From an uncultured virus (IMG/VR IMGVR_UViG_3300016659_000217) (Duplodnaviria; Heunggongvirae; Uroviricota; Caudoviricetes), in IMG/VR virus record IMGVR_UViG_3300016659_000217: a stretch of DNA of 25,655 nucleotides; one strand, written 5' to 3'. The position numbers were made by a program, and so were the translations under genes. Shown piece after piece: positions 1 to 25,655 of the stretch. A model generated the notes under the pieces. That model was not told the origin of the DNA. It worked only from the letters and a program-made list of their open reading frames with translations, and made no database searches. Position 1 is the first letter of the stretch; every line of letters begins with the position of its first letter.

Positions 1-35
1 AAACCACCAATTGGTGGTCAAATTTAGACATTTAG

Positions 36-56
36 AAAGCACCGTAAGGTGCTTTT
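36..56. terminator. Intrinsic terminator-like hairpin after the moron pair; a second hairpin ACCACC-AATT-GGTGGT lies at 3-18
   Basis: AAAGCACC-GTAA-GGTGCTTTT, 10 nt past the stop of 67..603. Confidence 0.7.
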
Positions 57-66
57 AACTTACATT

Positions 67-603
67 TTATGATGGCTTACAATAATCAAGGAGAAAGATT
101 GCATTATCCATTGAGGATGACGCGACTCTTGAGTTTATATCCGATTCCTCTTTGTTGTCCTTCATAAACTCCAAAAAACCATCAATTGTGTATTCATAAG
201 AGTTGAGGAGACTGCTTCTCATTATGTCCTCACAATCTGTCTTGGGTTGTCGCGCATCTAGATCTCTTTTTAGTTTTTGTAGCTCTTGAACAGGATCTGA
301 TAGGCTGATTCTAGCTGTAGCTTCGGCAACTTTTAAGGTGTCCGCCCACTTTCCACTTAAATTTTTGTAAAATAAAATATCTTCACTGCTCATTTTTGGT
401 GATTCAATTAACTTGATAGCGATTGAATCCCTTAGGTCTGGCATGCGCTTCTGTAGCTCAGCAACCTTGACCGTTTTATTCTGCTGCTCCGTGTAAGCTT
501 GACCGCTTGCTGCAACTCTTGCAGCATCGTCCTTGTTGCTTTTGTGCATAAAATAAAAAAGACCAACAATAACAACAATAACCCCAATTAATCCGTATTT
601 CAT
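67..603 (-). CDS. Hypothetical protein with N-terminal membrane anchor (moron)
   Basis: 178 aa; MKYGLIGVIVVIVGLFYF hydrophobic segment followed by a helical soluble region. Confidence 0.75.
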   Translation of the reverse strand: MKYGLIGVIVVIVGLFYFMHKSNKDDAARVAASGQAYTEQQNKTVKVAELQKRMPDLRDSIAIKLIESPKMSSEDILFYKNLSGKWADTLKVAEATARISLSDPVQELQKLKRDLDARQPKTDCEDIMRSSLLNSYEYTIDGFLEFMKDNKEESDINSRVASSSMDNAIFLLDYCKPS

Positions 604-612
604 TTCTAACCC

Positions 613-897
613 TCAACGACGTTCCCAAGTAATTTTTGATACACGCCCTTCACGAACGGTTACGGTATAAATCTCGTTCCCAACTTCATAAATGTAATCT
701 GTCACTGAGATCGTAGTATTGTTGCCAGTATCAACTGTATAAGATTGTTGGTGAATAGGCTTTCCTGCTTTAATTACCAATGAGCCAACAGAATCGCCAA
801 CTTGAACAATATCACCGCCTACACGGAAACTGCGAGTTTCAGCAGCCATGACCGAAAATGATGTTACTAATAACAAGCCAGCCAGTAATTTTTTCAT
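613..897 (-). CDS. Small secreted protein, DUF2845-like (moron)
   Basis: Sec signal MKKLLAGLLLVTSFSVMA; SFRVGGDIVQVGDS...GKP...Y.V.V.EGRV pattern resembles DUF2845. Confidence 0.65.
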   Translation of the reverse strand: MKKLLAGLLLVTSFSVMAAETRSFRVGGDIVQVGDSVGSLVIKAGKPIHQQSYTVDTGNNTTISVTDYIYEVGNEIYTVTVREGRVSKITWERR

Positions 898-927
898 TAT
901 TTATCCAAGTTTATAAAGCATTTGGAG

Positions 928-962
928 ATAATAACGTGCTCAAATTCACATCACAATGTGAA
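928..962 (-). promoter_or_regulatory. Putative sigma70 promoter for the moron pair, overlapped by a palindrome
   Basis: Minus strand TTGTGA (951-956)-N17-TATTAT (928-933); palindrome TTCACA-N6-TGTGAA at 945-962. Confidence 0.45.
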
Positions 963-964
963 AA

Positions 965-1531
965 TTACTGTTCTTTCTCAAGACTCTTAATGAAATCATT
1001 GAACTTTTTATTAATGGCATTCTGCGCCCTGGTCGCGATCGCTAAATTACGCATCTTTATACGCTCGGCTTTTTGAGCAGCTTTGAGGTAGTGTCGGAAT
1101 GAACCGTAGCTCATTTGCATGATGCTTTCATGTGAGTGGCCATTCGATGCTAACAACTGAAAAACATCAAACCAACTGCTCTTTTTACGCGGATCAATAT
1201 CATCCCGGTGTTTAAGTTTTGGCTCAGTAAAGAATGCGTCATTCACGTTGATCGCAGCATCCAATAACAAGACATTGAGTTTGCCCTCTTTCTTGAATAG
1301 ATCGATGACTTGTTCAGTGCTGTATTTCAAACAATGGGCTATCAATTGGGTTGATTCAAATGGATGAGCATCAAAGATCTTTTGTGCGGGTTCATCTGGA
1401 TGATTATTCAAAAAGTCTTTAATGACCTGCGCCGCACCCGACCACTCATCAAAGTTATGCATCCGCAGCTGGTGCACCGATAGCTCACCAACTTTGATAG
1501 GTCGATTTGAGGCAATAAAAATATCATTCAT
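965..1531 (-). CDS. Tail assembly chaperone (G/T-like regions in one ORF)
   Basis: Directly after the tail tube gene; AINVNDAFF in the N-terminal half; W..VFQLL...GH...I.QMSY in the C-terminal half. Confidence 0.65.
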   Translation of the reverse strand: MNDIFIASNRPIKVGELSVHQLRMHNFDEWSGAAQVIKDFLNNHPDEPAQKIFDAHPFESTQLIAHCLKYSTEQVIDLFKKEGKLNVLLLDAAINVNDAFFTEPKLKHRDDIDPRKKSSWFDVFQLLASNGHSHESIMQMSYGSFRHYLKAAQKAERIKMRNLAIATRAQNAINKKFNDFIKSLEKEQ

Positions 1532-1542
1532 GATGAAATCTC

Positions 1543-1598
1543 AAAAAGTACAGGCACAAAAAAAGATGCCTAATGCATCCTATTTAAGTGCCTGTACT
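1543..1598 (-). terminator. Long stem-loop/terminator after the major tail gene
   Basis: AGTACAGGCAC (1547-1557)/GTGCCTGTACT (1588-1598), inner GATGC/GCATC stem, T-tract on the minus strand. Confidence 0.6.
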
Positions 1599-1602
1599 GG
1601 GT

Positions 1603-2346
1603 TTATGCAGCTTTAGGGATTTGGGTGTAATAGCCGTATAAGCCAAGTGCACCATCTTTATCTTTGGTTAGATCACCAAGGGCATCACCACTAATTTCGT
1701 ATGAACCAAACTCTTCATGAATTAGGCCAAAGCTCGAATCAGGTGTCTTCACTGTACGGTGCAAGGCTAAGAACACTTTGTCTTTGCTGATCTTATCAAT
1801 GCCCTCAAAGAACAATGCATATTCAGCACCGAAATCAGATGCAATCGTAGTATGGGTCACGGCGCCAGTCGTGTATCCAATAACAACCTTTGGCAAATCA
1901 TCAAGAAACTCGATAGTGCCATAAACCGCATCTAGCTTATATTTCGTTGATTCAATAGGAACGGGTGTTGATGATCCATCAGTCACTGTTGGTACAGTTA
2001 GATTAAAACCATCAAGCTTAATCTTTTGCCCTTTCGTGACCGCACCTAAATCATGGTCAGCCACGGTTTTGGTTGCTACTGCGACATTTTTACCCGACAG
2101 GATATATGCCAGGTTATCTGCATCAACTTGCTCAAGTGTGCCGCTGAATGAAACTGCCGTGGTGTTGTATAACACCAAATCAGTCGTATCATCACCTGAC
2201 ATGGACTCGGTATGCTCAATCTTGTCAGCGGTGATTTCCAGCGTAAAGTCAGGAATGTTTCCCAACTCTCGCATTGCCCCCACAACACCTTCAACAATCG
2301 GGGCAAGGGAGAACTTACCGCGCAATGAAATGTACTTCTTAGCCAT
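1603..2346 (-). CDS. Major tail (tube) protein
   Basis: 247 aa, beta-rich; RELGNIPDFTLEI..D.IEHTES.SG pattern; follows the neck genes; no sheath gene precedes it. Confidence 0.8.
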   Translation of the reverse strand: MAKKYISLRGKFSLAPIVEGVVGAMRELGNIPDFTLEITADKIEHTESMSGDDTTDLVLYNTTAVSFSGTLEQVDADNLAYILSGKNVAVATKTVADHDLGAVTKGQKIKLDGFNLTVPTVTDGSSTPVPIESTKYKLDAVYGTIEFLDDLPKVVIGYTTGAVTHTTIASDFGAEYALFFEGIDKISKDKVFLALHRTVKTPDSSFGLIHEEFGSYEISGDALGDLTKDKDGALGLYGYYTQIPKAA

Positions 2347-2518
2347 TCGCAGGCACCTCTTTTGTTTTTGGTTTAACTTCTGCTTTTAGCTCAGGCTTAA
2401 TTGCTTCAATCGCACCATCCTCTAAAAGCTGTTTAATTTTTTCTTGTGGTAGATCCCCCACAATTTGATCTTTCACCCAAGGGCCAATCGGCTTTAAGGC
2501 TTTGTATTGCGTTTTCAT
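2339..2518 (-). CDS. Small hypothetical virion-region protein (59 aa)
   Basis: ATG at 2518 with AGGA RBS; similar to the N-terminus of 3880..4233. Confidence 0.7.
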   Translation of the reverse strand: MKTQYKALKPIGPWVKDQIVGDLPQEKIKQLLEDGAIEAIKPELKAEVKPKTKEVPANG

Positions 2519-2525
2519 AGGGTTC

Positions 2526-2948
2526 CTAAATGAATTTTTCAGATTCAAAGATGATCGTCACATAGGCGAATGCTGCACTATACCCATCACTAATCGAGAC
2601 AAATCTTAATTCGCTAGTGGATGAATCAGGCTCCCATCCAGATAAAAGCTGGATCACTTTTTCAGTCAACAATCCGACTTCATCACTTACAGCACGTCCA
2701 TCGTTAAGCTGTGACTTTGCATTGCGACATGCCACAGTCACAGCCCATTGCTGACCTAGTTTATTTAATGCCCCTCTTCCCGCTTCAGCTTGCTTAACAA
2801 CACGTGCAAAGTTGACATGTACAGACGGAACCACCTGTGACATTTCTGAGATTTGTACTGAATTTAAAGGGGTATAGATTTTAAGAAAATCAGGAATTTC
2901 CTTTAATTTCTCGACTATCTCATCACGTACTGCGAAGAATGTGCTCAT
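2526..2948 (-). CDS. Tail terminator/completion protein, Mu gp37-like
   Basis: Position; QQWAVTVACRN...LLSGWEP...AFAY pattern. Confidence 0.7.
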   Translation of the reverse strand: MSTFFAVRDEIVEKLKEIPDFLKIYTPLNSVQISEMSQVVPSVHVNFARVVKQAEAGRGALNKLGQQWAVTVACRNAKSQLNDGRAVSDEVGLLTEKVIQLLSGWEPDSSTSELRFVSISDGYSAAFAYVTIIFESEKFI

Positions 2949-3420
2949 CAATAAAAGCTCCTATAATATTTAGTATTGATTGCTCATCCTCTGCGTTAAT
3001 TCCTAGAAAAGTCCTTGAGGGAATGTTTACCTCTTTCACTTTCCGATATTGACCACCAACAGCAAAGGTTATGTACTGGCCATTTTTAGGAGTGATGTGT
3101 GCGCCAAAATGAAAAACATGGGCATACGTTTTGTTTGATCCCCACTCAATACCGTTTGGACGCAAATTAAAATGCAGCTCATTCATTAAATCGCCATTAT
3201 CACGGCCAGTCTGACCATTCTGTAGTTTTGCTCTCCATGATTGCTTCCATGGATTACCATCTACATTGTGTTGGTTAAAAAAACGTTCCTGAGTTGAAGT
3301 AACACCGTACCCACCAATTTCCACATATAAATCATCTTTATAAGCATCAAAATCACTAAGCTTCTTAAGAACCACTTCTATTGGTGAGCTATCTGCTTGA
3401 ATGGAGATAGCAAAAGCCAC
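2923..3420 (-). CDS. Phage virion morphogenesis protein (Mu gpG/tail completion S-like)
   Basis: RF..Q..VDGNPW, RDNG.L, GSNKTYA.V.HFG, IPSRTFLGI motifs; GTG start at 3420 with GAGG RBS. Confidence 0.85.
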   Translation of the reverse strand: MAFAISIQADSSPIEVVLKKLSDFDAYKDDLYVEIGGYGVTSTQERFFNQHNVDGNPWKQSWRAKLQNGQTGRDNGDLMNELHFNLRPNGIEWGSNKTYAHVFHFGAHITPKNGQYITFAVGGQYRKVKEVNIPSRTFLGINAEDEQSILNIIGAFIDEHILRST

Positions 3421-3427
3421 AATCACC

Positions 3428-3871
3428 TCACTTAATACTCGGCATTTTTCCAAGGACATCATCACCAAAAACACCACCCGTATAAGTCGTGCCTATTGGC
3501 GCTGTAGATGGTTTGTTTTTGGGTTGGTCATCCACGATCTGGTTGGTTTCCACATTCTGAATTTGCAAATGTGCTTTATTGGTTGCAACCAGCTTTAAAA
3601 AGCTGACCGCATCCTCATAACGCTTACGCACTTCTTCAGTGGGTTGCTGGAAATAAAGACGATAGCGCGCAATGTCACACGCCATTCGCTCTAAATTACT
3701 GGGCACATTTGGCAGAGGTAAAGGGTAACGACCACCAATGTAGCCGTTAATTTCTTCTGTTGCGTCCTGTAGAGCATCCTGAACAGCAGTTGATGCACTT
3801 GCATGCATCAACTTCAATTCATCAATCTCACCACCAAATCGCGCAACTAGGTTTGCTTCAGTCGCGTACAT
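3428..3871 (-). CDS. Head-tail adaptor, Mu gp36/DUF1320 family
   Basis: MYAT..L..RFG, EINGYIGGRYPLPL, ACDIARYRL, RYEDAVSFL. Confidence 0.9.
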   Translation of the reverse strand: MYATEANLVARFGGEIDELKLMHASASTAVQDALQDATEEINGYIGGRYPLPLPNVPSNLERMACDIARYRLYFQQPTEEVRKRYEDAVSFLKLVATNKAHLQIQNVETNQIVDDQPKNKPSTAPIGTTYTGGVFGDDVLGKMPSIK

Positions 3872-3879
3872 AGATCACC

Positions 3880-4233
3880 TTACTTATCAGCCGCAGTTTT
3901 CTTGGCTTCGGCAGTGGCTTTCTTTAGAGCAGCTTCTGATGTAGCTAGTGATTTTTCCAAGCTTTCAACTTTCTTTTGAAGCTCTGCCGCTGCTGCATCG
4001 GCTTTATCCTTACCCTCAATAAGGATTGCCTCATTTGCTTTCAGCTCTGCCACTTCTGCAGCAAGGCTTGCAAGCTGAGCAGCAGTGCCATCCGCCTTAG
4101 GTTGTTCTGGAGCTTTTTCTTCTTCAATAGCTCCAGATGCTAAAAGGGCCTGAAGTTGATTTTCTTCAAGCCCTTTGATTTCATCACCTGGCATAAAATG
4201 CCCGATGGATTGTTTTGCGATGTACTTCGGCAT
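3880..4233 (-). CDS. Hypothetical head-region protein with C-terminal coiled coil
   Basis: Between capsid and gp36; Ala/Lys/Glu-rich coiled coil; GGAG RBS. Confidence 0.75.
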   Translation of the reverse strand: MPKYIAKQSIGHFMPGDEIKGLEENQLQALLASGAIEEEKAPEQPKADGTAAQLASLAAEVAELKANEAILIEGKDKADAAAAELQKKVESLEKSLATSEAALKKATAEAKKTAADK

Positions 4234-4243
4234 GTCTTACTCC

Positions 4244-5323
4244 TTATAGGGTGATAAAGCCGATACCACCGACTACACCATTTTTGTTAGAAGGCACGAC
4301 CAATGGAGCGGATTCAGTCATCAACATGATGCCGCTTGGATCTTCACAGTACCATTGACGGTCAAAGTATTGCTGAGCAACACCGTTGGCCAACATATTT
4401 TTGATCTTACAATGTGCCACTGAGCCGTTGGTATCAGAAATCAAAGAGAAATAATCCTTAGGAATAAAGCGCTTCACCTGACCTTTATTGCGGTAAGTTG
4501 CGTCATACACCCAGAATTCAATTCCATCAAACGTCCCTTTGAGAGTTGCTGACTCTTTGACGCCAAAGCTTGGTGTAACAGGAACAGAAATACCAGCGTA
4601 CGGTGTGATGAATTCTTTCTTGAACTCTTCGTTATTCCATAAAGCAGCCCATACTAAGCCAGACATGATTGATTTTTTGGCTTCACCGCCATCAGCTGCC
4701 AACTGACGCTCGAGCATGGTGCGGATATCTAAAACGGGTTTAGCACCTGCTTCATTCCATTTGATCAACGGCGTATATGTCAGAGAGGCATCACGACGGT
4801 AATCAACCAAGTTGTATTCATAGTCATCTGAATGAAGGGCATATTTACCATTTTTCAGAAGATCAATCGCCATCATCAGGACTGAGTTATCAATCGCATC
4901 ATGGTTGCGCTTCATCACCGCAATCTGGGAAATAATCATTTGCTCTTGGATGGACAACTGCTGATTTCCAGTTGAGATAATCCCAGCGGTGCGTAAACGC
5001 TCTAGCAAAGAGATTTCAAATGCATCCGCTGGACTAACCTGATTTTTTGGCTTGTAGTAGGCCGGTTTCACATGGCGTACTTCACCTGATTGAGTAGTAT
5101 CAAATGGCTTACCAGGCTGTTGTGGTGATACCAGTGGTGCCAGATCATGTTCAGCTGACAATTCAGCCAAAGGTACATCATCACGTGTGAATAATGGGCG
5201 ATTTGGAAAGAGTTGGTCTAATAGCCAAGTATCCATCGGGCGATAGTTTGAGTGGATTAGTGCTAACTCACCCACATCAAGCAGTTCTAGTGGGGTACCT
5301 TCAATATTAAAAGCTTGTGGCAT
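4244..5323 (-). CDS. Major capsid protein, lambda gpE-like family
   Basis: LFP, LAPLVSP, KPAYYKPK, VDYRRD, DPSGIMLMTESAPL motifs. Confidence 0.92.
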   Translation of the reverse strand: MPQAFNIEGTPLELLDVGELALIHSNYRPMDTWLLDQLFPNRPLFTRDDVPLAELSAEHDLAPLVSPQQPGKPFDTTQSGEVRHVKPAYYKPKNQVSPADAFEISLLERLRTAGIISTGNQQLSIQEQMIISQIAVMKRNHDAIDNSVLMMAIDLLKNGKYALHSDDYEYNLVDYRRDASLTYTPLIKWNEAGAKPVLDIRTMLERQLAADGGEAKKSIMSGLVWAALWNNEEFKKEFITPYAGISVPVTPSFGVKESATLKGTFDGIEFWVYDATYRNKGQVKRFIPKDYFSLISDTNGSVAHCKIKNMLANGVAQQYFDRQWYCEDPSGIMLMTESAPLVVPSNKNGVVGGIGFITL

Positions 5324-5328
5324 GTCGT

Positions 5329-5703
5329 TTACACCTTAGAAAGTTCGATTTTGTTTTTGGTTGCTTTGGCGCGTGCTGCATCGTATTGAGCAGTGGTAAG
5401 TAAAGTGCCATCAAGTGATACAGCTTCAACGTTAAATACACCACCGTAATACATCGGGATTTCAATGCCATCAGCTGCTTTGATTGTTGCTTCTGCTGCA
5501 GTGACATCAGCACCACAAATCACATCCCATGTAGACTCGTCTGTAGCATGAGTCAGCACATTAGCAGCGGATAGTGTTAGCAAATCACCGTATTTATATG
5601 CTGTGGCAGTCGTTACTTTTGCATTAGCACGACGTAACTTTTCATTATCCAGAATCAGTCGTTGTGACGTGACCGAGATAGGCGGTACATAGTGAGTAAC
5701 CAT
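5329..5703 (-). CDS. Head decoration protein (gpD-like)
   Basis: 124 aa between protease and capsid; YKYGDLL...YYGGVFN pattern. Confidence 0.75.
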   Translation of the reverse strand: MVTHYVPPISVTSQRLILDNEKLRRANAKVTTATAYKYGDLLTLSAANVLTHATDESTWDVICGADVTAAEATIKAADGIEIPMYYGGVFNVEAVSLDGTLLTTAQYDAARAKATKNKIELSKV

Positions 5704-5706
5704 GAA

Positions 5707-6114
5707 TTATTTCCCCTTTTGTTCTGCAAATGCTTGTGCACCAGCTGTGAATTTATGTTTATCACCAGCACCTTGATTACCGCCTTGCCCACCCTGACCA
5801 CCTGTAGCTTGGTGAGTGAATAAATGAGCAAGATGTGGTGCGACAGTATTGTTCTGCTGCTGTTGACCAGCTGGTGGCTGATTACCTGCTGAGAATTGAC
5901 GAAGTTGTTTAGCTGAAAATGCAAACGCTGAGTCATCTAGCGCTTTCATTTCTGTAATATCTTCCGCACTAAATTCCTTACCAAGATCTTTACCTAAAGC
6001 AGTAATTTCTGCTTCACGCTTTGCCGCAGCAAACTGCTTGTTTTGGGTTTCAAGCTCAGAGTTTTTAGTCTCCAACTCTTGAATACGGGCTTGCGCCTTT
6101 TCTAATTCGGTCAC
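5707..6114 (-). CDS. Probable nested scaffolding protein (internal in-frame GTG start, 135 aa)
   Basis: GAGGA (6122-6126), 7 nt, then GTG (6114) at the start of the coiled coil. Confidence 0.6.
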   Translation of the reverse strand: MTELEKAQARIQELETKNSELETQNKQFAAAKREAEITALGKDLGKEFSAEDITEMKALDDSAFAFSAKQLRQFSAGNQPPAGQQQQNNTVAPHLAHLFTHQATGGQGGQGGNQGAGDKHKFTAGAQAFAEQKGK

Positions 6115-6678
6115 GTCTGTGTCCTCTGTAGGTTGATTTGTTGTGCCGGGTTTTGCTGAAAATGCATTTACCGACGTTGTTCGATCCGCGCCTGTTGAGC
6201 AGATCGTAAATTCACGGATACGGTTATTTCGAAATACTGCGACTGGCCCTGTGAATGTCTGTCCATTTACAACAACACTTACCCCTTGACCCACTTCCTC
6301 AACAGAACCAGGATCAATGAACATGGACATTTGAAACGGATAGCCATCATCTGCGTCATCCACAACTTCACGTGCTTTCGCATTGCGGAGAAAGTCGCCA
6401 GTCACTGTGATGTTTTGATTGATACCGACTTCTCTCACCACACCGACACGACTGGTACTGAAGTGCTCTTCTAGTAAAGGTGTTGGAGTTGGAATCTCAA
6501 TTCCTTCAAGATCGAAAACAACACCATTTCGCCCCCAAAACCAGTGACCATCTACACGACCACCACCATAAGCCGTGCCTTTAAATGTCCGTTTCTTATC
6601 CCCTTCAACCTGAGGAACAATGTCCACGGCGGATAGTGAGAAAAGATACTTGCCTTGTTCTTCATTAAGTTCAGGCAT
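5707..6678 (-). CDS. Prohead protease/scaffold protein
   Basis: FKGTAYGG, LLEEH, FQMSM, REFTICSTGAD; coiled-coil C-terminus; start moved to ATG 6678 (GGAG RBS, downstream of the terminator). Confidence 0.8.
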   Translation of the reverse strand: MPELNEEQGKYLFSLSAVDIVPQVEGDKKRTFKGTAYGGGRVDGHWFWGRNGVVFDLEGIEIPTPTPLLEEHFSTSRVGVVREVGINQNITVTGDFLRNAKAREVVDDADDGYPFQMSMFIDPGSVEEVGQGVSVVVNGQTFTGPVAVFRNNRIREFTICSTGADRTTSVNAFSAKPGTTNQPTEDTDVTELEKAQARIQELETKNSELETQNKQFAAAKREAEITALGKDLGKEFSAEDITEMKALDDSAFAFSAKQLRQFSAGNQPPAGQQQQNNTVAPHLAHLFTHQATGGQGGQGGNQGAGDKHKFTAGAQAFAEQKGK

Positions 6679-6691
6679 TTTCATGCTCCAT

Positions 6692-6720
6692 AAAAAAAAC
6701 CGCTCCATTAGGAGCGGTTT
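6692..6720 (-). terminator. Intrinsic terminator after the DUF6615-like moron
   Basis: AAACCGCTCC-TAAT-GGAGCGGTTTTTTTT on the minus strand. Confidence 0.85.
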
Positions 6721-6742
6721 ATGCTGGTAAATTGGGTATTTA

Positions 6743-7573
6743 CTATTCTTTGACAATCATTATTCCACCTAAAGACTTAAATCGCTCATCAAGGTTGTAG
6801 TGATTATCGTATATTGGCTTCTCTCTATGTTCATTCATGATGTCTTTAACATAATCGGGAACAATCCCATTATTTGGTAACTCCAAATGATCATTTGAAA
6901 GCTCACCCGCCAAATTACTCTCCTTAACCCAAGCCCATGTTTTCTCAGGAAGACTCAAATTTGTGTTGGAATTAATAATTGGAGGACAAACCAAAGAATG
7001 CCACGGCTTAACATATTCAAATATTTCTTTGATGTGCTGCTTCTTGGTTTTTTTTAAATCTTTAACTTTATATGCCGACAAAATTGAACAACCTAAATGC
7101 TCAACAGTACAGTTAAATAGTATCCCTCTAATATACAAATCAACAATATTAAAACTACTTAAGAGCTTGTCGCAATGAATATACAGACAATAAATTGGTA
7201 TTAGAGGGGGTGTAGCATTTCTAGCATCATCAATCAGTTTTTCAGTTTGGGTTATAGCGGATTTTTTACTTCTATAATGCAATTGTTTAAAAGAGTTTGT
7301 TTCAAAATTAATAATTTTAGCCTGAACTCTAAATCCAATTCCCTTACTGCCTGATGAGTCAACAAACCACCACTCCCAATCAGCGCCATTAATAAACTCC
7401 TCTGAACGAGTAAATGTCTTTGTAATAACATTAAAAGGGTGCCTAAACTTAAGATCAACCATAAGAATATCAGTCACGGATTCTTCAAGCATCTGGTGAT
7501 CCACACTTCTAGCTTTAGCTAATTGCATCCATGTTTGATGAGATAGATCTCTAAAAGATTGGCAAAGAGTCAT
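6743..7573 (-). CDS. DUF6615-like protein, putative PD-(D/E)xK nuclease (moron)
   Basis: EESVTD...EE..NGADWEWWF...FRVQAK...PIYCLY; AT-rich; interrupts the head operon. Confidence 0.7.
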   Translation of the reverse strand: MTLCQSFRDLSHQTWMQLAKARSVDHQMLEESVTDILMVDLKFRHPFNVITKTFTRSEEFINGADWEWWFVDSSGSKGIGFRVQAKIINFETNSFKQLHYRSKKSAITQTEKLIDDARNATPPLIPIYCLYIHCDKLLSSFNIVDLYIRGILFNCTVEHLGCSILSAYKVKDLKKTKKQHIKEIFEYVKPWHSLVCPPIINSNTNLSLPEKTWAWVKESNLAGELSNDHLELPNNGIVPDYVKDIMNEHREKPIYDNHYNLDERFKSLGGIMIVKE

Positions 7574-7645
7574 TTGTTATCTCTATAAATTCCAAATAAA
7601 TATAAATATAACAGACACACCTCCTCATCAAAATTTATAAATTAA

Positions 7646-8848
7646 CTAGCTGAATATTGCCCTTAATTTAAAAACCATTCTCTCTTCAACGACCTCAATT
7701 GATAAAACTTCAAAAGACAACCCGATCTCGAGTAAAACCCCATATCCTATATTCAGCATTTCAAAATCAATTCCAAGTCCTTTAGCACCCACTATCTGGA
7801 TCATCACATTGGATTGCCCTGCTAAGAGCATAGGCGCATCTAACGTGACCACCTTACCCACTTCAAATGAAGCGACATAGGCTAGTGTGGTAGCACCTGT
7901 AATCACATCTGCAATATTACCTGATACAGCTTGAATTTTTGCCATATCGTCTTTCACCCAACGCTTAAGAACATCCTCAGCCAAGCTAATTGACGATTGA
8001 TTCAGATAGCTTGTGAGAGCTGTATCATTTCCCTGCACATAATCCAAGAAAATCTTAATCGCACTTGGTCTAATGGATGGATCTAAAGGAATAACTGTAT
8101 TGGCCACCGTGTTAAATAGATCTCTCGATTTATCATCCATAGGGGCTAAAAGACTGGTGAGCTTTTTAGAAGCAGTCCATTCAGCCTTAATTGCTTCTTT
8201 CTGCTCCAGTAGATATTCCTTATCAAGTAATGACTTGGAAATCTTCTGATCCACCAATGCTTCAAACTCCCCAAATTGCAAAGGATGTGAACTCCAGTCC
8301 AATGCTTTGGCCACCTCTGGCAACTTATCATCAGGTGTAATGTTGTATTTAAGCGCCTGTTTCTCTGTGAGGGCAATCACAGTACAACGGCAACGAAAGC
8401 CCAATGGAGGGTAATGCGTTAGCCAAAATGGGTGATCAATCGGTAATACAATGCGATTCAATGCCAAATGTGCAGGACGTACACGCGAGTCATTGATAGC
8501 CGAATACATCAGATACTGACGTTTGTCTTTATTCCGTTGCTGTTGCTGCCAACGTCCATGACCATAGGCACTTTGAATATTGGTACGGAATACATTGTCC
8601 AGGTAATGCTTAGGTAAAACGATTTCAGATTCAGCTACAAGCTTCTGAAAATCGTTAAAGGTGCCACCCGATGCTAAAGTTTTATTCAGTGATTTAATCA
8701 CCGACTCAGCTTGCTCAAGACTAGATAAGAAGCTAACTGTGGTCGCCATCTGCCTCGTCTTGAGATCCATTGAGTAAAACTCATCAGGCAGTACTACTTT
8801 CTTGCTATGCGCATACTGCAGTGCTTCAAGAAACGTGACTGGTTGCAT
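7646..8848 (-). CDS. MuF/SPP1 gp7-like minor head protein with C-terminal extension
   Basis: FRTNIQSAY, YSAINDSRVRPAH, FWLTHYPPLGFRCRCTV. Confidence 0.9.
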   Translation of the reverse strand: MQPVTFLEALQYAHSKKVVLPDEFYSMDLKTRQMATTVSFLSSLEQAESVIKSLNKTLASGGTFNDFQKLVAESEIVLPKHYLDNVFRTNIQSAYGHGRWQQQQRNKDKRQYLMYSAINDSRVRPAHLALNRIVLPIDHPFWLTHYPPLGFRCRCTVIALTEKQALKYNITPDDKLPEVAKALDWSSHPLQFGEFEALVDQKISKSLLDKEYLLEQKEAIKAEWTASKKLTSLLAPMDDKSRDLFNTVANTVIPLDPSIRPSAIKIFLDYVQGNDTALTSYLNQSSISLAEDVLKRWVKDDMAKIQAVSGNIADVITGATTLAYVASFEVGKVVTLDAPMLLAGQSNVMIQIVGAKGLGIDFEMLNIGYGVLLEIGLSFEVLSIEVVEERMVFKLRAIFS

Positions 8849-8851
8849 AAG

Positions 8852-10312
8852 TTACTTTCCGCCTTGTGCTGTCACATACCCCAATACATCCCCAGCATAT
8901 AAAGCCTGATCTAAATTCACTTTAAATTGAGCTTTAGATGCCGTAGGAATGAGTTGCATTAAATTACTTGCTAGATCTTGTGGATCCGTCGAATCAGCCA
9001 CTAATTGTCTAATCTGATCATTGGTCAATAGCTCAATGTCATCCTGAGCATCTGTAAGTTCATCCACTTCTTGCTGTTCAGGTGACTGCTTTTGGACTGA
9101 TGCCTTAAAGCTGAATGCTTGATGAGGTAGTGCTGAAAATTGGGTACTTGGAACCACTTGCTCAACTGGCTTTAAATCACCATCTTGCAAGTTGTACTCG
9201 CGAATGAAATATGACTCTGAAAGGTTTGCACCAGCATTCTTTAAGTGCGTATCCCGCTCAGCCTGTTCTTTATTTAGTGGTTTAGATTTCTCACCCAGAA
9301 GCACCTTATGTCCAGTCCAATTATTAAGTGCGCATAGTGCATTCACAACAGCCTGTAATGTAGGTGTTACCATTCGGATATCAGATTTAAGCTTGTCATT
9401 ACGAACATTTTCATGAACCTGACCGAGTGCATAACTCCCTTTACCATCAGAGCCGCTCGTAAGTGTTTGGCCTAGAATTAACTTTTGAATCTGCTGTGCT
9501 AAAGTTTTATTGAACGTCTCAAAAGCCCCATTCGCACCACCGCTCGAGCCCTGTGCTGACAGAACCTGAACATTATCTTCTATATCAATCGATACCACAC
9601 TTTGAGCATGTGCAGTAAGCAGTGCCTGATTCATATCATCAATTTCTGAATCCTTGCACTTACCGAGTAGGATCGGAGTACCAAAACGCTCCAAGAACTT
9701 TGCCCAGAATTTAAATCCATTCTGTTTAAAGAAAAACAACCAATACAGTGTCGCCAGCAATGCTTTACCGTATGGTTGTTCATAGGTGGCTTTACGGCGT
9801 GTTAAAAAGAACTTGAATATCTGATCTACAGCTTGCTCCTGAGTAGATCCCTCCTTTCTCAAGATGAGTCGTCCATCATTTTTAGGTTCAAACCATTGCA
9901 TTGGCTTTTCACCAATCCACTGCAATCCGATGTAACCCTCTGGCTTTAACTCATATACAGCCTCTTGCACGGAATAACCAAAGAACAAAGCATTCAATGC
10001 ACCTGAAGCAATTTCAAAGTACCACTCATCAAGCTGTACCTTTAAATGCAGGGCTTCTGGAGTATCACTAGGTTCTAAGCGAAATGGCGTGCCCAAAAGT
10101 GCATCTATACGTGTTTCAACTGCTTGAGCTATCTCGTCATCATCTAGCAGCACCTTAAGCCGATGGCGCGTAATACCCGCTTTGCGGAGTACCTCATCAT
10201 TATCGGGCTGCTTGCCAAAATGAGTGAAAAATGCGGATACAGCCTCTTGAGAATATAAATTACCTTTAGACAAAGCCTTCTTTGACGCTTTGTCTTTTTT
10301 AGACCCTGCCAT
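8852..10312 (-). CDS. Portal protein, Mu gp29/DUF935 family
   Basis: PYGKALL, WAKFLERFGTP, ILGQTLTS, GSYALGQVHENVR. Confidence 0.92.
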   Translation of the reverse strand: MAGSKKDKASKKALSKGNLYSQEAVSAFFTHFGKQPDNDEVLRKAGITRHRLKVLLDDDEIAQAVETRIDALLGTPFRLEPSDTPEALHLKVQLDEWYFEIASGALNALFFGYSVQEAVYELKPEGYIGLQWIGEKPMQWFEPKNDGRLILRKEGSTQEQAVDQIFKFFLTRRKATYEQPYGKALLATLYWLFFFKQNGFKFWAKFLERFGTPILLGKCKDSEIDDMNQALLTAHAQSVVSIDIEDNVQVLSAQGSSGGANGAFETFNKTLAQQIQKLILGQTLTSGSDGKGSYALGQVHENVRNDKLKSDIRMVTPTLQAVVNALCALNNWTGHKVLLGEKSKPLNKEQAERDTHLKNAGANLSESYFIREYNLQDGDLKPVEQVVPSTQFSALPHQAFSFKASVQKQSPEQQEVDELTDAQDDIELLTNDQIRQLVADSTDPQDLASNLMQLIPTASKAQFKVNLDQALYAGDVLGYVTAQGGK

Positions 10313-10321
10313 AAATACACC

Positions 10322-12001
10322 TTAATTAAATACGCGACTACCCGCACCAGCTGGCTTTTTCCGCTTACGCTCTCTAATGTCACTAAAACAAATCATGACG
10401 CTATCAGCCCGGTTAGGTGACAAGGCACCATCAGGTTGCTTATTTACGAGGATTTTGCCAGCACCGTTTTTACTGTAGGTCGGCTGTGATAACTCACGCT
10501 TGAGTTGCTCTAGTTCGCGCTTATCCAAATCTTCAGTCGATAGTGAGATAAGTGCATCAGGATCGTATTGCATGCCTTGTAGTGCTCTGTACGTGTTCTG
10601 GAAGCGCATGCGCAAACTCCACCACATTTGAGCCTTTAGATTTGCGAAGAAATCGATATTCTTCCGAGCTTCTACCATCTCCAGCTCTGGGTTATGTACT
10701 GTACCCGAGCCCCTGAACGGATCTGCTTGAATCTCTTCAATTCCTTTTGCACTGTTCTGCTCATTAATGACTCGAGCATCACCACGAACACCAGCTCCCA
10801 AGCCATCCGCATCGTAAAAGAACAAATTCAGTTTTTGCTCTAGGCAAATATCGATCGCCTTCTGGGTTGTTCCAAAGATGTCATCGCCAATGCCTGACCA
10901 CGTATCCAAATACTGCAGAACAATGCCATGACGCGAGGCAAAGGAGTTCTTATCCTTACCCTCATCCGCCACATCAAGTGCACCATTACGCTCACCTGAT
11001 GGCTGTATATCGAGTTTTATATGCAAATCTATAGCAGCCTCAACCCATGCTGATGGAATCAACACACCTTCAACTGAAGCGGCGTAATCAATATCAACCT
11101 CTTGGGCTAAGACAATGTCGTCAAGCGTCGCAATTTGCTTTTCATACCACGGATGAATCAGCTTCCCATGTAGTGAGACGGTCCAGTTTTTATCGGGGTT
11201 GTCTCGCCACGCCATCGTAAACACGGCGTAACGTCCGCTGAATCGATCTTGGTGAAACTTATCACCAATACCGTTTGGAGTTGATCCCTTGATATGAACG
11301 TTTGTGTTCTGCGATATAGCTGCATCTACAGCTTCCTGACGCTCTACGAATGCCCATTCATCAAGAAAGTACATCGTGGTACGTCCACCACGGCCAATGT
11401 TGTCTCCAGCCTCACCCGTAACCGTTGCGCCATTATCAGGATTGATAATACGCATGTAGTTGTCGTGGACCTTTTCGACAAAACTTTTCGGCTTCATCCA
11501 ATCAGGAAGTTTTGAGAACATATCTCGGAACTTATGAAGCAGCGTTTTAGGATCGCCCTTCTTATCAACTAGATCCTCTTTGCGACTACCTACACCACCA
11601 GCGAAACCCTCGACAAATAACCATCTATGCAGGTAGAAACCCAGTACCACATAGCTCATACCTTCATCACGACTCTTCTCAATGAGGCCATGAGTTTGAG
11701 TGCTTTCACGCTCAAGTAACCAGTCGACCAATTCAACTTGACCAGGGCGAAGTACAAACGGAATATTTGCCGGTAAACCAAAAGGCATACCTCTTGGATC
11801 GTAGGTCCACACCCAATGATTAAACCAATGTGATGGATCATTCTTACACTTATATATCTCAGCCTGAATGCTGAGTTCACTTTGCTCTATTACGGCTCGG
11901 TAATAGTAACGTCTGGTCATCTCAGCTATGACTTCAGGCAAGCGTGTATTAATCGTCCACTCTTTAATGAGGGGCGCTATTTCTTCTATTGCGTAACTCA
12001 T
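10322..12001 (-). CDS. terL: Terminase large subunit
   Basis: Walker A-like EKSRDEG, Walker B YFLDE, STPNG, nuclease motifs ALDVADEG and SPNRADS. Confidence 0.93.
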   Translation of the reverse strand: MSYAIEEIAPLIKEWTINTRLPEVIAEMTRRYYYRAVIEQSELSIQAEIYKCKNDPSHWFNHWVWTYDPRGMPFGLPANIPFVLRPGQVELVDWLLERESTQTHGLIEKSRDEGMSYVVLGFYLHRWLFVEGFAGGVGSRKEDLVDKKGDPKTLLHKFRDMFSKLPDWMKPKSFVEKVHDNYMRIINPDNGATVTGEAGDNIGRGGRTTMYFLDEWAFVERQEAVDAAISQNTNVHIKGSTPNGIGDKFHQDRFSGRYAVFTMAWRDNPDKNWTVSLHGKLIHPWYEKQIATLDDIVLAQEVDIDYAASVEGVLIPSAWVEAAIDLHIKLDIQPSGERNGALDVADEGKDKNSFASRHGIVLQYLDTWSGIGDDIFGTTQKAIDICLEQKLNLFFYDADGLGAGVRGDARVINEQNSAKGIEEIQADPFRGSGTVHNPELEMVEARKNIDFFANLKAQMWWSLRMRFQNTYRALQGMQYDPDALISLSTEDLDKRELEQLKRELSQPTYSKNGAGKILVNKQPDGALSPNRADSVMICFSDIRERKRKKPAGAGSRVFN

Positions 12002-12504
12002 AATTTGCCATTAATTGCTAAACGAGATAGTTCTTGTGCTGACATCCCAGCAAGCTGCTCAGGGGTATACATAACGGAGCGCTGGCTGTGCTCTGTTTCT
12101 GTTTTAATCGCTCCTCCATCTTTGCCCGTAATTTCTAACTTACGCTCGTAGTGGCCTTTGACGATCTTCTGAATTTGATCAATCAGCTTAATCGACATCA
12201 CCACGTTGCCTTTCTTAGAAACCAAAAGGTCACTCAAGATTTGCAATTGAATAATGTCGTTTGCACCGATGATGTTGTATATCGGCTGATCAATATATTT
12301 CTTCCGTGCTTCATGGAATAAATCCACTAACTCTTGCGATAGGTCCGCACCTGCAGTCTTTGTTGGGTCGTAGCATTCAACCTGTTGCGGGGAAACATCT
12401 ATCTTGAAGTTTTCCTTGATGGCCACCACCACCTCAGTAGGTGTCATAAACTGTGCAAGTGACCGAACAATAAAGACTTTTTCTGCTTTTTTAAGCCTTG
12501 CCAT
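11998..12504 (-). CDS. terS: DUF2280 family protein, probable terminase small subunit
   Basis: KVFIVRSLA.F.TP.EV...YDPTK..G..LS; EITGKDGGAI motif; 4-nt overlap with terL. Confidence 0.85.
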   Translation of the reverse strand: MARLKKAEKVFIVRSLAQFMTPTEVVVAIKENFKIDVSPQQVECYDPTKTAGADLSQELVDLFHEARKKYIDQPIYNIIGANDIIQLQILSDLLVSKKGNVVMSIKLIDQIQKIVKGHYERKLEITGKDGGAIKTETEHSQRSVMYTPEQLAGMSAQELSRLAINGKL

Positions 12505-12515
12505 AACTCACCATC

Positions 12516-12535
12516 CATCAAGGTACATCAAGGTA
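12516..12535. repeat. Tandem direct repeat (CATCAAGGTA)x2 upstream of terS
   Basis: Two perfect 10-bp copies. Confidence 0.85.
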
Positions 12536-12556
12536 AGTGGGCAAAAAAATTTGAAA

Positions 12557-13198
12557 CTAACCTATTACACAGTTCCCACAACACGCAGACACATTAAAAT
12601 CAGATACAAACGGCGCATTCTTTGTGATTTCGACTAAGCGCTTAACACTGTCGCTTACACCCCAGCGTTTGACCACGCCATAGAATTCTTCAACGTCATG
12701 ACCAGCTAAGTAATGCTTTGGTAAGCCAGTATTGTCGCTGTACATGATTTCGTCGTCTTGATCACGTTCTACGCCAATGTGATAAAGCTCATGTTCTATC
12801 AATGCACAGAAATCATGATCTGAAGCTTGCTCACAGAATGATGCATCTATAGTGATTAGATATACAGGCACACAACCAAACCAGTCGCGCATCTGTTGTT
12901 CTTGCCGAGCTTTCTTCCATCCACCTTGGTTAAACATCACTTTTTCACATTGGCCCAATACCATGCGTTTTTTAGCCATACATGCAGATGATGCCCAAGC
13001 AAATGCTAAGAAAGTTTCATCGTCATGTAGTAGCTCAGAGAGATGGTCATGATCTGGATTGTGGAGCTGGCCACCAATGGTCAAAAAGTTTTTAATCACC
13101 CATTCTTTTAATTCCACGGCGGGCGCAAGGCGAATTGCTTCTTCTTCCTCAGCCTGATCAATGAGATCTGTCGGCGGGAATGGTCTGATTTGTTCCAT
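12557..13198 (-). CDS. Putative phage metallopeptidase
   Basis: HELYH (HExxH) and GHDVEEF; typical position upstream of terS. Confidence 0.85.
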   Translation of the reverse strand: MEQIRPFPPTDLIDQAEEEEAIRLAPAVELKEWVIKNFLTIGGQLHNPDHDHLSELLHDDETFLAFAWASSACMAKKRMVLGQCEKVMFNQGGWKKARQEQQMRDWFGCVPVYLITIDASFCEQASDHDFCALIEHELYHIGVERDQDDEIMYSDNTGLPKHYLAGHDVEEFYGVVKRWGVSDSVKRLVEITKNAPFVSDFNVSACCGNCVIG

Positions 13199-13595
13199 CT
13201 TCTAATCTCTCTAACTGCGAATTGATCCACCGAATCACACCACCCGACTCAATTGCATGTGGCTCAAAACGCTGAATCCTGTAACCCATATCTTCAGCTA
13301 GATCATATTTACTAATTGCATTCGCTATCTTTTTTCCACCACGACCAACTGACCAAGGACTACCTGCTATTTCAATAAGAAGTCTCAGCTTCACAATATA
13401 AAAATCGAATCGCCAGTTTTTAGTGGATTCAAATTGAAATTTACGCTCATAGCCAACCAGGTGTTCTTCTAATTCCTGAAATAAAGTCTCTTCAGCTTCT
13501 AAGTATGTTTCTTTTGCTTTTGGTAGCGGTTTAGAACGTGGTTTGGACTTAGGCGAACGTTTTTTAGTTTTCCAGAAATAATCGTATGCGTTCAT
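13158..13595 (-). CDS. DUF559/Vsr-like endonuclease-fold protein
   Basis: WRFDF...LLIEIAG..W...KY..A...GY...RF. Confidence 0.7.
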   Translation of the reverse strand: MNAYDYFWKTKKRSPKSKPRSKPLPKAKETYLEAEETLFQELEEHLVGYERKFQFESTKNWRFDFYIVKLRLLIEIAGSPWSVGRGGKKIANAISKYDLAEDMGYRIQRFEPHAIESGGVIRWINSQLERLEDGTNQTIPADRSH

Positions 13596-13609
13596 ATATT
13601 GCGCCCATT

Positions 13610-13632
13610 AAAAAACCACCCGAAGGTGGTTT
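13610..13632 (-). terminator. Intrinsic terminator after the two-gene moron
   Basis: AAACCACC-TTCG-GGTGGTTTTTT on the minus strand. Confidence 0.88.
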
Positions 13633-13641
13633 GTATTTTTA

Positions 13642-14502
13642 TTAGTCGGATATTCTCAACGCTGGTCTTAACACCCTAAATATTGCAATGGGTGTCATGC
13701 CAAAAGCAACACTCGGTCTACCAAATTGCTCCTTAAGCATTGTCATTGTCTGAGTCACAAGACTTTTGATCTCATTCTGATCCGTATAATATGTAAAATC
13801 ATCAAATGGTACCGCATCTAGAACACCTAATACATACCACTTTCCTGACATAAACTCTCCATGTTTAAAATTTATATCTAGTCCAGCATTAGACATTTCA
13901 TTTCGACTTAAGGTCATCCAGACTTCAGTGCATAATGGCACCCCATCTTCACGAAACTCACCCGTCTCCACGAGCAACTTACCCTCTAATGCGTAGGGAA
14001 CTTCTTGTATGAATTTCAGTGCAGGCTTAAGAGCCTCAACCATCTCCGCTTTCTTTTTTTTATGCGAATTAGTAACACCTGGCAAAGTTGCAACCATAAA
14101 ATCTGTTGCAGGTTCCATAAATTCTTTGATAACAGAAACATCAACTACGCTTAAACGCCCCTCTAGTAATACAAGACTCCCAAGTTGGTTAGCATCTAAT
14201 TCGCGGTGAATAAACCCTAGCTCATCAAGGCGATTTATCATTTCTCTAGGCATTGTATGGGTTGCATCGTATTGATGTTCAGCGCCAAGACTCGCTGAGT
14301 GATCTGTCGCTACTTTGCCATTAGCTATTGCGGGAATTCCTGCTCCTGCCTCTAGCTTGCGAATATCTGTGATATTGCTAGTATTTTTAAAAGATGCTAA
14401 AGCTCCATTCCCAGTAAGCTGAGCATAGAACGATTTAATTTTTGTGTTATCTAAATAAAAGAAATCAAAGATTGATTCGATGCTTTGTAATTCTTGCGCC
14501 AC
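13642..14502 (-). CDS. Hypothetical moron protein, DUF6414-like (~286 aa)
   Basis: DFFYLD..KI.S.YAQL N-terminus and TPIAIFR C-terminus; GTG 14502 favoured as start (alternative ATG 14538). Confidence 0.65.
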   Translation of the reverse strand: MAQELQSIESIFDFFYLDNTKIKSFYAQLTGNGALASFKNTSNITDIRKLEAGAGIPAIANGKVATDHSASLGAEHQYDATHTMPREMINRLDELGFIHRELDANQLGSLVLLEGRLSVVDVSVIKEFMEPATDFMVATLPGVTNSHKKKKAEMVEALKPALKFIQEVPYALEGKLLVETGEFREDGVPLCTEVWMTLSRNEMSNAGLDINFKHGEFMSGKWYVLGVLDAVPFDDFTYYTDQNEIKSLVTQTMTMLKEQFGRPSVAFGMTPIAIFRVLRPALRISD

Positions 14503-14662
14503 TATTGATCTGCCCTTCAGCCTTTTTTCTTGTTTCATTATACTGACTTAGGCCGTCTTGCATAGCTTTTTGAAAAGACTCTATTGCTTCACCCAACCCT
14601 TTAGCGGATTCATTTATTTTCTCTTGTTGTTTCTTATTGCCACACCCAAATGAGAAATTCAT
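14465..14662 (-). CDS. Small helical protein (65 aa), first gene of the two-gene moron
   Basis: Strong RBS AAGGAGGAG; follows a near-consensus promoter; overlaps the next gene. Confidence 0.7.
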   Translation of the reverse strand: MNFSFGCGNKKQQEKINESAKGLGEAIESFQKAMQDGLSQYNETRKKAEGQINSGARITKHRINL

Positions 14663-14715
14663 AAAGGAAACTCCTCCTTAGACAAAAACACCCTAACTAT
14701 CATATGACACTAGGG

Positions 14716-14755
14716 TTATCCACAACTATATTCACTATTGACATTTCTGTCAATA
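14716..14755 (-). promoter_or_regulatory. Sigma70 promoter of the moron, with operator-like palindrome and DnaA box
   Basis: TTGACA (14748-14753)-N17-TATAGT (14725-14730); TATTGACA-N4-TGTCAATA (14736-14755); TTATCCACA (14716-14724). Confidence 0.8.
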
Positions 14756-14821
14756 ATTAGGATTAAATTATTGTCAAGCCCTACAGCTATTTCTATGCGT
14801 TAAATACTGTCGCACTGAACA

Positions 14822-14995
14822 TTAAACGTACAAAACCATACGCAAATTCTTAACCCGCTCTTTCAGCTTAATCATGATGCCATCAATCGATAGCATCTCT
14901 TCCCGAGTCAAACCAAAACGACTCAGATTCTGATATTTAGACAGCTCAGCACTACAAAATTCTAAGTCTTTTTTCGCTTGTACTTTATCTGTCAT
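14822..14995 (-). CDS. Small hypothetical protein (57 aa; MTDKVQAKKDLEFCSAELSKYQNLSRFGLTREEMLSIDGIMIKLKERVKNLRMVLYV)
   Basis: Translated by hand (below the ORF-track cut-off); GGAAGG upstream; amphipathic helical pattern. Confidence 0.65.
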   Translation of the reverse strand: MTDKVQAKKDLEFCSAELSKYQNLSRFGLTREEMLSIDGIMIKLKERVKNLRMVLYV

Positions 14996-15039
14996 GGTTC
15001 CAACCTTCCGGAATTTCCGGATAGTTCAAATAAGAAAAG

Positions 15040-15076
15040 AAAAACCCCACCAATAATGAATATTGAGCGGGGTTTT
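15040..15076 (-). terminator. Terminator-like hairpin
   Basis: AAAACCCC...GGGGTTTT inverted repeat with T-tract. Confidence 0.6.
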
Positions 15077-15122
15077 ATGTGCCGTAATCCGTTGGGCAAA
15101 AAGGAAATGTAAATTACTCAAT

Positions 15123-15158
15123 AAAAAACCCGCTTACCTCTCCCAAAGTAAGCGGGTT
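15123..15158 (-). terminator. Intrinsic terminator
   Basis: AACCCGCTTAC/GTAAGCGGGTT 11-bp stem with T-tract on the minus strand. Confidence 0.8.
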
Positions 15159-15260
15159 AAATTTGCGCTTTATTACTAATTCTTTAATTCATCTTTATTT
15201 TTCACAGAATATAATCCCATTGTTTCACTATGATGAATAAATCACTCAATTTCTTAAATA

Positions 15261-15374
15261 TCACTTAACTTCTTTCAAGCAATCACGACACACCTTGATC
15301 TCATCACCATCAATCGTGTGATCTATCTCAATTGCACCATGAAGGCCAAATAAACACATTAACAATCGGAGCAT
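15261..15374 (-). CDS. Tiny Zn-binding-like protein (37 aa; MLRLLMCLFGLHGAIEIDHTIDGDEIKVCRDCLKEVK), DUF1660-like
   Basis: Translated by hand; GGAG RBS; C-x4-H...C-x2-C. Confidence 0.65.
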   Translation of the reverse strand: MLRLLMCLFGLHGAIEIDHTIDGDEIKVCRDCLKEVK

Positions 15375-15389
15375 TACTTTTCTCCATGC

Positions 15390-15428
15390 AAAAAAAAGCC
15401 CACCTCAGCAGTAGATTGATGTGGGCTT
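15390..15428 (-). terminator. Intrinsic terminator
   Basis: AAGCCCAC...GTGGGCTT stem with T8 tract on the minus strand. Confidence 0.7.
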
Positions 15429-15561
15429 AAACTAAGGACCTTGGAAGGTCATTCAGAAACTACAGCTGTTTCTAGCAGCAATCATGCATACTTATTCGTG
15501 AATTTTTTGTGAAAAATGAATTAAGAATAAATCAATATTTTATGAATTAACTTTAATTGAA

Positions 15562-15662
15562 ATCTGGGTGGCGGCATTCAATACAAACCACTAGGAATAA
15601 AGAAACCGCCATACAAGCCCCGATATTGCTTACACAAAAAACATTTCTCGGAGCATTAAAAA
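15562..15662 (-). ncRNA. Structured two-hairpin RNA element, copy A
   Basis: Homologous to 16295-16397, with compensatory changes in stem 1. Confidence 0.6.
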
Positions 15663-15685
15663 TGCTCACATTTCTGTGAGCATTT
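15658..15685 (-). terminator. Intrinsic terminator immediately upstream of element A
   Basis: AAATGCTCACA-GAAA-TGTGAGCATTTTT on the minus strand. Confidence 0.8.
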
Positions 15686-15882
15686 GTTGTAATTCTCGTC
15701 TTTCCGAGTGTCAATCGATTTACCTAGTTAGATGATCTATAACAACATCTAACCTAATGAAAAAATTACTCGATATTTGCTATTCAATCAATCATTTTAT
15801 TTCGTATATTTTTGATAAATATCACGTTTAATTCACAAAGGATATGATGTTTGATTGAATTATTTGCGTTTACCTAAGACAT

Positions 15883-15917
15883 AAAAAAAGCCCACATTAT
15901 GAGGGTTAATATGGGCT
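15883..15917 (-). terminator. Intrinsic terminator
   Basis: AGCCCAT...GTGGGCTTTTTTT on the minus strand. Confidence 0.65.
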
Positions 15918-16252
15918 CCCTTATCATTTGCGCTGATTTGGGTAAATGTGTCGCTATATAACAACGGAAAAAGAATAAATTGATTTAATAAAAATGCTAA
16001 TTTATTTTCATTATATGTATTTAAAATACATTTAAAAAAGTTATAACGATAGGAAAGCCCTCTCCGCGGGGCCAAACGCTACTCACAATCACATCAACCT
16101 TACATGCACGGTCAACTTCACTTGCTTTCATTCTCATTAAGGTCGGGTTGCCAAGCCCTAGCTGGAATTGCCTAAAATAACTAGGCGTTTACTCAAGGCA
16201 TGTTCTGTAAGCCGGCACACTCACAGGATATGATTGCCATATTTCAGGCAAC

Positions 16253-16280
16253 AAAAAAGCCCGATTATTTGACAGGGCTT
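16253..16280 (-). terminator. Intrinsic terminator
   Basis: AAGCCC...GGGCTTTTTT on the minus strand. Confidence 0.7.
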
Positions 16281-16294
16281 CGATGTATGTAAAT

Positions 16295-16397
16295 ATCTGG
16301 GTGGCGGCATTAAAATTTAAACCACTACGATTAAAGTTAAGCCGCCATTGGGTGCCTTGATATTGCTTTCACGGAACATTTCTCAAGGCATTAAAAA
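16295..16397 (-). ncRNA. Structured two-hairpin RNA element, copy B
   Basis: Stems TGCCTTGA/TCAAGGCA and TGGCGGC/GCCGCCA; homologous to 15562-15662. Confidence 0.6.
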
Positions 16398-16422
16398 AAG
16401 CCCATCTATTGATGAGCTTTTT
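16393..16422 (-). terminator. tR'-like terminator just downstream of the late promoter
   Basis: AAAAAGCTCATC-AATA-GATGGGCTTTTTTT on the minus strand. Confidence 0.85.
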
Positions 16423-16440
16423 ACGGTAATCAAGTGAATT

Positions 16441-16495
16441 ACTATAACTTCGTCCACTATAACAGAAATATGCCATACCCTGTCTGGACAGTCAA
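16441..16495 (-). promoter_or_regulatory. pR'-like late promoter with putative Q-binding element and -10-like pause elements
   Basis: TTGACT (16490-16495)-N17-CATATT (16467-16472); TGTC-CA-GACA palindrome abutting the -35; GTTATAGT at 16456-16463 and 16441-16448. Confidence 0.75.
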
Positions 16496-16935
16496 TTGAT
16501 TCTTAACCTTTTATCATGTCCATTTAAAAAATACTTGCCTGCAAAAATCATGTTATCAATTGAGGTTTTCCCAAGCTTGAACTCATTCGCCATCTGTCTT
16601 AGAGACATACCCCTTACGTTCTTATCAATGAATAGGCACAGCGCTGCTTTAGCTGAATCACAAATACGAGTAGAGAATTTTAAGTCTACTATTAACTTAC
16701 GCACTTCTTCTGCTTCATGATCTGTGATTTTGCAGATCACGGCGTCTTTACGGCTACTCTCATACCCTTTGTTATTTTCACAAATCAACCAATAAATCTG
16801 ATTTACACATAAGTTATCAGGAGCATTTCCCGATGCCATTCGACAGGTTTGGACATATGCACCATATTGCTTAAACCATTCTTCTGCCGTGAACTTAGAC
16901 CAATCCATAACTGTTGTTTTTACAATTGCATTCAT
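16492..16935 (-). CDS. Late-gene antiterminator Q-like protein
   Basis: 147 aa; C.ITDHEA motif and C-terminal HTH (MSLRQMANEFKLGKTSI); last early gene before a pR'/tR' arrangement. Confidence 0.75.
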   Translation of the reverse strand: MNAIVKTTVMDWSKFTAEEWFKQYGAYVQTCRMASGNAPDNLCVNQIYWLICENNKGYESSRKDAVICKITDHEAEEVRKLIVDLKFSTRICDSAKAALCLFIDKNVRGMSLRQMANEFKLGKTSIDNMIFAGKYFLNGHDKRLRIN

Positions 16936-17345
16936 CCCAAATCCCCTACCATCTTCTCTATTTGCTCAATCGCTTTGCCGCTTTTCACTTGCTCGGTGCT
17001 AAACCGTATTACTTGATAACCCACCATTGTTGCTGCGTTGTATTTTTCTAAATCACCTAAATAACCCGCTCCTCTTGTGTGCCTGCCATTACTCCAGATC
17101 CCGCCTTCCACTTCGACCAATATCTTTTTGCCCTTCAAATGAAAATCTGCTCTCCATTTACGTGAAGGGTGGAACTTAAACTCCTGCTCAAACTCAATCT
17201 TTAAAGCTCTCAGAGCAGTGGCCAATATCACCTCACCCTCACTCTGTACCTTTTCACCTTTTACCTTTGGGCGCTTAGATCCTCTTTTAGGTTTATTCGC
17301 TCCGATCATCTTTTTGTATTCAGCAATGGAGTAGCTGCTAGTCAA
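16932..17345 (-). CDS. DUF559/Vsr-like endonuclease (nin-region nuclease)
   Basis: EFKFHPSRKWRADF...ILVEVEGG.W..GRHTRG.GY..D.EKYNAA...GY; TTG start at 17345 overlaps the upstream stop. Confidence 0.8.
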   Translation of the reverse strand: MTSSYSIAEYKKMIGANKPKRGSKRPKVKGEKVQSEGEVILATALRALKIEFEQEFKFHPSRKWRADFHLKGKKILVEVEGGIWSNGRHTRGAGYLGDLEKYNAATMVGYQVIRFSTEQVKSGKAIEQIEKMVGDLG

Positions 17346-17689
17346 AGTACCCGCTCCAGCATTGCTAGGCATGAACGGTATGCAAATACACGCTCATCCA
17401 ACCCATCTTTTATTGCACTACCAAGGGAAGCTTTTAGGCTGGCAATTAAGTGAAGATGCCTTGCATTCAGTTTTGCCCATTTCGTTTTATATTCTGAAAG
17501 TTCCTTTTCAAGCATCTCTAAACGCTCAACAGCCTCTTCATGTGTAAGCTTGTTGAAGCACTCACCGTCATAGCGACAAAAGCCAAGCTCTGGGCAATCC
17601 TGTGCAGCACTTTGACAACGTGCCAATGCATTTCCATAAGTGTTGTCATCAGCACTCATAAGGTCGGCTTCACATGGAATGCGATTCAC
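17342..17689 (-). CDS. Hypothetical protein (Cys-rich N-terminus, coiled coil)
   Basis: 115 aa with coupled start/stop overlaps on both sides. Confidence 0.65.
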   Translation of the reverse strand: MNRIPCEADLMSADDNTYGNALARCQSAAQDCPELGFCRYDGECFNKLTHEEAVERLEMLEKELSEYKTKWAKLNARHLHLIASLKASLGSAIKDGLDERVFAYRSCLAMLERVL

Positions 17690-17943
17690 CCCTTCACCTC
17701 AAACAATTGTTTGGCCTTCTCAGATGGGATAAAACCTGCAGGTGTCGCGTCATCACGTAACACGTATCCAGCCTGAAGCAATTGATCTAAATAGCGTTGA
17801 ACTGTGCGTGTAGTCATACCCATCATGCCTTGCACATCGACAACACTGGTCTTACCTCGTTTAGCCAACATCTCCTGCAAAACCAAGATCATTCGCTCAC
17901 CCTGTCTTACAGCTTGTCTTGCACTGAAATTTTGCTGTTTCAT
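17686..17943 (-). CDS. Winged-HTH protein (85 aa)
   Basis: ATGA overlap with the O gene; MGMTTRTVQRYLDQLLQAGYV. Confidence 0.75.
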   Translation of the reverse strand: MKQQNFSARQAVRQGERMILVLQEMLAKRGKTSVVDVQGMMGMTTRTVQRYLDQLLQAGYVLRDDATPAGFIPSEKAKQLFEVKG

Positions 17944-19067
17944 GCTGTAGCTCCCATAAGCGTTCCAGTAAACCCAACTTGCTTGAGGTATGACTCCCAT
18001 TTCTTCGCCTGTGCTGGGTTCATCAGCTTGATTTTGATTCTTGATGCCAGTTGCTCGTATGAGTCACCCGGAGCGCTGTGCTTGCTTGCGAACTCAGGTA
18101 GGTGTGCAAGTTTCTGGGCGAACGCCGAGATTTGTTTTTCAGTGAGTTGCTTCGGTTCACGTTTGGTATTCGTAGAGCCACTTGCTGTAGATCCATCCAC
18201 CATCGTTTTTGCAGCAGCTTGTTTTTCGTATTTGAAATACGCACGAATCAACCAATCAGCAAACAGGTAGGTCAAGAATTGCGGATTATGATTTTTGCCT
18301 TCATTGAAATTTTCAAATGCTGAAAGCTCTCGAGTAAACCAAGTCGCATCTGTGATTTTCTCAACAGGAATTGAATCATTTGCCAAAGCAATTTCATCTT
18401 TCAAAGTTTTTAAAACAAACCAGCTCTCTTTTTTATTTTGATAGTGTTTTTTGATAGTGTTAGTTTGTGGGTTAAAATTCTTTACCACTTGCGGTAAAAA
18501 TTCTTTACCACCTGTGGTTAAAATATTTGACCACTTGGTGTTTAAGGTGGTTAAAAATATTGACCACATTGGGAATTTATCCACAGTAGTAAGGTGGTTA
18601 AAATTTTTAACCAGTACAGATTTCTGATTACCAAGATTTAAATAAAATTCGCCTGCATTTTGAGCTGTATTTTCTCCATATCCGAAGTGGTAAAAATTTT
18701 TAACCACCTCTTTTTTGAACAAAATTAAAGTCTTCACTAGTACTTTTTTAGATGGGAATTTAATGATATTCCCGATGTCATAGTTATCGACTGGCGAAAA
18801 TACATTTCCATATTTTGATTGGTGGTGCTTCTTGATCAGCCCTACTTCTTCAAGCTCAGTTAAGCACTTAATCACTGTAGGACGACTTTTCCTAGACAAG
18901 CTTTCCAACTGGCGTAATGAAAGTGCATCACTCTCCTTCGTCCAACCACGAGTTTTACGGATAATCAGGAGATAGATCTTCACAGATGCATCGCTGATCT
19001 TATTCATTGCTTCATCCACAAACGCATTAGCGACCATGAATGAGTTCGGTATAAATTTATTACTCAC
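17940..19067 (-). CDS. Replication initiator (lambda O-like)
   Basis: N-terminal wHTH IIRKTRGWTKESDALS...SRPTVIKCL.ELEE.GLI; internal iterons. Confidence 0.88.
   Translation of the reverse strand: MSNKFIPNSFMVANAFVDEAMNKISDASVKIYLLIIRKTRGWTKESDALSLRQLESLSRKSRPTVIKCLTELEEVGLIKKHHQSKYGNVFSPVDNYDIGNIIKFPSKKVLVKTLILFKKEVVKNFYHFGYGENTAQNAGEFYLNLGNQKSVLVKNFNHLTTVDKFPMWSIFLTTLNTKWSNILTTGGKEFLPQVVKNFNPQTNTIKKHYQNKKESWFVLKTLKDEIALANDSIPVEKITDATWFTRELSAFENFNEGKNHNPQFLTYLFADWLIRAYFKYEKQAAAKTMVDGSTASGSTNTKREPKQLTEKQISAFAQKLAHLPEFASKHSAPGDSYEQLASRIKIKLMNPAQAKKWESYLKQVGFTGTLMGATA
18468..18707. repeat. Replication origin: six 21-bp quasi-palindromic iterons (consensus GTGGTWAAAA-N3-TTDACCAC) plus a DnaA box
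   Basis: Copies start at 18468, 18491, 18514, 18547, 18594 and 18687; TTATCCACA at 18577-18585; AT-rich tract at ~18400-18465. Confidence 0.85.
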
Positions 19068-19372
19068 TCTTCACCCGCCTCTTCAATGGATTTAATGAAA
19101 CGCCCAAACATAAAAATCTGTCCTGCTCGATGCAAGCTTGAAATGATTTCACCTGCATACCAAGCTGAAATGCGATGATCATTGATCAGCATTTCCATAA
19201 ACTCGTCTCGCGTGACGGCAGCATTCTTTTCATCACCGTTTACCTTGCGTAGGTTTGCCCTGCGGATCTCCAGCAATCCATCCAATGTGCGAAGCACTGG
19301 CTCGTACCATGATTGAAGCTCAATCACCTGCTTATGCTCAGGCTTCTTTTGAATGGCCTTGTTTGTAATCAT
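19064..19372 (-). CDS. Hypothetical protein (possible wHTH)
   Basis: 102 aa with coupled overlaps on both sides. Confidence 0.7.
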   Translation of the reverse strand: MITNKAIQKKPEHKQVIELQSWYEPVLRTLDGLLEIRRANLRKVNGDEKNAAVTRDEFMEMLINDHRISAWYAGEIISSLHRAGQIFMFGRFIKSIEEAGEE

Positions 19373-19632
19373 GGAACCTCCGCTAAGGCTTGTTCAGCTT
19401 TGGTGAGACGGCGTTTTGCATTGAGCTCAATAGTTGAAGCACTACGAACAAACTTTTTGTTTAGGGTTAAGATGCCAATACCGATATACACATCGACGTT
19501 GTTCTCATAAACCTCTGTGATTTCATAAATTCCATCAAAGTTGCCTAAAGCTTCATCAAGTACAACGGAATCGCCGATTAAAAAATCCATATTGTCTTCA
19601 ATGACTTGTTGTGCTAAATTTGTGTTATTCAT
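19369..19632 (-). CDS. Hypothetical protein
   Basis: 87 aa; GAGGG RBS; coupled to the next gene. Confidence 0.7.
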   Translation of the reverse strand: MNNTNLAQQVIEDNMDFLIGDSVVLDEALGNFDGIYEITEVYENNVDVYIGIGILTLNKKFVRSASTIELNAKRRLTKAEQALAEVP

Positions 19633-19661
19633 TAAGATTTACCCTCTGAATTGAATATTTG

Positions 19662-19690
19662 AAAAGCCTGATCCCCAAGATCAGGCTTTT
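19662..19690. terminator. Bidirectional terminator-like hairpin at the end of cII
   Basis: AAAAGCCTGATC-CCCAA-GATCAGGCTTTTT. Confidence 0.7.
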
Positions 19691-20181
19691 TCTTTTTGAG
19701 CATTTGCTGTGTACTTCTGCATTTGCTTAAGCGCTGCCTGATCTACAGCAGTAATCAACTCGATCAAGCCCTGAGTAATTTGGTGGATCTCTTCGTATTC
19801 CGCTGGTGTAATCACCCCATCCTCGTAAGCCTCATACACAACACGGTTTGCTTTTCCGCTCTTAATGTTGTGCTGCATCATTGCCTCAAAGATTGATAGC
19901 TCATGATGTTTGCTTGAGTCGCAATCCACTGGCACTAATGCATAACCCATCTGATGCGCCCATACCTTTAAAATTTCTGGGTTCTGCGTATACATCATGA
20001 TGGTTTCAAGCTTCTTCAAACTCGGTAAGTGATTTGGCATCCCTACGTTGCCGTAGTTGCAAATCGTGTTATGTGAATCACCAGTAACTTGAGCAATTTC
20101 CTTTGGTGAAATCCCTTGCGTCTGATTAATCATTTTAAAAATTGCCGTTTGAGCTTCACGACTTAGTGTTATTTCTTGCAT
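19681..20181 (-). CDS. Phage regulatory CII family protein
   Basis: After cro; N-terminal HTH and AYEDGVITPAEYEEI C-terminus. Confidence 0.8.
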   Translation of the reverse strand: MQEITLSREAQTAIFKMINQTQGISPKEIAQVTGDSHNTICNYGNVGMPNHLPSLKKLETIMMYTQNPEILKVWAHQMGYALVPVDCDSSKHHELSIFEAMMQHNIKSGKANRVVYEAYEDGVITPAEYEEIHQITQGLIELITAVDQAALKQMQKYTANAQKEKA

Positions 20182-20241
20182 TTGTGAAATCCTTGATTTG
20201 TTTCACGTTTATTTAAAAATTATTTAGGTGCAAACTTAGTT

Positions 20242-20430
20242 TTAAGCAGTAAATGCTTGACGGTCAGCTTTTAGCTTGCCTTCTGTTAAAACTTCAAACG
20301 AAGCCTGTGTTCGAGGTGGGATGCCGTTTTTTTCCCATTCGGTAATTGTTGAGCGTGCAGCGGCAATCTTTTGTGCAAGCTGCGATTTGTTTTTCACTTT
20401 ATAAAAAGTAATGAGTTGATCAACAGTCAT
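20242..20430 (-). CDS. cro: Cro-like repressor
   Basis: HTH KSQLAQKIAAARSTITEW...GIP; divergent from cI; ATG at 20430. Confidence 0.85.
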   Translation of the reverse strand: MTVDQLITFYKVKNKSQLAQKIAAARSTITEWEKNGIPPRTQASFEVLTEGKLKADRQAFTA

Positions 20431-20513
20431 ATTCAAAAACCTGAACTTAATAATTCTATTAATTGAACTCTATGTTCAAGTAATTGTCAATTTTATTGTT
20501 CATAATTTTGAAC
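20431..20513. promoter_or_regulatory. oR-like operator cluster: four GTTCA-N6-TGAAC-type sites
   Basis: 20431-20446, 20453-20468, 20474-20489 and 20498-20513 (the last is perfect). Confidence 0.75.
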
Positions 20514-20533
20514 ATACATAATAGAGATTTGCC

Positions 20534-21265
20534 ATGTATCAAGCTGTTTCGGATCGAATTCAAAAACGTATGTCTGAGTTAGAGATTTCTCAAGCAGATT
20601 TAATGCGTGCCACTGGTGCGGCAAGAGGAACTGTTTCAGGCTGGGTTAATGGTAGTAATAGTCCTAGTGCAAAACACTTGGGAGCTCTTTGTGCTGCTTT
20701 AAAGACTACACCGCAATGGTTATTGGATGGAGTATCGACTCCTGAAAAAAGCAATGCAGATTTTGCTACGATGGAAGTAGGTATTTATCAAGCTGGGGAT
20801 CCAGTTCCTGATGGATATGTTGCTATTGATTATTATGATGATGTATTTGTAAGTGCAGGAAATGGGTACTTAAATCTAGAAAAACCAAGTAATAACAAAA
20901 TGTTATTTCCTGTTGATTTAATTAAAGAATGCAATGTTGAGCCAGCAACCACCAAAGTAATTCACGTTCGCGGTGAAAGCATGTTTCCTAAATTAAAAGA
21001 TGGGCAAGCCATATCAATTGATATGTCTGCCAAAACTATATATGACGGTGAAATTTATGCTTTTCAGGTTGGAGATGACACCAAAATTAAATACCTATTC
21101 AACTGGAATGAGCAAGGCAAGGGCGGATTTAAGGCTGTCTCTGCAAATTCTGATAAAAATCAATTTCCTGATGAGTATTACTCCCCTAGCCGGATCGAAT
21201 CAGAAGGCATATCTGTACTAGGTCAGTATTGGTGGAAGCAGGTTGTAAAGCGAATTCGACGCTAA
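20534..21265 (+). CDS. cI: CI-like repressor (XRE HTH + S24 autoprotease)
   Basis: HTH SQADLMRATGAARGTVSGW; SAG cleavage site; GESM (Ser) and TKIKYL (Lys). Confidence 0.93.
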   Translation: MYQAVSDRIQKRMSELEISQADLMRATGAARGTVSGWVNGSNSPSAKHLGALCAALKTTPQWLLDGVSTPEKSNADFATMEVGIYQAGDPVPDGYVAIDYYDDVFVSAGNGYLNLEKPSNNKMLFPVDLIKECNVEPATTKVIHVRGESMFPKLKDGQAISIDMSAKTIYDGEIYAFQVGDDTKIKYLFNWNEQGKGGFKAVSANSDKNQFPDEYYSPSRIESEGISVLGQYWWKQVVKRIRR

Positions 21266-21320
21266 CAATAGGATTGATATAAGAAAACCATTAGTACTGA
21301 GACTTATCTTAAATGCAATT

Positions 21321-21348
21321 AGCCCATCTATACGGTGGGTTTTCTTTT
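21321..21348 (+). terminator. cI terminator
   Basis: AGCCCATC-TATAC-GGTGGGTTTTCTTTT. Confidence 0.75.
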
Positions 21349-21364
21349 ACCTTACAAATCATAA

Positions 21365-21436
21365 GTTCATTAAATTGAATTTATTTTACATTATTAATTG
21401 AACATTATATTGACAACTTAGTTCAATTAATTGAAC
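21365..21436. promoter_or_regulatory. oL/pL-like region
   Basis: GTTCATTAAATTGAAT (21365-21380), half-site 21388-21403, perfect GTTCAATTAATTGAAC (21421-21436); TTGACA at 21410-21415. Confidence 0.75.
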
Positions 21437-21454
21437 ATATATCTCACAGACATT

Positions 21455-21493
21455 AAAAAAGCACTCAAGACTTCGAACCCTTTGAGTGCTTTT
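21455..21493 (+). terminator. Leader hairpin/terminator of the pL operon
   Basis: AAAAGCACTCAA...TTGAGTGCTTTT. Confidence 0.65.
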
Positions 21494-21514
21494 ACAGAAA
21501 CTGCGAGATCAATT

Positions 21515-21943
21515 ATGAACAAAACCTTATCCCCTTTCAATACCATCAAGATATCTCTTGGTGTAGCTGCTGTAACAATAGGAGTGCTTAGCTGTGGGTT
21601 TAAAACCGCACCGCAGGCTGCTCAACCTATCGTTGCTAACGTAGCCCCTTCTGAATATCAACTCCTTGCTTTACGTATGACTGGTGAAAACCACGGCGAA
21701 GCTGTTATTCGTTTAGATGGTTTCCGTGTTACTGCGCGTTTTGAAGTTGAAGCATTTCAAGACAGCTACGGCGTACCGGGTAGTGAATTCACAGCTGTTG
21801 ATGTAACCAACCTAGACAAAGTGACCGTTTCAGATGCCTTAGGCAATCCATATAACGACTTCACAAACCACATCGACCACCAGAACTTCAATGCCCTCAT
21901 CAAAGGCTATATCGAAAAACATCGTTTAGTGGAGGCAGGCTAA
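21515..21943 (+). CDS. Hypothetical protein with N-terminal hydrophobic segment
   Basis: Start moved to ATG 21515 (after operator and hairpin); ISLGVAAVTIGVLSC. Confidence 0.7.
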   Translation: MNKTLSPFNTIKISLGVAAVTIGVLSCGFKTAPQAAQPIVANVAPSEYQLLALRMTGENHGEAVIRLDGFRVTARFEVEAFQDSYGVPGSEFTAVDVTNLDKVTVSDALGNPYNDFTNHIDHQNFNALIKGYIEKHRLVEAG

Positions 21944-22248
21944 TGACTACTTCTACTCAAAAGTTTTCTGAGTTCATCAGCCAAGATGACGAAGGCAACA
22001 TTCGTATGCGCTTAGGTCATTCAACCTACTTTGAAAAAGGCAGCCATATCTATGTGGTCAATAAGGATGGTACCGAACAGTTAATCACGCTTGAGGTTCA
22101 TGCTGCTAAACCTTGGATCCGTGAAAACTTTGAACGTGAACGAGCTTTCCAACAAAGGAAAACCATGGCTATTCGCCTTCAGAAGTCACTCACACGTTCT
22201 TATCCAAAATCATATAAACGAGCTAAAGGCTCACTGTTCTGGGCATAA
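21943..22248 (+). CDS. Hypothetical protein
   Basis: TAATG coupling; GGAGG RBS. Confidence 0.75.
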   Translation: MTTSTQKFSEFISQDDEGNIRMRLGHSTYFEKGSHIYVVNKDGTEQLITLEVHAAKPWIRENFERERAFQQRKTMAIRLQKSLTRSYPKSYKRAKGSLFWA

Positions 22249-22259
22249 GGAGAATCATC

Positions 22260-23024
22260 ATGACAAATACTAATAACCAAAACATGAGCCTATGGGATTC
22301 AGTTTCTATTACTGATCCATCAAAAGTTAAACCAATTACAGGCAAGTCTTACAAGGGTTCGTCACCACAACCCTACTGGTTGGTTAAACGTGCAACTGAA
22401 ACCTTTGGCCCATGTGGCCAAGGTTGGGGAATTGAAATTGTTCAGCAAGGCTTCCAGCAATGTAATGCTGAGACCATGATGCACTACGCCACTGTCCGTA
22501 TTTGGTATATGCAGGATGGGAAAAAGTGCTCAGTTGAGCATATGGGTGGAACCATGGCTATGTATAAGACCAATGCAGGCAAAATGGTCTATGACGAAGA
22601 TGCCCCTAAAAAATCCGTAACTGATGCAATGGTCAAGGCTTTAAGTTTCATTGGATTTGCTGGCGATATTTTCTCAGGCATTTGGGATGACTGGAAGTAT
22701 CAAGAGATGGCGGCTGCTCATTACAACGGCCAACCACAAAATGGAGCTGCTCAACAGAATCAGGCTCAGCATCAACATCAAAACAACCAGCAGTCTAACC
22801 AATCGCAGAATAACAACGCTCAGCAATCAAATTTGCACAGTCGTTATAACGCGGCATTAGAATCCATTCGCCATGCGAAGAAACCTGAAACTCTGGATAA
22901 GGCGATTGAGACCTTTAATGGCACTCAGTACTTTGCAGGTATTTCAAAAGCTTGCCAAGCAAGAGCGGATCAAATGGGTTGGAATCCAGCGAATCAAAAC
23001 CAACAACAAGCTTTACACCACTAA
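22260..23024 (+). CDS. Rad52/Sak-like ssDNA annealing protein
   Basis: TETFGPCGQGWG...DEDAPKKSVTDAMVKALSFIGFAGDIF; Q/N-rich linker; AGGAG RBS. Confidence 0.75.
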   Translation: MTNTNNQNMSLWDSVSITDPSKVKPITGKSYKGSSPQPYWLVKRATETFGPCGQGWGIEIVQQGFQQCNAETMMHYATVRIWYMQDGKKCSVEHMGGTMAMYKTNAGKMVYDEDAPKKSVTDAMVKALSFIGFAGDIFSGIWDDWKYQEMAAAHYNGQPQNGAAQQNQAQHQHQNNQQSNQSQNNNAQQSNLHSRYNAALESIRHAKKPETLDKAIETFNGTQYFAGISKACQARADQMGWNPANQNQQQALHH

Positions 23025-23042
23025 ATTTAGAAGGATAAGAAT

Positions 23043-24017
23043 ATGAACATTTTAAATGGTACTGAAGCTTTCGAAGCAATGATGGCTGGGCGAAATATCC
23101 TGTGCCGAGCTGCAGGTGAATTAATCGCTTTTGATGACTTGGACCAGTTCCCTGCTACCATCTTTTCTAAACCCGGTTATGAGTTTTGCATCAAGATCGA
23201 CACTATCGAAGTTGCGGGCATTACTTTTACAAAACCTTTGACTATTGATGAGTATCAAGAAGGCCAAGATGTATTTGTCATCAATACATACCTTCCATCT
23301 ATTTACGTAGTTAATTTTAAAACTACTGCGCTTGTTGAATCTATTAACAGTGGCTTTGTCCAACGTGATGCTGAGAATGCCGAACTTCAATTAAAAGCAT
23401 TATCTAAATCGCTTGGACGAGATATTGATAGTGTTCCAAGCATAATACGCCTTGGCGAAGAACCAAAGAAACAACGCGCTTCACGTAAAAAGGCTGAAAG
23501 CAAAGTTGATGAAGTCAATCAATCAGAAATCAATACTGTTGATAAGACCGAATCTATGATTAAACAAGCTGAAACTGAAGACTTATCTGTAGAAGCACTC
23601 AAGAATTTACAACAGGATGCAGAGGATCTGATTAAGGGCGTTAATGAACAAATACAAGCAGATGAAAATCGAATAACGCTTTTAAATGACTTGCTTGAAC
23701 GTGCCTCGAATTCCCAAACACCGGCAGAAGCAAATGCGCTTATTAAATACACCAGTGAATGGACTGAAGAACAACGTAAGCCTTTGCTTAACGCTATTCA
23801 CTATCGTTTGAATGAGCTCAGCGCTTCCACTGCAGGTAGTGAGGAGCAACCACCATCATTGATGGTGCAAATCGAAAATGCCAAAGATTTCACTGAATTA
23901 GATTGTTTGGAAATTGAAGTGTATGGCCGTCATCCTGAGATCCAACCAAAGTTGATGGGCTGTGTGAAGCGACGTCGCTTTGAGCTGGAGAATCAATCTA
24001 GTGAGGTGGCTTCATGA
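23043..24017 (+). CDS. Hypothetical phage protein
   Basis: 324-aa ORF with AGGA RBS. Confidence 0.8.
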   Translation: MNILNGTEAFEAMMAGRNILCRAAGELIAFDDLDQFPATIFSKPGYEFCIKIDTIEVAGITFTKPLTIDEYQEGQDVFVINTYLPSIYVVNFKTTALVESINSGFVQRDAENAELQLKALSKSLGRDIDSVPSIIRLGEEPKKQRASRKKAESKVDEVNQSEINTVDKTESMIKQAETEDLSVEALKNLQQDAEDLIKGVNEQIQADENRITLLNDLLERASNSQTPAEANALIKYTSEWTEEQRKPLLNAIHYRLNELSASTAGSEEQPPSLMVQIENAKDFTELDCLEIEVYGRHPEIQPKLMGCVKRRRFELENQSSEVAS

Positions 24018-24163
24018 AGTTTGAGTACTCAACCTTAACCCGGACGCTCACAGTGTTCGGGGTGAAAATGACACATATTTTCGACAAGGTGAACGCCAGT
24101 GAAATTGATGCATTAGTTATTAATGCAAAGTTAAAAGAAGCACGTTGGAGAGATAGAAAATGA
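24014..24163 (+). CDS. Small hypothetical protein (49 aa; MKFEYSTLTRTLTVFGVKMTHIFDKVNASEIDALVINAKLKEARWRDRK)
   Basis: Translated by hand; GAGGTGG RBS; ATGA overlaps at both ends. Confidence 0.8.
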   Translation: MKFEYSTLTRTLTVFGVKMTHIFDKVNASEIDALVINAKLKEARWRDRK

Positions 24164-24345
24164 CTAACCTCCAACACATCGCCCAAGACCTTGCCGAAGA
24201 ATTTGCACCATTGGTCATAGGCCAGTCAGGTACTACAAAAACATTCACGGCGGAGCAAGCCTCTGCCCTGTACAAGATTTTAGTTTATTGGGGGTATCCC
24301 GATGAGGGACCCAAGTCAGAAGTTGAAGTAAAGGAGGTGTCTTGA
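24160..24345 (+). CDS. Small hypothetical protein
   Basis: 61 aa; GGAG RBS; coupled overlaps. Confidence 0.7.
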   Translation: MTNLQHIAQDLAEEFAPLVIGQSGTTKTFTAEQASALYKILVYWGYPDEGPKSEVEVKEVS

Positions 24346-24638
24346 TGGGGGTATTAAAGTACATCATTACAGTTGAGTCAGACACACCTCCACAAGTCAT
24401 GCTTGGCCAGAACATCGGTGGTGGTATTGTCAAAGAGCTGAAAGAAGTTGAGGCGGAGCTACTTTCAGCTTCGCAACTGGCTCAAAAGTATAATTTGAGC
24501 GTAGATACAATTCGTAGAAAACTTAAAGAATTCAATCAAGGAACGGCGGGCAAGTATCTATACAATCCAAAGATTGCTGATGGAATCCTTAGTGCTAAGA
24601 CTAAACGTGGAACTGGTGGGGCTAGACGCAAAAATTAG
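24342..24638 (+). CDS. HTH DNA-binding protein, probable excisionase/recombination directionality factor
   Basis: LLSASQLAQKYNLSVDTIRRKL; basic tail; next to the integrase; start TTG 24342 or ATG 24345. Confidence 0.65.
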   Translation: MMGVLKYIITVESDTPPQVMLGQNIGGGIVKELKEVEAELLSASQLAQKYNLSVDTIRRKLKEFNQGTAGKYLYNPKIADGILSAKTKRGTGGARRKN

Positions 24639-24641
24639 CGT

Positions 24642-25655
24642 CTAGTCATCCAGCATTTTTACTATGTCTTTAACGTTAGGATTGTAGTAAGTGTTGACCA
24701 AAACTTTGATTGTTCTATGTCCTGTAATTTTTGCCAAAATCTCAACAGGTACTTTTCTCGTATTCACAAGCCTTGTAATTGCTTCATGTCGAGTATCATG
24801 AAAGTGTAAATCTGCTAAGCCTATTTTTGCTTTCGTCCTTTCAAATTGAAGTCTGAATGCATTCTCAGTCATTGGGATCAATCGATCATCATTATGTGAA
24901 ATAAGCGATAAGAGCTCTCTTGCCTGTCTAGTTAAAGGCACATCCCTGCTTTCACCGTTCTTTGTATCCTCAAGGTGAATATGATCATCAAACATATGCT
25001 TCTTTCGAATCGCAAGTATTTCGCCACGGCGCATAGCAGTTTCCATAGCAAATAGAAAAGCCCATGCAACATAGTGACTACTTATTTTTGGCCGTTGGCC
25101 AACCTCGTATTTTAGTTCGGCAATAATTTTTTCGATTTCAGACTGGAGAATACGTCTGTTACGTGATTTTGGCTTTTTAGGTTTCTTTAATCCGAAAAAT
25201 GGATTTTCATTTAATAAAAATAATTCTTTTTGAGCAAAAGTGAATACCGCGCTGTAGAGAGAGATTTCTTTGAGCACAGTGCCATCAGATACTTCAGATT
25301 GTCTTTTGTTACGCCAGTGCGTTAGATCCTGTGCAGTAATTTCAGTAATGTCTTTTGCAGCTAATCTAGCAAACCTTTTTTCAAATGAATCCAACTGCTC
25401 CCGAATATACTTTTTTGATTTAGTATCCCTTCCATGCGATTTGTAATACATGTTGAATAAATCATGAAAAGTAGTGACAGTCTTTTTCTTAGCTTCTATT
25501 TCTTCTTTAGGTGTTGAGTTTGCATCGATGAGCTTATTCATTGCCCAATGTAAACATTCCTGCTCGGTGTCTCTTGTGCAATACTCTCTTTTGCCATGGA
25601 CCATAATTGATACAGACCAATTACTTCCACGCTGTCTAGGCTTGGGTAATTTCAT
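24642..25655 (-). CDS. int: Tyrosine recombinase/phage integrase (HP1/Rci-like)
   Basis: Catalytic set R (AMRRGE), K (TKNG), HxxR (HDTR), H (TGH), Y (NTYY). Confidence 0.95.
   Translation of the reverse strand: MKLPKPRQRGSNWSVSIMVHGKREYCTRDTEQECLHWAMNKLIDANSTPKEEIEAKKKTVTTFHDLFNMYYKSHGRDTKSKKYIREQLDSFEKRFARLAAKDITEITAQDLTHWRNKRQSEVSDGTVLKEISLYSAVFTFAQKELFLLNENPFFGLKKPKKPKSRNRRILQSEIEKIIAELKYEVGQRPKISSHYVAWAFLFAMETAMRRGEILAIRKKHMFDDHIHLEDTKNGESRDVPLTRQARELLSLISHNDDRLIPMTENAFRLQFERTKAKIGLADLHFHDTRHEAITRLVNTRKVPVEILAKITGHRTIKVLVNTYYNPNVKDIVKMLDD

What the first reader, a model, noticed from the sequence alone, without database searches (positions are those of the whole stretch)
15562..16397. 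Duplicated ~100-nt two-hairpin RNA element with covariation in the late leader
Seen: two copies (15562-15662 and 16295-16397, ~730 bp apart) share ATCTGGGTGGCGGCATT, AAACCACTA, CCGCCAT, GATATTGCTT, AACATTTCTC and GCATTAAAAA. On the minus (late) strand each starts right after the U-tract of a terminator and forms two hairpins. Stem 1 is GCCUUGA/UCAAGGC in copy B and GCUCCGA/UCGGGGC in copy A (two compensatory pair swaps and one wobble), with a conserved GAAA/AUA internal loop. Stem 2 is UGGCGGY/GCCGCCA with a conserved apical UAGUGGUUU. This suggests selection on RNA structure. I cannot assign it to a named family. Inference: it could be (a) a cis-acting RNA antiterminator analogous to the two-stem HK022 put, (b) processed trans-acting sRNAs or sponges like those downstream of Q in E. 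coli lambdoid prophages, or (c) a protein decoy against host defence.
Basis: partly seen in the sequence, partly recalled or inferred. Interest (0 to 1): 0.85.

Follow-up and report, generated by a model that had tools for sequence, protein, structure and literature searches.

The report
Repeated hairpin RNAs, prophage late leader
Two small, separately movable RNA hairpins are repeated behind the terminators of the untranslated stretch that precedes the late genes of Acinetobacter prophages; they are a real, conserved, unnamed RNA motif whose job is still unknown, and one of them looks in part like the host's CRISPR repeat.

Summary
Copies A (15562-15662) and B (16295-16397) are true repeats. 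On the minus (late) strand each follows a terminator U tract and folds into two hairpins, H1 and H2.

The window is a lambdoid Acinetobacter prophage. The copies lie in a 1.1-kb untranslated leader between a Q-like antiterminator gene and the first late ORF, with a Pseudomonadales-1 RNA (RF03046) between them. No Rfam family covers H1 or H2.

Related elements occur in dozens of viral contigs. H2 is in 21 of 151 Acinetobacter species genomes and H1 in 25 of 151.

H1 and H2 are independent modules, found as H1+H2, H2 alone or H1 alone. They nearly always sit behind a terminator and ahead of a tRNA, another terminator or the first late gene.

Both stems show compensatory changes, and G-U pairs favour the late strand.

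Function is open. My best guess (0.35) is cis-acting punctuation of the read-through leader, for processing or stability. A put-like antiterminator is unlikely.

The most novel reading (0.2) is that H2 mimics a type I-F CRISPR repeat. Its basal stem and the preceding A are identical to a repeat hairpin read from Acinetobacter arrays, and the tail is similar. This would make it an expanded-loop Cas6f decoy. The statistical support is modest.

The parts
16492..16935 (-). Q-like late antiterminator gene (147 aa)
   Evidence: phrog_79 'anti-termination protein Q-like', E 1.9e-21. The homologous gene is annotated antiterminator Q in phage vB_AbaS_Ftm.
16467..16495 (-). Late-promoter-like site (TTGACT, 17 nt, CATATT with TG) directly behind the Q gene
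   Evidence: Consensus scan. The block 16393-16498 is the only part of the leader that matches 10 Acinetobacter phage records.
16393..16418 (-). First leader terminator (tR'-like): stem AGCUCAUC/GAUGGGCU plus U7
   Evidence: Read from the sequence. The same hairpin-plus-U-tract arrangement precedes the elements in related loci.
16353..16390 (-). H1, copy B: stem UGCCUUGA/UCAAGGCA, internal loop GAAA/AUA, inner stem and loop
   Evidence: Fold. Model R3 scores it 72.2 bits. Pair counts.
16295..16347 (-). H2, copy B: basal stem UGGCGGC/GCCGCCA (16347-16341 with 16308-16302), A/U-rich distal stem, loop UAGUGGUUU, tail CCCAGAU (16301-16295)
   Evidence: Fold. Models R1 and R2 score it 78-80 bits. 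Contigs from other samples break off at 16348 and 16295 (table 7).
16253..16278 (-). Second terminator (t2) 15 nt behind H2(B)
   Evidence: Read from the sequence. The same H2-plus-t2 arrangement is seen in 16 of 38 H2-only units.
16056..16227 (-). Pseudomonadales-1 RNA (RF03046), a cargo module between the two copies
   Evidence: cmscan 110 bits against gathering score 68, E 2.4e-25.
15884..15922 (-). Terminator-like hairpin plus U tract inside the leader
   Evidence: Terminator scan.
15658..15684 (-). Hairpin AUGCUCACA-GAAA-UGUGAGCAU plus U5 directly in front of copy A
   Evidence: Read from the sequence. The same block precedes H1 in L006, L036, L047, L073, L107, L197, L198 and L238.
15617..15655 (-). 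H1, copy A: stem GCUCCGA/UCGGGGC, same internal loop
   Evidence: Fold. R3 scores it 63.2 bits.
15562..15611 (-). H2, copy A: basal stem UGGCGGU/GCCGCCA (15611-15605 with 15575-15569), loop UAGUGGUUU, tail CCCAGAU (15568-15562)
   Evidence: Fold. R1 and R2 score it 72-74 bits.
15385..15555 (-). Further conserved non-coding module ending in a terminator (GCCCAC...GUGGGC plus U8); candidate small RNA
   Evidence: Read from the sequence. The same module follows H1 or H2 in L243, L244, L245, L238, L006 and L036. No Rfam match above threshold.
15261..15374 (-). First late ORF (37 aa, MLRLL...CRDCLKEVK)
   Evidence: ORF list. In related loci the homologous ORF starts about 15-20 nt behind H2, after an AGGAG.

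Best explanation
H1 and H2 are two independent, conserved, structured RNA modules of an unnamed family confined, as far as searched, to Acinetobacter prophages. Decayed remnants occur on Acinetobacter plasmids.

They are made only as part of the late-strand transcript that reads through the leader terminators once the Q-like protein acts, or by leak-through.

I think they most likely act in cis on that long untranslated RNA as punctuation. Each unit sits directly behind a terminator hairpin and in front of the next functional piece (a tRNA, a small RNA or the first late ORF). Cutting in the U tract, or in the conserved tail CC(C/U)AGAU, would then leave an upstream piece ending like a terminated RNA and a downstream piece capped by a stable hairpin.

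The base and tail shared by both hairpins (A-UG...CA-CCYAGAU) and their conserved loops point to recognition by a protein.

Shown: existence, conservation, modularity, position, strand and base-pairing constraint. Inferred: transcription, cleavage, the protein partner and any effect on stability.
For: Position:
- 80 of 90 distinct units have a T tract in the 12 nt upstream. The 10 exceptions are mostly interrupted T tracts or parsing misses.
- By my patterns, 33 H1+H2 units are followed by a tRNA (10), RBS+ATG (7), a terminator (4), module X (3) or other (9).
- 38 H2-only units are followed by a terminator (16), RBS+ATG (4), a tRNA (3), module X (1) or other (14).
- tRNA-Arg(TCT) starts 4 nt behind the CCCA of H2 in L012.

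Core position: in the simplest leaders H2 is the only thing between the first terminator and the AGGAG-ATG of the first late ORF (L016, L021, L032; L056).

Structure, H1+H2 alignment of 44 distinct sequences: 96.1% of cells paired (0 of 500 shuffles as high; slid controls 31-55%). H1 pair 10-42 is CG 30 / UA 12. Pair 11-41 is UA 29 / CG 8 / AU 1.

Structure, H2 alignment of 47 distinct sequences: 93% paired. Three of 7 pairs have changes on both sides. A divergent class has UGCCAGY/RCUGGYA in place of UGGCGGY/GCCGCCA.

Strand: 33 G-U cells in the late sense against 6 that would be G-U in the opposite sense.

Modularity: contigs from other samples break exactly at 16348 and 16295, the edges of H2.

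The tail AGAU(U) fits the RNase E cleavage preference as I recall it. This was not tested.
Against: - No RNA ends were seen. The only runs that could be laid were contigs, which cannot show starts, ends or strand.
- Plain stability hairpins would not need the strongly conserved loop sequences. H1 keeps GAGAAAUG...GUGWAAGCAAUAUC. H2 keeps UAGUGGUUU exactly in 29 of 47.
- The H2 alignment A5 was fitted to the model's structure, which favours pairing.
- Part of the conservation may simply reflect recent recombination among related prophages.
- The copies on plasmids have lost the basal stem. That fits a function tied to the phage context but does not show which function.
Confidence: 0.35

Rival explanations
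1. CRISPR repeat mimic. H2 (and perhaps H1) imitates the hairpin of the host's type I-F CRISPR repeat, with the 5-nt loop replaced by a roughly 33-nt extension. It would bind, and perhaps be cut by, Cas6f. That would titrate Cas6f (and Cas7f) away from real crRNAs, as the RNA anti-CRISPR RacrIF1 does.
For: I read repeats from arrays beside cas6f in Acinetobacter genomes. One class is GTTCATGGCGGCATACGCCATTTAGAAA (L321, L324) or ...GGCACACGCC... (L294).

Its hairpin and flanks, A-UGGCG-[GCAYA]-CGCCA-UUUAGAAA, line up with H2 as A-UGGCG-G[~33 nt]C-CGCCA-CCCAGAUU:
- The preceding A and all 5 basal pairs are identical.
- AGA sits in the same register in the tail.
- H2 variants with GGCGGCACA share 11 consecutive letters with the L294 repeat.

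H1 and the divergent H2 class keep the same frame (A-UG...CA-CCYAGAU).

Cas6f (PF09618) is in 48 of 151 Acinetobacter species genomes. Spacers of such arrays match these phage loci: the best is 30 of 32 (L293 against L044), then 26 and 24 of 32, among 578 repeat-spacer units.

[quoted passage not shown] Acinetobacter prophages carry I-F mini-arrays (bioRxiv 10.1101/2023.03.03.530964; passages read).
Against: - The likeness is statistically modest. With a plain 14-position identity score against 20 repeats, H2(B) scores 10. In the window 104 of 4246 possible 5-bp hairpins score 9 or more, and shuffled windows reach 10-12. Only the exact G+C-rich arm carries weight.
- The repeat's loop, conserved in all repeat classes read, is replaced.
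- The 8-nt handle is matched at only 3-4 positions.
- The bottom U-A pair is missing in 12 of 47 H2 sequences.
- H1 and the divergent H2 stems equal no repeat that I read.
- H2-bearing genomes carry Cas6f no more often than others: 7 of 21 against 48 of 151. None of the 6 genomes with this repeat class has H2.
- Late, Q-dependent expression is a poor time for an anti-CRISPR.
- No own promoter was shown.
Confidence: 0.2
2. Trans-acting small RNA, or decoy for another host RNA-binding protein. The hairpins are released from the leader and act through the conserved loops (H2 UAGUGGUUU; H1 internal loop), either by pairing with a target or by sequestering a protein.
For: - Loop sequences are conserved more strictly than pairing alone needs.
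- H2 followed 15 nt later by a terminator (16 of 38 H2-only units) has the outline of a small RNA with a terminator 3' end.
- The neighbouring cargo consists of small RNAs and tRNAs.
Against: - No promoter of their own was found; the units abut the preceding terminator.
- The complement AAACCACUA occurs exactly on the late-sense RNA only once in the window (9275-9283).
- No partner was identified and there is no expression evidence.
Confidence: 0.15
3. No RNA function. The blocks are conserved linker DNA at which related prophages exchange leader cassettes by homologous recombination. The copies in one leader are scars of cassette insertion.
For: - Mosaic joints fall at the module edges.
- Each inserted cargo (tRNA-Met, Pseudomonadales-1, module X) is flanked by a copy.
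- H1-only forms look like deletions between the short direct repeats CACCCA behind H1 and behind H2.
- L023 carries a deletion that fuses a tRNA-Met gene into H2.
Against: - Compensatory changes keep both stems paired across divergent sequences.
- G-U pairs are biased to one strand, 33 against 6.
- The divergent H2 class keeps the structure, loop and tail while changing the stem letters.
- Plasmid copies outside the phage context have decayed.
Confidence: 0.1
4. put-like cis-acting antiterminator RNA that makes RNA polymerase resistant to the downstream leader terminators.
For: - Two adjacent stem-loops on the nascent transcript, upstream of further terminators.
- The outline resembles HK022 put as I recall it.
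Against: - The first copy lies behind, not before, the first terminator.
- A Q-like antiterminator gene sits directly upstream.
- Either hairpin alone is common: 57 of 90 units.
- In many loci H2 is followed directly by the first late ORF, with no further leader terminator.
Confidence: 0.05
5. tRNA-like minihelix. The H2 basal stem plus tail (GCCGCCA-C-CCA) mimics an acceptor stem with discriminator base and CCA, making it a substrate of RNase P or the CCA-adding enzyme.
For: - A 7-bp G+C-rich stem is followed by N-CCA in 31 of 47 distinct H2 sequences.
- The units lie next to tRNA-Met and tRNA-Arg genes.
- GGUUUAAAU in the loop resembles the GGUUCAAAU T-loop of the neighbouring tRNA-Met gene (read).
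Against: - CCA is replaced by CUA, UCA or others in 16 of 47.
- No T stem can be drawn.
- ARAGORN finds no tRNA in the window.
- The Rfam tRNA model gives no match even at E up to 10.
Confidence: 0.05

Closest known systems
RacrIF1 and other RNA anti-CRISPRs (solitary repeat units in phages; Camara-Wilpert et al. 2023, PMC10651486)
   Same: Prophage-encoded, non-coding, and hairpin-based. The H2 basal stem, the base before it and part of the tail match a host type I-F repeat read from Acinetobacter arrays.
   Different: - Racrs resemble the whole 28-nt repeat including its loop. H2 carries about 33 nt in place of the loop and has a poorly matched handle.
- RacrIF1 has its own promoter. H1/H2 lie behind terminators in a Q-dependent leader.
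- No binding was tested.
HK022 put RNA (cis-acting antiterminator; recalled)
   Same: Two neighbouring stem-loops on a nascent phage transcript, in a region with terminators.
   Different: - put lies just behind early promoters, ahead of the terminators, and replaces a protein antiterminator.
- H1/H2 lie behind the first late terminator, a Q-like protein is present, and the two hairpins occur separately.
- No sequence similarity was tested; put is not among the Rfam matches.
Pseudomonadales-1 RNA (Rfam RF03046)
   Same: An orphan structured RNA carried in the same late leaders of Acinetobacter prophages, on the same strand and ending in a terminator. In L026 it is followed directly by H1+H2.
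   Different: A different sequence and structure (164-position model). H1 and H2 do not match it.
Short terminated late-leader RNAs of lambdoid phages (lambda 6S RNA, StxS; recalled) and prophage anti-sRNAs (Tree et al. 2014, PMC4104026, search listing only)
   Same: Non-coding RNA made from the region between Q and the first late gene of lambdoid prophages.
   Different: Those RNAs end at the first terminator, or are separate small-RNA genes. H1/H2 begin behind that terminator and recur behind later ones.
C4-like 'group I' small RNAs of Acinetobacter baumannii (Kroeger et al. 2018, PMC6182133, section 19 read)
   Same: A multi-copy, phage-related small-RNA family in Acinetobacter.
   Different: Group I corresponds to the C4 antisense RNA family of P1/P7. 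No C4 match appears on H1/H2 in the Rfam scans.

Membership tests
Any Rfam 15 family | Score at or above the family's gathering threshold | tested here: not met
   The only match at threshold in the window is RF03046 at 16056-16227, between the copies. In the E<=10 scan of 15200-16600 the best matches overlapping the copies are STnc430 at 25 bits (threshold 47) and MicX at 15 bits (threshold 75).
RNA anti-CRISPR / solitary repeat unit (type I-F) | Sequence and structure similar to the cognate CRISPR repeat over its whole length | tested here: inconclusive
   The basal 5 bp and the preceding A are identical to the class GTTCATGGCGGCAYACGCCATTTAGAAA. Up to 11 consecutive letters match in some variants. 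The loop is replaced by about 33 nt and the tail matches at 3-4 of 8 positions. A generic similarity score is not above background.
RNA anti-CRISPR / solitary repeat unit (type I-F) | Intact base pair at the bottom of the stem, needed for Cas6f binding (C6-G20 in RacrIF1) | tested here: inconclusive
   The equivalent bottom pair is U-A in 31 of 47 distinct H2 sequences, U-G in 3 and unpaired in 12.
RNA anti-CRISPR / solitary repeat unit (type I-F) | Binding and cleavage by Cas6f; inhibition of CRISPR targeting | not testable with these tools
   Needs biochemistry and infection or conjugation assays.
RNA anti-CRISPR / solitary repeat unit (type I-F) | Expressed as a small RNA from its own promoter | tested here: not met
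   The units abut the U tract of the preceding terminator in 80 of 90 cases. The promoter scan places no site in front of them. Transcription itself could not be observed.
HK022 put-type antiterminator RNA | Lies between a promoter and the terminators it suppresses, and acts without a protein antiterminator | tested here: not met
   Copy B lies behind the first terminator. A Q-like gene is directly upstream.
HK022 put-type antiterminator RNA | Two stem-loops that work together | tested here: not met
   57 of 90 distinct units carry only one of the two hairpins.
tRNA / tRNA-like minihelix | Acceptor stem followed by discriminator base and CCA; a T arm | tested here: not met
   CCA lies within 4 nt of the stem in 31 of 47 and is absent in 16. 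There is no T stem. ARAGORN finds 0 genes. No tRNA model match at E<=10.
CRISPR mini-array / crRNA-like regulatory RNA | Two repeat-like units flanking a spacer-like stretch of about 17-32 nt | tested here: not met
   H1 and H2 are 4-6 nt apart. The hairpin behind H2 is an ordinary terminator unlike any repeat.

The most novel reading that the evidence does not exclude
H2, and in a looser way H1, are expanded-loop mimics of the Acinetobacter type I-F CRISPR repeat hairpin.

The prophage would place several of them in its most heavily transcribed non-coding region to soak up Cas6f (and with it Cas7f). This would be a new architectural class of RNA anti-CRISPR that searches for whole-repeat look-alikes cannot find.

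The two basal-stem classes (UGGCG/CGCCA and UGCCN/NGGCA) might be aimed at different Cas6f variants.
Probability: 0.2. Interest if true: 0.85.

Novelty: new variant of a known kind. Interest (0 to 1): 0.6.

Why it matters
Leaders of late operons in lambdoid prophages are known homes for cargo such as toxins, tRNAs and small RNAs. How a kilobase of untranslated, terminator-studded RNA is organised is poorly understood.

Here a pair of conserved, covarying hairpins marks the joints between cargo cassettes in many Acinetobacter prophages. That gives a defined RNA motif family to add to the catalogues. It also gives a handle on how such leaders are processed and how they exchange cassettes.

[quoted passage not shown] They would then be more common than repeat-similarity screens suggest. 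That bears on phage-host dynamics in a genus where CRISPR-Cas I-F is frequent.

Tried and rejected
- **Rfam.** Scans at gathering threshold and at E<=10 gave no family for H1 or H2.
- **Cultured phages.** blastn of copy B against 50,697 phage records found no match at E<=1. The 1.2-kb leader matched only through its first ~100 nt.
- **Expression.** The run search listed 23 runs, with only one on record as RNA and all kept as contigs. Laying four of them showed cover and mosaic joints but nothing about transcription, ends or strand. An RNA-library contig of 4127 nt covers 15321-16261; this does not show transcription.
- **tRNA-like reading.** Dropped after the tail statistics and the negative tRNA scans.
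- **Mini-array reading.** Dropped because the spacing does not fit.
- **Bona fide solitary repeat.** None found in the window or the phage loci. The best repeat match (16 of 17 letters at 17045-17060) lies inside an ORF, has no 5' arm, and has E 0.35.
- **Generic hairpin-to-repeat similarity score.** It does not single out H2.
- **First H1 word pattern (16 letters).** It returned mostly chance matches: 117 stretches, about a dozen real. It was replaced by a 20-letter pattern. Of the latter's 38 genome loci, I dropped 16 from non-Acinetobacter records as chance matches before any count. I also dropped L132 from the earlier scan.
- **Loop-complement search in the window.** 13 matches with up to 1 mismatch against 6.2 expected, but three exact ones, two of which are the elements themselves.
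- **Host co-occurrence of H2 with Cas6f.** No enrichment: 7 of 21 against 48 of 151.
- **Earlier scan notes.** Nothing at this place or for this sequence.
- **Papers.** A search for 'Pseudomonadales-1' found none. Searches for Acinetobacter prophage small RNAs and repeat-like anti-CRISPR elements turned up no description of H1/H2. Supplements were not read, so a listing there cannot be excluded.
- **boxB.** A likeness of the first letters of H1 to lambda boxB is recalled only. I gave it no weight because that stem covaries.
Full report
**Observation**

- The repeat finder links 15562-15662 and 16295-16397 through four families with a spacing of 733-737 nt.
- A pairwise alignment gives 82% mean column identity, and the identity ends at the element edges.
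- On the minus strand each copy begins 1-3 nt after a hairpin plus U tract.
- Each folds into two hairpins: copy A -32.3 kcal/mol, z -2.75; copy B -28.6 kcal/mol, z -3.04; 1 of 200 shuffles as good in each case.
- The plus strand of copy B folds as well (z -3.39), so the strand has to be settled otherwise.
- The stems and loops are as described. H1 is GCCUUGA/UCAAGGC (B) or GCUCCGA/UCGGGGC (A), with internal loop GAAA/AUA. H2 is UGGCGGY/GCCGCCA, with UAGUGGUUU in the apical loop.

**Setting**

The window is a lambdoid temperate prophage.
- It has an integrase, a CI-like repressor, Cro, CII, an O-like replication protein, a Mu-type portal, a capsid and tail genes, and a terminase.
- The gene at 16492-16935 (minus) is a Q-like antiterminator (phrog_79, E 1.9e-21).
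- Directly behind it lie a promoter-like site and a hairpin plus U7. This roughly 100-nt block is the only part of the leader that matches cultured Acinetobacter phages: 10 records, all covering only query positions 3-108.
- From 16491 down to the first late ORF (15374-15261, 37 aa) there is no credible ORF.
- The leader holds, in order: terminator, H1+H2 (copy B), terminator, a Pseudomonadales-1 RNA (RF03046, 110 bits against threshold 68), a further terminator, a hairpin plus U5, H1+H2 (copy A), and a 170-nt conserved module ending in a terminator.
- The window has no tRNA.
That is confirmed here.

**Relatives and modularity**

- A word pattern of H2 finds 49 stretches in viral contigs.
- Of 39 distinct sequences from those, 14 carry H1 in front of H2 and 25 do not.
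- A 20-letter pattern of H1, which leaves the H1 stem and all of H2 free, finds 32 viral stretches and 38 genome stretches. Among the genome stretches, 22 are of this family. They come from A. johnsonii, A. kookii, A. cumulans, A. tandoii and several unnamed species, plus two short contigs binned elsewhere. I set aside 16 from other phyla as chance matches.
- Some of these have H1 alone, joined directly to the tail that otherwise follows H2.
- With my patterns, 90 distinct units split into 38 H2-only, 33 H1+H2 and 19 H1-only. A few H1-only calls are H2 copies that my pattern missed.
- 80 of the 90 have a T tract within the 12 nt upstream.
- What follows is a tRNA gene, an AGGAG-ATG, another terminator, module X or other sequence. 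The tRNAs are tRNA-Arg(TCT) or tRNA-Met(CAT), found in 12 of 16 loci scanned.
- In the simplest leaders H2 is the only element between the first terminator and the first late ORF.
- Contigs from other samples break off at 16348 and 16295, the two edges of H2.

**Distribution**

- A covariance model of H2 (R2) finds it in 21 of 151 sampled Acinetobacter species genomes at E<=0.001.
- It finds H2 in 2 of 151 genomes sampled across the family, one being the centre genome itself.
- A model of H1 (R3) finds it in 25 of 151 at E<=0.01, 17 of them below 1e-10.
- Three of six other loci with a relative of this Q protein have an H2 at E<=1.3e-4, and a fourth is borderline.
- Copy B has no match in 50,697 phage records.
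- Twelve Acinetobacter plasmids carry a look-alike. In the two I read, the G+C stem is destroyed.

**Structure**

On 44 distinct H1+H2 sequences:
- 96.1% of cells form standard pairs (shuffles 93.5 +/- 0.3, 0 of 500 as high; slid controls 31-55%).
- H1 pair 10-42 is CG in 30 and UA in 12.
- H1 pair 11-41 is UA in 29, CG in 8 and AU in 1.
- The alignment used a pattern that fixes the H1 internal loop. The earlier H2-based set, free in H1, shows the same loop in 14 of 14, with one variant at two positions.

On 47 distinct H2 sequences collected with the model:
- 93% of cells pair.
- Three of seven pairs change on both sides.
- A divergent class (L056, L058, L268, L269, L272, L274) reads UGCCAGY/RCUGGYA where the main class reads UGGCGGY/GCCGCCA. 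It keeps the distal AUUC/GAAU stem, most of the loop and the tail.
- This alignment was fitted to the model, which leans towards pairing.

G-U pairs number 33 in the late sense, against 6 positions that would be G-U in the opposite sense. The folded strand is therefore the late transcript (or that DNA strand).

**What it is not**

- No Rfam family covers it.
- A put-like antiterminator does not fit. The element follows the first terminator, a Q protein is present, and single hairpins are the majority.
- A tRNA-like minihelix was attractive because of the stem plus N-CCA. But CCA is absent in 16 of 47, there is no T stem, and the tRNA tools are negative.
- A crRNA-like mini-array does not fit the spacing.

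**The CRISPR lead**

From memory, the H2 stem reminded me of an Acinetobacter CRISPR repeat, so I read real repeats.
- Cas6f (PF09618) is in 48 of 151 genomes.
- The arrays beside it give several repeat classes.
- One class, GTTCATGGCGGCAYACGCCATTTAGAAA (L294, L295, L321, L324), has the hairpin A-UGGCG-[GCAYA]-CGCCA-UUUAGAAA.
- H2 reads A-UGGCG-G[~33 nt]C-CGCCA-CCCAGAUU. It has the same five basal pairs, the same preceding A, and AGA in the same register.
- Some H2 variants share 11 consecutive letters with the L294 repeat.
- H1 and the divergent H2 keep the frame A-UG...CA-CCYAGAU.
- Spacers of these arrays hit the phage loci (30 of 32 at best).
- RNA anti-CRISPRs that imitate I-F repeats and bind Cas6f are known (PMC10651486).
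- I-F mini-arrays occur in Acinetobacter prophages.

Against it:
- A plain similarity score does not lift H2 above background.
- The conserved repeat loop is replaced, and the handle is poorly matched.
- The bottom pair is broken in 12 of 47.
- The other stem classes equal no repeat that I read.
- There is no enrichment of H2 in Cas6f-bearing genomes (7 of 21 against 48 of 151).
- Late, Q-dependent expression is an odd time for an anti-CRISPR.

I rate this reading at 0.2.

**Most likely mechanism**

The features that hold in every context are these:
- The position right behind a terminator and right before the next functional piece.
- A base and tail shared by both hairpins.
- Conserved loops.
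- Copy number that follows the number of cargo cassettes.

Taken together, they fit best with cis-acting punctuation of the read-through leader. A protein-recognised hairpin would define where the long RNA is cut and would cap the downstream piece, while the terminator hairpin caps the upstream one.

That is inference. No RNA end was seen. Confidence is 0.35.

The remaining weight goes to the CRISPR mimic (0.2), a trans-acting RNA or other decoy (0.15), recombination linkers without RNA function (0.1), put-like (0.05) and tRNA-like (0.05).

**Novelty and verdict**

H1 and H2 are a real, unnamed RNA motif family with pairing constraint, and are new to Rfam 15. I found no description in the papers searched (supplements not read).

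The kind, an orphan structured RNA in a phage leader, is known. The modular behind-the-terminator arrangement and the partial identity with a CRISPR repeat are new. Interest 0.6.

Noticed in passing
window 16056-16227 (-): A full-length Pseudomonadales-1 RNA (RF03046, 110 bits) lies between the two copies. In L026 its 3' hairpin plus U tract is followed directly by H1+H2.
   Followed up: partly
window 15385-15555 (-): A 170-nt conserved non-coding module ends in a strong terminator (GCCCAC...GUGGGC plus U8). It recurs behind H1 or H2 in L243, L244, L245, L238, L006 and L036. It is a candidate small RNA with no Rfam match at threshold.
   Followed up: no
window 14725-14753 (-): A near-consensus promoter-like site (TTGACA, 17 nt, TATAGT; 11 of 12) lies in front of small ORFs of unknown function (14465-14662 and 13642-14538, the latter DUF6414). 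It sits between the leader and the terminase genes and may be a moron or anti-defence islet.
   Followed up: no
window 16932-17372 and 13158-13595 (-): Two paralogous ORFs (phrog_503; weak DUF559/HNH-like matches) flank the late leader region on either side.
   Followed up: no
L023:975-1087: A tRNA-Met gene is cut short in its acceptor 3' strand and joined into the middle of H2. This is a deletion of the tRNA end, its terminator and the H2 5' arm, relative to L006/L010.
   Followed up: no
L360:2900-3090, L361:2999-3054 (Acinetobacter plasmids, next to xseAB): A cassette also seen in prophages (L007, L008, L019, L024) sits on plasmids: a small-RNA-like hairpin region, a terminator, H2, then a terminator. 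On the plasmids the H2 G+C stem has decayed to A/U.
   Followed up: partly
L344:1501-1532: A minimal hairpin (GCCCCGA-GAAAUA-UCGGGGC plus U tract) looks like H1 without its inner part. H1 may have arisen from, or decayed into, a plain terminator hairpin.
   Followed up: no
window 17045-17060 (-): A 16-letter match (1 mismatch) to the 3' half of another Acinetobacter I-F repeat class lies inside an ORF. It has no 5' arm and E 0.35, so it is probably chance.
   Followed up: yes
L277:684-704 against a spacer of the array in L288: A class-1 I-F spacer matches 24 of 32 letters of a leader block (ATTGACAGCTCGGAAAGACGG). Its counterpart in the window lies at about 15695-15716, just upstream of copy A. 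The non-coding leader itself may be a CRISPR target.
   Followed up: no
window 16262-16432 (run X9): A 4127-nt contig from an RNA library carries this leader with a different 820-nt insert in place of copy B and its terminators. This is another example of cassette exchange at these joints.
   Followed up: no
L044, L048, L212 (upstream of H1): In these loci H1 is preceded not by a plain terminator but by ...GGACTGGATTCCAGTC...CTGGCGGGTTTCA. This may be the 3' end of another structured RNA.
   Followed up: no
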